From an uncultured Haloferula sp. (GTDB lineage Bacteria > Verrucomicrobiota > Verrucomicrobiia > Verrucomicrobiales > Akkermansiaceae), in NCBI GenBank assembly GCA_965652295.1, contig CBFGTS010000021.1, positions 1 through 60,781 on the forward strand: a stretch of 60,781 bases of DNA, in the 5' to 3' direction. The notes beneath the pieces were generated by a model. That model was not told where the DNA came from. It saw only the letters and a program-made list of their open reading frames with translations, and made no database searches. A program made the translations under genes and the position numbers. The first letter of the stretch is position 1, and every line of letters starts with the position of its first letter. Below, one piece after another: positions 1 through 60,781 of the stretch.

Positions 1-2
1 GC

Positions 3-1022
3 GCCGCCACGGAGGCCCATGAAAAGGCGCGGCAGACCATCGCCGCCCACCTCAACGCCACCTCGCCGGACGAAGTCATCTTCACCTCCGGCACCACCGA
101 TGGCATCAACCTCGTCGCCCACATCCTGCCGGTCCGCGCGGGCGATGAGATCCTGATTTCCACCCTTGAGCACCACTCGAACATCGTCCCCTGGCAGCTC
201 CTCTGCGACCGCACCGGAGCCACGCTGAAAGTCATCCCCTGCGATGAGTCCGGCGTACTCGACCAGGACGCCTTCCGCACACTGCTCACCGAAAAGACCC
301 GCGTCCTCTCCATCGGCTGGGTTTCGAACTCCTTCGGCACCGTGAACCCCGTGGCCGAAATGACCGCGGCCGCGAAACAGGCCGGTGCCTTCGTGGTGAT
401 CGATGCCGCCCAGGCCGTGCCGCATTTTCCGATCGATGTCCAAAGCCTCGGTGCCGACTTCCTCGCCTGTTCCGGCCACAAGGTCTATGCGCCTACGGGG
501 ATCGGCGTACTTTGGGGACGGCGCGAACTGCTCGAACAGCTCCCGCCCTGGCGGGGGGGCGGGGAGATGATCAAGGAGGTGTCGTTCGACGGCACCACCT
601 ACAACGATCCTCCTTTCAAATACGAGGCCGGCACGCCGAACATCGAGGGGGCCATCGCCCTCGCCGCCGCGCTCGACTGGGTCAACACCCTCGGACTCGA
701 CGCCGTGCATGCCCACGAGGACAAGCTCATCCGCCAGGCCGCGGAAAAGCTCTCCATGATCGATGGCATCCACCTCTACGGACCGCCTGACCGCTGCGGC
801 GCGCTTTCCTTCAAGCTGGAGGGTGTGCACCACTACGACCTCGGCACGCTGATCGACCAGATGGGCGTCGCCGTCCGCACCGGCCACCACTGCTGCCAAC
901 CGCTGATGGCCCGTTTCGGCATCACCGGCACCACCCGCGCCTCGTTCGCTTGCTACAACACGCTCGACGAGGTCGAGACCCTCGTCACCGCCGTCTCCAA
1001 GGCGGCGATGATGCTGCGATAG
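3..1022 (+). CDS. sufS: Cysteine desulfurase, SufS family (5' end outside window)
   Basis: Frame open from nt 3 (AATEAHEKARQTIA, FTSGTT, LEHHSNIVPW); DAAQ, SGHK PLP-lysine and RTGHHC catalytic-Cys motifs. Confidence 0.93.
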   Translation, partial: AATEAHEKARQTIAAHLNATSPDEVIFTSGTTDGINLVAHILPVRAGDEILISTLEHHSNIVPWQLLCDRTGATLKVIPCDESGVLDQDAFRTLLTEKTRVLSIGWVSNSFGTVNPVAEMTAAAKQAGAFVVIDAAQAVPHFPIDVQSLGADFLACSGHKVYAPTGIGVLWGRRELLEQLPPWRGGGEMIKEVSFDGTTYNDPPFKYEAGTPNIEGAIALAAALDWVNTLGLDAVHAHEDKLIRQAAEKLSMIDGIHLYGPPDRCGALSFKLEGVHHYDLGTLIDQMGVAVRTGHHCCQPLMARFGITGTTRASFACYNTLDEVETLVTAVSKAAMMLR

Positions 1023-1032
1023 AGCCGGCGCT

Positions 1033-1147
1033 CCTGTCAGTGGCATGATCGTCTCGATCATGAAAGGAGGAGTTGGAAGAACCAAGCGGTTCGCTCCTCT
1101 CGAAGAGCTTCACCGTCCACGACCGGGACGGTCGTGCCACTGGCAGG
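1033..1147. repeat. REP-like inverted doublet (REPIN-like)
   Basis: cctgtcagtggcatgatcgtctcgatcatg (1033-1062) and inverted partner cacgaccgggacggtcgtgccactggcagg (1118-1147); third copy at 28162. Confidence 0.75.
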
Positions 1148-1202
1148 CAACTCAAACTTTTCCCGTGCATTTCCCGCTCTCCGCGCTTCCCATCCCGGCG
1201 GC

Positions 1203-1619
1203 ATGACGATTGAGGAAAACCAGCAGGCTGTTCTCGACGAACTCGCACTCTTCCAGGACTGGCAGGAGCGCTACGAGTACGTGATCGGCCTCGGGAAGCA
1301 GCTTCCGCCCATGAACGAGGGCCTCAAAACTCCGGATCGGTTGATCAAGGGCTGCCAATCCCAGGTCTGGCTCGATGCGTCGTCCGAAAACGGCAAGGTC
1401 CGCTACCTCGCCGACTCCGACTCGCTCATCACCAAGGGCATGATCGCGCTGTTCGTTCGCGTCCTCGATGGCCAGCCCGCCGACGAGATCCTCACCGCCG
1501 ATCTCGGATTCATCGATAAAACCGGCCTCAAGGAACACCTCGCGCCGACCCGGGCGAACGCGCTCAATCTGATGGCCACCCAGATGAAACAGCGGGCGCT
1601 CGAATTCGCCGGCAGGTAG
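1203..1619 (+). CDS. sufE: Fe-S cluster assembly sulfur acceptor SufE
   Basis: DWQERYEYVIGLGKQL, IKGCQSQVW, DSDSLITKG motifs; follows sufS; ATG at 1203. Confidence 0.92.
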   Translation: MTIEENQQAVLDELALFQDWQERYEYVIGLGKQLPPMNEGLKTPDRLIKGCQSQVWLDASSENGKVRYLADSDSLITKGMIALFVRVLDGQPADEILTADLGFIDKTGLKEHLAPTRANALNLMATQMKQRALEFAGR

Positions 1620-1664
1620 AAACGCCCTCGCCCGGCGTCGGACAAGCGGGCCGCTTGTCCCTAC
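1616..1664. repeat. GTAG-type REP-like palindrome between convergent genes
   Basis: ggacaagcgggccgcttgtccctac (1640-1664) reads GTAG + hairpin on the minus strand; degenerate GTAG partner at 1616. Confidence 0.55.
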
Positions 1665-1666
1665 CA

Positions 1667-2560
1667 TCAATGCCCGAACCGCTTCAGGATCGGGTGCAGA
1701 ACGGTCAGCACCAGCGCGCCGGCTGCGATGCCGAAGAGGCCGTTGAAAAGCACCGGCACCAGCCCGTGAACAAAGCCGTTGGCATCGTGGACGAGATGCT
1801 CGATCCAGTGATGCACCGGTGGAACGCCGTGGACCAGGATCTGCCCGCCGACGAGGAACATGGCCGCCGTTCCGGCGATCGACAGCAGCTTCATCAGCCA
1901 GGGTGCCGACCACAGAATACCACGCCCGGCCACCCGCGCCGCGCCGGTTTTCTGACTCAGAAAAAGCCCGAAATCGTCGAGCTTCACGATGCAGGCGACC
2001 AGTCCGTAAACGCCGACAGTCATCAGCAGTGCGATCGCCGACAGGGTGAGCGCCTGCGTCGCGAACGACTTCTCCGAGACCACACCGAGCGTGATCACGA
2101 TGATCTCCGCCGAGAGCACGAAATCGGTCCTGATGGCACCCTTGATCTTCGCCTTTTCATCGATCACTCCGGCTTCGAGTGCCTGCAATTCGCGCTTCGC
2201 CTCCTCGGTCGATTTTTTTCCCCGGTGCTGGAAATAATGGATCAGTTTCTCGACGCCCTCGTAGCAAAGGTAGGCACCACCGAGCATCAGCAGCGGCATC
2301 ACCGCCCACGGGGCGAACGCGTTCAGTGCCAGCGCGGAGGGCACCAGAATCAGCTTGTTGACGAAGGAACCCTTGGCGACGCCCCACACCACCGGCAGCT
2401 CGCGTTTCGAGACCACGCCGCTGACCTGCTGCGCGTTGAGCGCAAGGTCATCCCCCAGCACACCCGCGGTCTTCGACGCCGCGGTTTTCGTCATCACCGA
2501 CACGTCGTCGAGAATCGACGCGATGTCGTCCAACAGCATCAACAGACTGCCTCCGGCCAT
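1667..2560 (-). CDS. DUF808 (YedI-like) inner membrane protein
   Basis: LLDDIASILDDV, KTAGVLGDDLALNAQQV, RELPVVW, AIRTDFVLSAEI family motifs. Confidence 0.9.
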   Translation of the reverse strand: MAGGSLLMLLDDIASILDDVSVMTKTAASKTAGVLGDDLALNAQQVSGVVSKRELPVVWGVAKGSFVNKLILVPSALALNAFAPWAVMPLLMLGGAYLCYEGVEKLIHYFQHRGKKSTEEAKRELQALEAGVIDEKAKIKGAIRTDFVLSAEIIVITLGVVSEKSFATQALTLSAIALLMTVGVYGLVACIVKLDDFGLFLSQKTGAARVAGRGILWSAPWLMKLLSIAGTAAMFLVGGQILVHGVPPVHHWIEHLVHDANGFVHGLVPVLFNGLFGIAAGALVLTVLHPILKRFGH

Positions 2561-2630
2561 GCGCGGAGTTCTAGTCGCACGGAGGAAACTTCAAAGCGTG
2601 AAATCCGGTCTCGGCTTCAGCGCCGGAACC

Positions 2631-3638
2631 TCAAACGCCGAAGCGCGCCTTCACCGCCTCGCGCTTGAGGCGCAGCTCACGCCACTCGTTGACCAGTCGA
2701 CTCGGCTCGATCACGCCGCAGCCGGCGGGCAGCTTCACTTCATCGCCTTTCCACCAGAGTCCGCGGATCGCCACCAGAATCCTCGCCCGGCCATCGACCA
2801 CCGCCCCGAAGGGCGCGCCGAATTCCGGCGGGGCACCGAGCCGTTCGCGCCAAGTCTGGAGGCGGGACATCGTTTCGCCCGTGCGCGGCAGCGGACCCAG
2901 CGCGGGGGTCGGATGAAGCCGGCGGATCAGCGCATCGACCGACTCGTCATGATCGAGTTCGACCTCGATGGGCGTGTGGAAATGAACAATGGGACCGAGG
3001 TCCAGAACCTCACGCGCGCCGCGTTCGAGCTTGCCGAGATCCCCCAGTTTCGAAACCAAAGCCTGGGCCACGAACTCGTGCTCGCGGATCTCCTTTTCAT
3101 CGACCGCCAGCACCTCGCGTTCCTCCGCTCGAGCCGTGCCAGCGAGGGCCATCGAGCGCAACGTGCGACCATCGAGCTTCAGCAGGTGTTCCGGTGACAT
3201 GCCGGTGAAGCCGCCGCTTTCATCGAGGAAACCATACGGCACCAAGGGCGCGGAAGTGACCACCGCGCGGCGGCCCAACGCCGCCCCGCGCCCCTTTCCG
3301 AAGCAACCTCGCTCGACCACCACCGGCACGGTTTTCTCGAAGATACCCCAACGGATCGAGGTGGTGATTTCCTGGAACACCCCGGCGAACGACGTGGCCT
3401 CCAGCGGTTCCCAGTCGATCGTCGGTGTGTCCGTCGCGGGCAACGCCTCCAGCGCCTCCGCCGGATCAAGCAGTTCCCATCGAGCCGGGACCAGCCATGG
3501 CTTCGCGGCGGACAGTCCAAAATCGTTACGATAGAATGCCGCGCCCGTCTCAGGCGGGTTCTCCGCCGCCCTGAACGGCCCGCGCCCCACCAGTATCCTG
3601 CCTCCGGTCCAACCGAGGAATGCGAAGGCTCCGCTCAT
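2631..3638 (-). CDS. Chorismate-binding enzyme, isochorismate synthase (MenF)-like
   Basis: SPEHL, ALAGT, KEIREHEFV, LHPTPALG, VAIR, AGCGVI..S....EWREL..K motifs. Confidence 0.75.
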   Translation of the reverse strand: MSGAFAFLGWTGGRILVGRGPFRAAENPPETGAAFYRNDFGLSAAKPWLVPARWELLDPAEALEALPATDTPTIDWEPLEATSFAGVFQEITTSIRWGIFEKTVPVVVERGCFGKGRGAALGRRAVVTSAPLVPYGFLDESGGFTGMSPEHLLKLDGRTLRSMALAGTARAEEREVLAVDEKEIREHEFVAQALVSKLGDLGKLERGAREVLDLGPIVHFHTPIEVELDHDESVDALIRRLHPTPALGPLPRTGETMSRLQTWRERLGAPPEFGAPFGAVVDGRARILVAIRGLWWKGDEVKLPAGCGVIEPSRLVNEWRELRLKREAVKARFGV

Positions 3639-4027
3639 GTACCTTGCCGCGAAAGCTGCTCGTTCTGCGCCTCGACGATAGCTTCCAGCTCACGAGCCCG
3701 ATCCCCTCTCCTCCGGAGCTTGAGGGCGTGCAAAACAAAGCCGATCGCGAAGAGCAGGCTGCCCAATCCGGACAATCCCGAAAGCACGGTGAACCAGATG
3801 AAATAATCCGAGAACCCGGTCGTTCCCGCCATGTTGAAACTCATCCAGACACCGAATCCCACCGACGAGATCATACCGAGCGTGGAAAACGAAACCCCGA
3901 TCAGCATGCACCACCAAGCGGGCCTGGATCCACTTTTGCGAAGAGCGACGACCCCGATCCAGTAGGCGATCAGGACCGGCAGCCCTATCAACCCTCCAAG
4001 GACACCGCCTAAAGTGAGCGAGTTCAT
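3635..4027 (-). CDS. Hypothetical membrane protein (about 3 TM)
   Basis: Three hydrophobic segments; ATGA overlap with the downstream gene. Confidence 0.7.
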   Translation of the reverse strand: MNSLTLGGVLGGLIGLPVLIAYWIGVVALRKSGSRPAWWCMLIGVSFSTLGMISSVGFGVWMSFNMAGTTGFSDYFIWFTVLSGLSGLGSLLFAIGFVLHALKLRRRGDRARELEAIVEAQNEQLSRQGT

Positions 4028-4095
4028 GCCGAAGATCTATCCAGCGTCCGAGGACCGGTCAACCGTGACGGCGGAGGGCATCCTCCATGCCACGA

Positions 4096-4458
4096 TCACT
4101 CCTCCGCTTCCTCTTCCGGCGCCTTCGGCAGCTTGTCCACTTCTTCGAGCAGATTGACGATCTCCACCCCGCGCACGGCGGAGGCATCGTGGCGGAAGGA
4201 GAGCACGGGCGTGGATTTCAGCACCACCCGTTTCATCACCTTCTTCTGGATCGCACCCCGTTCGTGGGAGAGCTTGTCCATCACCTTGGCGGCGTTTCCA
4301 CCAAGGATGCTGACCCAGACTTTTCCCTCCTTGAGGTCCTGCGTGACTTCGACGCCACTGACCGTCACCAGCGCGCCATGCCACTCGTAATCGCGCTGGA
4401 TCACGGTGCCGATCTCGCGCTTCAGCAGCTCGTTGACTCGGGTAAGACGTAAAGACAT
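4096..4458 (-). CDS. rbfA: Ribosome-binding factor A
   Basis: RLTRVNELLKREIG, VTVSGVEVTQDL, TPVLSFRHD; follows infB. Confidence 0.95.
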   Translation of the reverse strand: MSLRLTRVNELLKREIGTVIQRDYEWHGALVTVSGVEVTQDLKEGKVWVSILGGNAAKVMDKLSHERGAIQKKVMKRVVLKSTPVLSFRHDASAVRGVEIVNLLEEVDKLPKAPEEEAEE

Positions 4459-4524
4459 GTCGGTCGTCGGTCGTTTCCAGGCCGAACTCCCGGACCTGAA
4501 AACTGAACACTGAAAACTAGCAAC

Positions 4525-6654
4525 TTACAGCGTCTGAGCGACCTTCTCGAGCTCGTAGCACTCGATGATGTCGCCTTCGACGTATTCGTTGAACTCGCCG
4601 AGGCGGATGCCGCACTCGATGCCGTTCTTGACCTCCTGCACCTCGTCCTGGAAGCGGCGGAGGGTGGACATCTTGCCATCGAAGATCGGCACGCCATCGC
4701 GGATGACGCGGGCGTGCGCCTTGCGGTGGACCTTGCCATCCTTGACGTAGCACCCGGCAGCGCGGCCCCGGAGGACCTTGAACACCTGCCTCACTTCGGC
4801 ATGACCCATGACCTTCTCGCGGGTTTCCGGCTCAAGCAGGCCGAGCATCGCTTCGCGGACCTGATCGATGAGTTCGTAAACGACCGAGTAGAGCTTGATC
4901 TGCACGCCCTCGGACTTGGACATCCGGGCGGCCTTGGCCTCGGTCTTGACGTTGAAGCCGATGACGACAGCGTCCGACGAGCTGGCGAACTGGATGTCGC
5001 CTTCGGTGATCGGGCCGGCGGCGGCGGAGAGGAAATTCACGTCCACCTTGTCGGACTCGATGTCGAGGACCGCGTTGCGGATCGCCTCGACGGAGCCTTG
5101 GACATCGGTCTTGAGGATCAAACGAAGCACCGCCTTGGAGCCGCCTTCGTTGGCGTGGGCGAGGAGGTCCTCCATCCGACTCTTCTGCGGAATCTTGAGA
5201 CGCTCGGAACGCAATTCGTCCTGGCGTTCGGTGGCGAGCTTCTTGGCGGCGCGGTCGCTTTCCATCTCGACCAGCGAATCCCCCACCCGCGGCAGTTCGT
5301 CGAAACCGACGACCTCCACCGGGGTTCCCGGGGTGGCTTCCTTGATGGATTCCCCGCGGTCGTTGATGAGGGCCTTCACCTTGCCGGCGAAGGGTCCACA
5401 AATGAAAGGTTTGCCGGTCTTCAGGGTGCCTGATTCGACGATGACCGAAGCGACCGCGCCGCGGCCCTGTTGGAACTTCGCCTCGATGATCGAAGCGCGG
5501 GCGTGGCCTTTCGGGTTGGCTTTCAGCTCAAGCACCTCGGCCTGCAGCGCGAGCAGATCGAGGAGATCGTCGACGCCCTTACCGGTCAGCGCGGAAATTT
5601 CAAGGCACTCGGTATCGCCGCCGAAGTCGGTCGTTTGCAGGCCCTTTTCGGCGAGCTGCGACTTGACGTGCATCGGGTTGGCGGACTCGAGGTCGATCTT
5701 GTTGATCGCGACGATGATCGTTTTTTTCGCCTTCTTGGCGTGCTCAATCGCTTCGAGCGTCTGGGGCATCAGACCGTCATTGGCGGCCACGACGAGCACC
5801 ACGATGTCCGTGATGTCGGCACCGCGGGCACGCATGGCGGAGAAAATCGCGTGACCCGGGGTATCGAGGAACGTCACGGGCTTGCCCTCGTGCTCGATCT
5901 TGTAGGCGCCGATGTGCTGCGTGATGCCGCCGGCCTCGCTGGCGGTAATGCGGGAGTCGCGGATGCGGTCGAGCAAGGTCGTCTTGCCGTGGTCGACGTG
6001 GCCCATGATCGTGATGATCGGCGGGCGCAGCATGAGTTGATCTTCGGGCTCGTCCTCGGGAGCCTCGGGTTCGACGACGACTTCTTCCTGCTTGTGGACG
6101 CCGCCGCCCTTCTCGCGCTTTTCGCGCTCGAAGACGAAGCCGTGCTGTTCACAAACCTGGGCGGCCACGTCCGGCTCGATCGCCTGATGGGGTGCCACGA
6201 AAACCTGGAGCTTGATGAGATCGGCCAGGAGCTGGAAGGGCTTCAGGCCCATCATCGTCGCCAGGTCGCTGACGATGATCGGCGGCTTGACGCTGATCAC
6301 CTTGTCGTCGCTGACCGTAGGCGCTTCGGTCTTCTCGGCTGCCGAGTCGGCGGCGGGCTTCGCGGGCTCAGCCGGCGTGGCGGGGATCTTGACCATGGCC
6401 GGATCCTCTTCGTCGAGCAGCTTGGAAATAGACGGCAGCACCGCTTTACCGGACTGCTCGGTTTTACGGACCTTCGGCTTCTTGCCCTCGGCGAACGGAT
6501 CGTAGGCCTCCTTTTTCGCGTCCTCGACGGTCCTCTTCTGCGAAGCCTCCGCACGCTGCCGCTCACGGCGCGACTGTCCCTCCTTCTTCTCCTCAATCAG
6601 ATCGAGAACAGGTTTGGGACGCTTGGGGTTGTTGCTTTCGCTTTCGGCAGGCAT
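4525..6654 (-). CDS. infB: Translation initiation factor IF-2
   Basis: RPPIITIMGHVDHGKTTLLD, GGITQHIGAY, DTPGH, NKID, DVQGS; start taken at ATG 6654. Confidence 0.97.
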   Translation of the reverse strand: MPAESESNNPKRPKPVLDLIEEKKEGQSRRERQRAEASQKRTVEDAKKEAYDPFAEGKKPKVRKTEQSGKAVLPSISKLLDEEDPAMVKIPATPAEPAKPAADSAAEKTEAPTVSDDKVISVKPPIIVSDLATMMGLKPFQLLADLIKLQVFVAPHQAIEPDVAAQVCEQHGFVFEREKREKGGGVHKQEEVVVEPEAPEDEPEDQLMLRPPIITIMGHVDHGKTTLLDRIRDSRITASEAGGITQHIGAYKIEHEGKPVTFLDTPGHAIFSAMRARGADITDIVVLVVAANDGLMPQTLEAIEHAKKAKKTIIVAINKIDLESANPMHVKSQLAEKGLQTTDFGGDTECLEISALTGKGVDDLLDLLALQAEVLELKANPKGHARASIIEAKFQQGRGAVASVIVESGTLKTGKPFICGPFAGKVKALINDRGESIKEATPGTPVEVVGFDELPRVGDSLVEMESDRAAKKLATERQDELRSERLKIPQKSRMEDLLAHANEGGSKAVLRLILKTDVQGSVEAIRNAVLDIESDKVDVNFLSAAAGPITEGDIQFASSSDAVVIGFNVKTEAKAARMSKSEGVQIKLYSVVYELIDQVREAMLGLLEPETREKVMGHAEVRQVFKVLRGRAAGCYVKDGKVHRKAHARVIRDGVPIFDGKMSTLRRFQDEVQEVKNGIECGIRLGEFNEYVEGDIIECYELEKVAQTL

Positions 6655-6722
6655 TCGGTGGCTTTCGGTCGTTCTTAAAGGCAAAATGGAATCGGATTCG
6701 GCGGGATACTTCGGTCGAAAAA

Positions 6723-8099
6723 TCAGGCCTCGTCGGGCTCGGAGGCGGGCTCGGAATCATCGGCGGCCGGAACCTCGACGATTTCCTCGGCAGTTTGGGT
6801 GGGCGCGGCATCAGGCCCCGCAAGCTCGGCGGGGACCGGACGACCGGCGGCCTCGTGGGCGCGGATCAGGATTTCCCGGGCGCGCTCGGGGGTAACTTCG
6901 AGCATCGGCACGATGTAATCAACCGGCATGTCGACCACCATGTCGACGCTGGTGCCGCCGGCGCGGAAAAGTTTGTCGGCAAGATCGTCATCGATTCCGA
7001 GCTGCTCGGCCACCGAGTGGGCGGCACCGGCGACCTTGGCCTCGAATTCCTCCTTCTTGCTCTCGTCCTTGCGGACCTGCACGTCCCAGCCCATGAGGCG
7101 TGAGGAAAGGCGGGCGTTCTGGCCGCGGCGGCCGATCGCCTTGCTGAGGTCTTCTTCATCCACGGTGACAAGCACCACCTTGGTTGCCGGGTCCACCTTG
7201 ACGGTGCGGAGCAATGCCGGCTTGAGCGCCTCGCGAACGAATTCGTCCGGATCATCGCTCCAACGGATGATGTCGACCTTCTCGTTGTTGAGTTCGCGGA
7301 CGATGTTCTTCACGCGTGCACCCTTCATGCCGACGCAGGCGCCGACGGGATCGACCTTCGAGTCGTTGCTCCACACGGCGACCTTGGTGCGGTAGCCAGC
7401 TTCGCGGGCGATGCCGCGGATTTCCACGGTGTGGTCGGAAATTTCGTTCACCTCGGCCTCGAACAGGCGGCGGACGAAGTTCGGGTGGCTCCGGGACAAA
7501 ATGATCTCGGGCCCGCGGCCTTCGTTTTCCACCGCCACGACGTAGAGGCGGATGCGGTCGCCGATGTTGTATTCCTCGGTCTGGACCCGTTCGCGGGAAG
7601 GCATCACGCCCTCGAACTTGCCGAGGTCGATGAGCACGTCGTTACGGTCGAAGCGACGGACGGTGCCAGAGACGACGTCGCCGGCACGGTCCTTGAACTC
7701 CTCGTAGATCATCTCCTTTTCCGCCTGGCGCAGACGCTGCATCATGGTCTGCTTGGCGGTCTGCACGGCGATGCGGCCGAAGTCCTTCGGTGTCACGTTG
7801 AACTCCATGTCGTCGCCCGGCTGGGCGTCGGGCTTCCGCTGGGCGGCCAGCTTCATCGGGACTTCGTTGAACTTGTCCGCGTAGTCCTCGTCGGTCACCA
7901 CCCGCAGGGTCGCGAAGATCCGCGTCTCGCCCTTCTTGGTGTTGACCTCGGCCCGCAGGGTCTCGATGGCATCGGCACCCGGGACCATTTTCCGGTAGGC
8001 GGAAATGAAGGCATACTCAAGGGCGGCCACGACCTTGTCGCGGTCGATACCCTTTTCCTTCTCGTAGTAGTCGATGAGAGCGACGATGTCGTTGGTCAT
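6723..8099 (-). CDS. nusA: Transcription termination factor NusA
   Basis: FGRIAVQTAKQ, S1 and KH domains, AREAGYRTKVAV, DPVGACVG, AIGRRGQNARL; ATG 8099. Confidence 0.97.
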   Translation of the reverse strand: MTNDIVALIDYYEKEKGIDRDKVVAALEYAFISAYRKMVPGADAIETLRAEVNTKKGETRIFATLRVVTDEDYADKFNEVPMKLAAQRKPDAQPGDDMEFNVTPKDFGRIAVQTAKQTMMQRLRQAEKEMIYEEFKDRAGDVVSGTVRRFDRNDVLIDLGKFEGVMPSRERVQTEEYNIGDRIRLYVVAVENEGRGPEIILSRSHPNFVRRLFEAEVNEISDHTVEIRGIAREAGYRTKVAVWSNDSKVDPVGACVGMKGARVKNIVRELNNEKVDIIRWSDDPDEFVREALKPALLRTVKVDPATKVVLVTVDEEDLSKAIGRRGQNARLSSRLMGWDVQVRKDESKKEEFEAKVAGAAHSVAEQLGIDDDLADKLFRAGGTSVDMVVDMPVDYIVPMLEVTPERAREILIRAHEAAGRPVPAELAGPDAAPTQTAEEIVEVPAADDSEPASEPDEA

Positions 8100-8136
8100 G
8101 GCTGCGGAAGCGGCGGAAAGCGGTGTCCAGAGACGC

Positions 8137-8161
8137 AAAAGAGTGGGTATCCAACCCACTC
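8137..8161 (-). promoter_or_regulatory. rimP-leader-type attenuator hairpin upstream of nusA
   Basis: Minus strand GAGTGGGT-TGGAT-ACCCACTC-TTTT, about 40 nt before the nusA ATG. Confidence 0.6.
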
Positions 8162-8313
8162 CGTTCTTGCGCCGGATGACTGATCGCCGTGGGGCGTAAT
8201 GCGAAAATCCCCTGCTTGCAAGCCGAATCTCCTAACTACCAAAGGACTTAGAGCGTCATCGACAGTCGCGCTTTGTCATTGGGCAACGGCCGTTCCGGGT
8301 CCAGAGTCCGGCC

Positions 8314-8580
8314 ATGCCGACGAAGCGAGAACTCCTCGACCTTCAATTCATGGACGCGCGCTGCAAGCTCATCGATCTGGCCGCGTTCCTCGACCGGATC
8401 GAGCGCCATCCCGGCGCCGCCGACTTCCGTCTGGACGCCCTGCTCAAAGCCCTGCCGATCCTGCTGTCGGAGGAACCGGAGCGCGCACGAGCCGTTCTTG
8501 AAGCGCTCTCGGATCATTCCGAGGAACCCATCGAAGCCGCCACCCTCCAAGGGGCCTTCGGAGCCCCCTCCATTTCCTGA
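8314..8580 (+). CDS. Small helical hypothetical protein
   Basis: 88 aa with host-like codon usage, 14 nt before the TatD-like gene. Confidence 0.75.
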   Translation: MPTKRELLDLQFMDARCKLIDLAAFLDRIERHPGAADFRLDALLKALPILLSEEPERARAVLEALSDHSEEPIEAATLQGAFGAPSIS

Positions 8581-8594
8581 AATTCCTCCGACCG

Positions 8595-9398
8595 ATGCGC
8601 TACATCGAGCCCCACGCCCACATGGTCAGCCGGACCACCGACGACTACCAGAAGCTCGCCCTGGCCGGTTGCGAGGCGATCTGCGAGCCCGCCTTCTGGG
8701 CTGGCTTCGACCGATCCTCCCCGCAGGGATTTTTCGACTACTACCGGCAGCTCACCGAGTACGAGCCGAAGCGCGCAGCCAAGTTCGGCATCCCGCATTT
8801 CTGCTGGCTGTGCATCAATCCGAAGGAAGCCGAGGACGCCGGCTTCGCCCGCGAGGTGATGTCGCTCATTCCCGAATTCATCGACAAGCCCACTGTCCTC
8901 GGCATCGGCGAAATCGGCCTGAACAAGAACACCCGCAACGAGCTGGCCATCTTCCACGAGCACGTCCGGCTCGCCGCCGAGCGCGACCTGCCGATCCTCA
9001 TCCACACGCCCCACCTCGAGGACAAACTCAAAGGCACCCGCCTGATCCTGGACGCGCTGGCCGACTACCCGCAGCTCGACCGCGGAAAGGTCGTCATCGA
9101 CCACGTCGAGGAGCACACCGTGGGCCTCGTCCTCGACGCCGGATACTGGGCCGGCATGACGCTTTATCCGGAGAGCAAATGCACGCCGGACCGCGCCATC
9201 GACATCCTCGAAACCGCGGAGAGCGAGCGCCTATGGCTGAACTCCGCCTGTGACTGGGGCGTGTCCGACCCACTCGCCGTCGCGAAATGCGGGCTTGCCA
9301 TGAAGCGTCGCGGCCACGATGCCGCGGCGGTCGATCGCGTGCTGTTCGAGAACCCCCGCCGGTTCCTTGAGCAGTGCCCGAACTTCAAGCTGCCCTAA
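8595..9398 (+). CDS. TatD-family metallohydrolase, EboB-like
   Basis: EPHAHMVSRTTDDY, EPAFW, GIGEIGL, IHTPH, DHVEE, NSACDWG motifs. Confidence 0.85.
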   Translation: MRYIEPHAHMVSRTTDDYQKLALAGCEAICEPAFWAGFDRSSPQGFFDYYRQLTEYEPKRAAKFGIPHFCWLCINPKEAEDAGFAREVMSLIPEFIDKPTVLGIGEIGLNKNTRNELAIFHEHVRLAAERDLPILIHTPHLEDKLKGTRLILDALADYPQLDRGKVVIDHVEEHTVGLVLDAGYWAGMTLYPESKCTPDRAIDILETAESERLWLNSACDWGVSDPLAVAKCGLAMKRRGHDAAAVDRVLFENPRRFLEQCPNFKLP

Positions 9399-9408
9399 AT
9401 CCGCCTCC

Positions 9409-10707
9409 ATGCCGCGCCCGTCGAAAAAGTTCCACGCCCATCCCTTCGAGTATCATCAGGAACTCGTCCTCGACATCGAGTCGCTGACCAACCTCGGCGA
9501 TGGCGTCGCCCGCGTTGAAATAGGGAGCGAGGGCCATCCTGCCCCCGGCACCACAGAGGCCTCGTCCGAAAAATGGGTCGTCTTCGTCCCCTTCACCCTA
9601 CCCGGCGAAAAGGTCCGCGCCCGGATTTTCCGAAACGACAAGAACCACTCGCGCGCCGACCTCCTCGAGGTCCTCGAACCCTCGCCTGATCGCGCACAGC
9701 CCGGCTGCCCGCTCTTTGGCGAATGCGGCGGCTGCCAGTACCAGCATCTCACCTACGAAGCCCAGCTCGCATGGAAAACCCGCCAGGTCGGCGAGCTTCT
9801 CCAGCACATGGCCGGCATCGAGCACGCCGTCGAACCCTGCCACCCGTCGCCGAAAATCTGGGGCTACCGCTCCAAGATCACCCCGCACTTCGCCAAGCCG
9901 CGCAACGGAGTCATCGACGCCATCGGCTTCCTCCCCAACGCCCGCCGCTCCGGCCAGATCGACGTCCCGAAGTGCCCGATCGCCATGGATCAGATCAACA
10001 CCGCCCTCCCCGCCATCCGCGAGGACGCGCGGCGCCGCGCCAAGACCTTCAAGCGCGGAGCCACCCTGTTGATCCGCGCCGTCGGAAACCGCGTCGAGAC
10101 CAACCCCAACGCGATTGCCTCCGAGCGCGTCGGAGATCTCTCCCTCGACTTTCTCGCCGGCGATTTTTTCCAGAACAACCCCTTCATCCTCCCCGATTTC
10201 ACCGGCTACGCCGCCGCCGAGGCGCGGAAGGGAAACACCCGCTTCCTTGTCGACGCTTACTGCGGTTCCGGGCTCTTCGCGCTCACCCTCGCGCCGCATT
10301 TCGAAAAAGTCGCCGGGGTCGAAGTCAGCGAGACCTCCGCCGATTGGGCCCGCCGCAACGCCCAGCAGAACGGCATCGATAACGCCACCTTCCTCGCCGC
10401 GTCCGCCGAGGCGATCTTCGAGGGCATCGAGTTTCCCGCCGATGAGACCGCGATCCTGATCGATCCCCCGCGAAAAGGCTGCTCTCAGGAATTCCTCGAC
10501 CAACTCATCGCCTTCCGCCCCGCCCGCGTGGTCTACGTTTCCTGTAATCCCGCCACCCAGATCCGCGATCTGACGATCCTCAGCGAAGGCGGCTATCAGC
10601 TCGAAAAAGTCCAGCCCTTCGACCTCTTCCCGCACACCCGCCACCTTGAGTGCGTGATGACGCTCTCGCGGACCCCGTGCGGCCCGTCCGTCGGCAATGC
10701 GAACTAA
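9409..10707 (+). CDS. RNA (uracil-5)-methyltransferase, RlmD/TrmA family
   Basis: TRAM-like start, CPLFGECGGCQYQH Fe-S motif, FFQNN, DAYCGSG, DPPRKG, YVSCNP, DLFPHTRHLE. Confidence 0.92.
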   Translation: MPRPSKKFHAHPFEYHQELVLDIESLTNLGDGVARVEIGSEGHPAPGTTEASSEKWVVFVPFTLPGEKVRARIFRNDKNHSRADLLEVLEPSPDRAQPGCPLFGECGGCQYQHLTYEAQLAWKTRQVGELLQHMAGIEHAVEPCHPSPKIWGYRSKITPHFAKPRNGVIDAIGFLPNARRSGQIDVPKCPIAMDQINTALPAIREDARRRAKTFKRGATLLIRAVGNRVETNPNAIASERVGDLSLDFLAGDFFQNNPFILPDFTGYAAAEARKGNTRFLVDAYCGSGLFALTLAPHFEKVAGVEVSETSADWARRNAQQNGIDNATFLAASAEAIFEGIEFPADETAILIDPPRKGCSQEFLDQLIAFRPARVVYVSCNPATQIRDLTILSEGGYQLEKVQPFDLFPHTRHLECVMTLSRTPCGPSVGNAN

Positions 10708-10970
10708 CGTTCGCGTTCCAATTGCTCCGCCACGCCCTCCGGCACTTCGAAGGTCTTGATCCGGCTCGTCCCACCCTTTTCCAGCCGCACCTCCGATTTC
10801 GCCACGCCGAGCCACTTCGCCAGGAATTTTTCGAGTTCCGCGTTCGCCTTCCCCTCCACCGGCGGCGCGGCGATCCGCACCCGCAGCACCCGCCCGGCCG
10901 TCGGATCCTCCTCCCAGCCCGTCACCTCGCTCTTCCTCGCATTCGGCGTCGCCTTTACCCGCAAGCGCAT
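10704..10970 (-). CDS. DUF167 (YggU) family protein
   Basis: VKATPNARKS, LRVRIAAPPVEGKAN, GGTSRIK; ATG 10970. Confidence 0.9.
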   Translation of the reverse strand: MRLRVKATPNARKSEVTGWEEDPTAGRVLRVRIAAPPVEGKANAELEKFLAKWLGVAKSEVRLEKGGTSRIKTFEVPEGVAEQLERER

Positions 10971-11009
10971 GCTTGATTCCACGCGATCCCGAACCCCGAA
11001 GCGAGCCCA

Positions 11010-11780
11010 TTGAAAGTCCTGCTCCACATCGCTTACGACGGCACCGCTTATGACGGCTGGCAATCCCAGCCCAGCGGCCGCACCGTTCAGGATCAGGTCG
11101 AGCGCGCCCTTCACGAGATCTTCCGGGAAAAAATCCGCCTCGAATCCGCGAGCCGCACCGATGCCGGCGTCCACGCCCACGCCATGCCCGCGCACTTCGA
11201 GGTCGATGCCCCCTCCGTTCGCCCCGACCGGCTTCCCCCCGCGCTCAACCATTTCCTGCCGGACGATGTCCGCGTGATCGACGCTGAAACCGTCGCGCCC
11301 GGTTTCCACGCCCGCTTCGACGCCACCGGGAAAACCTACCACTACACCCTCTGGAATCACCCCGCGATGCACCCGCTGCACCGCCACCGCGCCTGGCACG
11401 TTCCGGCACAACTCGACCTCGCCGCCATGCGCGAAGCCGCCGTCCACCTCACCGGCACCCACGATTTCCTCGCCTTCACCGTCACCTGCCCCGGCGAACT
11501 CAAGGACCCCATCCGCACCCTCCGCCGCTGCGATATCCGGCAGAACGGACCGGAAATCACCCTCGTCATCGAGGGCGACAGCTTCCTCTACAAAATGGCC
11601 CGCGCCCTCGCCGGACTCCTCGTCCAGATCGGCACCGGAAAACGCAGGACCGATGAAATTCCGCAACTCCTCCAGCCCAAATTGCTGCCTCCAGGCACCC
11701 GCGCCGGTGTCATCGCCCCAGCGCACGGGCTGGCGCTATGGGACGTGGCCTACCCGCAGCGCCGCCACAAATCGGTGTAA
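11010..11780 (+). CDS. truA: tRNA pseudouridine(38-40) synthase TruA
   Basis: AYDGTAYDGWQSQ, SRTDAGVHA, FHARFDA, GTHDF, FLYKMAR, APAHGL. Confidence 0.95.
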   Translation: MKVLLHIAYDGTAYDGWQSQPSGRTVQDQVERALHEIFREKIRLESASRTDAGVHAHAMPAHFEVDAPSVRPDRLPPALNHFLPDDVRVIDAETVAPGFHARFDATGKTYHYTLWNHPAMHPLHRHRAWHVPAQLDLAAMREAAVHLTGTHDFLAFTVTCPGELKDPIRTLRRCDIRQNGPEITLVIEGDSFLYKMARALAGLLVQIGTGKRRTDEIPQLLQPKLLPPGTRAGVIAPAHGLALWDVAYPQRRHKSV

Positions 11781-11796
11781 ATCACTGGGTTTCGGC

Positions 11797-11824
11797 TTGT
11801 CATCGCCACCCCAGCTCCTAGTTT
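11797..11824 (+). promoter_or_regulatory. Putative sigma70 promoter of rpsA
   Basis: TTGTCA-N16-TAGTTT. Confidence 0.45.
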
Positions 11825-11946
11825 CGCCGCCCGTTTCTCTTTCCTGAAGCTGGCACGCAGTTGGAGCCCCGTGGCGTGTCGGACGAAAAATCGGGGCAAT
11901 TTGGAAAGGCAAGCGAGTTAACCAAACCAACCAACCCTTAACCCCA

Positions 11947-13656
11947 ATGAGCACCGCAGTGCTTAACAACACCAACGCCGAACTGAGCGATCTGATCGAC
12001 TCCAAGTTCCGCGAGTTCAAGGAAGGAACGATCGTCAAAGGCACGATCATTGAAATCCGTCCGCAGGTCGTCCTCGTCGATATCGGTTACAAGTCCGAGG
12101 GCACCATCATGGCCTCCGAATTCGAAGACGAGGAGATCGAAGTCGGCGACGAAGTCGAAGTCCTCCTTGAGAAGCTCGAAAACGACGAAGGCATGGTCGT
12201 CCTCTCCAAGGAGAAGGCCGCCCACAAGCAGAACTGGGAAAAGATCGTCCGCGTTTACGAGGACGGCGGCCTGGTTCGCGGCAAGGTCAAGTCGGTCGTC
12301 AAGGGCGGTCTCACCGTCAACGTCGGCGTCGAAGCCTTCCTCCCCGGCTCCCAGGTGGACATCATTCCGCCGAAGGATCTCTCCGAATACGTCGGCAACA
12401 TCTACGAGTTCAAGATCGTCAAGGTGAACGACGACCGGAAGAACATCGTGCTTTCCCGCCGCGAGGTCATCGAGGCCGAGCGCGCCGAACTGCGCCAGCA
12501 GTTCCTCCGCACCGTCAAGGTCGGCGACAAGGTCACCGGCGCGGTCAAGAACATCACCGACTTCGGTGCGTTCGTCGACCTGCAGGGCATGGATGGCCTG
12601 CTTCACGTCACCGACATGTCATGGGGCCGCATCAACCACCCGTCGGAAATGCTCATGATCGGCCAGTCGGTCGAAGTCATGATCCTCGACGTGGACCGCG
12701 AGAAGGAGCGCGTCTCCCTCGGCCTCAAGCAGATGACCGACAACCCCTGGGAAGACATCGAGGCCAAGTTCCCGATCGGCACCCAGGTCAAGGGCCGCGT
12801 CACCAAGCTCCTGCCCTACGGCGCGTTCGTCGAAATCGAGCGTGGCGTCGAAGGTCTCGTCCACGTGTCCGAGCTTTCCTGGGTCAAGCGCATCACCCGC
12901 CCGAGCGACGTGCTCGAGCTGGATCAGGAAATCGAAGCCGTCGTTCTCGGCATTTCGATCGAAGAGCAGAAGATCTCCCTCGGCGTTCGCCAGCTCGAAC
13001 CCAATCCCTGGGACGAGATCGAGGTCCGCTACCCGATCGGTGCCACCATCAAGGGCCCGGTCCGCAACCTCACCGCCTACGGCGCGTTCGTCGAACTCGA
13101 GGAAGGCATCGATGGCATGGTCCACGTCTCCGACATGTCCTGGACCCGCAAGATCAACCACCCCTCCGAAGTTCTCAAAAAGAACGACGAGGTCGAAGCG
13201 ATCGTGCTTTCCATCGACAAGGCCAACCAGCGCGTCTCGCTCGGCCTCAAGCAGCTTGAGGACGATCCGTGGAGCCACATCGACGACCGCTTCAAGGTCG
13301 GCGACCTGGTCAAGGGCACCGTCGCGAAGATCGCTTCGTTCGGCGCGTTCGTAAACCTCGACGGCGACATCGACGGCCTCATCCACATCTCGCAGCTCAG
13401 CGAGAACCACGTGGAAAAGGTCAAGGACGTCATCAAGGTCGGCGACGAAATCGAAGCCCGCGTCATCAAGGTCGACAAGGTCGAGCGCCGCATCGGTCTC
13501 TCGATCAAGGCCGTCAGCTACTCGGAAGAGGAGCTCAAGAAGGAGAGCGCCAGCTTCGAAAGCCTGCGCCCGTCCTCCGAGATGGTCGGCCTCGAGCAGG
13601 CCTTCAACCTCGCCGCCGCTGCGGCCGAGGAGTGGAGCCCGTCCGACGAGGATTGA
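11947..13656 (+). CDS. rpsA: 30S ribosomal protein S1
   Basis: Six S1 repeats (DIGYKSEG, AFLPGSQVD, FGAFVDL, GLLHVTDMSW, GLIHISQL). Confidence 0.98.
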   Translation: MSTAVLNNTNAELSDLIDSKFREFKEGTIVKGTIIEIRPQVVLVDIGYKSEGTIMASEFEDEEIEVGDEVEVLLEKLENDEGMVVLSKEKAAHKQNWEKIVRVYEDGGLVRGKVKSVVKGGLTVNVGVEAFLPGSQVDIIPPKDLSEYVGNIYEFKIVKVNDDRKNIVLSRREVIEAERAELRQQFLRTVKVGDKVTGAVKNITDFGAFVDLQGMDGLLHVTDMSWGRINHPSEMLMIGQSVEVMILDVDREKERVSLGLKQMTDNPWEDIEAKFPIGTQVKGRVTKLLPYGAFVEIERGVEGLVHVSELSWVKRITRPSDVLELDQEIEAVVLGISIEEQKISLGVRQLEPNPWDEIEVRYPIGATIKGPVRNLTAYGAFVELEEGIDGMVHVSDMSWTRKINHPSEVLKKNDEVEAIVLSIDKANQRVSLGLKQLEDDPWSHIDDRFKVGDLVKGTVAKIASFGAFVNLDGDIDGLIHISQLSENHVEKVKDVIKVGDEIEARVIKVDKVERRIGLSIKAVSYSEEELKKESASFESLRPSSEMVGLEQAFNLAAAAAEEWSPSDED

Positions 13657-13678
13657 TCCTCACACCGCAAGGTATTTC

Positions 13679-13716
13679 AAAGCCGGTCCCGCCAGTCGGG
13701 GCCGGCTTTTTCTTTT
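13679..13716 (+). terminator. Intrinsic terminator of rpsA
   Basis: aaagccggtcccg-ccagt-cggggccggcttt followed by a T tract. Confidence 0.88.
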
Positions 13717-13800
13717 CCTTTCGGACCGCGTCGATTCATCGCCGCTTTTCCCGGCGGCCCGAACCCCACGGACGAATCCGCGCACGCTAAACATCTCCCG

Positions 13801-14325
13801 TCAGCGCCGGCGCTGCCGCCACAGCCAGCCGAGATAAACCATCCCCGCCACCGCACCCGCCAGATAGCAGGCGAGCTGGATCGACTGACTCGTCACCAAC
13901 TCCCGCCTCATATCGGGGTACAGGATTTCAGGAAAAAACGGACGGCCGGTGGTCCACGACCAGGCCCCGGCGGCAAGGCCGCACAGCTCGGTGACCACCA
14001 GCGCCGGCCAAACGCCCAGCAGGATCCGCCGGACCGGCACCGGCGGGCGTTTCCCCGCCCTGCCGATGAACAGGGCCGCCAAGCCCAACGGGATTCCCGG
14101 CTCGATCGACGCCCTGAAGGCCCACGCCGCCGCCAACAACCGGAGATTTTCAATTCCCCACAAAGGCTCGTGATAAACGGTGAAATGCTCCGGCGCGAGC
14201 GGAGCGAGGTAGAGGTTGTGCAGCTGACAATAGATCGCCACCTCCAGCCAAACGCCGAAAATCACGGCATAGCTCACGGAGCGGCGTTCGCCCGACAAAT
14301 TCCAGACGCCACGCCGCGCCGTCAT
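13801..14325 (-). CDS. Hypothetical membrane protein (about 4 TM)
   Basis: Hydrophobic segments; ATGA overlap with the upstream kinase; start uncertain. Confidence 0.65.
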   Translation of the reverse strand: MTARRGVWNLSGERRSVSYAVIFGVWLEVAIYCQLHNLYLAPLAPEHFTVYHEPLWGIENLRLLAAAWAFRASIEPGIPLGLAALFIGRAGKRPPVPVRRILLGVWPALVVTELCGLAAGAWSWTTGRPFFPEILYPDMRRELVTSQSIQLACYLAGAVAGMVYLGWLWRQRRR

Positions 14326-15476
14326 GCGTGCGGAAAGACCAGCCGGAACCGGGCACCTTCCCCGGGCCCACTCACCAGTTCGATGGTGCCGCCTTCCTGA
14401 TCGACCAGCTTTTTGACGATCGACAAGCCCAGCCCGGTGGACTCCTCGCCCCCCGTGGGTTCAGCGCTGAGGCGGGCGTATCGTTGGAAAAGCCGGTCGC
14501 GATCACCTTTCGAAAAGCCCGGGCCTTGATCCGCGATCTCGATCCGGCTGTGACCACCGGTTTCCTCCACGGAAATCCGCACCGTGCCGCCGCTGGGGGT
14601 GAACTTCATGGCGTTGCTGAGGAGGTTTTCGACGATCTGCGCCACCGCCCAACCCGCGACGCGGACGGAGTTCCGGTGCGGAGGCGAGGCGTATTCCAGG
14701 TTCAGGCCCTTCTCCCGTGCGGAGCCGAGGTGACGGGAAATGACCTCGCTGACACGCCCGGGCAGATCCTCGCAAACTTCACCGTGGCCGCGGTCGGCCG
14801 CGGCGATCCGGGACAACATCTCATTTCCCCGCCGCGAGGCATCACTCAGAGCCTCAACCAGCGGCTGCAAGTCCACCGGAAGCTCGGAAACCCTCGATTC
14901 CAGGATGGCACTCGCCATGGTCACGCCGGAGAGGGGGTTCTTCAGGTCATGGATGATCAGGTCGAGGTCCGTGCGGGACTGCTGGCGCTCGCTGCGGTGA
15001 TCGATGTAATCGGCCACGATGGCGGTGAAATCCCGGGTCAGGCGGATTTCCCGCGGCGTCCACGAACGGGGTTGGGAATCGATGACACAAAACGTGCCGT
15101 AGATCTGGTGGTCGTGCCCGACGAGCGGAAAGCCGAGGTAAGCCAGGACGCCGAGGTCCTTGACTGCGCCGTTTTCCGCCACGCGGGGGTCGGTCCGGGC
15201 ATCCCGGATGATGAAAGGCGCGCGGGCGCGGACCGCATGCTTGCAGAAGGAATGGCTCAGCGGCGTCCGGCGGCTGTCCTGATAGGGCGCGGGCAGGCCC
15301 GACGCACCGACGAAAACCTGGCACTCGGAATCGACGAGTGAAACAAGGCACACCGGCACCTTCAACACCTCCGCGGCCATCTCCGTGACGCGATCGAACT
15401 CCTCCGCGCGGACCACATCCAGCAGTCCGGTCTGGCGCAGGGACTCAAGTCGGGCCGGGTCGTGAATCGGATCCAT
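14322..15476 (-). CDS. GAF-domain sensor histidine kinase (HisKA-HATPase)
   Basis: GAF (SHSFCKH, AYLGFPL, GTFCVID); IHDLKNPL, ENLLSNAMKF, DQGPG, TGLGLSIV. Confidence 0.92.
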   Translation of the reverse strand: MDPIHDPARLESLRQTGLLDVVRAEEFDRVTEMAAEVLKVPVCLVSLVDSECQVFVGASGLPAPYQDSRRTPLSHSFCKHAVRARAPFIIRDARTDPRVAENGAVKDLGVLAYLGFPLVGHDHQIYGTFCVIDSQPRSWTPREIRLTRDFTAIVADYIDHRSERQQSRTDLDLIIHDLKNPLSGVTMASAILESRVSELPVDLQPLVEALSDASRRGNEMLSRIAAADRGHGEVCEDLPGRVSEVISRHLGSAREKGLNLEYASPPHRNSVRVAGWAVAQIVENLLSNAMKFTPSGGTVRISVEETGGHSRIEIADQGPGFSKGDRDRLFQRYARLSAEPTGGEESTGLGLSIVKKLVDQEGGTIELVSGPGEGARFRLVFPHA

Positions 15477-15569
15477 CGCTGTATTACCAAGGTCCGTCAA
15501 ACGGCTGTAATTAGAAACGACTCCGACCAGCTGGCAAGGCCGGATCCGGGGGGCGATTCCACCCGTGCT

Positions 15570-16277
15570 TCAACTCATGGAATCCGGTGAGTCGGACCTG
15601 TCGGAATCCACCCATTTCACGGCATAGCGCATGAGTTCGCTGCCGGTGGCGAGGCCGAGCTTTTCGCGGATGTTGGACCGGTGCGCGCCCACCGTCCTCG
15701 GGCTGATGCCAAGCGTCTGGGCGATCGTTCCGGACGGTTGACCGCGACCTATCAGCTCAAGGATTTCCAGCTCACGGTCGGTCAGGCGGGTGGTGCCGGG
15801 GTCCTTGGCTCCTTGGCCCTTGCCGCCTGCCATCCGTTTCAGAAGCAGGCGGTTCATGCGCGGGCTCAGGTAAACCTCGCCGCTCAGGATCAGGCGCAGG
15901 CCCTCGACGACCTGATGCGTGGCCTGATCCTTCATCAGGTAGCCGTTCGCCCCGGCCTTCAGCGCCCGTTCGGCGTAGAGCGATTCATCATGCATGGAGA
16001 GCACCAGCACCGGTGCCGGAATGCCCGCCGCACGGAGATCCTTGATCAATTCCAGGCCGCTTCCGTCTTTCAGCGAAAGATCGAGGAGGATCACATCGGG
16101 TCCGGCGGAGCGCACCGCATCCACCGCGCCGCGGACTTGGGCGTACTCCCCGACAACCCGCATGTCCGGCTCAAGCGACACGACTTTTGCCAGTCCCTCA
16201 CGCATCAGGGGATGGTCATCGATGACGAAGACGCCGATCAGTTCACCGGATGGCTTTGTGGATGAAACGGAAGACAT
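15570..16277 (-). CDS. NarL/LuxR-family response regulator
   Basis: IDDHPLMREG, ILLDLSL, LSMHDE, GYLMK; HTH LTDRELEIL..ISPRTVGAHRSNIREKL. Confidence 0.94.
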   Translation of the reverse strand: MSSVSSTKPSGELIGVFVIDDHPLMREGLAKVVSLEPDMRVVGEYAQVRGAVDAVRSAGPDVILLDLSLKDGSGLELIKDLRAAGIPAPVLVLSMHDESLYAERALKAGANGYLMKDQATHQVVEGLRLILSGEVYLSPRMNRLLLKRMAGGKGQGAKDPGTTRLTDRELEILELIGRGQPSGTIAQTLGISPRTVGAHRSNIREKLGLATGSELMRYAVKWVDSDRSDSPDSMS

Positions 16278-16288
16278 GGGAAATAGAG

Positions 16289-18952
16289 TTAGGATCTTGG
16301 CTCGGGAACGCCAGGCAGCCGGATGGTGCAGACCACCTGGATGCCCCGCCCGGCCGGCGATTTGCCGATCACCAGCCTGCCACCCAGAGTCTGGGCGCGG
16401 TATCTCATCGAGCGAAGGCCGAGGCCCTCCTTGAGCGCATCGGGCCGCCCGTCGCCGTCGTCCCAAACCCGCAGCACCACGCGGTGGCTCTGGCTGGATA
16501 GCTCGACGGTGATCACCTCCGCGTTGGCATGTCGGGCGGCATTGAACACGGCCTCGCGGGCGATGATGAACAACTGCGTGGCCACCGGCTCGCCGGGCTC
16601 CGGCCCGTTGAGATGGTCCACGAAATCGCACATCACCCCGCCGAACAGATCCGGCACCAGTTCACAGTAGTCCGCCAGCGCTTGGGCCAGCCCTCTTTCC
16701 TGCAGGGTCACGGGGCAAAGGCCGCGGGCGATCTCCCGCGATTGATGGGTGATGCGGTTGATCCGTCCCACCAGCGACTCCACTTCCCCTGCAAACGGGG
16801 AATCGCTCAGGCTCAGTTTTCGACTCAATGCCTGCCCGAGCATGCCCACTCCGCTGAGCTCCTGGCACAGGCTGTCGTGCAGCTCGCGGCCGATCCGCTC
16901 CTTCTCCCGCTCCGCCGCCTCCAGCACGTCCTTCTGCAGCCGCCGCAAGCGCGTCACGTCGTCGGCGAGGACGAAGATCCCCTGCACTCCGCCGTGGGCA
17001 TCAAAATGCGGCACATAGTGGGCACGGTACGCCCGAATGCCGTCGCGAGGCAGGTCCACGGAGATCTCGAAATGCTGCTCCTCCCCCCGCAGGGCGGCCC
17101 GCAGGTGGGGCTCGATCTCGACAAAATTGTCCGGCCCGAAGGCATCCTTCACCTCCCGCCCCACGAACTCGCCGGGCTTCATCTGGAACTCCTCCTCGTA
17201 AAGCCGGTTGAGGAAACGGTAGCGCAGATCCGGATCGACGTAGGCGAAGAGCGCCGGGACGTTGTCCGAAAGCACGCGCAGCTCCTCGGTCCGCGCGTCC
17301 ACCTCCGATTCCAGTATTTCCTTCGCCTCCACCATCATCCGCTCGGCCTTCAGACTCTCGGAAACGTCCTGGATCATCGCGAAATATCCCGCCACCTCCC
17401 CGTCCCGCACGTCCGGAATGAAGTTCACCTCGACGTCCCGGGCCCCTCCGCTGCGGTAGGGAAGACTGCCGCGGTAGGAAACCCGCTTGCCCGCCATCAC
17501 CCGCCGGATGTGCGGCTCCACCCGTGCGTAGGCGTCCTCGCCGGTCACCTCGCGCACCTTCCGACCGATCAATGCTTCGGGCTCCACGCCGAACCACTCG
17601 CGGTAGGCGGCGTTGCAGAAAACGTAGCGACCGTCCGCATCGCAAAGCGCCAGCAGCACCGGCATTGCGTCCGCCACCAGCCGGTAGCGCCGGCGGCTCT
17701 CTTCCAGCTCGCGGACCACCCGGTGCCGCCGCACCCGCTCGTAGATCACGTGGGCCACCGCTTGCAAAAAGTTCACGTCGTCCTGCGTGAACACCCGCTC
17801 CTCCCTCGTGTGGATCCCGAACACCCCCCAAGGCTCCTTTTCCGTGCCGATCACCACGCTCATGCCGCTCACCACCCCGTGGCTACTGAGGAGCTGTGGG
17901 CCGCAGAAACGGGTCTCCTCCTTGAGGCTCCGGACGATGACAGGACCCTTCGACACCAGGGTAAAACTCGCCTGCGAGCCGCTCTCAGCCCCGATCCGGG
18001 ACGTCCCCACCGCCCCCTCCTCCCAGCCCACGCCAGCGAGGAGCAACAGGTTTTTCCCATCCTCATCCAACCGCAGCACCTTCGCCAGCGGCACGTCCAG
18101 CACGCTTGAGCTCAGTTCCGCCGCTTCCTGGCACAAGGCCTCGATGGCGATGTCTCCCAATGCCTTCCGCCCCAGTTCGGCGATCGCAGCATGCTGTCGT
18201 TCACGCGCCGCGATCTGCCGCGCCTGCTGCCTCAGCACGCTGACATCGGAAAACGTGATCACCACCCCGCCGAGTCCGCCGTCGGCAAGACGGTAGGGAC
18301 CGACGCGCCGCAGAAACGCGCGGCCGTCCTCCCGCGTCACCTCCTCCGCCACCACCTGCGCGGATTCCAAGGCCACTCGGCAATCCTCCAGCAGGCCGGC
18401 GTCCGCCAAGCCCGGAGCAACCCGCGCCAGCTCCTGCCCCAGATCTCCGGGCGACAAGCGCACCAGCCGCACCGTGGCCGGGGTGAAGCGACGCAGACGC
18501 AGGGCCGGATCGAGGAAAATCGTCGCGATGTCCGTGCTCAAGAGAAGGTTGTTGAGGTCGTTATTGGCGTGCTCCAGCTCACGGATCTTCTCCTCCAGCT
18601 GCACGTTCACCCCGGACAGCTCCTCATTGAGGACCTGAAGCTCCTCCCAGCTCGCCTCCAGCTCCTCGTTCGCGCTTTGCAGCTCCTCGTGGGAGGCCTC
18701 CAGCGCGGTGCGGGGGGAGACCATCCTGCTATTCGCCAAACGGACGTCGCCGTCCGAGATTTCGAGATAACACGTTTCAGGAAGCACATAAATCCGGCTC
18801 CCCTCGATCCTCGTTTCCGCGCCGAGAGCCGCGACAGGCAGCGGACCCGCGTTCACCAACGCACTCCCCAGCTCCCAAGGAGCCGTCCGCTCCAGCCCCA
18901 GCAGACACAGGGTAAGTCCGTGATCATTCTCCTTGGAGCCACCGCCCGACAT
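16289..18952 (-). CDS. Cytoplasmic PAS/GAF/PAS/PAS HisKA_3 sensor kinase with a CheB-CheR-fusion-type N-terminal remnant
   Basis: EELQSANEEL coil, NNLLLSTDIATIFLD PAS, GAF, two PAS, ERIGRELHDSLCQEL, EAVFNAARHA, GLGL; AGGAGGT upstream of the ATG. Confidence 0.88.
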   Translation of the reverse strand: MSGGGSKENDHGLTLCLLGLERTAPWELGSALVNAGPLPVAALGAETRIEGSRIYVLPETCYLEISDGDVRLANSRMVSPRTALEASHEELQSANEELEASWEELQVLNEELSGVNVQLEEKIRELEHANNDLNNLLLSTDIATIFLDPALRLRRFTPATVRLVRLSPGDLGQELARVAPGLADAGLLEDCRVALESAQVVAEEVTREDGRAFLRRVGPYRLADGGLGGVVITFSDVSVLRQQARQIAARERQHAAIAELGRKALGDIAIEALCQEAAELSSSVLDVPLAKVLRLDEDGKNLLLLAGVGWEEGAVGTSRIGAESGSQASFTLVSKGPVIVRSLKEETRFCGPQLLSSHGVVSGMSVVIGTEKEPWGVFGIHTREERVFTQDDVNFLQAVAHVIYERVRRHRVVRELEESRRRYRLVADAMPVLLALCDADGRYVFCNAAYREWFGVEPEALIGRKVREVTGEDAYARVEPHIRRVMAGKRVSYRGSLPYRSGGARDVEVNFIPDVRDGEVAGYFAMIQDVSESLKAERMMVEAKEILESEVDARTEELRVLSDNVPALFAYVDPDLRYRFLNRLYEEEFQMKPGEFVGREVKDAFGPDNFVEIEPHLRAALRGEEQHFEISVDLPRDGIRAYRAHYVPHFDAHGGVQGIFVLADDVTRLRRLQKDVLEAAEREKERIGRELHDSLCQELSGVGMLGQALSRKLSLSDSPFAGEVESLVGRINRITHQSREIARGLCPVTLQERGLAQALADYCELVPDLFGGVMCDFVDHLNGPEPGEPVATQLFIIAREAVFNAARHANAEVITVELSSQSHRVVLRVWDDGDGRPDALKEGLGLRSMRYRAQTLGGRLVIGKSPAGRGIQVVCTIRLPGVPEPRS

Positions 18953-19155
18953 ACGCCACCTCCTACCATCGCCACCAGCCGGGAAACAGGGGAATTTCCC
19001 TGGTGACGAAAGCTAAATTCATCCCTAGTCGAAACGCGTACTTACCTAGGAAATAGCGCTGTGTTAAAATCCGGCCGAACACCAATTTACCTCCGGTCCG
19101 CTTTCCGCTCTTATGGATCAGGTTCTCCCCCCTGAGCATCTATCAACTTCCGAGA

Positions 19156-19653
19156 GTGAACTTCGATTTTCTGCCTGCCACCGGCAAGACCGCCCCAGCA
19201 CGGCGAACCACCGGAACTCCCGTCCACGTTCTGGTTCTCCACAACCACATCCGCTTCGTGAGGATGGCGCGCAACTTCGTCGAATCCACCCTCACTCCGA
19301 TCGCCTCGATGCAGGACTACGAACTCAGCCTGCTGGCCGACGGAGGGAGTGCCGCAGCGCGCGACGGCGGGATGGGAAGCCGCTTCGACCCCGCTTCCTC
19401 CCACAGCGGGAGAAACACGCCACCCTCGCCCCTGACGACATTCTTCTGCGTGGGAATCGACTCCGAGGAGGATCTGCCGGCGATGTGGCGGGTGATGCTC
19501 TGGTCCATGATCACCCACAAGACCCCTGTCGGCGGCTCTCTCGTCTACTTTGACGACGGAGGGTCCAGGGCCGAGGAGCTCAAACGGTTCTTCGAAGACC
19601 TCGCCCTCATCTCAAAGCTCGACTACGTGACGGCCAACGGCCGGCCATGGTGA
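19156..19653 (+). CDS. Hypothetical protein
   Basis: 165 aa with host-like codon usage, divergent from the kinase, ends before a bidirectional terminator. Confidence 0.6.
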   Translation: MNFDFLPATGKTAPARRTTGTPVHVLVLHNHIRFVRMARNFVESTLTPIASMQDYELSLLADGGSAAARDGGMGSRFDPASSHSGRNTPPSPLTTFFCVGIDSEEDLPAMWRVMLWSMITHKTPVGGSLVYFDDGGSRAEELKRFFEDLALISKLDYVTANGRPW

Positions 19654-19680
19654 ACCCACTTGCTTCCCCCCTCCCCCCGT

Positions 19681-19720
19681 AAAAAAACGCCCGGCCGCAG
19701 ATCGCGACCGGGCGTTTTCT
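19681..19720. terminator. Bidirectional intrinsic terminator
   Basis: aaaaaaacgcccggccgc-agatc-gcgaccgggcgttttct between convergent genes. Confidence 0.85.
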
Positions 19721-19742
19721 TGAAAACTCCGGACTTCCGGAA

Positions 19743-20015
19743 TCAGGCACCCAGCTTGGGCTTGCCGGCGCGGCGCACCGAACCGAAGCGCTTCTGGAAT
19801 TTGTCGATGCGGCCTTCGGTGTCCACGAACTGCTTCTGCCCCGTGAAGAACGGGTGGGAGTCCGAGGTCACGCCCATCGAGATGACGTTGTATTCCACGC
19901 CGTCGATGGTCTCCTTTTTGTCGGAGGATTTGGTCGAGCGGCTGATGAAACGCGCGCCGGTGGTCATATCGACGAAGACGGCGGGCGCGTAGTTGGGATG
20001 CAGATCCTTTTTCAT
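19743..20015 (-). CDS. rpmE: 50S ribosomal protein L31, Zn-free type B
   Basis: MKKDLHPNY, VFVDMTTG, SDSHPFFTG, VDTEGRIDKFQKRF; no CxxC. Confidence 0.95.
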   Translation of the reverse strand: MKKDLHPNYAPAVFVDMTTGARFISRSTKSSDKKETIDGVEYNVISMGVTSDSHPFFTGQKQFVDTEGRIDKFQKRFGSVRRAGKPKLGA

Positions 20016-20058
20016 GGCAGGTAGGGATAACGCCACGTTCCAACGCAGCGGGGCGGGG

Positions 20059-20086
20059 AGAATGCACGCGAAGCGGATCGTGTCAA
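20059..20086 (-). promoter_or_regulatory. Putative sigma70 promoter of rpmE
   Basis: TTGACA-N16-CATTCT on the minus strand. Confidence 0.55.
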
Positions 20087-20311
20087 GGCAATGGGCAGCG
20101 CCCTGCACGTCTTCGAAATCAATCCAGGGAAATTGAACCGCAGATGAACGGGCATGAGGAGGGAGGTACAGTCAATTTGACTCTGGAGGAGGTCGGAATC
20201 CGGATCAGCCTTGAGGCCATTCCTTGCTCTCGGAGGTCGGCGTCGATCCTCTGAAAATCTGCGCCCAACGCGTGAATCCACTTCTCCAGCAAGTAGGCCC
20301 GCTCCACCAAC

Positions 20312-21028
20312 TCACGCGAGCTCCCGCACCAAGTCCCGGCCGCTGATCTCCGACAACAGTTCCAGCTCGGTGCGGAGGGTCATCCAGGCGGGCTCGCCCC
20401 CGGAGCAGGGCGTGCCACAAGGCGTGCACGAGCCGAAGCCGGGGTAGTCCGTCCCTTCCGCGGGGTCGGTGCCGGGCCGGGCCAAAGTGAGGACGGGTCG
20501 GCCGCCGCGGGCGCGCGGACGCAGGAGCAAGGGATGCATCCAACAGGAAACCGGCTTCCAGAACCACGGATGGCGACCTTCGTCCACGGCCAGCCGCTGG
20601 AGGACGCAACGATGCCGGTCATCGAGAAACACGCAGCGGGTCCGCGGAAAGTGGGCGGGGAAATCGTCCGCCAGCGCGGCATCCGGGGCCGCGACGGCGA
20701 CGGTCCGGTCCCGGCCGCGCACGGTTTCCAGAAACTCGTCCCGCTCCCATCCATAAGCACGCAGTGGGTTCCGGCGGCCTTCGATCAGATCCCGGATGAC
20801 CCCGCTTTCCTCGAGCTCGAGGTAGGCACCGTCGTGGCAACAGGTCGCGCGGCAGGCGGAGAGCTCGCAGACCCGGAGCGGAAGCGCGAGCCCCGCATGG
20901 TCGAGTTCAGCCTCGCGGATCTGGCGGGCCAGTTCGCGTTCGAGGCCGGGATAAGCAGTGGGTCCGGTCATGGTGGGCTCCAAAATCAGGGCGGTCGCAG
21001 GAACCTCCCGCTGCATGGCGACGGTCAC
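20312..21028 (-). CDS. Cys-rich DUF3109/YkgJ-like protein
   Basis: CELSACRATCCHDG, RCVFLD...CVLQ, KPVSCWMHPL. Confidence 0.7.
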   Translation of the reverse strand: MTVAMQREVPATALILEPTMTGPTAYPGLERELARQIREAELDHAGLALPLRVCELSACRATCCHDGAYLELEESGVIRDLIEGRRNPLRAYGWERDEFLETVRGRDRTVAVAAPDAALADDFPAHFPRTRCVFLDDRHRCVLQRLAVDEGRHPWFWKPVSCWMHPLLLRPRARGGRPVLTLARPGTDPAEGTDYPGFGSCTPCGTPCSGGEPAWMTLRTELELLSEISGRDLVRELA

Positions 21029-21087
21029 GCCCGGACTTCCGCAGGACAGGCTGCGTCACGGGGAGCCCCGGCGTAAAGCACCGCCTT

Positions 21088-22320
21088 TCACGGAGCCCAG
21101 CAGAGACCGGCGATGGCGGCGCTCATGAGGTTCGAGAAGGTTCCCGCCATCACCGCCAGCAGGCCGAGGCGCGCGATCTCCGCCCGCCTCGCCGGAGCCA
21201 TCCCACCGAGACCGCCGAGCAGGATCGCGATCGAGGAAAAATTCGCGAAGCCGCAGAGGGCCACCGTCACAATCGCCCGCGTCCGGCCGCTCATCGCCTC
21301 CCGCCATTCGGCGAACTGGACGTAAGCGACGAACTCGTTGAGGACGAGCTTCTGACCGATCAACGAGCCTCCTTGGCCCGCCTCTCGCCACGGAATGCCG
21401 ATCAGCCACGCCACCGGCGAAAACACCCACCCGAGGAACGCCTCCAGGCTCCAGCCCTCCTGCCCGAACCAGCCACCGACGCCGCCCAGCATCAGGTTGA
21501 GCAGCGCGATGAGCCCGATGAAGGCGAGCAACATCGCCCCCACGTTGAGCGCGAGCTTCATGCCCTCCGACGCGCCCGCCGCGGCCGCATCGAAGACGTT
21601 CGCCGGCCGCTCCTCGCTCCAGTCCAGCGTCACCTCCTCCGGCTGTCCGGTTTCCGGCACCAGGAGCTTGGCGAAGAGCAGCCCGCCCGGCGCGGCCATG
21701 AACGACCCCGCCAGCAGGTGTTTCAGCTCCGCTCCGAGCCCCGCATAACCCGCCAGCACCGAGCCCGCCACGCTCGCCAAACCTCCGCACATCACCGCAA
21801 ACAGCTCCGAGCGGGTCATCCGGCTGATGTAAGGTTTCACCACCAGCGGGGCTTCCGTCTGACCCACGAAAATGTTCGCCGCCGCGCTCAGCGACTCCGC
21901 CCGGCTGGTGCCGAGGAGTTTCCGCAAGCCTCCGCCCAGCACCGCGATCACCGCCTGCATGATCCGCAGATGGTAGAGCACCGCGATCAGCGAGGAGAAA
22001 AAGATGATCACCGGCAGCACCCGGAAGGCGAAGATGAAACCAAGCCCCTCGCCTGTGGCCAGCGGGCCGAAGAGAAACGCGATCCCCTGCTGTCCCCCCG
22101 CGATCACCGTCGCCACCCGATCCGACAGCCACTCCAGCGTCGTCCGTCCCCATGGCACGCGGAAAACCATCACCCCGATCGCCAGCTGCAGCGCGAACGC
22201 CAGCCCCACCGTCCGCCAGCGGATCGAACCCCGGGCCCGCGACGCCGCCCACGCAACCCCTAACAGCATCAGAATCCCCAGAACGGCCATGATGACGCGG
22301 TCTAGCGGATCCCGGGCCAT
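21088..22320 (-). CDS. NupC/CNT-family nucleoside transporter
   Basis: [48 protein letters not shown]. Confidence 0.94.
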
Positions 22321-22371
22321 CCCGCCAGAATCGAGTTTCCCTGCACACGTCCTGCGCGTCATCGTCGCCAC

Positions 22372-23034
22372 GTGATCCGCGCCCTGCTCCTCGACGCCGC
22401 CGGCACGCTCATCGAGCTCGCCGAGCCGGTCGGTTCCACCTACGCCCGGATCCTCCGCGGGCATGGCATCGATCTCGCACCGGCCGATCTCGAGCAGGGA
22501 TTCCGCCGCGCCTTCGCCACCCTGCCGGAGCCGGATTTCACCGCCACCCCGGAAGGCGACGCCGCCGAGCGGGCATGGTGGCGTCAGCTCGTGAACGCCG
22601 CCGCGCGTCAAACGATCGCTGCGGAGGCCTTCGATGCGCTCTTCCGGCACTACGCCCGACCCGAGGCGTGGCGGGTTTTTCCCGAGGTCCCGCAGGTTCT
22701 GGAATCCGCCCACGCCGCCGGCCTGAAGCTCGCCGTCGTCTCCAATTTCGACCTGCGCCTCCACGGCATCCTCTCCGGTCTCGGACTCGCGTCCTCCTTC
22801 GATGCCATCATTTCCTCCGCCGACGCCCGTGCGCGAAAGCCCGCGCCCGCCATCTTCCACCACGCGCTCGACCGGCTCGGCGTCGGACCCGAAGAAGCGC
22901 TCCACGCCGGCGACTCCGTCCCGCTCGACTTCGAGGCCGCCACCGCCGCCGGTCTCCGCGCCGTCCACATTGACCGCCCTCGCACCACCCTCCGTGTTCT
23001 CCTTCCCCATCTGCCCACCGCCCCGCGTTCGTAG
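22372..23034 (+). CDS. HAD-IA family hydrolase
   Basis: [27 protein letters not shown]...D; GTG start. Confidence 0.9.
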
Positions 23035-23140
23035 TGCGGCCTTCGACCGGCTCCCTCTCCGAATTCCGTCAGACAAAAAAGGTTTGCCAAACCTCGTCTG
23101 CCTCCCTACCCCCTCGGCCCCGCCCTTGCGGCCGGCCAAA

Positions 23141-23213
23141 GCGCGGATAGCTCAGTTGGTAGAGCACTCGGCTTTTAACCGATTGGTCCCGGGTTCGAGT
23201 CCCGGTCCGCGTA
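23141..23213 (+). tRNA. tRNA-Lys(UUU), CCA not encoded
   Basis: GCGCGGA/TCCGCGT acceptor stem, GCTC/GAGC D-arm, CTTTTAA anticodon loop, CCGGG-TTCGAGT-CCCGG T-arm. Confidence 0.96.
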
Positions 23214-23720
23214 CTTCCTCTCTTTGGAGGCAGGAAGCTTCCAGCCCAGGGTGCCTCACCCTTATGGACCGGGACTTGAACCCGGGAAGGGTTCGAATGC
23301 GGCCGTCGTCCGTGACGACGATCACTCCCACAAGCGCAGCGAGCCAAACTGGCATGGACGGAGCGAAGCGGAGTCAACCCCGGTCCGCGTACTTTCTCTC
23401 TTTGGAAGCGAGAAGCTTCCATGCCGCCTCGCCTTGCCCTCGTGGACCGGGAGGAGAAGCCGGAAGGGTTTGAATGCTCTCCGTCGTCCATGACGACGAT
23501 TCCTTCCTCGCGAGCGGAGCGAGCCAAACCGGCATGGACGCAGCGCAGCGGAGTCAATCCCGGTCCGCGTACTTTCTCTTTTTGAGAGTTCGAACCTTCC
23601 AGCACAGGCCGTCTCACCCTTATGAACCGGGACGAGAATGCTCTCCGACCCTCGTTGAGGGCGATTCCGACTATCCGAACGAAGTAAGGCTGATCCGCGT
23701 GGACGAAGCGCAGCGGAGTC
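23201..23720 (+). repeat. tRNA-linked tandem repeat, about 3 units of 178-180 bp
   Basis: cccggtccgcgtactt at 23201, 23379 and 23559; shared internal blocks; each unit ends in gcg(a/c)agcggagtc. Confidence 0.9.
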
Positions 23721-23911
23721 CCCCCCGAAAAGCGGCGAATCCGACCAAACCCCTCCCCTGCTTTCTGCGTCGCAAAAAAAGTCTCCGATTCTGAAAACCA
23801 GCCCGGAAAGCTTCGATTGAGAGAATATAAGCAAGTCCGTTTGAGATTTTCAGAGTGATCGGTCGGGGGACCGGTTCTCGGATTCAGGTGAAAGCCGATC
23901 TTGCGGACCGC

Positions 23912-24070
23912 AAAAACAAGAGCGCGCGATTCCGGGGGGACTCGCGCGCTCTGTTTTTCCGCCCGGAGGGAAAGGAACGGCCCCGCTCTCTGGGGGGAGA
24001 TGCGGGGCCTTTCGGGGGAAGCCGGTTGGGGGGAACCGGTGGTGTGTGGGGGGATGAGCTTCCTTTGCTC
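23912..24070 (-). ncRNA. Candidate sRNA with three C-loop hairpins and an intrinsic terminator (module A)
   Basis: Minus strand ACCGGTT-C6-AACCGG, GGCCCCGC(A)TCTC-CCCCCA-GAGAGCGGGGCC, AGAGCGCGCGA-GTCCCCCCGGAA-TCGCGCGCTCT-TGTTTTT; TTGCGG-N16-GAATCT upstream (24104-24077). Confidence 0.55.
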
Positions 24071-24221
24071 GCCCGTAGATTCGCACGATTTCGGCCCGCC
24101 GCAATTCCCTCAGTTGGAGGGGTAGGCTCCGGTTCCCGGAAAATAGGTCGGCATGACCGGCGGTTTGTACGGACACCCCGGAAATCGGGCACCCGTCCTT
24201 TCAACCTGAAGGTGCCTCCGC

Positions 24222-24281
24222 CCTCGCCCACCTGGGGGGCGGTGGACGAGGATCGAGACACACCGGCTGGGGGGGAACCGG
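24222..24281 (-). ncRNA. Candidate structured RNA with two C-loop hairpins (module B)
   Basis: Minus strand CCGGTT-C7-AGCCGG and CCTCGTCCACC-GCCCCCCA-GGTGGGCGAGG; both pair fully (G-U) only on the minus strand. Confidence 0.45.
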
Positions 24282-24544
24282 GCCTCTGAGCTCACACACG
24301 CGCTCAGCGGCTGAGACCCATTCTCGACAAGCCCGCCCAACTAACAACTACGTCATCTGGGATACGCCTTCATGGACACGGGTTCGCGAGCACCCCGAAC
24401 CGCGTGCTCAAGCGCCGATGCCGCTCCCTACTCACGAACGACGATGGGAATGTCCGGCACCGGTCGGCACCCGCACGACGAGCGACGGCCACCCTGCGCG
24501 ATTGCGTATTCGAAATTTGCGGACAAGCCGACGAGGTCCCGCTA

Positions 24545-24648
24545 TCTCCCGCCCCACATCCGACCCCCATCGGATATCCCCCCCACCCCCCATCGACCCC
24601 GATTCTCTCGCATCCCCCATGCAACAGAGGCTCGGGGTCGATTCTTTT
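24545..24648 (+). ncRNA. Candidate sRNA with two C-loop hairpins and a U tail (module C)
   Basis: ATCCGA-CCCCCA-TCGGAT; ATCGACCCCGA...GCAT-CCCCC-ATGC...TCGGGGTCGAT-TCTTTT. Confidence 0.45.
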
Positions 24649-24794
24649 CAGCCCCAAGACCTCCGTCCGTCGCTCTACGTCGCCTCCACCAGCTGATTCG
24701 CGGACCTGAGGACAACCCCGGGGCCGCCGCTGACCAGAACACGTGTTTCTCCTGGCGTCACGTTAGCAGGTGGCACCGACGGCCGCTCCTTTCT

Positions 24795-25367
24795 TTACAA
24801 CCTCGACCTTCTCCCGATGACCAGAGCCATCGACGCGAGAAACAGCACCGAACATCCCGTTTCCGGGACGACGATGGTCGTGATCGTGCCGAAGGCTGGA
24901 TTGGATTCGACGTAGGTCCCGGGAACGAAATGCTCGAAGCTGATCGAGAGCGTCGAAGTTTCGCCTTCGGTGAGATCGAATCGATAGGAGTCCCCGGGCG
25001 GCATATTGATCGGATCGGCGAGTTCCAATCCCGGGATCCAGAGACCCGCCGAGCTGTCGAGGACGAAGCTGAAAGCGACGATGTCCGAGCTTCCCGCCCC
25101 GCCGATTTCCGTGAGGACGCCCAGGGGTTGAGCGAACGACTCGACAAACCCCACCACGGCGACGTTCTGCGTGAATGCCGAGGAAGAGAGCGTGATGTTC
25201 GACATGACGCCGGTCGTGACGGCGTTGAGGAAAATCGACGGATTGTCGGCCTCCTGGCTCACCGAGAACCTCGTTCCCGCACCGTCGGGCTGAACGGTGA
25301 TGGTGATCGCAGCCTGCGACAGGGTCGTGGCGGCGATCAGAGCAAAAAGAGAGCAGGCGAGTTTCAT
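24795..25367 (-). CDS. PEP-CTERM-type surface protein
   Basis: Signal peptide (..LSQA-AITI); C-terminal VPET + hydrophobic helix + GRRSRL. Confidence 0.75.
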   Translation of the reverse strand: MKLACSLFALIAATTLSQAAITITVQPDGAGTRFSVSQEADNPSIFLNAVTTGVMSNITLSSSAFTQNVAVVGFVESFAQPLGVLTEIGGAGSSDIVAFSFVLDSSAGLWIPGLELADPINMPPGDSYRFDLTEGETSTLSISFEHFVPGTYVESNPAFGTITTIVVPETGCSVLFLASMALVIGRRSRL

Positions 25368-25527
25368 CCTGCCTGCTTCAAGCAGGTTCCCTCCGCGGCA
25401 TCAAGCCGGGTTCGGTGAGTTTTCCGGCACCCGATGACACGCCGCCCGCCTGACACGGACGATCCCACCGGCCGGGAGGCGCATTTTGAAGTTTGATCTT
25501 TCGCGTCGCGCCCTTTGCACTCCGGGC

Positions 25528-26301
25528 GTGATCCACCCTACGGCGATCGTTTCCGAAACGGCCGAGCTCGGCGAAAACGTCCACATCGGCCCGTTCTGCG
25601 TGGTCGGCGAAAACGTCCGCCTCGGCGATGGCTGCAAGCTCCACTCCCACGTGGTCATCGAGGGCATTTCGACCATCGGCCGCGACAACGAGTTCTTCCC
25701 TTTCGCCGCGATCGGCGGGAAAACCCAGGACCTCAAGTATGCCGGCGAGCCGACGGCGCTGGTCATCGGCGACCGCAACGTGTTCCGCGAAAACACCACC
25801 GTCCACCGTGGCACCTTCGACCACACGCCCACCCGGATCGGCAACGACAACCTGTTCCTCTGCTACGCCCACATCGCCCACGAATGCCAGGTGGGAAGCC
25901 ACGTGATCCTCTCCAACAACGGCACTCTCGCCGGGCACGTGACGGTCGAGGACCACGCGATCATTTCCGGCCTCTCGGCCATCCACCAGTTCTGCCGCGT
26001 CGGCTGCCATGCGATCGTCGGCGGCTGCTCGCGCATCGTCCAGGACATCGCGCCCTACACGGTGGTCGAGGGCAATCCGGCCACGACGCGCGCAATCAAC
26101 CAGGTCGGCTTGTCGCGCCGCGGCTTCACCGAGGACGACCTCAAGGCGCTGCGCACCGCGTACAAGCGGCTGTTCCTTAAAAAAGACGCCAACCTCGGCC
26201 TCGCGCTCTCCGGGCTGAAGGCGGAGTCGGCCGCGAACAACCCGCACGTGAAACACCTCGTGGCCTTCATCGAGGCCTCCCAGCGGGGCGTGACGCGGTG
26301 A
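25528..26301 (+). CDS. lpxA: UDP-N-acetylglucosamine O-acyltransferase
   Basis: IHPTAIV, hexapeptide repeats, QDLKYAGE, HIAHEC, LAGHV, IHQFCRVG; GTG 25528. Confidence 0.96.
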   Translation: MIHPTAIVSETAELGENVHIGPFCVVGENVRLGDGCKLHSHVVIEGISTIGRDNEFFPFAAIGGKTQDLKYAGEPTALVIGDRNVFRENTTVHRGTFDHTPTRIGNDNLFLCYAHIAHECQVGSHVILSNNGTLAGHVTVEDHAIISGLSAIHQFCRVGCHAIVGGCSRIVQDIAPYTVVEGNPATTRAINQVGLSRRGFTEDDLKALRTAYKRLFLKKDANLGLALSGLKAESAANNPHVKHLVAFIEASQRGVTR

Positions 26302-26343
26302 CATGGAGCGCCGATTATGAAATCGGCTTCTTAAGAGGCGCTC

Positions 26344-27336
26344 CTAAAGCCCCAGTTCCCTCTCGATCGCGCCGTAGTAGCCGGCGTAGAAGGCGAGGAT
26401 TTTCCAGACCACAAAGGCGACAATGAGGGCGTAGCCGATCTTCGGCAGGACGAGGGTCAGGCGCTTGACCCGGTCGGCGGCATCGGCCGCGAAATGTTTG
26501 GCCCAGCGGTCCATGTCCGCATCGAGCGTGCCGGATTCCTCCGCCGTGGCATACGAGCGGGCGAAGGCTTTCGGAAACACCGGCTCGCCCGCCATCACGG
26601 GACCGACCGCGCCGCCTTCCTTGACGACCGACGCGATCCGCGCCGAGGCCGCTCCAACCCGGCCGCTCTGCGAAGCTTCGCCGGCCATGCGGACGGTTTC
26701 CCGCATCGGCAACCCCGCCAGCAAGCCTGCGTGGAACACCCGCGCGAACCTCGCCAATGCCAGCGCCGCACGGGCCTTGCCCACCACCGGGATCGCCCCG
26801 AGACGGCGGTCGATGGCTTCGCTCTCCGGAGCTTTGGAAATCATCCACCTCACCCACCCGTAGCCGACGGCGATCAGGGCGTAGGTGACGGCGAGGCCGA
26901 TGAAAAAGCGCACGATCATGACGCCGGGCTGGAAGCCGTGGATGGCGATATCCGTCGGCAAGGCCGCGAGCATGAGGCCGAGGTGAAGCAGCACGAGCGG
27001 GTAGATCATCGCCGTCCAGGCCTGCCGCCGCGCCTCGGCGATCATGCCGAAATAGTCCGCGAGGTGAGCGAAGGCGGGCTCCGGCTTGCCGCTTTTTTCC
27101 CCGGCCTCCACCAGCATTTGCTCCAGCTCTGAAACCCCGGCCGCCGCGAAGGACCCGCCGATGCTCTTTCCTTGGTCAAGGCCTTCGAGGATCGAGTCGA
27201 GGAGGCTTCGCTCCGCGGCCGGCACGCCGGATTCGATCATCGCCCGCGCGGCCTCGCGGACGCCGAAGCCCGCACCCGTCAGCTTCCCCAGCTCGGTGTA
27301 GAACAGCTCCTTGCGCTTCGGCGACAGCCCGGTCAT
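26344..27336 (-). CDS. Type II secretion F / PilC-family platform protein
   Basis: Two T2SSF repeats (AGEKSGK, MIYPLVLL, AEESGTLD, LPKI); start uncertain. Confidence 0.85.
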   Translation of the reverse strand: MTGLSPKRKELFYTELGKLTGAGFGVREAARAMIESGVPAAERSLLDSILEGLDQGKSIGGSFAAAGVSELEQMLVEAGEKSGKPEPAFAHLADYFGMIAEARRQAWTAMIYPLVLLHLGLMLAALPTDIAIHGFQPGVMIVRFFIGLAVTYALIAVGYGWVRWMISKAPESEAIDRRLGAIPVVGKARAALALARFARVFHAGLLAGLPMRETVRMAGEASQSGRVGAASARIASVVKEGGAVGPVMAGEPVFPKAFARSYATAEESGTLDADMDRWAKHFAADAADRVKRLTLVLPKIGYALIVAFVVWKILAFYAGYYGAIERELGL

Positions 27337-27418
27337 CGACCGCAAGCTAACCCGCCGCAGACGTTTCGGCGAGTGTTCCATTTGCCATTCGCCGGGGGCA
27401 TGCTAACAGACAAGGACC

Positions 27419-28156
27419 ATGAACACCTCCCTTTCCCGCCGCCGTTTCAACCAACTCGCCGCTTTCTCCGCCCTCGCCGGAGGCGCCCTCCCCCGCATGG
27501 CCGGGGCCGCCGAAGTCTCCGAGGCCACCCTGCCGGAGCTGCCCTACTCCTTCGACGCGCTCGCGCCGCACATTGACGCCCGAACGATGGAAATCCACCA
27601 CGGAAAGCACCACGCCGGATACGTCGCGAAGCTCAACGACGCGCTCTCCGCCGACACCTCGCTGTCCTCCCGGACGCTCGACGACCTGATGGCGGCCATT
27701 TCCGGCATCGCCGATGAAAAGCTCCAGACCGCCGTGCGCAACAACGGGGGCGGCCATTGGAACCACTCGTTTTTCTGGAAAACCCTCACCCCCGCGGACA
27801 AGTCCGGAAAGCCGGGCGACAAGCTTGCGTCGGCGATCGATGAAGCCTTCGGCTCGATGGACGGCTTCAAGACGAAGTTCGGCGAGACGGCCGGCTCGCG
27901 CTTCGGTTCCGGCTGGGCATGGCTGATCGTGAAGGACGGCAAGCTGGCGGTGGTCAGCACGCCGAATCAGGACAACCCGCGCATGACCGGCATCGTGCCA
28001 CCCGAGGCGCTTGGCACGCCGATCCTCGGCCTCGATGTCTGGGAACATGCCTACTACCTCGAATACCAGAACCGCCGCGCCGACTACGTCACCGCCTGGT
28101 GGAACGTCGTCAACTGGGACACCGCCAGCCAGCGCTACGAGAAGGCGATGGGCTGA
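27419..28156 (+). CDS. Mn/Fe superoxide dismutase (Mn-type residues) with a Tat signal
   Basis: SRRRF twin-Arg; HHGKHH, NNGGGHWNHSFFW, RFGSGWAWL, NQDNP, DVWEHAYY. Confidence 0.94.
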   Translation: MNTSLSRRRFNQLAAFSALAGGALPRMAGAAEVSEATLPELPYSFDALAPHIDARTMEIHHGKHHAGYVAKLNDALSADTSLSSRTLDDLMAAISGIADEKLQTAVRNNGGGHWNHSFFWKTLTPADKSGKPGDKLASAIDEAFGSMDGFKTKFGETAGSRFGSGWAWLIVKDGKLAVVSTPNQDNPRMTGIVPPEALGTPILGLDVWEHAYYLEYQNRRADYVTAWWNVVNWDTASQRYEKAMG

Positions 28157-28161
28157 ATCCA

Positions 28162-28193
28162 CCTGTCAGTGGCACGACCGTCCCGGTCATGAA
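28162..28193 (+). repeat. REP-like unit (same family as 1033-1147)
   Basis: cctgtcagtggcacgaccgtcccggtcatgaa. Confidence 0.7.
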
Positions 28194-28250
28194 CGGCAAC
28201 CTTCGGCTGCCCGGAAGGCCTCGCAGCTCTGCCCTGCGGCCAATACGATC

Positions 28251-28349
28251 GGAGGCACTGAGGAAAACGGAGGCGCCGGAGTCAAAATCCCACCCATCCT
28301 ACCTTTCTCCGTGATCTCCATTTGCCTCGGTTCCTCAGTGATTTGAAAA
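28251..28349. repeat. Dispersed ~100-bp palindromic element, copy 1
   Basis: ggaggcac..acggagg..catcctacctttctccgtgatctcc..gtgatt(t)gaaaa; matches 58796-58896. Confidence 0.7.
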
Positions 28350-28512
28350 GCCTGGTCCGGAGCTGAACGCCTGCCATCGGCACTCATCCCGGTTATGTGC
28401 TGCGCTCAACACCAACGAATTCCGCATATCCTCCGAAACCCGATAATTCCCGCGTCGCTTCACGCAATCGGAGCATGGACCGCCGATCGGCGACCGACCA
28501 TCTTCGGTGCCC

Positions 28513-30849
28513 ATGGCCACTTGTGAGCACTGCGGCACTGCCTTCACCCCGTCTCAACCGGACGAGACCTACTGCTGCCGCGGTTGCGAGTTTGTGGCGG
28601 AAATGATCCGCGAGAGCGGCTTCGAGCGCTTTTACGATCTCAAACAGGGTCTCGCCACCGCGCCGGTCCGGTCGCGACCGTTCGAGCAGCACGATTTCAG
28701 CTGGCTCCAGCCGATGGTCGCCGAGGCGGAAACGCGGAGCAGCGACGGCACGGCATCGCTCGATTGCGGCCTTGAAGGCATCTCCTGCGTCGGCTGCGTG
28801 TGGCTGATCGACAAGCTCTTCGATGCTCACCCCGGTGCGATCCGCTCGGCCGCGCACCCGGCCTCGGGCAAGCTCCATCTCGAATGGCGCAGCGGCCAGT
28901 GCGACCTCGAGGCCTTTCTCCGCGAGCTGACGCGCTTCGGCTACGTCGCCGGGCCGGTCCGGCGGGATGCACCGGATCATGAACGCCGCCGGCTCGGCGC
29001 ACGGCTCGGGCTGTGCGGGGCCTTCGCGCTCAATGCCATGGCCTTCAGCCTGCCGGGCTACCTCGGGATGCCGGATGACTTCGAGTTCGCCGGGCTTTTC
29101 CGGATCATCGCCTTCGTTTCCGCGACGCTTTCGATGCTCGTCGGCGGCTCGTATTTCATCGACCGCGCATGGCGGGCGCTGCGTTTCCGCACCGTCCACA
29201 TCGACCTGCCGATCGCACTCGGCCTGCTGCTCGCCTACTTCGGCTCGATCGCCGGCTGGGCGCTCGGGCTGGAGGGCCTGATGTATTTCGACTTCGTCGC
29301 CACCTTCGTGTTCCTGATGCTCGGTGGCCGCTATTTGCAGACCTCTGCGGTCGACCGCAACCGGCGCCGCCTGCTGCGCGCCTCGCCCATCCCGCCCTCC
29401 GTGCGCTCCGGTGGGGAAAGCATCGCCCTGGAGACCCTCCAGTCCGGGCAGGCGTTCGAGATCGATCCCGGCCAGGCGCTGCCGGTCGCCGCCACCGTTT
29501 CGGACCACGAGGCCGAGGTCTCGCTCGAGTGGATCAATGGCGAGGCCGAGCCGGTGCTCGCACGACCCGGTTCGCGGCTTCCCGGCGGGGCCATCCTCCT
29601 TTCCCGCCAGCCGCTCACCGTCACGGCCGATGAGCCATGGGCGGACTCGCTGCTCGCCCGGCTGGCGCGCCGGGATGATTCCGAGCGCGGCTCGCCGCTC
29701 CTCCAGAGAATCCTCCGCGTCTACCTCGTGGTCGTGCTTTTCCTCGGCCTGGGTGGGCTCGTCTGGTGGCTCGCCCACGGCCAGCCGGCAATCGGTTTGC
29801 AGGCGATGATTTCCGTGTTCGTCGTCTCCTGCCCCTGCGCGCTCGGCGTCGCCATCCCACTGGCCGACGAACTCGCCGCCTCCCGCGCCCAACGCCAGGG
29901 TGCCTTCGTCCGCGCCACCTCGCTGTGGCCGCGCCTGCGTCAGGTGAAAAAGGTCATCTTCGACAAAACCGGCACCCTCACGCTGGAGCGGCCGGTGTTG
30001 CTCGACGCGGAGCAAATCGCCGCCCTGCCCGATGACGCCGCGCTCGCGCTCGCCCGCCTCACCGCCGGCTCGCTCCACCCCGTGGGCCGCACGCTTCACG
30101 AAGCCCTCGGCAGCCGCGGCCAGCGGCTCCTCGCCGCATACGGATCCGCCGAGGTCACCGACCACCCGGGCCACGGCGTGTCTCTTTCTTCCTCTTCCCT
30201 GAACACTGAAAACTGCCACCTGGCAAACTGGTCCCTCGGCCGTGCCGGCTGGGCGGATTCCGACACCGATGGCTCGACCGCCCTCTCCCGCGACGGTCAA
30301 CGCATCGCTGCCTTCCGTTTCCACGACTCCGTCCGGCCCGATGCCCGGTCCGCGCTCGACGCCCTCCGCCGCCGCGGCTGCCAGCTTCACATCCTGTCCG
30401 GTGACACCCCGGAAAAGGTCGCCCGCCTCGGCACCGACCTCTCCATTCCCGAAACGCACGCCCACGGCGGCCTCGATCCGGAACAAAAGGCAGCCCGGGT
30501 CCGCGAACTGGACCACGCCGACACCCTCTACCTCGGCGATGGCGCGAATGACTCACTCGCCTTCGATGCCGCCCACGTCACCGGCACGCCGGTGGTCGAT
30601 CGCTCCCTGCTTGAAGCCAAGGCCGACTTCTACACCCTCGGCTCCGGCCTCGCCTTCCTGCCCGAGCTTTTCCGCATCGCCGACCTGCGCGCCCGCGGCG
30701 TCCGCCACGCCTTCGCCTTCGCCCTCGCCTATAACTCCGTCGCCGTCGCCATCTGCCTCCACGGCCACATGAATCCGCTGCTCGCCGCGATCCTCATGCC
30801 GCTCAGCTCGATCATCTCCGTGGTGCTGGTGACCGTCGGAAAACGCTGA
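28513..30849 (+). CDS. Heavy-metal P1B-type ATPase, CcoI/FixI-like
   Basis: CEHCG..YCCRGC N-terminus, GISCVGCVWLI, SCPCALG, DKTGTLT, GDGAND, YN and MPLSS. Confidence 0.9.
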   Translation: MATCEHCGTAFTPSQPDETYCCRGCEFVAEMIRESGFERFYDLKQGLATAPVRSRPFEQHDFSWLQPMVAEAETRSSDGTASLDCGLEGISCVGCVWLIDKLFDAHPGAIRSAAHPASGKLHLEWRSGQCDLEAFLRELTRFGYVAGPVRRDAPDHERRRLGARLGLCGAFALNAMAFSLPGYLGMPDDFEFAGLFRIIAFVSATLSMLVGGSYFIDRAWRALRFRTVHIDLPIALGLLLAYFGSIAGWALGLEGLMYFDFVATFVFLMLGGRYLQTSAVDRNRRRLLRASPIPPSVRSGGESIALETLQSGQAFEIDPGQALPVAATVSDHEAEVSLEWINGEAEPVLARPGSRLPGGAILLSRQPLTVTADEPWADSLLARLARRDDSERGSPLLQRILRVYLVVVLFLGLGGLVWWLAHGQPAIGLQAMISVFVVSCPCALGVAIPLADELAASRAQRQGAFVRATSLWPRLRQVKKVIFDKTGTLTLERPVLLDAEQIAALPDDAALALARLTAGSLHPVGRTLHEALGSRGQRLLAAYGSAEVTDHPGHGVSLSSSSLNTENCHLANWSLGRAGWADSDTDGSTALSRDGQRIAAFRFHDSVRPDARSALDALRRRGCQLHILSGDTPEKVARLGTDLSIPETHAHGGLDPEQKAARVRELDHADTLYLGDGANDSLAFDAAHVTGTPVVDRSLLEAKADFYTLGSGLAFLPELFRIADLRARGVRHAFAFALAYNSVAVAICLHGHMNPLLAAILMPLSSIISVVLVTVGKR

Positions 30850-30937
30850 AACAACAAGGTATTTTCGCACGGGTTCCGCGTTCCAGTTCAACGGGACGCT
30901 TGCTCAAACCGGTATTTCGGGGCCAGTCTCAAAGCTG

Positions 30938-31432
30938 ATGAAGCACCTCTTGCTCGCCTTTTTCACGCTCGCGACCTTTGCCTCCGGCTCCGACCTGTTT
31001 TTTTCGCAAATGGAGAACGGCGACCGCGTGGAAATCACCTGGGACTCCGAAGGCTGCTTCCACAATGATCGATTCTACTACGAAATCAGTAAGTCCGACG
31101 GGGTGACGATCTTCCGGAAACTGAACCTGTCCTGGGATAAAACCAAGCCCCGCCCGCCACTGGATCGGCAGGTCGAAGTCGAAGAACCTCTGTCGATTCG
31201 GGACATCAAAGGTCTCGACCTCCTCCTTCACTACTACCGCAAAAAGAAGGATGCCGTCTCGACCACCCAAACCTGGGTGTTGCTTGAGTTCTTCGAAGGC
31301 GATCAGCTCGTCAAACGGGAAAAGATCACGGACAATTCCGGCGGGCCGGAGTTTCAGGAAATCAAAGGTCTCGTCACGCTCTCCGAACTCGCTCGCCGCT
31401 CAAATGCCGATGGAAATCCCACGGCAGATTAG
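30938..31432 (+). CDS. Hypothetical exported protein
   Basis: Signal-peptide-like N-terminus, 164 aa. Confidence 0.7.
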   Translation: MKHLLLAFFTLATFASGSDLFFSQMENGDRVEITWDSEGCFHNDRFYYEISKSDGVTIFRKLNLSWDKTKPRPPLDRQVEVEEPLSIRDIKGLDLLLHYYRKKKDAVSTTQTWVLLEFFEGDQLVKREKITDNSGGPEFQEIKGLVTLSELARRSNADGNPTAD

Positions 31433-32749
31433 CTAAAGCTGCTCGTTGACCACGCCCACCGCCGCCGACAGGAATTTTTCGCGCCAAGGGCGGCGGTTCC
31501 ATGTGTCCAAAGTGATCTCCTCGCACTGCTTCCGGTCCCGCTCGAAGATGTCCTCCAGCTCACGCGCGATCCTTTCATCCGCGTAGCCGATCGTGATCTC
31601 GTCGTTGATCTCGAACGACCGGTCGTCGAAATTGCTCGATCCCAAGCCAGCCCAGATTCCGTCGACGACCAGAACCTTCTGGTGCAGCAGCGTGGGCTGA
31701 TAGGCGAAGATCCGCACCCCGGCCTCCAGCAGCAGCCGGAAAAACCGGTGGCCGGCGCGGGTCGCCAGCGGTGAGTCCGTCGCCTTCAGCGCCGGCACCA
31801 TCAATCGCACGTCGACGCCGCGCCGCGCCGCGCTCGCCAAGGCCTTCACCGCCGAACGGCCGGGAATGAAATACGGGTTCTGCATGCGGATACGACGCTT
31901 GGCATGCCCGATCGCGAGGTGGTGGAGCACCTGCACGGAAGAGGGCGTCTGATCCGGTTTCACGTAGGCCACATGGGCGATCACATCGCCCGTCGGCTCC
32001 AGTTCGGGAAAGCATCCGGGACCGTTCAGCAGCTCCCCTGTGACTTCCGTCCAGTTCTCGAAAAAGCACGACTGCACGTCCGCCACCACCGGCCCGGTGA
32101 TCCGTGCGGTGATGTCGCGGAACCGCGGGAAATCCTCCTGGTCCTTCAGCCAATGGTCGGTGACGCAATGCCCGCCCACGAACGCGATCCGGCCATCCAG
32201 CACGATGATTTTCCGGTGATCGCGGATGTTGAGCCGACCCAGATTCCCCACACGCAGCCGATGGAACCGGCGCACATCGCAGCCCGCTTCCCTCATGCGC
32301 CGCATCGCCGCCTTGCGGGAGCGGAACGTACCGCCCGCATCCAGCAGGACACGCACGGCCAGTCCACGGCAGGCCGCCTCCGCCAGGGCCGCCGCGACCC
32401 GGTCCGCCGCCTCGCCGTGGTGCCAAAGGAACGTTTCCAGATGTACCGTCCGCCGCGCGTCCCGGATACCGGCCTCGATCGCGTCGAAAAAGGCAGCGTC
32501 CTGGATGAGTTCCACCTGGTTCCCCCGGAACACATGCCCGTGCGTCAACCCGGCGAGCGGCTGGAGGGCGTCGCGGATCGAAAGGTCCGAAACCTCGGAG
32601 TAGCCACACTCCTGATGCCGCGTGAGCCGCCAGAAGGCGAAAATCATCACCGCAAGTGCCAACCCGAGGACGATTTCCGGAACGGTGGGCGAACGCAGGG
32701 CCAGGAGGTGGACAGAGACCATCGTTGCAACCTGCCATGGCACCCGCAC
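31433..32749 (-). CDS. Cardiolipin synthase / phospholipase D family
   Basis: Two HKD motifs (HRKIIVLDG, HQKVLVVDG), NPYFIP, GSSNFDDRS; start uncertain. Confidence 0.9.
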   Translation of the reverse strand: MRVPWQVATMVSVHLLALRSPTVPEIVLGLALAVMIFAFWRLTRHQECGYSEVSDLSIRDALQPLAGLTHGHVFRGNQVELIQDAAFFDAIEAGIRDARRTVHLETFLWHHGEAADRVAAALAEAACRGLAVRVLLDAGGTFRSRKAAMRRMREAGCDVRRFHRLRVGNLGRLNIRDHRKIIVLDGRIAFVGGHCVTDHWLKDQEDFPRFRDITARITGPVVADVQSCFFENWTEVTGELLNGPGCFPELEPTGDVIAHVAYVKPDQTPSSVQVLHHLAIGHAKRRIRMQNPYFIPGRSAVKALASAARRGVDVRLMVPALKATDSPLATRAGHRFFRLLLEAGVRIFAYQPTLLHQKVLVVDGIWAGLGSSNFDDRSFEINDEITIGYADERIARELEDIFERDRKQCEEITLDTWNRRPWREKFLSAAVGVVNEQL

Positions 32750-32856
32750 CGGTCAATGGACAGCCTCCCGCCGAGACCGAGGCTCCTTGAAATTGGCTGT
32801 GTTACAAGGGTTGAAGTGCGCAGATATTTGCGATACCTAGGCACCGCATCGCCATC

Positions 32857-33768
32857 ATGAACGCCGCCAAGGGATTCGAATCCACCCTCCACGAGCGACT
32901 GAAGCTGTCCGACCTGTTCAAGGTCTATCAAGACGCCTTCCGCACCGCCACGGGGCTTCCACTGCGCCTGCTCGGCGCCGATCCCGACCACTGGTGCCTG
33001 GATGAGAATGCGGTGAACCGCAGCCCTTTCTGCGAGCACATCAACCTCTGCAAGGCGGCCTGCGCAGCCTGCGTCGATACCAACCGCAAGCTGATGCAGG
33101 AGGTGGAAGTCGGCGGCCCCACCACCTGCCATTGTTTCGCCGGCCTCACCTCCACCGCCGTGCCGGTGAAAATGGGAGCCACCATCATCGGCTTTCTCCG
33201 CACCGGTCAGGTTTTCACCCGCACCCCGAACGAGGAGGACTTCGAGACGTTTCTCGGCAAATTCGGCCGCAAGCAACTGGCCACGGAGTCGGAGAACACC
33301 CTGCGCGACGCCTATTTTCAAACCCGCACGATCAATCCCGAGCGTTACGCCAGCATGGTGAAGCTGCTGGAAAGCTTCGCCCACCAGCTCGGCCAGCATG
33401 CCGAGTCGCTCGCGATCATCGAGGAAGGCAGCGAGCCTGCCGCCATTGCCAAGGCCCGCAAACACATCCACCAGCACCTCGACGAGCCACTGCCGCTCGG
33501 TGCCGTCGCCCGCATCGCCGGCCTCAGCGAGTCCCATTTCTGCCGCCTCTTCAAAGACGCCACCGGCCTCACGCTCACCGACTACGTGAACCGCTGCCGC
33601 GTCGAGTGGGCGAAAAAGGAACTTCTCAAACCCGAAAAGCGTATCTCCGAGATCGCCTTCCAAGTGGGTTACCAGTCGCTTTCACAATTCAATCGCAGCT
33701 TCGTGCGCATCGTCGGCTCGTCGCCCACCCGTTGGCGGCAGGACCAGCTTCAGAAAGCCGCGTCTTGA
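32857..33768 (+). CDS. AraC-family regulator with a PocR sensor domain
   Basis: FRTATGL, SPFC, CHCFAGLTSTAVPV, GQVF; AraC HTH SESHFCRLFK, IAFQVGYQSLSQFNRSF. Confidence 0.92.
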   Translation: MNAAKGFESTLHERLKLSDLFKVYQDAFRTATGLPLRLLGADPDHWCLDENAVNRSPFCEHINLCKAACAACVDTNRKLMQEVEVGGPTTCHCFAGLTSTAVPVKMGATIIGFLRTGQVFTRTPNEEDFETFLGKFGRKQLATESENTLRDAYFQTRTINPERYASMVKLLESFAHQLGQHAESLAIIEEGSEPAAIAKARKHIHQHLDEPLPLGAVARIAGLSESHFCRLFKDATGLTLTDYVNRCRVEWAKKELLKPEKRISEIAFQVGYQSLSQFNRSFVRIVGSSPTRWRQDQLQKAAS

Positions 33769-33843
33769 TCTCCGGACCCGAAGACGAGTTTCGTCGTTGC
33801 GGCGGCGGAACATCGGCGTCAGTAGTGTTTCCAGGCCCACGAC

Positions 33844-36177
33844 ATGCAGGAACGCTACGAAATCCGAGGAAAGATCGGCCAAGGCGGCCTCGGCTCCGTT
33901 TACCGGGCCTTTGACCGCAATCTCAACCGCGAGGTTGCCATCAAGCGCATCCTCAGCGCCGACGACACCCATCAGACCGAAGAGGCCGCGCGTCAGATGA
34001 CGCAGGAAACGGGTGCCCTCGCCGCCCTCCAGCATCCCAACATCGTCACGATCTACGATGTCGGCACCGACGAAGACGGACCTTTCGTCGTCATGGAGCT
34101 CCTCAAGGGCGATACCCTCGATGCCATCATCGAGAAAGCCCCCCTCACCACCTCCGACTTCCTCGAATTCGCCCGCCAGGTCCAGGAGGGACTCATCGCC
34201 GCGCAGGACCTCGGCATCGTCCACCGCGACCTCAAGCCATCCAACGTGATGGTCAACTGGCTGCCCTCCGGGAAATTCCAGGTGAAGCTCGTGGACTTCG
34301 GCCTCGCCAAGTTTTCCCCCAAGCCGAGCCACCAGACGGTCGATCACTCGGACTCGGTCTACGGCTCGATTTTCTTCATGGCACCGGAGCAGTTCGAGCG
34401 CGCCATGCTCGACGCCCGCACCGACATGTATGCCATCGGCTGCGTCTACTATTTCGCCCTGGCGGGAAAATCCCCGTTCGAGGGCGAAACCGGCCCCCAA
34501 GTGATGGCCGCCCACCTCGAGCACCGCGTGGTGCCGCTGGCCGGCATCCGCCCGGATCTCCCCGCGTGGATCGTCGATTGGGTCATGTGGCACATCAACC
34601 GCCAGCCGGACGACCGCCCGGAGAACGCCCGCGAGGCGCTCGCCAGTTTTCTCGAGCTGGAAGGATCCAGCCTCCAACAGATGCCCGCGCCCCCGACCGA
34701 ACCCGTCCCGATCACCCCCAAACGCCCCCGTCTCATCATTCCCGGTGCCGTCCAGGAGCCGGAACCGCCGCAGCTCACCGAGCCGGTCGCACCGCCTCCG
34801 CCGCCGGCGACCCAGACGATGCCGCAGCCGCTGCTGCCGCCGTCCGACTTGCCTCCCAGCCTCCACACCACCAGCCAACAGTCCGCCGCGGCGACCAAGA
34901 TCGAGGCCGCTCCCGATGCGCCGCCGCCCGCTCCGGTTGCCCACCCGGGGAAATCCATGCCGGGCGTTCCCGCCAGCGAGCCCGCTCCCGGACCCGCCTC
35001 ACTCCCAGCGCCCGCGCAACCCGCCGCCGCTCCGGCCCCCCTCGCCGCCCATCCCGTGCGGAAAAAGAAGAAGGGTATGAGCTCCGCGGGCAAAATGGTC
35101 CTCACCATCACCCTCGTCATCCTCGTCGGCGTCATCGGCCTGGTCGTCATCCAGCGGATGAAGGCCAATGCGGTCAATGAGCGCTACAACGCCCTCATCA
35201 CCCAAGCCGGCGACCTGGAAGTGGATCGTCTCCCGGTGACCAAGGACGACCTCGAGCTGCTGCTCGGCTCCACCCGGCTCGGCACCAATCAGACCCGCGA
35301 GACCGTCTACCGCGCCCTCGCCATTGCCAAAGCCACCGACGGCACCGATGCCGACGCGCGGATCGCCGAGTTCGCCACCACCGAACCGCTCTCCACGGAC
35401 ATCCGCGTCGACCTGCTCGGCCGCGTCCTCGTCGCCCGCAAAAGCGAGTCCACCATCCCTTATCTCATGGACTACATCCGCTCGGGCCCGGACGAAGCCA
35501 CCGCCGCCGCCGCCCTCAAGGCCGTGGCGGGCGTCGGCGGATCCACCCAGCTCGATGACATCCTCGGCGTCCTCGTTTCCACCCGCTCCGATTCCCTCCG
35601 CCGCGCTGCGGAAAACTCCGCCTCGCAGGTGATCGACCGCTCGCAGGACAAGCTCGGCCAAGCCGTGATCATCGATGAATTCCTCAAGAAAACCACCGCG
35701 GACGACCCCCGCCGCGCGCTCATCCGCCTGCTCGGCCACACCGGCGGCCATCGTGCCGAGGGCATCGTCAAAGACATCCTCGCCAGCGACAACCGCTTCG
35801 ATCAGCTCGCGGCGATCGAGGCGATGGCCGATTGGCCGAATGAAGCACTGTTCGATACCTTGGTGGAGTTTTTCACCCAACACACCGACGAGCTCCGGAG
35901 CAAAGCTTTCGACGCCGCCTACCGCTTCGTCCGCGCCGACCGCGACCGCCCCGAGGAGCTCCGCGAGACGCTCTGGAACAAGCTCGCCAACCAAGCGGTG
36001 ACGGCCGGAGAGAAAACCTCCGTGGTCCGCGGCCTCGCCCAAAGCGAGTCCACCCCGTGGGCCCTCGCGATGGTCGAACACTTCGCCACCACCGCCGAGG
36101 AAGACGAGGTGATCGATCTCGCGGAAAAGGCCGCCGCCCACATCCGCGAGAAAATCAAAGTCAGGGAGTCGCGCTAA
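33844..36177 (+). CDS. Membrane Ser/Thr protein kinase with a Pro-rich linker and HEAT-like C-terminus
   Basis: GQGGLG, VAIK, HRDLKPSN, DFG, APE; RKKKK + TM; helical repeats. Confidence 0.9.
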   Translation: MQERYEIRGKIGQGGLGSVYRAFDRNLNREVAIKRILSADDTHQTEEAARQMTQETGALAALQHPNIVTIYDVGTDEDGPFVVMELLKGDTLDAIIEKAPLTTSDFLEFARQVQEGLIAAQDLGIVHRDLKPSNVMVNWLPSGKFQVKLVDFGLAKFSPKPSHQTVDHSDSVYGSIFFMAPEQFERAMLDARTDMYAIGCVYYFALAGKSPFEGETGPQVMAAHLEHRVVPLAGIRPDLPAWIVDWVMWHINRQPDDRPENAREALASFLELEGSSLQQMPAPPTEPVPITPKRPRLIIPGAVQEPEPPQLTEPVAPPPPPATQTMPQPLLPPSDLPPSLHTTSQQSAAATKIEAAPDAPPPAPVAHPGKSMPGVPASEPAPGPASLPAPAQPAAAPAPLAAHPVRKKKKGMSSAGKMVLTITLVILVGVIGLVVIQRMKANAVNERYNALITQAGDLEVDRLPVTKDDLELLLGSTRLGTNQTRETVYRALAIAKATDGTDADARIAEFATTEPLSTDIRVDLLGRVLVARKSESTIPYLMDYIRSGPDEATAAAALKAVAGVGGSTQLDDILGVLVSTRSDSLRRAAENSASQVIDRSQDKLGQAVIIDEFLKKTTADDPRRALIRLLGHTGGHRAEGIVKDILASDNRFDQLAAIEAMADWPNEALFDTLVEFFTQHTDELRSKAFDAAYRFVRADRDRPEELRETLWNKLANQAVTAGEKTSVVRGLAQSESTPWALAMVEHFATTAEEDEVIDLAEKAAAHIREKIKVRESR

Positions 36178-36280
36178 GCTCCACAGGGACGCGTTTCCGC
36201 CCCAGCTTGACCGGAGGGAGCAAATCTCCGGCGTTCCGCGTTGGACGAGCCCTGCCCGATGCTTTAAAGCGCGTCCCGCC

Positions 36281-37564
36281 ATGCTCGACATCCGCGAAAT
36301 CCGCGACAACGCCGACGCCATCATCGCCCGCCTCAACACCCGCGGCGGCGATTTCGGTTCCCAGGTTCGTGACGTCCTCGCCTGCGACGAAACCCGTCGC
36401 AAGTCGGAGACCGAACAGCAGGCCCTCCTTTCCCAGCGCAAGCAGACCTCCAAACAAATCGGCATCCTCAAAGCCAAGGGCGAGGACACCTCCGCCATCG
36501 AGGCCGAGGTTCGCGGCATCAACGAGCAGATCGCCAGGCTCGAAGAGACCGTCGCCCGCACCAACACCGAACAGGAGCGCCTGCTTCAGTTCATTCCCAA
36601 TACCCCTCACGAAGCGTGCCCGGTCGGCAGCGACGAAGCCGCCAATCCGGTCGTGCGTGAGTGGGGCGAGAAACCGGGCATTGAGGCACCCAAGGACCAC
36701 CTCGAACTCGCCGAAGCGCTCGGGATGATCTCGCTCGAAGACGGAGCCCGCATCTCCGGCTCGGGCTTCGCCGTCTATCGTGGAAAAGGTGCCCGGCTCG
36801 AGCGCGCCCTCATCAATTTCCTGCTCGACCTCCAGTCCGGCGAACATGGCTACGAGGAAGTCAACGTCCCTCATGTCATCAAGCGCGAGTGCATGGAAGG
36901 CACCGGCCAGCTCCCGAAGTTCGAGGACGACATGTATGGCACCGACACCGGCGAGGACGGCCGCAGCCAGATGTTCCTGGCCCCCACCGCCGAGGTGCCG
37001 GTCACGAATCTTTTCCGCGACACCATCCTCGCCGAGGACGAGCTGCCGAAAAAGCTCTGCGCCCACACCCCCTGCTTCCGCCGCGAGGCCGGCAGCGCCG
37101 GGCGCGACAACCGCGGCATCATCCGCATGCATCAATTCGACAAGATCGAACTCGTCCAGATCGTCCACCCGGATACGTCGTTCGCCGTACTTGAAGAGCT
37201 GCTCGGCCACGCCCAGGCGGTCCTGGAAAAACTCGGGCTGCACTATCGAACCATCGAACTCTGCACCGGCGACCTCGGGTTTTCCGCCACCAAGACCTAC
37301 GACATCGAGGTCTGGGCACCCGGCCAGGGGAAATACCTCGAGGTTTCCAGCTGCTCGAATTTCGGCGACTACCAAGCCCGGCGGATGAAGCTGCGCTTCA
37401 AAGGCGAGGACAAGAAGAACCGCTTCTGCCACACCCTCAACGGCTCCGGCACCGCGCTTCCGCGCCTCTACGTCGCGATCCTCGAACAATGCCAGCAGCC
37501 CGATGGCTCGATCAAGCTGCCTGAAGCACTGGTGCCCTACTTCGGCGCGGAGGAGATCCGGTAA
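36281..37564 (+). CDS. serS: Seryl-tRNA synthetase
   Basis: MLDIREIR, GTGQLPKF, LAPTAEVP, FRREAG, HQFDKIE, EVSSCSN, HTLNGSG. Confidence 0.98.
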   Translation: MLDIREIRDNADAIIARLNTRGGDFGSQVRDVLACDETRRKSETEQQALLSQRKQTSKQIGILKAKGEDTSAIEAEVRGINEQIARLEETVARTNTEQERLLQFIPNTPHEACPVGSDEAANPVVREWGEKPGIEAPKDHLELAEALGMISLEDGARISGSGFAVYRGKGARLERALINFLLDLQSGEHGYEEVNVPHVIKRECMEGTGQLPKFEDDMYGTDTGEDGRSQMFLAPTAEVPVTNLFRDTILAEDELPKKLCAHTPCFRREAGSAGRDNRGIIRMHQFDKIELVQIVHPDTSFAVLEELLGHAQAVLEKLGLHYRTIELCTGDLGFSATKTYDIEVWAPGQGKYLEVSSCSNFGDYQARRMKLRFKGEDKKNRFCHTLNGSGTALPRLYVAILEQCQQPDGSIKLPEALVPYFGAEEIR

Positions 37565-37583
37565 AGGGGGAATCGCGGCTTTT

Positions 37584-37639
37584 ATCACATAGGTCTTATG
37601 GGTCCCATAGGACCTATGTGATGGGCCCATGGGACCTAT
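37584..37639. repeat. Palindrome of ~9-bp units between convergent serS and rph
   Basis: atcacataggtcttatggg-t-cccataggacctatgtgat (19-bp arms, one mismatch) plus further units. Confidence 0.7.
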
Positions 37640-38421
37640 TTCGAAAACGCCGCCGCGAGGTCCGCGAGCGCCGGGCCGTCCGGCCGGTCGGCTTCGAGGA
37701 TCGCCGCCTTCTGCAGCGTGAACAGCTCGCTGATCCCCTTCGTCGCCAGCTCCAGCATCGCGTTCATCTGCGCGCCGGTGAAAACCGCCTCCTCGCCGCT
37801 GCCCTGGACTTCCACGAACTCCAGCTTCTCGGTCATCACGACGTTGAAATCCACCGTCGCCGCCTTGTCCTCCGGGTAGTCGAGGTCCAACACCGGCTCG
37901 CTCTCATAAACCCCGGTGGAGATCGCCCCGACGAGTTGGTTCAGCGGGAAATCCTTCAGCTTGCCCTCTCCCATCAGCCGGTTCAGCGCGATGGCCAGAG
38001 CCACGCAGCCGCCGGTGATCGCCGCCGTACGCGTCCCACCATCCGCCTGGAGCACGTCGCAATCGACCCAGATTGTCCGCTGCCCCAGTTTTTTCAAGTC
38101 CACCACCGCTCGCAACGCGCGTCCGATGAGCCGCTGGATCTCCGAGGAACGGCCATCAAGCCTGCCCCGCGAAATGTCGCGTTGTTTCCGGTCCAGCGTC
38201 GAGTAGGGCAGCATCGAATACTCCGCCGTCACCCATCCGCCCTGGACCTTCTGAAATTTCATCCACCGCGGCACGTCCTCCTCCACCGTCGCGGCACAGA
38301 TCACCTTGGTATTGCCGAAGGAAACCAGCACCGAACCCTTGGCGTGAGGGGCGATATCGGGCGTGAAGGAAATCGGGCGAAGCTGGTCGGTACGACGGCC
38401 GCTGGGGCGCTGGAAAGACAT
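37636..38421 (-). CDS. rph: Ribonuclease PH
   Basis: GWVTAEYSMLP, GRSSEIQRLIGRALR, DCDVLQADGGTRTAAITG, LDLDYPED. Confidence 0.97.
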   Translation of the reverse strand: MSFQRPSGRRTDQLRPISFTPDIAPHAKGSVLVSFGNTKVICAATVEEDVPRWMKFQKVQGGWVTAEYSMLPYSTLDRKQRDISRGRLDGRSSEIQRLIGRALRAVVDLKKLGQRTIWVDCDVLQADGGTRTAAITGGCVALAIALNRLMGEGKLKDFPLNQLVGAISTGVYESEPVLDLDYPEDKAATVDFNVVMTEKLEFVEVQGSGEEAVFTGAQMNAMLELATKGISELFTLQKAAILEADRPDGPALADLAAAFSK

Positions 38422-38507
38422 GCCGCGGAGTGAAGGCCGCCGAGCTCCCGGTGCCAAGGGCCAAAACCACACCGCAATTACAGCACGGAGAGCGTGATGA
38501 AGCCCGT

Positions 38508-39956
38508 CTACGGTTCCGCCTCGCCCAAGGCCTCCACCACCGCGGCGAACACCTCCGGCTCCAAGCCGCGGTCCGGTTTCCCCTTCATGCAGGAGATGAA
38601 CCATTTCTGGAGCAACGTGCGCCGCTCGCGCGGAAAATCCCGTACCCGACTTTCACTCTCGCCCGTCTCGATCTTCGCCGCGTCCCGCCGGCCGTGGGCG
38701 CGATCCAGAATGCTCGCGTAACGCACCAGCATCGAGTCCAGCATCACCCACGGAAAGTTCGGACTGCTCGGCGGTCCGATCACCAAAGTACGACCTTCAC
38801 CGGACTTCATGCCGACTTTTCCCAGCCCGCTCACCTTCAGCTCCGGCAGCGCCCCACCCTTCAGAAACGCCGCCGCTCCGCCACCCAGCGCACCCAGCAC
38901 CGTTCCCGCCCCCAGACTGTGCACCCCCACGCCCAGGTCGAACGCCGCGCCCGCCGCCGCGCCGAGGCCCGCCCCCGCCGCCGCGAGCTGCCACCGGTTC
39001 AGGCCGAACTTCCGCCACGTCTCCTCCTGCTCCAGGTCCAACCCCCGGTGCCTTACCGGATCGATGTCGGCCTGCAGGAGATGGTGACGGTAGGTCTTAA
39101 GCCACCGGTCCAGACAGTCGCGCTCAAGCTTCGCCAGCTTCGTGAAATACTCCTCCACCAGCGCCGCCATCTTCCGCTCGCGGCGCGCCGGGACACCCAG
39201 ATCGCGCTCATCGAGCCCCTCCCGCGCCCGCAGCGTCAGCGCTTTTTCCAGAAAATCCACCAGAGCCTCGGCCGCATCCTCGCGCCGCTGGTCCCACTCC
39301 GCATCCATCGCCTCCAGCACCCGCTCGATCCGCTCCGCGTGCCGCTCCTCGATCTGCAGCAACGCCAGCATCAATTTACGACGTTCATCGTACCTCGCGG
39401 CATGGGCGTCGAAGGTCCGCGTCAGATTGAAGGCCGTGCCCAGCCGCTCACGCCATCCGGCTTCATAGCCGGTTTCCTCCGCCTGCGGATTCATCAGCGC
39501 CAGCCGCGGCCGACCGCTCCAGCGCAGGATTTCGATCTCCGCCAGGAACGAATCGCGCAGCGGCTTCGAAGGATCCACCACATACAACACCCCCGCCCCA
39601 CGCACCACCGGCTCGAGCAGCCGCACCTCATCGGGAAACCGGTCACCGCAAGTCTCGACGAACTCCTTCACGTCCTCCGGGCCCGGCACCCGCCCGCCCG
39701 CGATCCGCTCGATCTCGCGCATCGCCTCGACCGGCTGCTGGAAGCCCGGGGTGTCGAGGAAACGGATCCATTCCTCCCCGTCGTACTTCACCGGGAGCGC
39801 CTGCACTCCCGTCGTTTCCCCCGGCGTCGCCGAAATCCGCAGCACCGCGTCGTCGTCCACCTCCAGCAGCGTCGCCAGGGTGGACGTCTTGCCCGCGTTC
39901 ACACGACCCACCACCACGAAAGAGGGAATCTCGGGATGCCACCAGTCGTCGTTCAT
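38508..39956 (-). CDS. GTPase + DUF3482 protein
   Basis: GRVNAGKT, DTPG; Gly/Ala-rich GAAAGAAFDLGVG membrane hairpin. Confidence 0.82.
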   Translation of the reverse strand: MNDDWWHPEIPSFVVVGRVNAGKTSTLATLLEVDDDAVLRISATPGETTGVQALPVKYDGEEWIRFLDTPGFQQPVEAMREIERIAGGRVPGPEDVKEFVETCGDRFPDEVRLLEPVVRGAGVLYVVDPSKPLRDSFLAEIEILRWSGRPRLALMNPQAEETGYEAGWRERLGTAFNLTRTFDAHAARYDERRKLMLALLQIEERHAERIERVLEAMDAEWDQRREDAAEALVDFLEKALTLRAREGLDERDLGVPARRERKMAALVEEYFTKLAKLERDCLDRWLKTYRHHLLQADIDPVRHRGLDLEQEETWRKFGLNRWQLAAAGAGLGAAAGAAFDLGVGVHSLGAGTVLGALGGGAAAFLKGGALPELKVSGLGKVGMKSGEGRTLVIGPPSSPNFPWVMLDSMLVRYASILDRAHGRRDAAKIETGESESRVRDFPRERRTLLQKWFISCMKGKPDRGLEPEVFAAVVEALGEAEP

Positions 39957-41269
39957 GGCGCTTCAAAAAACCAAAGTTCCGGCGCTTCGCCCGCCTTGCG
40001 GCCGTCGATGAAACGCTCCCACTCCGCCCGCTCCGCCGCGGTCGGCTCCGTCATCCCGCCCGGCTCGGGATTCCCCACGACCAGCGCCACCCGACGCCCC
40101 TCCGCTACCTTGCCGATCTCCTCCAGCGCCTTCTCCAGCGATCGCGGTGCCAGCGACCACGCCTCCGCCACCAGCACGATCCCCGCCGGGGCTTTCGCCA
40201 GTGCCGCGCGTGCCGCCTCCTCGCGTCCCTCATCCATCACGCCCAGCGTTTCCCAGCCGGTCGGATTCATCCGCAGCTTCTGCAGCAAAAACGGCCGTAG
40301 CGCCTCATGCTCCGGCTCCGCGCCCAGCGCGATCACCAACGCGCCATCCACCGGTCCCTTCGGTTCCTCCCCGCGCGAAACCTGCGTCATCGCCCGCCAC
40401 AGCTTGCGATGCGCCGGCGCTTGGAACGTCAGCCGTTTCAGTGCGCGCGCCTCGTTCGCCCGCGCCCAGATCGAGAGCAGCAACCGTGGAAACACGCCCC
40501 ACACCAGCAGCACCATCAACGAGAACGGCCACCAGCCATGGCCACCCCTCATCCACGACGCCGTCACCTCCGAAGCCGCCACATCCGGCACCAGCGTCGG
40601 CAGCGCCCATTTCCACGGCGCGGATAGTACTTCCACCGCGCCTTCGAGAAATCCACGCATCGCCACCTGCGTCGTCGATTCCCAGAAAAACCCGACCCGC
40701 TTCACCAGCACCATCGTCGCCAGCCCGGCCAGCGCCCCGGCATGGAACGAAGCCGCCACCATCTGCGTGACCGATGCCAGCCGCCAGCCGATCACCCGCG
40801 CCAGCTCACCGCTGCGGCGCACCCGCTCGATCGCTTCCCGCGTTTCCTCGCCGAGGAACTTCAACGATCCCTTCTCCGCCAGCCAGCCGATCACGCCGCC
40901 GCCCGGAATCCGCCCGCGCATCAACCACAGCAGGACCGCCAGCAGCATGAAAAGCCACGGCACCACCAAGGTCACGCCGAGCATCCACACCACGTTCACC
41001 CCCCGCGTTTCCAAATCCAGCACTCCCCACACCGCCCCCGCTCCGACCGCCGCCATCAGCACCATCAGCAGAAATCCGATCCCGCCCAGCGCGCCAAGAA
41101 ACCGCCCGCCGATGCCCGCCGTTTCCCGCCCGGAAAGCCACGACTTCATCGCCGCCGCCCGGGATTTCCCCGAAACCCGCTCCGGCCTGGCGCCATCCCA
41201 CGCCGACACCGCCGCCTCGAAGTCCATCAACTCCGCCAGCGTCCATCGGTCCTCGCGCGCATCCGCCAC
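39953..41269 (-). CDS. DUF2868-domain membrane protein
   Basis: VNV, FFWESTT, APW, WWPF..VWGVFPRLLL; ATGA overlap with the DUF3482 gene; GTG start inferred. Confidence 0.78.
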   Translation of the reverse strand: MADAREDRWTLAELMDFEAAVSAWDGARPERVSGKSRAAAMKSWLSGRETAGIGGRFLGALGGIGFLLMVLMAAVGAGAVWGVLDLETRGVNVVWMLGVTLVVPWLFMLLAVLLWLMRGRIPGGGVIGWLAEKGSLKFLGEETREAIERVRRSGELARVIGWRLASVTQMVAASFHAGALAGLATMVLVKRVGFFWESTTQVAMRGFLEGAVEVLSAPWKWALPTLVPDVAASEVTASWMRGGHGWWPFSLMVLLVWGVFPRLLLSIWARANEARALKRLTFQAPAHRKLWRAMTQVSRGEEPKGPVDGALVIALGAEPEHEALRPFLLQKLRMNPTGWETLGVMDEGREEAARAALAKAPAGIVLVAEAWSLAPRSLEKALEEIGKVAEGRRVALVVGNPEPGGMTEPTAAERAEWERFIDGRKAGEAPELWFFEAP

Positions 41270-41342
41270 GTCCCCAATTTCGCCAAGCACGCCCCGCTGG
41301 CAAGCCTCCGTGCCACCCGCAGCTGCTACGGACGAGATCCTT

Positions 41343-41368
41343 GGAGGTGGGACGCCCTCGTCCCACAA
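41343..41368. repeat. Inverted repeat, left copy
   Basis: ggaggtgggacgccctcgtcccacaa; 24/26 match to the reverse complement of 42744-42769. Confidence 0.75.
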
Positions 41369-41577
41369 CCCTCGCAGCGCCGCCGATCCCGTCAATCAAC
41401 CTCGCACCATCGCGGATCCTCCACGGAGGAACCGGAGCAGCATAGGGACGTGCGATTCGCCCGCCAATCCGCCCTCCTTTCCTCCCCCCCTAGGAAATTC
41501 AATCTGCGAGAACCGGCCGCCGACCGACTCAAGAAGGGGAAGCCAGTTGTCCATCCACGCCTTGCTGTACTTCTTGT

Positions 41578-42021
41578 TTAGAATGGCGGCATCGCAACAG
41601 GAGCCACCCGATCAAGCCAGCCGAACTCAAGCTCCGCCCTCTGCGCGGCCGGATCCACGGAAATCACACGCACGCTCTCGTTGTTCCCGAGGGGATGCGA
41701 ACCTTTCATGTGCGGGCGGCCTGTTGTTGAATAGAATGTGGATGCAGTGGGACCCGACGATTGCCTGCGAAGGCTCACCCCATCGGCCGCAACCTGTGAT
41801 AGTTCATAACCCCGATAAACCTCTCCTCTCCTCAGGGTTACCTCCTCATCATCGTAGTGGTATACTTCACAGGAAGACGTAAGCATCGAAAGCGCTGCGC
41901 CTACCAGCAACGTCGATCCCCTCCTACGCCTGAGTGGGATGGACTTCGACTGCGGGTTGAGGTTGTAACCGGTCAACGGCTGGAACTGGCGGCGGTTCAG
42001 GCGTTTGGGCGGACGTTTCAT
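41578..42021 (-). CDS. Hypothetical lipoprotein-like protein (start uncertain)
   Basis: LLVGAALSMLTSSC lipobox-like stretch; atypical codon usage. Confidence 0.45.
   Translation of the reverse strand: MKRPPKRLNRRQFQPLTGYNLNPQSKSIPLRRRRGSTLLVGAALSMLTSSCEVYHYDDEEVTLRRGEVYRGYELSQVAADGVSLRRQSSGPTASTFYSTTGRPHMKGSHPLGNNESVRVISVDPAAQRAELEFGWLDRVAPVAMPPF
41909..42017 (-). other. attC-like imperfect palindrome
   Basis: Minus strand AACGTC..ACGCCTGA-(spacer)-TCAGGCGT..GACGTT starting right after the upstream stop codon. Confidence 0.4.
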
Positions 42022-42476
42022 TCGCTTTGGTCCTGTTCTCTTGGGCTGATCGTTCTCAGCGTGTCAGTCTGAGGAAAGCGAGCCCATTCAGGTCTCCCCC
42101 ATGCGTGTTCAATATTGCTCAAAACCAGCTTCCGAATCTTGGGCTCTTCAGCGGCCAATCTCTTCGCGAAATCCGCATCACCCCAAAGGCACATCAGATT
42201 GATCAAATTCCCGCAGTGGGTCTCTCCGCCCTCACCAACAAACTGCATCTTGAATAGTTCTGAAAGCGCCTTTGGGTTGAGCGTGATCGCATTCCGGAAA
42301 GTCATTCGATAGTCGATGCCGTCAAGTCGCGCCTGGGCATAGATGCTACCGGGATACTCCTCCATCACCGCATCACGCTCCAGCAAGCGTCGCGCCTCGG
42401 CCTGGTCAGGCGCTGGGTCAGCAAATGCCCATCCCAGCGCGATATAAGCGAGCAGTGAAATGCAGAGAGGCTTCAT
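42018..42476 (-). CDS. Hypothetical exported protein
   Basis: MKPLCISLLAYIALGWAFA signal; ATG 42476; atypical codon usage. Confidence 0.65.
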   Translation of the reverse strand: MKPLCISLLAYIALGWAFADPAPDQAEARRLLERDAVMEEYPGSIYAQARLDGIDYRMTFRNAITLNPKALSELFKMQFVGEGGETHCGNLINLMCLWGDADFAKRLAAEEPKIRKLVLSNIEHAWGRPEWARFPQTDTLRTISPREQDQSE

Positions 42477-42743
42477 TCTGTGGTGAGCATCAAAGGACAC
42501 AGGACCCTGACCGGGGCGAGGCTTCGACTGCGTCCGCCGGCGGGGATTGCGGAGGTGCGAGGGTGACAGAAGAGACACTGGGCATCAACGATTTCCATCG
42601 CCATCCCGGCGACTTCCGGTAGGACCCGATCGGTTCCCGACGCTGGATCCTTCGGAATGTTGCGAAAGCCAGTTTTCAAGAGAGTAGGTTAGGCGCATTT
42701 TTGAGCGGCTCTACTTCAGGGACGAGGAGGCGGGCTGCCGGGA

Positions 42744-42769
42744 TTGTGGGACGGGGGCGTCCCATCTCC
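42744..42769. repeat. Inverted repeat, right copy
   Basis: ttgtgggacgggggcgtcccatctcc. Confidence 0.75.
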
Positions 42770-42979
42770 TATCGGGTAAGCTTCCTATCGAGGAGGAGAG
42801 AAGATCCACGACCAGGCGATGCCGAATTCCTATTCGGCGCTCCTTGCATGACCGATGGGAGCTGGGGACCCGCGCCGCTGGCAAGCCCCGCGCTTTATTC
42901 CCTTCCCCAATTCCTCAATCCCCTTAATCCGTGGTTCCCCCCTCCTCTTCATCCGCCGTGAACCAAGCCGAACCATGGA

Positions 42980-43792
42980 TCACGCAGCTGGCAAGCCCCC
43001 GAATAGCTCGTCGGGCTCGAAGGCGACATCGCAGGGCGGGGCTTCCTGGTGCCAGCCGCAGGGTTCGTCCTGGCCGGCACAGCACACGGGCAAACCACAG
43101 GCACCCACGGCGGCGATCGCGACCTCGGGCTTGTTGCAATCGCGGCTGAGATGGCCGAGCACCACCCGCTTCAAGCCATCCGCCACCAGGCCGCCGACGA
43201 ATTCCGCCACCTGCGCGTTGGAAAGATGGCCGTGGCGCGAGGAAATCCGCTGCTTGGTGCTCCACGGGCGTTTCATGTCCGCCTCAAGCAGCGCGTCATC
43301 GTAGTTCGCCTCCACGAAAAGGCTCTCCACCCCGCGCAACCGCTGGATCATCTGAGCGGTGATGTGCCCGGTATCGCTGACCAGCCCGAACGACCGCTCC
43401 GCGGCACGAAACACGTAACCGACCGGCTCCACCGCATCGTGCGGGACCGCGAAGCTCTCCACCTCCAGCCCGGAGATCGAGAACCGGCCGCCGCTTTCGA
43501 AAATCCTCCACCGGATCTCGCCCAGCCCTTCCCGCACCACATGCGAGGTCGAGGGTGTGGCATACACCGGCACTTGCAGCGATTTCATCAGCACCCGCAG
43601 GCCGCGGATGTGATCGCCGTGCTCGTGAGTCAGCAGGATGGCGTCGAGCGATTCCGGCGCGATGCCCATCGCCGCCAGCCGCAGGCAGATCTGCTTGGCG
43701 GAAAGCCCGGCATCCACCAGCACCCGCACGCCCCCGGCCTCGATCACCGTGGCGTTTCCTCCGCTCCCACTTCCGAGCACCGCGAACCGCAT
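42980..43792 (-). CDS. MBL-fold metallohydrolase (YycJ/WalJ-like)
   Basis: LGSGSGGN, DAG, THEHGDH, HDA, SDTG, EANYD, GHLSN, HLS. Confidence 0.92.
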   Translation of the reverse strand: MRFAVLGSGSGGNATVIEAGGVRVLVDAGLSAKQICLRLAAMGIAPESLDAILLTHEHGDHIRGLRVLMKSLQVPVYATPSTSHVVREGLGEIRWRIFESGGRFSISGLEVESFAVPHDAVEPVGYVFRAAERSFGLVSDTGHITAQMIQRLRGVESLFVEANYDDALLEADMKRPWSTKQRISSRHGHLSNAQVAEFVGGLVADGLKRVVLGHLSRDCNKPEVAIAAVGACGLPVCCAGQDEPCGWHQEAPPCDVAFEPDELFGGLPAA

Positions 43793-44122
43793 GCCCCCGA
43801 CCATCCCGGATCACCCCCGGCCGGGCCAAGGACAAACTTGGGCGGAGGCGAGAGTCCCGGGGATTCTGGATCAGGATGGAAAAGATGCCTGTTTCACGGG
43901 TCGGCCGGACCAACGGAACCCCGTAAACGGGGAACTACATACAGATCGGACGGACGTCGGCGACACGGAGGTTCCAAACAGTGACCTCCGTCTGCTCCGT
44001 TCCTCCGTGACCTGAGAAAAGCCGGAAACCTCTCCGCGGCAGTCCCACCCAAGGAACGCCTTTCCCCTTGGGAAAATCACGCTATCTTGCGCCGTTTGTA
44101 CCCACCTGACCCCTCGTTTTCC

Positions 44123-45226
44123 ATGAACCCGATGTCCCGCCGCCATTTCGCCCGCCTCGGAGCCGCCACCGCGCTGGCTCCCTATCTTTCGCTCCGCGCC
44201 CAAGAAACCGGGGACCGCAAGCTCGGCGTCGCCCTGCTCGGTCTCGGCCACTACGCCACTCACCAGCTCGCCCCCGCCCTTCAGGAAACGAAGCACGCCC
44301 GGCTCACCGGCATCATCACCGGCTCGCCGGAGAAAATCCCCAAGTGGCAGGACAAATACGGGATCCCCGATGGCAACGTCTACAACTACGACAACCTCGA
44401 CGAGATCGCCGACAACAAGGACATCGACATCGTCTACGTGGTCACGCCCACCGGCCTCCACGATGAGTTCACCATCCGCGCCGCGAACGCCGGCAAGCAC
44501 GTCATTTCCGAGAAACCCATGGCTGCAACCGTCGAGGACTGCACGCGCATGATCGAGGCGGCGGAAAAAAACGACGTCATCCTGCAGATCGGCTATCGCC
44601 TGCACTGGGACCCGTTCCACCTGCGGTTGATGGAGGCGATGAAGAAGGAGGAATTCGGCCCGTGGAAATCGATCTCGGCGGCGGATGGCTCGCGCATGGA
44701 GAACTTCACCGGGCACAACAAGTGGCGGATCGGCAAGGAACTCGGCATCGCCGGCGCGCTCTACGATCTCGGCGTCTACGCCGTGCAGGGCCAGCTCTAC
44801 GGTGCCCAGGCGCGGCCGGTCCGCGTGACCGCGAAGCACATGACCGAGCGCAAGGAGATCTTCGACGAAGTGCCGGAGACCTACGAGTGGACGCTGGAAT
44901 TCGAGGACGGCCGCAAGGCCGACGGCTGGTCGAGCTACGGCAAATCGGGAAACTGGCTCAAGGTCGAGACCGAAGAGGGCTTGATCGAGATCCAGCCCGC
45001 CTACGGATACGGCGGCCAGAAAGGCAGCACACCGGACGGGTCGATGGATTTCAGGCACGTCAACCAGCAGGCGCTCCAGATCGACGGTCAGGCGCTGGCC
45101 ATCCTCAAGGGCGAGGCCAGCAGGGTTCCCGGCGAGATGGGTCGACGCGACATCCGCGTGATCCGCGGCATCATGGAAGCAGCCGATTCCGGCAAGCCTT
45201 ACGAATTCGGGGAATTCCTCTATTAG
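44123..45226 (+). CDS. Gfo/Idh/MocA oxidoreductase (glucose-fructose oxidoreductase-like) with a Tat signal
   Basis: SRRHF; GLGHYA, DIVYVVTP, GKHVISEKPMA, IGYRL, GALYDLGVY. Confidence 0.9.
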   Translation: MNPMSRRHFARLGAATALAPYLSLRAQETGDRKLGVALLGLGHYATHQLAPALQETKHARLTGIITGSPEKIPKWQDKYGIPDGNVYNYDNLDEIADNKDIDIVYVVTPTGLHDEFTIRAANAGKHVISEKPMAATVEDCTRMIEAAEKNDVILQIGYRLHWDPFHLRLMEAMKKEEFGPWKSISAADGSRMENFTGHNKWRIGKELGIAGALYDLGVYAVQGQLYGAQARPVRVTAKHMTERKEIFDEVPETYEWTLEFEDGRKADGWSSYGKSGNWLKVETEEGLIEIQPAYGYGGQKGSTPDGSMDFRHVNQQALQIDGQALAILKGEASRVPGEMGRRDIRVIRGIMEAADSGKPYEFGEFLY

Positions 45227-45538
45227 AAGACGGCGGCCCAGATCGAGCGGGTCAGGTCCGGAGCACCTACCGCAGCGTGATCAAGTTCGAGAGGGTAATG
45301 GCCCAAGATGAACGGGATCCATAGGATGGACGGATACCAGTGTGCCTGGGTCTGACTGCTTGCCACTCAAATCAGCGTCCCTTTTTCAACCACCATCCCA
45401 TCCATCCTTCTTATCCCCTCCATCCTGATTTCAAAATCCCCAGGGGGGTTCGCCCAACCCTTGCCCGGTCTTGATCGCCCTGCCGGTCCCGCCTTTTCGC
45501 TTTCCTAATCCCGGTCGCCATCCTATCACCTCGCCGCC

Positions 45539-45646
45539 ATGACCCGCCCGCAGATCGAACTGAGCATCAAAGTTTTCATCGTGCTCCTGCTCATCGCATT
45601 CACCGGTGCCTGCATCCACGTTTTGCGGATGCTCGGGGTGCTTTGA
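45539..45646 (+). CDS. Small single-TM protein (35 aa)
   Basis: MTRPQIELSIKVFIVLLLIAFTGACIHVLRMLGVL; host-like codons; 18 nt before the thioesterase. Confidence 0.55.
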   Translation: MTRPQIELSIKVFIVLLLIAFTGACIHVLRMLGVL

Positions 45647-45664
45647 CGCCCCTCGGCAGTTCCC

Positions 45665-46084
45665 ATGTCCACGCCGGCCATCGAAATCCGTCACCTTGTC
45701 GAGTTCCACGAGACCGACATGGCGGGGATCGTGCATTTCTCGAATTTCTTCCGCTACATGGAGAAATGCGAGCACGCCTTGGCCCGCAGCATCGACCCCG
45801 GCCTCGACTTTCTGACGCCGACCCCGGAGAGCGCCTGGCCACGGGTTCACGCAAGCTGTGACTACCGCCAGCCGGCGCGCTTCGGCGAGGAACTGTCGAT
45901 CCGACAGTTCGTGGTCGATGTCCGTCGATCGTCCGTCCGCTACCGATTCGAGATCCTGCGCGGCGAAACCCTCCTCGCCGAGAGCCAGCTTGTCATCGCC
46001 CACGTCAAACGCGAAGGCGATCGGTTCGTGGCGACACCTCTTCCCGAGCCGATCCGCGAGAAACTCCAGGCGTTTCTCGTCTAG
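45665..46084 (+). CDS. Acyl-CoA thioesterase (4HBT/YbgC family)
   Basis: VEFHETDMAGIVHFSNFFRYME, WPRVHASCDY. Confidence 0.9.
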   Translation: MSTPAIEIRHLVEFHETDMAGIVHFSNFFRYMEKCEHALARSIDPGLDFLTPTPESAWPRVHASCDYRQPARFGEELSIRQFVVDVRRSSVRYRFEILRGETLLAESQLVIAHVKREGDRFVATPLPEPIREKLQAFLV

Positions 46085-46734
46085 AGGCGCTTTCCTTGGC
46101 GGACTTTCCTCCACACCCAGCGGGCGATCACCACGCCGCCCCAGAGGAGTGCGGGGATGACCAGATTGAGAGCGAGAACCCAGCCCGGTTCTTCGTTCCC
46201 CCGCGAGCCGATCCAGGCGAAACCGAAGGCCACCGGCAGGCTGCCACAACTCGTGGCCAGCAGGAATTTCCCCACCGGCATCTTCGCCAAACCAGCCGTG
46301 CAGGCCACCGCCTCCGGGAGCAGCGGGAAGCCGCGGGAAAGACAGACCAGCCAGCCGCCTCCTTTCTCGAACCAGCGGTGCGCCCGCCGCAGGTCGCGCT
46401 CTCCGATCAGAATCCGGACACGGCTTCTGCCCATCCATCGCCCCACCCCATAGCCAGCGAGACCGGAAAGAACCGAACCCACCGTCCCGACCACGCCGCC
46501 GAGACCCACCCCATACACCCAGCCGAGCGCCGACATCACCACGGTCCCCGGAACCGGCAGCAGGAGGTCGGAAATCAGGAGTCCGCAGGCGGAAACAGCC
46601 CCGGTCACCGGCCGCGCCGCCAGCCAAGCCGCTAAGCCTTCCGCATTCATCTGTTGCTCGAACCGCTCGCCGAAAGCCAGCCAGCCGGCGAGAGCCAGCA
46701 GCAGCATCGCGACAAAAAACCCGAGGACACGCAT
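46081..46734 (-). CDS. DedA/VTT (TVP38) membrane protein
   Basis: SDLLLPVPGT, GYGVGR, SRGFPLLPE, AGLAKM. Confidence 0.85.
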   Translation of the reverse strand: MRVLGFFVAMLLLALAGWLAFGERFEQQMNAEGLAAWLAARPVTGAVSACGLLISDLLLPVPGTVVMSALGWVYGVGLGGVVGTVGSVLSGLAGYGVGRWMGRSRVRILIGERDLRRAHRWFEKGGGWLVCLSRGFPLLPEAVACTAGLAKMPVGKFLLATSCGSLPVAFGFAWIGSRGNEEPGWVLALNLVIPALLWGGVVIARWVWRKVRQGKRL

Positions 46735-46854
46735 CGGGCCGAAGAATCCATCCTACGCGGGCGACCGCAAGCTTTGGGGGTTTCCGGATTGCGGAGACAC
46801 GTCACCCCTTTGCTTTCCAAGCGTTCCATGAGTTCCACGAACAGCCTCTTCCTC

Positions 46855-48591
46855 TCACACCTCCGTCTCCTCCTCGACGATTTCCTTCACCTCCTCGTCT
46901 TCAAGGTCGGCCCGCTGATAAGCGCTCATGGCGGCCCGGATCATGGCAGCGGCGCTTTCCGCCTCGTCGTGGATGACGTTCACTCCGAGAGCGTCGAGCC
47001 GTGCGGCTTCGTTGGGGAACTTCGCCCGACCAAACACACAGACTCCCGGGTTCCGCTCGCGCACCAACGGCAGCGCGGCCAGCGTCAGCTCCACCGCGGG
47101 GAAGGTGAACGCGACCATCCGCGCGCGATCGATCGCCGCGAGGTCCAAGGCCTCCGGATGGGTCGCATCCGCAAACAACACCGGCTGACCCTCGCGTTTC
47201 AGCTCGCGGACGGTATCGGCATTGAGTTCGAGCACCAGGGTATCGATCCCACACCGGCGCAGGGCCTCGTTGAGCGAGCTCCCGACCGGGCCATACCCGC
47301 AGATCACCGCATGGTCCTTGATCCCACCCATCACAGCCCCAAGGGACAGCCCGGCGGGAGGACGCTGGTGGGCCTTGATCCAGCCCTTGTCCTCCAGCCA
47401 TTTACCGGCCGGTCCCGCCTTTTTCATCAGCGTCGGCACCAGACCCATCGAGATGGCGGTGCAGGCGAGCAGGAGCTGCTCCACCGCGGGAGCCATCAGG
47501 CGGAACTCACCTGCCTAGTTCAGCAGCACCAGCGAGAACTCCCCCGTGCTCGCCAAGCTCGCCCCGGCCAGCAAGGCCGGCCGCATGGGAAGCTTCAGCA
47601 GCCGCACCGCACCGACCACGATTCCGCCCTTCACCAACAGGAGCACCAAGGTGCCGAGAAGCACATACGGCCAGTTCATGAGGACCGCACCCACATCGAT
47701 CATCAGTCCCACGGAAACGAAGAAAATCGTGAGAAACAGATCCTTGAATGGCAGCACGTCGGCCATGATGCGGTGGGCGTAGATCGACTCGCTGACCACC
47801 AGACCGGCGGCGAACGCCCCGAGCGAAAGGGAGAGATCGAGCGCCTCGCCGCCCAAGGCGACCGCCGCACACAGCGCGATGACGGTCAGCGTGAACAGCT
47901 CGCGACTGCGGGTCCGGGCCACCGCGTGAAGCAGGGGGGTGACCCCGTATTTCCCCAGCAGCAGGGCCGCACCGAGAAACAGCGCTCCCTTTCCCAGCGC
48001 CGAAAGCACGCCCACCAGCGGACTACTACCCACACCGTAGATCGCCGGCAGGATCAGGATGAAGAGGATGACCAGGATGTCCTGGAAAAGCGCGATGCCC
48101 AGAGCCGCCCGCGCGCCGGGGTTGTGGGGCTGGCCGAGATCCTGGAAGGATTTCATCGCCACCGCGGTGGAACTCAGCGCCACCGCCACGCCGATCACCG
48201 CGCACTCCGCGCCACCAAGACCTCCGAGCCAGGCGGCGAACGCGGCGATGCCGCCACTGAGGGCGACCTGGATTCCCCCGCCGAAGAGTGCCGTCCGCCA
48301 GAGGTGCCGCAGCTCGCCGAGCGAGAACTCGATCCCCAGCGTGAACATCAGCAGGATCACGCCGAGCTCGCCGAGGTTGCCGATGACCGGGTCGTTCTTG
48401 TCCGCGCCCACGATCCACAACAAGCCGCTGTTCGCGATGAGGATGCCCACCGCGAAATAGCCGACCAAAAGGCTCTGGCGGAATTTCACCAGCAACAGCG
48501 AGACCAGCACCGCGAGAACCAGCACCATCGCCAGCAGACCGAAAAACGGGGTGATCGTGGAACCTCCGGCAGCCAGCAGATCGAGTAACAT
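46855..48591 (-). pseudogene. CPA2 cation:proton antiporter with a TrkA-N (KTN) domain, interrupted by an in-frame TAG at 47517-47515
   Basis: GELGVILLMFTLGIE, ALSSTAV, LFQDI, LGAFAAGL, GEFSLV; then TAG; same frame continues to ICGYGPVG. Confidence 0.8.
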
Positions 48592-48850
48592 CGCAGCCAT
48601 CCTAGGCGGGTGTCGTGCCATGCAAACCGGTTTTTTCCATGGCCTGATGCAGGGCGATCCAGCCAGGGATCGGGCGTGCCGGGAAATGGATGAAGTGAAC
48701 CGCGGATGAACGCCGAGGGGCGCAGCTTTTCAGAAGGCCAACGCCGACCTCCGAGAGAAAAGGATGACCTCAAGGGGCGCTGCCTTGGCCGTCGCGCCGT
48801 AACACCGCTCCCTTCTTCACCGGCCGCACTCCCGGGTCACCGCCAAGCAG

Positions 48851-51427
48851 TCACCGGGCCGCGCCCAGCAAGCCCTTGGCCCAGCCTTCGACGTTCTTCG
48901 AGTGCTGGATCATGCGGGCGATCGAGGCGGCGATGGTGGACTCGCCCGAGGCACCCACTTCTTTCTGAATCGCCTGAAGGCGCTTGGCGTAGGCGGCTTG
49001 GATGGTGCGCAGCTCCTTGACGTGGGCGGCGTCGATCGACGCCTCCTTGGCCTTGTAGAAAGCGAGTGACTTCCGCATGTCCGGCGCAAGCACCAGCTCG
49101 CCGCCGCGGCCCAGCTTGTCGGCGGCCGGAAGGCGGGGCTTCGACAGGCCTTCGAGCGCTTCCGTCATCGCCGTGACATGGGCCTCCCAGCGGACCCGCT
49201 CCGTCGCGTTCAGCCCACGGAGCCAGACGTTGAGGTCCCAGACCAGTTTCGAGACGTTCGCCTTCAGCTCCTCATCGCGCTTCTCAACGGCCTTGGCGAC
49301 GAGGTCCACCGCCTTGCTGCGGAGATCCGCCACGTCGCTGTGCTCCAGCGCTGCCTCGCCGAGGTCGGAAACGGCCGCCCCACCGGCATCGCTGCTCCAC
49401 TCGATGATGAAGCCGTCGGCATACTTGTTTGGATCGGCGTCCACCCAACCATCGCCCGGCACGAAGATCATCGCCGTGCCGCCCACCTCGGGCAGCGCCC
49501 GCTCGCTCCACGCCGTGGCCTCCCATGGATCGCCGGACAGCCAGGTCCAATCGAGCCCGTCCTTCTCGCCACCGAGCCACAGGCCATCGGGCGCTTCGAT
49601 TTTATCGAATGTTTCCTCGATCCAGATCTGCTCCTCGCGGGTGGCCGGCGCGGCCAGCACGCCGCCGGACTGGCGGACGATCTCGACCGCTTCGGCCCGC
49701 TGCACCGGCCGGGTGATGGCGCAAAAGCGGCGCGCGCCCTGGAAGCGGGTGCCCGGCGGGAAAACCGGCGTCTGCTCGCCGAGGGTCTCGCTCGCCCGGC
49801 GCAGCATGGCCTCGAGCGAGCCGGGATTCTTGCCGTCCATATGCCACTGGACCACGAACGGCAGCTCGGAGTTCTGCGAGCGCGCCCGGACAATTCCGAG
49901 GCTGTCGAGGGTCGCGAAATCACCCACACCCACCGGTGATTGCTCGACCGGCCATGCGGAGCCATCCACCTGCACCCAGCCATCCGCATTCAGCCGGCCG
50001 GCTCCGAGCCAAACCGAGCTGTTTTCTGGAAGAAGCTTGGTCAGCCAGGCGAGGTCGGCGGAGGTGCCGGCCACGGCGAGGTGACCGCCGTGCTGCTCGG
50101 CGTAGTCGGCGGCGGCCTGCCAGGTCATCGGGCGGTTGATGACGATGAAACTCGACTCACCACGGGTTTCGGAGCCGGTGGGCATCTGCGTGCGCAGGCC
50201 GGACAACAAGGCCTTCTGCAAACGGGCAAGGGAACGTTCCGGCGTCTCGTCGCGGGGCACCGATTCCGGAGCTTCCTGGTCCTTGGCGGCGGTTGCCTTC
50301 TTCTGCTCCTCGAGGAGCTTCCGCTGCGCTTCGAGAGCTTCCTGGTTGCGGCGCTGGATCTCCTGATTCTCGGTGCGGATCTCGTCCTTCTCCTTCCTCA
50401 GTGATTTCCAGGTGATGGCGATTCCGCCGATCAGCAGGGCGATGATGAACAGGTTCCGCGCAAAGCTCCCGCCGCCGCCATGGGCAACCGGGGTGGGTTT
50501 CCGCCGGGCCGGAACCACGGCGGGCCGCGGGTTCCCCGACATGGCCGGCGGCCGCGGCGGAGCCAGGACACTGGTGGTGCGGGCGGGCATCCTCCCGGTC
50601 GTCGGTGCCGCCGGCGTCACCAGACGCGCGGCCGGCCGGGCCGTCCACGCGCCGAGATCCGCCGCCATGTCGTAGGCCGAGGCATAGCGTTGGGCCGGAT
50701 CCGAAGCGGTGGCCCTCCTCCAGATCTTGTCGAGCTGCGGGTCATTGCTGGGCTGGAAGGACTCCTTGTATTCGGGATCGGGGCGCTGACCGGTGATCAG
50801 CTCATGAAGGATCACGCCGATGGCGTAGATGTCCGCCCGCTGGTCCGCGGTGCGGTGATCGAGAAGCACCTCGGGCGCGGTGTAGCCGGGCGTGCCCATG
50901 ATCAGGCCGTCCTCTTCGCCCTCGACCGACTGGGCGAGGCCGAAGTCACCGATCTTGGGCTCGGCCTTGGGGGTGAGCAGGATGTTGGCCGGTTTGATGT
51001 CGCGGTGGAGGATCCCGTTCTCGTGGGCGTGACCAAGGCCTTCGCAGATCGCCTTGACGAGGGACACGGCCTGCTCGCGCGCGATCACTTTCCCCCAGGC
51101 CGAATGATAGAGCGAGCTGCCATCGACATACTCCATGACGATGTAGGGCATGCCATCGACAGCGCCGAAGTCATACACTCCGATCAGGTTCGGATGATTC
51201 AGTTTCGCCATCGCCTTCGCCTCGGTTTCGAACGAGGCGCGGAACTCGGGATTCTCGCCGAACTCGCGCGGCAGGATCTTGATGGCCACATCGCGGTCGA
51301 GAGAGCGCTGCTTTGCCTTGTAAACCGCTCCCATCCCGCCCTGCGCGATGAATGACTGGAAGTCGAATGCGGGAAGAAGCTCCGAGAGCTGCTCGGGCTG
51401 GGGGGCGATGAAAGTTTCCTCACTCAT
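48851..51427 (-). CDS. Membrane Ser/Thr kinase with two C-type-lectin-like domains
   Basis: GGMGAVY, HRDIKPAN, DFG, GTPGYTAPE; TM; TWQAAADYAEQHGGHLA..WLG and GGVLA..WLGG..WTWLSGDPW. Confidence 0.88.
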   Translation of the reverse strand: MSEETFIAPQPEQLSELLPAFDFQSFIAQGGMGAVYKAKQRSLDRDVAIKILPREFGENPEFRASFETEAKAMAKLNHPNLIGVYDFGAVDGMPYIVMEYVDGSSLYHSAWGKVIAREQAVSLVKAICEGLGHAHENGILHRDIKPANILLTPKAEPKIGDFGLAQSVEGEEDGLIMGTPGYTAPEVLLDHRTADQRADIYAIGVILHELITGQRPDPEYKESFQPSNDPQLDKIWRRATASDPAQRYASAYDMAADLGAWTARPAARLVTPAAPTTGRMPARTTSVLAPPRPPAMSGNPRPAVVPARRKPTPVAHGGGGSFARNLFIIALLIGGIAITWKSLRKEKDEIRTENQEIQRRNQEALEAQRKLLEEQKKATAAKDQEAPESVPRDETPERSLARLQKALLSGLRTQMPTGSETRGESSFIVINRPMTWQAAADYAEQHGGHLAVAGTSADLAWLTKLLPENSSVWLGAGRLNADGWVQVDGSAWPVEQSPVGVGDFATLDSLGIVRARSQNSELPFVVQWHMDGKNPGSLEAMLRRASETLGEQTPVFPPGTRFQGARRFCAITRPVQRAEAVEIVRQSGGVLAAPATREEQIWIEETFDKIEAPDGLWLGGEKDGLDWTWLSGDPWEATAWSERALPEVGGTAMIFVPGDGWVDADPNKYADGFIIEWSSDAGGAAVSDLGEAALEHSDVADLRSKAVDLVAKAVEKRDEELKANVSKLVWDLNVWLRGLNATERVRWEAHVTAMTEALEGLSKPRLPAADKLGRGGELVLAPDMRKSLAFYKAKEASIDAAHVKELRTIQAAYAKRLQAIQKEVGASGESTIAASIARMIQHSKNVEGWAKGLLGAAR

Positions 51428-51448
51428 GGGTGGTGCAGCAATGACGAA

Positions 51449-52852
51449 TCAGAAAAGGGGAGTTTGGTAAATAATCCACTCCGGTATTTTGACCGCAGCA
51501 TTGTAGAGCGCATGAAGCACAATGGCGGTAAGAAGCGTTCTCGATGCCGCGAAGGTCATGGCGGACATGAAGCCGACCAGCCCGATGAGCACGAGGCTGG
51601 TCAGCGGAACGAAGTGAACGAGCGCGAAGATCACCGAGGAAACCAGGGCGGCGAAAGCGAGCGGAAGGCGGTTGGCGAGGGAACGGAAGAGCACGCCACG
51701 GTAGAGGATTTCCTCGGCGATCGGAGCGGCCATGCAGGCGGACACCACTCCGAGCACCAGCCCCCAGACGCCCATCTCATTCGGCGAGAGCCCGCCGGTG
51801 GGATCGGCATAGGTGAAGCGGTCGAATGCCACCCGCAGGCCGAAGTCGATGACCTGCAGGATGGCGAAGGCACCCAGCACCATTTTGCCATCAAAGGGCC
51901 CGGTGAGCCCGAGCCGGGAAATGGCGTGACGGCCGTTCCGGAACAACAGCCCGATGGCGAGCAGGGCGGGCAGGAAACGCGTGAGGCTATCGAGCGCGAT
52001 GTAAACCGGCATCGAAAGCAGAGCTCCACCTTCCGACTTCGAGGCGAGGTGCAGCAGCAGCTGGTTGAAGGTGATCGTGAACCCGAGGTAGGCGAGGTAG
52101 GCGAGGAAGAAGACGCCGATGCCGTAGGACGCTTTCCAGCGCTCGGTGTAGCTGACGCGCGGGCCATAGGAGCGGGCGCGCAGAAAGGCCAGCAAGGTGC
52201 CGGGAACGAACACCAGCCCGCCCAGAGTGAGCGCGATCACCGCGCCCCGCGCCTTGAGGGTGTTCGAGATGAGGCGGCCGGTCCGGGCATCGACAAGCCG
52301 CGCGAAGTCCTCGGCATCGTCCCGTTTCAGGGCCCGGAAATACACGAGATCCCACCATGCTTCGCGGCCCTCGATGATCCGGCCGCTGATCTCCTTTTCA
52401 TCCGGTGGCACCGCGATCCCGAAGCTGCGGAACGGCCCCGCCGCCGGGCTGGCGCCCTCGGACAAGGCGGTCAGCACGGCCAGCGCATAGGCCCCTTCCC
52501 GCTGAAGCGCATCGAGTTCGGGCGAAGTGGAATGCCGGTGTGTCAGGGTGACGAGTCCCTTCAGATTGCTGATGGCGTGATCGATCGCGGTGTCGAGCGC
52601 CTCAATCCCGAACAGCGCGCGCATCCAGGAAGGCATCTCGCGGAGGCCGTCCGCCAGGCGCAGGTCGCGGTCGGTCTTGCGCAGGGCGAGATGCCACGTC
52701 TCGATCTCCTCGCTCTCCGGGATCGCCCGGGTCTCACGGCCCAGATGATTGTTCCACAACCAGATTCCCAACAGGAAAACGAGGATGAAGAGGAACGGCT
52801 CGGGAAAGCGCCGGCGACGGAGTTGACGGTAGGGGTTGATGACGGCTGGCAG
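51449..52852 (-). CDS. CPBP (Abi/CAAX) intramembrane metalloprotease with a large N-terminal domain
   Basis: APIAEEILYRG, FALVH, LHALYN; start placed at CTG 52852 (first canonical start is TTG 52771). Confidence 0.85.
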   Translation of the reverse strand: MPAVINPYRQLRRRRFPEPFLFILVFLLGIWLWNNHLGRETRAIPESEEIETWHLALRKTDRDLRLADGLREMPSWMRALFGIEALDTAIDHAISNLKGLVTLTHRHSTSPELDALQREGAYALAVLTALSEGASPAAGPFRSFGIAVPPDEKEISGRIIEGREAWWDLVYFRALKRDDAEDFARLVDARTGRLISNTLKARGAVIALTLGGLVFVPGTLLAFLRARSYGPRVSYTERWKASYGIGVFFLAYLAYLGFTITFNQLLLHLASKSEGGALLSMPVYIALDSLTRFLPALLAIGLLFRNGRHAISRLGLTGPFDGKMVLGAFAILQVIDFGLRVAFDRFTYADPTGGLSPNEMGVWGLVLGVVSACMAAPIAEEILYRGVLFRSLANRLPLAFAALVSSVIFALVHFVPLTSLVLIGLVGFMSAMTFAASRTLLTAIVLHALYNAAVKIPEWIIYQTPLF

Positions 52853-52988
52853 GGGTGGGAACTTGCGGGAAACATCATCAGAATGTCGCTGCCCGGCAAG
52901 CTCTCAGCCGCATCTCTCCTTCCATACGCGAGACCTCGCGGTTTGTTTCCGCTGGATTGCCCGGCCACCCTTCCGCAGATTGCGCCCG

Positions 52989-53903
52989 ATGCCTTCCGAA
53001 CTGGGACTATGGCTTGAGCTGGGAGCTCTGGGAACCGCCTTCGTGGTGGTGGTGATCGCGCTGGTGATGAAGCGCGTCCAGAGACCGCTGGAACCCAGCT
53101 CCGACTTCGCAGGCACCTCGCCTCCGCCGCTTCCGGCATCGGCCGCCGCGCCGTTCGACCGGGTGCCCACCGGCTGGGTGCGGGGCTTCGACTTTCTGGT
53201 CGTCGCCCTGGTCGTCTGCCTCTACCTCTGGCCGGCGGCCCTGACCCTGCTCGGCAAAACGGCGGACGAGCCGATCAAACTCGAGCTGGCCAGCATCCTC
53301 GGAACCATGGTGATGCAGGTGTTTTTCTCCGCAATGATCATCGGTCTGGTCGTCTGGCGCATCCGGCTGAATGCCTGGCTCGGCTTGACCTGGCCCGGCC
53401 GCTCGGGCGCGCAGTGGGGCATTTGGCTGATTTCGGTTCCGGCCTGCATCGGCGCCACCTGGATGCTGCTGGGGTTGCTCTACGTCACCGGTTTCATTTC
53501 CTGGCTGCAAGAAGTTGAAGGGGGCGATGGCCAGCAGGAGGTGGTGAGGGCATTCCAGGAAATCAACGATCCGCTCACACTGGCGATGCTCGTCCTGATG
53601 GCGGCGGTGGTCGCCCCGGTCACCGAAGAGCTGATTTTCCGCGGCTACATCTACCCGGTGGCGAAGAGCCGCATCGGCCGGACGGCGGCGGTGATCGTAA
53701 CCTCGCTGGTTTTTGCCGCCGTCCACCACAACTCGCTGGCAATGCTCCCGCTCACGTTTCTCGCCGTGCTGCTGGCCCTGAGCTACGAGTTCCGCGGCTC
53801 GATCTGGATGCCGATGTCGATTCACGCGGCCTTCAACAGCCTGACAGTCCTCGGTCAGCTGATGGTGAAATTCGGCTACGTCCAGCAACCTCCCGGCTCA
53901 TGA
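52989..53903 (+). CDS. CPBP (Abi/CAAX) intramembrane metalloprotease
   Basis: APVTEELIFRG, FAAVH, IHAAFN. Confidence 0.9.
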   Translation: MPSELGLWLELGALGTAFVVVVIALVMKRVQRPLEPSSDFAGTSPPPLPASAAAPFDRVPTGWVRGFDFLVVALVVCLYLWPAALTLLGKTADEPIKLELASILGTMVMQVFFSAMIIGLVVWRIRLNAWLGLTWPGRSGAQWGIWLISVPACIGATWMLLGLLYVTGFISWLQEVEGGDGQQEVVRAFQEINDPLTLAMLVLMAAVVAPVTEELIFRGYIYPVAKSRIGRTAAVIVTSLVFAAVHHNSLAMLPLTFLAVLLALSYEFRGSIWMPMSIHAAFNSLTVLGQLMVKFGYVQQPPGS

Positions 53904-54775
53904 AAACCCTCCGCGACATCGGCGAGGACGCCCTGATCGCCACGCTGCTGGGGCAGCTGCCCGAGACCACCCTGAGGGTAGGCCCCGGCGACGACTGCGC
54001 GGTGGTCGATGAGGGAAATGGGCCGCTGCGACTGCTGAAGACCGACGCCATCGTGGAGGGCGTCCATTTCCTCCGGGAAGCCCCCGCGGTCAAAGTCGGC
54101 TGGAAGGCGATCGCCCGCGTGATCAGCGATTTCGCCGCCATGGGCGGGAGGCCGAAACACCTCCTCGTGACCATTGCCCTGCCGCCGGACAGAGAGGTTT
54201 CCTGGGTCCGGGGGCTTTATCGCGGCATCGGTCGATGCCTGGAAGCGCACGCCGCGCAGCTCGCCGGAGGGGAAACGACATCCATGCCTGCCGGGGCACC
54301 GGTCGTGATCTCCGTGTCAGGCGAGGGCGAAGTAGACCGACGGCGCTGCGTGCTGCGCAGCGGAGGAAAGCCGGGCGACGTTCTGGCGGTGACCGGCCAG
54401 CTCGGTGGCTCGATCCGCGGCAAGCACCTCGATTTCCAACCACGGATCGCCGAAGGCGAGAGGCTCGGGCGGGGCGGGGCGAGTGCGATGATGGATCTCT
54501 CCGACGGGCTCGCCATGGACCTGCCGCGCCTTGCCCACGCCAGCGGATGCGGGTTTGAGATCTCGCGCGAAGCCATTCCCCGGAGCCGCGGAGCCGGGAT
54601 CGCAGCCGCCTTGTCGGATGGCGAGGACTACGAACTGCTGGTCGCCGTGCCGCCCGCGAAGTGGAACCGGCTGGTGCTCGATTGGCCCGCGGATCTCGCC
54701 CCGCTACGCGCCATCGGCCGCCTGACCGAGAATGGCGGTGATCTGGAAGGCGGCTGGGAACATTTCCGATCCTGA
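53900..54775 (+). CDS. thiL: Thiamine-monophosphate kinase
   Basis: GPGDDCAV, KTDAIVEGVHF, SDFAAMGG, GGET, MDLSDGL, GEDYELL, GWEHF. Confidence 0.95.
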   Translation: MKTLRDIGEDALIATLLGQLPETTLRVGPGDDCAVVDEGNGPLRLLKTDAIVEGVHFLREAPAVKVGWKAIARVISDFAAMGGRPKHLLVTIALPPDREVSWVRGLYRGIGRCLEAHAAQLAGGETTSMPAGAPVVISVSGEGEVDRRRCVLRSGGKPGDVLAVTGQLGGSIRGKHLDFQPRIAEGERLGRGGASAMMDLSDGLAMDLPRLAHASGCGFEISREAIPRSRGAGIAAALSDGEDYELLVAVPPAKWNRLVLDWPADLAPLRAIGRLTENGGDLEGGWEHFRS

Positions 54776-54777
54776 AC

Positions 54778-55242
54778 ATGCTGCACCTCGTCCTCCTCGC
54801 CCCGGAAATCCCGCACAACGCCGGTGCCGCCGGCCGCCTCGCACTAGCCGCCGGCGCGCGCCTTCATCTGGTGAAACCGCTGGGGTTTTCCCTGGAAGAC
54901 AAGCATGTCCGCCGGACCGGGCTCGACTACTGGAAGGACGTCGATCTGAGGATTTGGGAGAATTTCGCCGGGTTGCAAAGCCAGGCGGATCCCGCGGCAC
55001 GATTCTGGTTCCTCAGCACCAAGGCCACCCGCTCCCATTGGGACGCCGGATTCGCCGACGGCGACTATCTTGTCTTCGGCTGCGAATCCCGCGGCCTGCC
55101 CGAAACGATGGTCCGCGAAGCCGGCATGCAGGGGCTCCGCATCCCGATGGCCGCCGGTTCAACTCGCAGCCTGAACCTCTCGACCGCGATCGCGATCACC
55201 CTCTACGAAGCGGTCCGCCAGACCGGGAATCTTCAAACGTAG
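54778..55242 (+). CDS. trmL: tRNA (cytidine/uridine-34-2'-O)-methyltransferase
   Basis: PEIPHNAG, LHLVKPLGF, GLDYW, FGCESRGLP, RSLNLS. Confidence 0.93.
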   Translation: MLHLVLLAPEIPHNAGAAGRLALAAGARLHLVKPLGFSLEDKHVRRTGLDYWKDVDLRIWENFAGLQSQADPAARFWFLSTKATRSHWDAGFADGDYLVFGCESRGLPETMVREAGMQGLRIPMAAGSTRSLNLSTAIAITLYEAVRQTGNLQT

Positions 55243-55360
55243 AGGACGAGCCGGCGCTGTGGCTTTCGAGTGCGCGGATTCATCCGCGCTTTGGAGAGGG
55301 AGTTCATTCCCGCCGGGCGGCGCGGGCTGCCGGGGAAAATCGGCGATGAATCGCCGCAGT

Positions 55361-56821
55361 CTAGCGACCCGGCTCGGGCGCGGGGTAGATCACCTCGCCA
55401 CGGCTGCTGTCCCCCGTGCCGAAGTCGTCGAAGATGTCCTTCGAGGTCACATAGATCATCACGCTGAAAAGCAGGAACACGAAACCGAGCTGGAGGACTT
55501 CGAGGAATTTCACGTTCACGGGCCGACGTGCGATGGCTTCCATCGTCGCAATCGTGATGTGCCCGCCATCGAGCACGGGAAACGGCAGCAGGTTGAGGAG
55601 CGCCAGATTGATGTTGATGAGCACCATGAAACCCAGGATGCGGTGCAGCGGGTGATCCATGAGGAGGGAGAAATACTGGATTTTCCCGATGCCCACCGGC
55701 CCGCTCAGGTGCTGGATGCCGATGCTGCTCTTCGGATCGGTCACGCTGGTGAGCGTCATCCACATCTGGCGGAGGGTCTGGACCACCTGTTGCCCGGGCG
55801 TCGGGTGAAGCCATTTTTCCTCATAGGGATACGGCGTCTCGAACATGGCCCCGATCACGTAGTCCATGGGAGCGTCGCCCGGTTTCGCATCCTTGAGGAT
55901 CGGGCGGACCGGGCGGATCGGCACCTCAACCGTCTCACCATCGCGGCGCACGGTGAAGGTGAGTTCGCGGCCTTCGCTGCCATGGATCAGCTCGATCATC
56001 TGGGCATACTCGACGATCTCCTGCCCATCGATCTCCAGGATGACGTCGCCTTTCTTCAGCCCGGCGAGCTTGGCCGGAACGTTCTCCTTATCGGGAAACC
56101 CGGTGACGATGATCTCGCCCTCCGGAGACATCGGAGCGAGCCCGACCGTTCGCGTCTGACGGCGCTTCCACCACGGGGTCGGCTCGATTTCGTAGGTGGA
56201 AACGATTTCCATCTCGCCGACGCCGGGCCGGTCGACCGTGAACACAATGCGTTCGCCCGAGCTGATCACGATCTCGGTGTGGACACTATCCAGCGGGAGA
56301 TTCCAGGACGTCACCGGATTTCCTCCGACCTTGAGGATCCGGTCTCCACGCTGGAATCCCGCCTCCGCCGCCGGGCTGTCCTTGGCGGCCCAGCCCACCG
56401 TGGTCGTCTCGATCACGTCCACCGGGGTGCCGATCACCCACAGGATCACCGCGGAAACGAATGCGAGCAGGAACGAGAAAAACGGCCCCGCAAAGGCCAC
56501 GATGATTTTGTCCAGGGGTGAAATCGAAGGCAGGGGCTTGCCGCCCTCCCGGTTGCCGCCTTCGATCGCCTCCATCGGAGCCATCTGCGGCAGCGCCACG
56601 AAGCCGCCGGCCGGGATCCAGCCGAGCCCGTATTGGACGCCGTTGATCTGCTTTTTCCAAAGCGGCTTGCCGAACCAGATCTGGAAGCGGTCGATCTTGA
56701 GCCCTCTCCATTTCGCGGCCCAGAAGTGACCGAGCTCGTGGACGAAGATGATCAGGTTGAAAAACATGATCACCACGAAGATCAGAAAGACGGTCATGAG
56801 GGGTCCGGGTGCGTCTGGCAT
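55361..56821 (-). CDS. rseP: RIP metalloprotease RseP (M50 with PDZ domains)
   Basis: HELGH, AFAGP, two PDZ domains, LSGPVGI, NLLPFPVLDGG. Confidence 0.94.
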   Translation of the reverse strand: MPDAPGPLMTVFLIFVVIMFFNLIIFVHELGHFWAAKWRGLKIDRFQIWFGKPLWKKQINGVQYGLGWIPAGGFVALPQMAPMEAIEGGNREGGKPLPSISPLDKIIVAFAGPFFSFLLAFVSAVILWVIGTPVDVIETTTVGWAAKDSPAAEAGFQRGDRILKVGGNPVTSWNLPLDSVHTEIVISSGERIVFTVDRPGVGEMEIVSTYEIEPTPWWKRRQTRTVGLAPMSPEGEIIVTGFPDKENVPAKLAGLKKGDVILEIDGQEIVEYAQMIELIHGSEGRELTFTVRRDGETVEVPIRPVRPILKDAKPGDAPMDYVIGAMFETPYPYEEKWLHPTPGQQVVQTLRQMWMTLTSVTDPKSSIGIQHLSGPVGIGKIQYFSLLMDHPLHRILGFMVLININLALLNLLPFPVLDGGHITIATMEAIARRPVNVKFLEVLQLGFVFLLFSVMIYVTSKDIFDDFGTGDSSRGEVIYPAPEPGR

Positions 56822-56937
56822 GGCGAGGTCGGGCGCAGACTACGGCCGGAGGCCCTCCCATCAAGCAGTTAAACCCTACGGGGATTCGCAACCCAACAGG
56901 ATTGACGACCCGGTGCGGATTTTCAGAAAGTCCGGCA

Positions 56938-58056
56938 ATGGCCCTCCGCATCGCAAACGCGATCATCCGTGGTGAAATCGACAACACCACTGAAGGCCGC
57001 ACCGTCGGCCGCCTCTGGCTCGTCGGTGCGGAAGAGCCGGTGGAGCTGGATCTGATCGGGGACTGCTGGCGGGATCTCGCGGGTGCCCGGCTGCGTTTTC
57101 TCAACCCCTCGCCGGGGGAGGCCGTCGATCTCCAGGCGCTCCAGAAGGGTCTCGTCGGCGACATGACGGCCTCGCGCAAGACCCGCATTCCGACCTGCGA
57201 CCCCGGAGACTGCCTCGCCCGCGAGGCCAAGGGAGAGCGCGTTCCCGCCGTGTGGAAAAACGAACTCTACCTCGAGTGGTTCGATGAAACCCAGGGGCGG
57301 GTGCTGCTTGAAACCTGCGACTATCAGGTGGAACTCGGCGAGGCGAAATGGTCGATGGACGAAGATGCCGAGGAGGCCCAGAAACTGGCGAACCTCCAGG
57401 CGATGAGGGATTTCCTCACCGGAATGATCGCCCGGCCAGAGCCCGGAGCCCTCACGGTGGATGACGAGTTCGCCTGGGAGCAGCGCTTGCAGCAAAGCGA
57501 CCGCCTGACCGATGCCTATCAGGAGGTGCTGGAAAAGTACATGGATGACCCTGATGCCGAACGGAAGGAGGCCTTCGTGATGGGCTGGGATGGCGTTCTC
57601 GGTGCCATGGCTGAAGAACGCGAACTCGCCCACCCCCGTCCAGACGAGCTCTTCGAGTTCGAGGAGGAGGGGTACGACGAAGAATCGGACGACGAGGATT
57701 ACGACTCCCACCCGCTTCAGGAACAGGCTCAGGAACTGGCCATCCGATCCATCGATCTGCTCCGTGAATGTCCCGGCGAAAGCGCCAGTGCCCAGTCCGT
57801 GGTCAGCTCCCTCTCCCTCGTCGCCGCCAAGCTCGCCGGGGCCCTGAACGGACACTATGAGCGGGAACAGGGATACGTCCTCGCCGTCCTCAAGCGTTGT
57901 CTCGACGCTCAGAATGACGCCCTCTCCGCCTGCGCCCGCCTGCTCGGCATCGGGGCAGACTCCGAGCAACGGGTCGCCGTGGAGTCCCTCCGTTCCGGAA
58001 TCTTCGACCTCCGCGGCAAGATCACCGAGATGCGGCGTGAGTTGAGCGGACGGTGA
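56938..58056 (+). CDS. Hypothetical protein with an acidic linker
   Basis: 372 aa; RGEIDN, GDCWRDLAG, GDMTASRK, LYLEWF blocks; ATG 56938. Confidence 0.8.
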   Translation: MALRIANAIIRGEIDNTTEGRTVGRLWLVGAEEPVELDLIGDCWRDLAGARLRFLNPSPGEAVDLQALQKGLVGDMTASRKTRIPTCDPGDCLAREAKGERVPAVWKNELYLEWFDETQGRVLLETCDYQVELGEAKWSMDEDAEEAQKLANLQAMRDFLTGMIARPEPGALTVDDEFAWEQRLQQSDRLTDAYQEVLEKYMDDPDAERKEAFVMGWDGVLGAMAEERELAHPRPDELFEFEEEGYDEESDDEDYDSHPLQEQAQELAIRSIDLLRECPGESASAQSVVSSLSLVAAKLAGALNGHYEREQGYVLAVLKRCLDAQNDALSACARLLGIGADSEQRVAVESLRSGIFDLRGKITEMRRELSGR

Positions 58057-58106
58057 AGGATACTTTCGGTATTGCAGCCTGGGATTTCCCGGATATCAGG
58101 AACGCC

Positions 58107-58280
58107 ATGACGAAGATCGCTACCGCCCTCCTGTTCGTTGTCGCCCTCACCTCCTGCAATACGATGATCGGCCTCGGCCGCGACTTCCGCCAGCTGGGCA
58201 CCGGCTTGGAGCACAAGGCGCACGGCCGCAACTTCGACGGCAGCGAGCCGGCACCCGCCGATCCCCTGCCCACTTACTGA
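58107..58280 (+). CDS. Entericidin EcnA/B-like small lipoprotein
   Basis: LTSC-NTMIGLGRDFRQLG matches the CNTxxGxGxD pattern. Confidence 0.75.
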   Translation: MTKIATALLFVVALTSCNTMIGLGRDFRQLGTGLEHKAHGRNFDGSEPAPADPLPTY

Positions 58281-58309
58281 GCATTCGCCCTCGGCCCGTC
58301 GGCCCAGCC

Positions 58310-58603
58310 TCACTTGGTGACGATCACCGCAGCGCCATGCGGGCTGCGGTATCCCTCGGTGTAGCCCCAGATGTAATCCCGGCGGTGGGCCGAAGGGAGC
58401 GTCGATGAATCCTCGTTGATGTGGGGATTGTGAGCGCGTCCGGCAAGGCGGTCGCCCCGCCCATCCGCGAAACCGCGGTCATACGCCTCGTTTTTGGTGT
58501 ATCCCGCTCCGGGGACACCGACCTCCGTCCTGAAAAAGGGGCGGCATGAACCCAGTACCGTGACCAGGAGGACCGGGAGAAGGAGGAACGTAGAGGCTTT
58601 CAT
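58310..58603 (-). CDS. Small lipoprotein
   Basis: LGSC lipobox; YDRGFADG and YIWGYTEGY repeats. Confidence 0.7.
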   Translation of the reverse strand: MKASTFLLLPVLLVTVLGSCRPFFRTEVGVPGAGYTKNEAYDRGFADGRGDRLAGRAHNPHINEDSSTLPSAHRRDYIWGYTEGYRSPHGAAVIVTK

Positions 58604-58795
58604 GGCTGAGATCTATTAGCGATTCCAAACAATTCCGTCCAGCAAAGCTTGGCGTGCCTTCCGGGCCAGGGTGATCAAGCTCGGGAGGGAGAGAACGGCA
58701 GATGCAGGGGATAAACACCGATGAGCGCCCATTCATCGCTCGTCGCCAGAATACTTCGAGGTGATTCCCGGTCGGACAGGCATTCTTCCGGGGAG

Positions 58796-58896
58796 GGAGG
58801 CACCGAGAGGAAGACGGAGGCCACGGAACCGCGAAACCTCTCATCCTGCCTTTCTCCGTGATCTCCGTAAATCTCCGCTACTCCGTGATTGAAAAA
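58796..58896. repeat. Dispersed ~100-bp palindromic element, copy 2
   Basis: catcctgcctttctccgtgatctcc, 24/25 identical to 28295-28319, with similar flanks. Confidence 0.7.
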
Positions 58897-59015
58897 GGCA
58901 GCTTCGGGCTTGGATTCCTGCATCAGCGTTCATCTGCGGGGAAATCGGAATGGCTGGGGCCCATCATCTTCCCTAGCTTGATCGCCCTGTGCTCCCGGCA
59001 AGCCTCCCACCGTGC

Positions 59016-60548
59016 CTAATGAAAAAGCGCCCGATCGAGCGAGCGGTATTGAATGGCCTCCAAAATTTGCGAGGAGCCGATTTTTTCCTCCCCGTCCAGA
59101 TCCGCCAAGGTCCTCGCCACCTTCAGAATCCGGTCGTGCGCTCGTGCCGAGAAGTTCAGCGTTTCCATCGCCTCCTCAAGGTAGCCGGAGCTTTCGGAAT
59201 CCAGAGCGCAATAGTCCCGAACCTGCCTGGGGGTCATCGCCGCATTCGTCCGCGTGCTGGTGCCACGAAATCGTTCCAGCTGCCCCTTTCGCGCGCCGAT
59301 CACCCGCTCGCGGATCACCATGGAAGGCTCCCCCGAGCTGCCGTCGGCCAGCTCGCGGTATTCCACCAAAGGCACCTCCACGTGCAGGTCGATCCGGTCG
59401 AGCAATGGCCCCGAAATCCGCTGCCGATAGGTTTCAATCTGCCGCGGCGAGCAACGACATTCACGCTTGCCATCACCGTAGTAGCCACAAGGGCATGGAT
59501 TCAAGGCAGCCACGACCATCGCCCGTGCGGGAAAGGTGATGGACCCTGCTGCCCGCGAAATCGTCACGTGTCCATCTTCCAAGGGTTGGCGGAGCACCTC
59601 CAGCGTCTGGCGCCGGAACTCGGGGAGTTCATCGAGAAACAACACCCCGTGGTGGGCCAGTGAAACCTCACCGGGTCCCGGGTTCGATCCCCCTCCGAGC
59701 AGCCCGGCATCGGAAATCGTGTGGTGCGGCGAGCGAAAGGGGCGCGAGGAAAGAAAGCCACGCTTCGGGTCGAGGAGCCCTGCGATCGACTGGATCTTCG
59801 TCACCTCGATCGCCTCGTCCTCGCTCATGCCCGGCATGATCGTCGGCAAACGCTTGGCCAGCATCGACTTGCCTGTCCCCGGCGGCCCCACCATCAGCAG
59901 GTTATGGCCGCCCGCCACCGCCACCTCCAGAGCGCGCTTCACGTGGTGCTGGCCCTTCACCTCACTGAAATCCACCTCGTAGCTGGAGGTCTCTTCAAAC
60001 AGCGCCTGGCGGTCCAGAACCAGCGGCGCGATCTCTTCCTCTCCCGTCAGATAGCGCCAAGCTTGATAAAAATTCCGGATCGGAATCACCTCGATCCCCT
60101 CGATCACCGCCGCTTCGCGGGCATTGGCTTGCGGTACCAGCACCCGTTTCCGGCCGCGGTTGCGGGCCTCGATCGCGATCGAAAGCACCCCTTTCACCGG
60201 CCTCACCGCCCCGTCCAACGCCAGCTCGCCCACCACGCAGATCTCCTCCGAGGGCACCTCCACCTCTTCCGAGGCCACGGCCATCGCCAACGCGATCGGG
60301 AGATCGAAGGAGGGCCCCTCCTTCTTCAAGTCCGCCGGTGCCAGGTTCACCGTCTTCACGCCATCCGCCAGCCGCACCGGCGAGACCCGGATGGCGGACG
60401 CCACCCGTTGCGACGACTCCCTCACCGCGGCGTCCGGCAGCCCGACGATCACGATCCGCGGTTCCTCCGAACTGCTGACGTTCACCTCCACCTCGACCTC
60501 AATGGCATCGACCCCTCTGAGTGCAGCTGCATAGACCCGGCTAATCAT
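59016..60548 (-). CDS. comM: ComM/YifB Mg-chelatase-like AAA+ ATPase
   Basis: [60 protein letters not shown]. Confidence 0.95.
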
Positions 60549-60617
60549 ACGAACAGGTCTTTGTTAGCAGCCGCGCTCGATTCACCAAGGCAGAAATTGG
60601 CCAAGCCAGGTCGAGCC

Positions 60618-60726
60618 TCACTCCATCGCCTGCACCCGCAGCGCCTTCAACGAAGACAACTCCGCCGTCAACTCACGAATCGCCGCGCCCCGCTCTTGCG
60701 TTTTGATCCGAAGTGCTCCGCCGTGC
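60618..60726 (-). pseudogene. Frameshifted C-terminal remnant of a probable REP-associated (Y1) transposase
   Basis: EHFGSKRKSGARR / frameshift / IRELTAELSSLKALRVQAME*; resemblance recalled, not searched. Confidence 0.35.
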
Positions 60727-60781
60727 TGTAGTGCCCCCTCCCAAGTTGGACAGCCTTTGTTCTTATTCAGGCTGCGTTGTT
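60727..60781 (-). mobile_element. End of a probable IS3-family element (runs off the window)
   Basis: TGTAGTGCCCCCTCCCAAGTTGGACAG terminal-repeat-like sequence with a TG end; minus-strand ORF tail NNAA* stops at 60767. Confidence 0.55.

Follow-up and report, generated by a model that had tools for sequence, protein, structure and literature searches.

Four small RNAs of two complementary kinds, one with runs of G and three with runs of C in their hairpin loops, are predicted from a short locus of an uncultured Haloferula sp. The window (the whole stretch of 60,781 nucleotides that was analysed) is contig C21 of the host genome G000 (4.37 Mb, 63.5% GC). The element is real and conserved, apparently undescribed, and may prove to be a category of its own. 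The best explanation, with a probability of about 0.5, is that the G-loop RNAs repress C-tract mRNAs by pairing and that the C-loop RNAs are decoys, the whole being a Csr-like regulatory circuit operated by RNA.

On one side of the locus is tRNA-Lys(UUU) with its trailing repeats, and on the other a convergent gene that ends in a PEP-CTERM-like motif (identified by eye). The repeats are 165-180 nt long and present in 3-4 copies (window 23201-23727), each copy being closed by the tRNA 3' end; we take them to resemble tRNA-linked repeats. The first-pass annotation had found no credible open reading frame in the stretch, and a codon model likewise calls no gene. The locus contains 12 runs of C5+ or G5+ in 750 nt, which exceeds chance; elsewhere in the genome such a number is reached only in a CRISPR array (13) and in a paralogous cluster of contig C3 (12). 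With 7 sites it is also the largest among the 330 homopolymer-loop hairpin clusters of the genome. The cluster in G021, composed of B-like, G-loop and A elements, adjoins the same tRNA and HAD gene as the cluster in the window. A CRISPR array at G000 C8:204500-205680 has a repeat of ~32 nt containing a C5 run and is found beside a cas2-like ORF (by eye). A pair consisting of a PAS/GAF sensor kinase and a NarL-type response regulator is located at window 15570-18952, 5 kb from the cluster (translations, by eye); a link to the palindrome described below is not shown.

The seven hairpins that had been described as C-loop hairpins in three modules (A, B and C) all exist, with the exception that the one at 23913-23958 is not a C-loop of module A. 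Judged from its homologues, it is the terminator of a separate G-loop RNA on the + strand. It folds with 6 G-U pairs on the + strand versus 0 on the other, the changes in the terminator pairs of 20 homologues pass through G-U pairs when read on the G strand, and U tails are found at the ends. BLAST gives homologues of 23862-23970 that occur in the absence of module A, and the module A paralogues terminate at the 23981-24010 hairpin. The folding z-score of the RNA is -4.73 compared with -5.07 for the other strand and is undecisive on its own. The second G5-loop hairpin of this RNA (23857-23876) falls outside the span considered earlier, and the complementary G-loop family, the other half of the system, was missed in that annotation. 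The CCGGTT-Cn-A(A/G)CCGG motif recurs at 24022-24039 and 24263-24281, and the unpaired ATCCCCCC(C)AC is present in both modules A and C. The C-loop strands, given as - for A, - for B and + for C, have better folding z-scores (A -4.96, B -4.25, C -7.71; G-loop RNA -4.73) than the opposite strands (A -2.41, B -0.75, C -4.94), and U tails close the homologues of A and C; module B has no clear U tail.

Table 1. Features of the locus (positions in the window unless another genome contig is given) and one copy of the associated small-protein gene.
Feature	Position	Strand	Remarks
tRNA-Lys(UUU)	23141..23213	+	Rfam; context only
Promoter-like pair TGAAAA ... CGATTG, G-loop RNA	23792..23819	+	by eye
Predicted G-loop RNA	23826..23962	+	approximate; 5' end inferred
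G-loop RNA, closing stem			long, G-U-rich
G-loop RNA, first hairpin	23857-23876	+	G5 loop, run 23865-23869
G-loop RNA, small GAAA hairpin		+	between the two G-loop hairpins
G-loop RNA, terminator hairpin	23913-23958	+	G6 loop, run 23934-23939; then U tail
Predicted C-loop RNA, family A	23965..24070	-	four C5-6 runs (two hairpin loops, two linkers); terminator 23981-24010
Promoter-like region, family A	24077..24121	-	-10 24077-24082, -35 24099-24104; conserved in A paralogues
Near-palindrome, family A	24107-24121	-	conserved in A paralogues
Predicted C-loop RNA, family B	24200..24313	-	GU repeats, C7 and C6 loops; 3' end uncertain
Promoter-like pair, family B	24320..24347	-	putative; -35 24342-24347, -10 24320-24325; common to C3 copy by eye
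Operator-like palindrome, consensus TACGCGATYRCGTA	24495..24508	.	precedes module C
Promoter-like pair, family C (CGGACA, CTATCT)	24520..24547	+	kept in two homologues from G021
Predicted C-loop RNA, family C	24553..24650	+	four C5-7 runs; terminator 24592-24642, C5 loop, U tail
Seven hairpins	23913-23958, 23981-24010, 24022-24039, 24222-24251, 24263-24281, 24558-24575, 24592-24642
77-aa protein gene copy	L004:1245-1475 = G000 C3:58656-58889

In the alignment of homologues the G-loop family is an RNA of the + strand that combines G-U-rich stems with a GAAA/GCGA tetraloop and two G5-6 loops and has a U tail. In a MAFFT alignment of 20 copies, 85.8% of the cells are paired and double changes occur at 17/19 pairs, counts that are inflated by kinship and refer to a structure derived from the same 20 sequences. 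None of 500 shuffles reaches this covariation and slid controls drop to 42-48%. The G loops are near-invariant across the aligned copies. In the three closest genomes the TGAAAA ... CGATTG pair can be recognised by eye ahead of many G-loop copies, and it is likely read by an alternative sigma factor; the host genome has 24 sigma70 region-2 matches.

In a search of 61 genomes, covariance model R1 gave 8 G-loop copies in G000, 8 in G021 and 4 in G032. One of the 8 G000 copies is without the first loop, and an extra match in G000 is the antisense of the window's own terminator. The total for G000 is 9 copies, the ninth being recovered by pattern. The two-loop pattern, with a control giving 4 matches in 251 genomes, was found in 11/11 sampled relatives of the genus (g1), in 4/11 genomes of a second genus (g21), in 1/37 genomes of genus g3 and in 8 genomes of other families; the fold check covered g1 and g21, where the matches listed fold as expected. 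A looser pattern matches 35/35 genomes, but its control matches many too, and the stricter two-loop pattern was used for the counts. Model R3 has matches in 10/35 genus genomes, with both G loops in 7/8 weak hits inspected, and none in 150 genomes of the order (22 candidates scored in each). The next five relatives gave one weak false hit with R1 and none with R2. Blanks from R1, R2 and R3 do not amount to absence, as pattern searches subsequently recovered members from some of those genomes. In a collection of genome contigs 21 matches were obtained, of which 3 are real by R1, in records of Haloferula sargassicola and Haloferula luteola; these may duplicate genomes already sampled and were kept out of the counts. 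Metagenome contigs gave 0 G-loop matches with a narrow pattern, and the 4 matches in viral contigs (one pattern) include no true copy. The G-loop copies are mostly situated between core genes, often at orthologous sites (msrB/MazG-like, topA, UPF0047).

Some elements differ from this general structure. In longer G-loop variants, at G000 C4:171150-171572 (L039) and in G008 (L136), the two-loop core is preceded by as many as four G runs. In a genome of another family (G041 C1:1576161-1576276, L024) a G6-loop hairpin stands ahead of a terminator that has no G loop; this may be a remote relative with one loop. Tandemly repeated units of 66 nt that contain G6 runs (G026 C1:148359-148563, G100 C131 and C302) match the G-loop pattern and look like a different repeat element.

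Ten C-loop RNAs belonging to several families were found in G000, among them three on contigs C11, C12 and C22. Copies of family A number 5 in G000, 5 in G021 and 4 in G032, and in the window the family stands tail to tail with the G-loop RNA. Elements similar to family B are found at G000 C3:59290-59440 and at L013, and the two homologues of module C are both from G021. The C22-type RNA was matched in 32/35 genus genomes and is thus genus-wide. A count of 31/31 from the same search includes two chance matches, L222 and L228, which were dropped. A complete terminator hairpin is present in 28/30 of its fetched loci; at least two C5 runs are found in 27 of these 28 and GU repeats like those of module B in 25. 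The module C palindrome lies upstream of 15/28 C22-type loci. A tail-to-tail arrangement with a C-class RNA was seen by eye at 7/20 G-loop loci, the other 13 being without such a partner. With two patterns tuned on genus g1, no C-loop partner was found in the four g21 genomes that carry the G-loop RNA.

The palindrome precedes the genus-wide C-loop RNA and candidate target genes as well as module C, and is present in 3/36 leaders with multiple runs versus 15/1527 leaders without runs (p=0.007). At G000 C1:172614-172810 (L106) it precedes a single terminator hairpin with a G6 loop, and one G-class element may therefore share the regulon. At G000 C2:13068 (L108) it lies between an ECF-type sigma/kinase operon and a divergent gene with a C6 leader.

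The leaders of G000 are without Shine-Dalgarno motifs, GGAG being found at positions -20..-4 in 6.5% and CTCC in 13.6%; the assembly yielded no 16S 3' tail. The density of C5 in the leaders is three times that of coding sequence. Leaders in samples of six relatives are similar, and C-rich leaders are not special to the expanded clade (G000, G021 and G032). Runs of C5 are rarer in leaders than predicted from base composition (307 versus 494). Leaders with multiple runs exceed the Poisson expectation for both G runs and C runs; enrichment for signal peptides or PEP-CTERM among them was not significant. Three or more C5 runs were found in 7/1787 leaders, three of which were checked for conservation.

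Two genes for secreted proteins have conserved C5-8 runs at their start codons. The first, C7:63450-63896 on the - strand, has a signal-peptide-like start, five C runs and the palindrome upstream, and its product has no Pfam family. Homologues were found in 28/35 genomes, and a C5+ run is located within -30..+24 of the AUG in 28/29 of them, compared with a background of 212/3249 genes (6.5%); the start codons were chosen by a rule independent of C runs, and the relatives compared are kin rather than independent samples. Homologues of the second gene, C1:337422-338141 on the + strand, adjoin those of the first in 18/28 loci. All 17 homologues scored, at loci picked through the first gene, have a C run at the start codon, 15 have at least two runs and 15/17 have the palindrome. 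In a third candidate target, the gene for an M16 peptidase, the C runs are not kept in 5/5 homologues. From the conservation in these two genes, the start-codon C run behaves as a regulatory element in at least one operon with the same putative operator as C-loop RNAs.

The predicted pairing between G-loop and C-loop RNAs has a median of about -8.7 kcal/mol net, opening costs included. As predicted G-loop partners, 8/10 C-loop RNAs rank in the top 0.25% of 3147 mRNA 5' regions, mostly because of their open C6 runs. The C loops are mostly open in the folding model, whereas the accessibility of the G loops is predicted to be poor, with a probability of at most 0.04 for 5 Gs to be left unpaired, since GG is bound by CC; in this model the tight G loops count against easy seeding. 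The flanks of the runs agree between the two classes. A U precedes 84/106 core C runs (background ~39%) and an A follows 35/36 core G loops. In the expanded clade CU-G loops (19/40 versus 1/36) and C-AG runs (14/69 versus 3/106) rise together. Extended complementarity of the flanks is significant in G000 (9.41 versus 8.0-8.3 nt, the paralogues not being independent) and not significant in G021 and G032 (p 0.07 and 0.36). The agreement of the flanks would favour direct pairing over a protein reader.

An orphan protein of 77 amino acids is encoded by 8 gene copies, found only in G000, G021 and G032 among the 61 genomes. Model-confirmed RNAs adjoin four of the copies, and RNA-like elements, recognised by eye, adjoin another two. 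The protein is predicted to be a helical hairpin (pLDDT 95.5). It has no Pfam family, none of the 8 copies has a DUF1127 match at E up to 10, there is no PDB sequence or fold match and no usable Atlas hit, and no copy was found in metagenome contigs. Comparison with 1.84 billion representatives gave 5 hits, four being the already known set and one a repetitive artefact. Identity as a Rop/Rom-like kissing-complex protein was considered and is unsupported, with nothing reaching E<=0.001 and Rop absent among the matches listed. The co-occurrence of protein and RNAs is probably a single evolutionary event, because G021 and G032 are the two closest relatives of G000 by LpxA identity. Unless distant homologues were missed, the protein cannot be a core factor of the genus-wide system. 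As for RNA-binding proteins, Hfq and LSm were not found in G000 (98% complete), and CsrA (PF02599) was found in 0/5 genomes in a search with positive controls. Genes with an RRM domain number 4 in G000 and 3-5 per genome, so that a protein could serve as reader. One of them is divergent from a G-loop copy (G000 C6:125373-125585, L035), an arrangement not seen at the other loci scanned. Integrase genes lie beside one C-loop locus and one small-protein locus, several clusters lie beside tRNA genes, and no transposase was found among the 89 flanking ORFs scanned.

In the preferred reading all four predicted RNAs would be transcribed. Each G-loop RNA would be a two-headed repressor with (C/U)GGGGG(G) loops that seed on sites of the UCCCCCC type, presumably with no need for Hfq, and pairing with the start-codon C run would block the mRNA. 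The C-loop RNAs would act as target mimics that soak up the G-loop RNA. A transcription factor bound to the palindrome would switch on the target operon together with the multi-site C-loop decoys, so that transcription and release of translation would coincide. The logic would be that of Csr/Rsm with RNA in place of CsrA. Both the sign of the regulation and the transcription factor acting on the palindrome are supplied by this model. In the clade of G000, G021 and G032 both RNA classes were expanded and the small helical protein was added. The likeliest reader of the C run is the G-loop RNA, since it combines rigidity, two heads and complementarity with the same spread in the genus and frequent adjacency. 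Against this reading stand the poor predicted accessibility of the G loops, the extended flank complementarity that is significant in G000 but not in G021 or G032, the g21 genomes in which two patterns gave no C-loop partner, the M16 peptidase gene, the excess of multi-run leaders for G as well as C, and the presence of RRM genes. The firmest element, common to this model and to one based on a poly(C)-binding protein, is that the C-loop RNAs mimic C-tract leaders, which is quite probable.

In the protein model, the main rival though rather unlikely, a poly(C)-binding protein such as an RRM protein or the 77-aa helical protein represses the C-tract leaders and is sequestered by the C-loop RNAs, with the G-loop RNAs as anti-decoys or competitors that mask the C runs. 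Variable multi-site C-loop RNAs under a palindromic operator, combined with multi-site leaders having the last site at the start codon, match the Csr/Rsm architecture, there are several RRM genes per genome, and open C loops beside tight G loops would suit a protein reader; yet no candidate tracks the system, as the RRM genes are generic and the small protein occurs in 3/61 genomes compared with genus-wide RNAs, and the matching flanks of G loops and C runs speak for direct pairing. It is improbable that the roles are reversed, the C-loop RNAs being effectors that pair, in the manner of 6C or cuckoo RNAs, with G-rich sites in mRNAs and have the G-loop RNAs as sponges. The conserved mRNA element found is a C run and not a G run, the leaders are poor in both Shine-Dalgarno motifs and G, and the rigid two-loop class is G while the variable multi-site class is C. 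These points stand against a score of -8 kcal/mol or better with C-loop RNAs in 55/3147 5' regions, a weak resemblance to 6C and ar14 far under the Rfam cut-offs, and the precedent of 6C RNA, which binds G-rich single-stranded 5' UTR sites via C-rich loops (PMC6486639).

Two further explanations have very low probability. Terminators or REP-like DNA repeats with homopolymer loops, rather than RNA genes, could account for the copies that follow a gene on the same strand, but not readily for strand-specific G-U covariation, a multi-stem architecture and conserved upstream promoter/operator motifs, nor for loops kept at low sequence identity, and the scan of 89 flanking ORFs gave no transposase. 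Slightly less probable still is an RNA-only toxin-antitoxin or addiction pair, in which a G-loop RNA that blocks many C-rich leaders would be the toxin and its C-loop neighbour the antidote. The tail-to-tail pairs, the clusters beside tRNA genes and the integrase genes would fit such a pair; the orthologous positions of most copies between core genes, the majority of G-loop loci without a tail-to-tail partner and the viral contigs, where one pattern gave no true copy, speak against it.

The Csr/Rsm system provides the closest comparison for the preferred reading. In that system CsrA is titrated by the multi-site decoys CsrB/CsrC and RsmY/RsmZ, which carry the motif GGA. The likeness lies in paralogous multi-site decoys, a palindromic upstream site and repeated leader motifs with the last at the start codon, and C runs recur here in the C-loop RNAs and at the start codons of target homologues (28/29 and 17/17). 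The differences are that a C run replaces GGA, that CsrA is lacking in the five genomes searched, and that an RNA carrying two G loops is proposed as the repressor. In the sRNA sponges SroC-GcvB and RbsZ-RybB an RNA likewise imitates a target and titrates a base-pairing sRNA; these are single pairs and often processed fragments, whereas here both sides are multicopy families with their own predicted promoters and a homopolymer code. By analogy the system would work like Csr/Rsm titration and like the sRNA-sponge pairs while being a member of neither.

The earlier suggestion of RNAs like the cuckoo RNAs or RNAIII, acting against Shine-Dalgarno sequences, fits poorly, because the leaders are without Shine-Dalgarno motifs and C-rich and conserved C runs are found at the start codons of candidate targets; the sponge that had been offered as an alternative is the best-fitting part of that guess. 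6C RNA (RF01066) binds G-rich single-stranded 5' UTR sites through C-rich loops with no chaperone (PMC6486639). It has in common with the present RNAs the C-rich hairpin loops and, as predicted here, G-C pairing without Hfq, but RF01066 scores 23.2 here against a cut-off of 47 bits. The targets of 6C are G-rich ribosome-binding sites (PMC6486639), whereas the C-loop RNAs resemble the mRNA leaders rather than their complement, form several families and are accompanied by a G-loop class. The cuckoo RNAs carry CCUCCUCCC in each of 2-4 hairpin loops (PMC4615179). Cuckoo RNAs, CcsR and ar14 with CcaF1 are similar to the C-loop RNAs in having 2-4 hairpins, constant C-rich loops, variable stems, several copies and a gene for a protein of ~70 amino acids nearby (PMC4615179, PMC8034643). 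They differ in that the loops here are pure C5-7, with CCUCCUCCC absent among the C-run contexts listed, in the ar14 score (17.9 against a cut-off of 58.8 bits) and in the small protein, which has no match to DUF1127, the family encoded beside CcsR-type loci, and is often encoded convergently, not by a co-transcribed leader gene. The multicopy FopS sRNA family of Bacteroides, with the RRM protein RbpB, resembles the system in that its sRNAs are paralogous and dispersed, that they pair close to start codons and that the lineage possesses RRM proteins; the accessible part of that work describes no homopolymer loops or complementary decoy class, and there the protein RbpB antagonises FopS (PMC11697453).

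In an Rfam scan at gathering and E-value thresholds the window gave the tRNA only, the best sRNA scoring 23.7 against a cut-off of 49.5, and 10 homologous loci compared with Rfam 15 gave 0 matches. The family of paralogous multi-loop RNAs first proposed, with no earlier description, is supported by homologues within and beyond the genome, by covariation and by the lack of an Rfam match. No publication was found on these RNAs among those on small or structured RNAs of Verrucomicrobia, Haloferula or Luteolibacter or on sponge RNAs with C- or G-rich loops; supplementary motif catalogues or subscription papers could hold them.

The two new predicted RNA classes bear on the control of translation in the Verrucomicrobia examined here, in which Hfq, CsrA and leaders of the Shine-Dalgarno type were not found. 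Along with them come an mRNA element that can be recognised in leaders, candidate targets identified by gene, and an operator-like palindrome that these targets share with C-loop RNAs. A genus-wide, RNA-only, Csr-like global switch on a homopolymer code, with two-headed G6-loop RNAs as CsrA, multi-site C-loop RNAs as CsrB and start-codon C6 runs marking a secreted-protein regulon, in bacteria without Shine-Dalgarno sequences, Hfq or CsrA, is proposed tentatively, its full extent being somewhat doubtful. If the G-loop RNA is the repressor, the titration logic of Csr would have been rebuilt from RNA alone, and the two classes would give a compact, programmable repressor/decoy pair for a phylum with few genetic tools.
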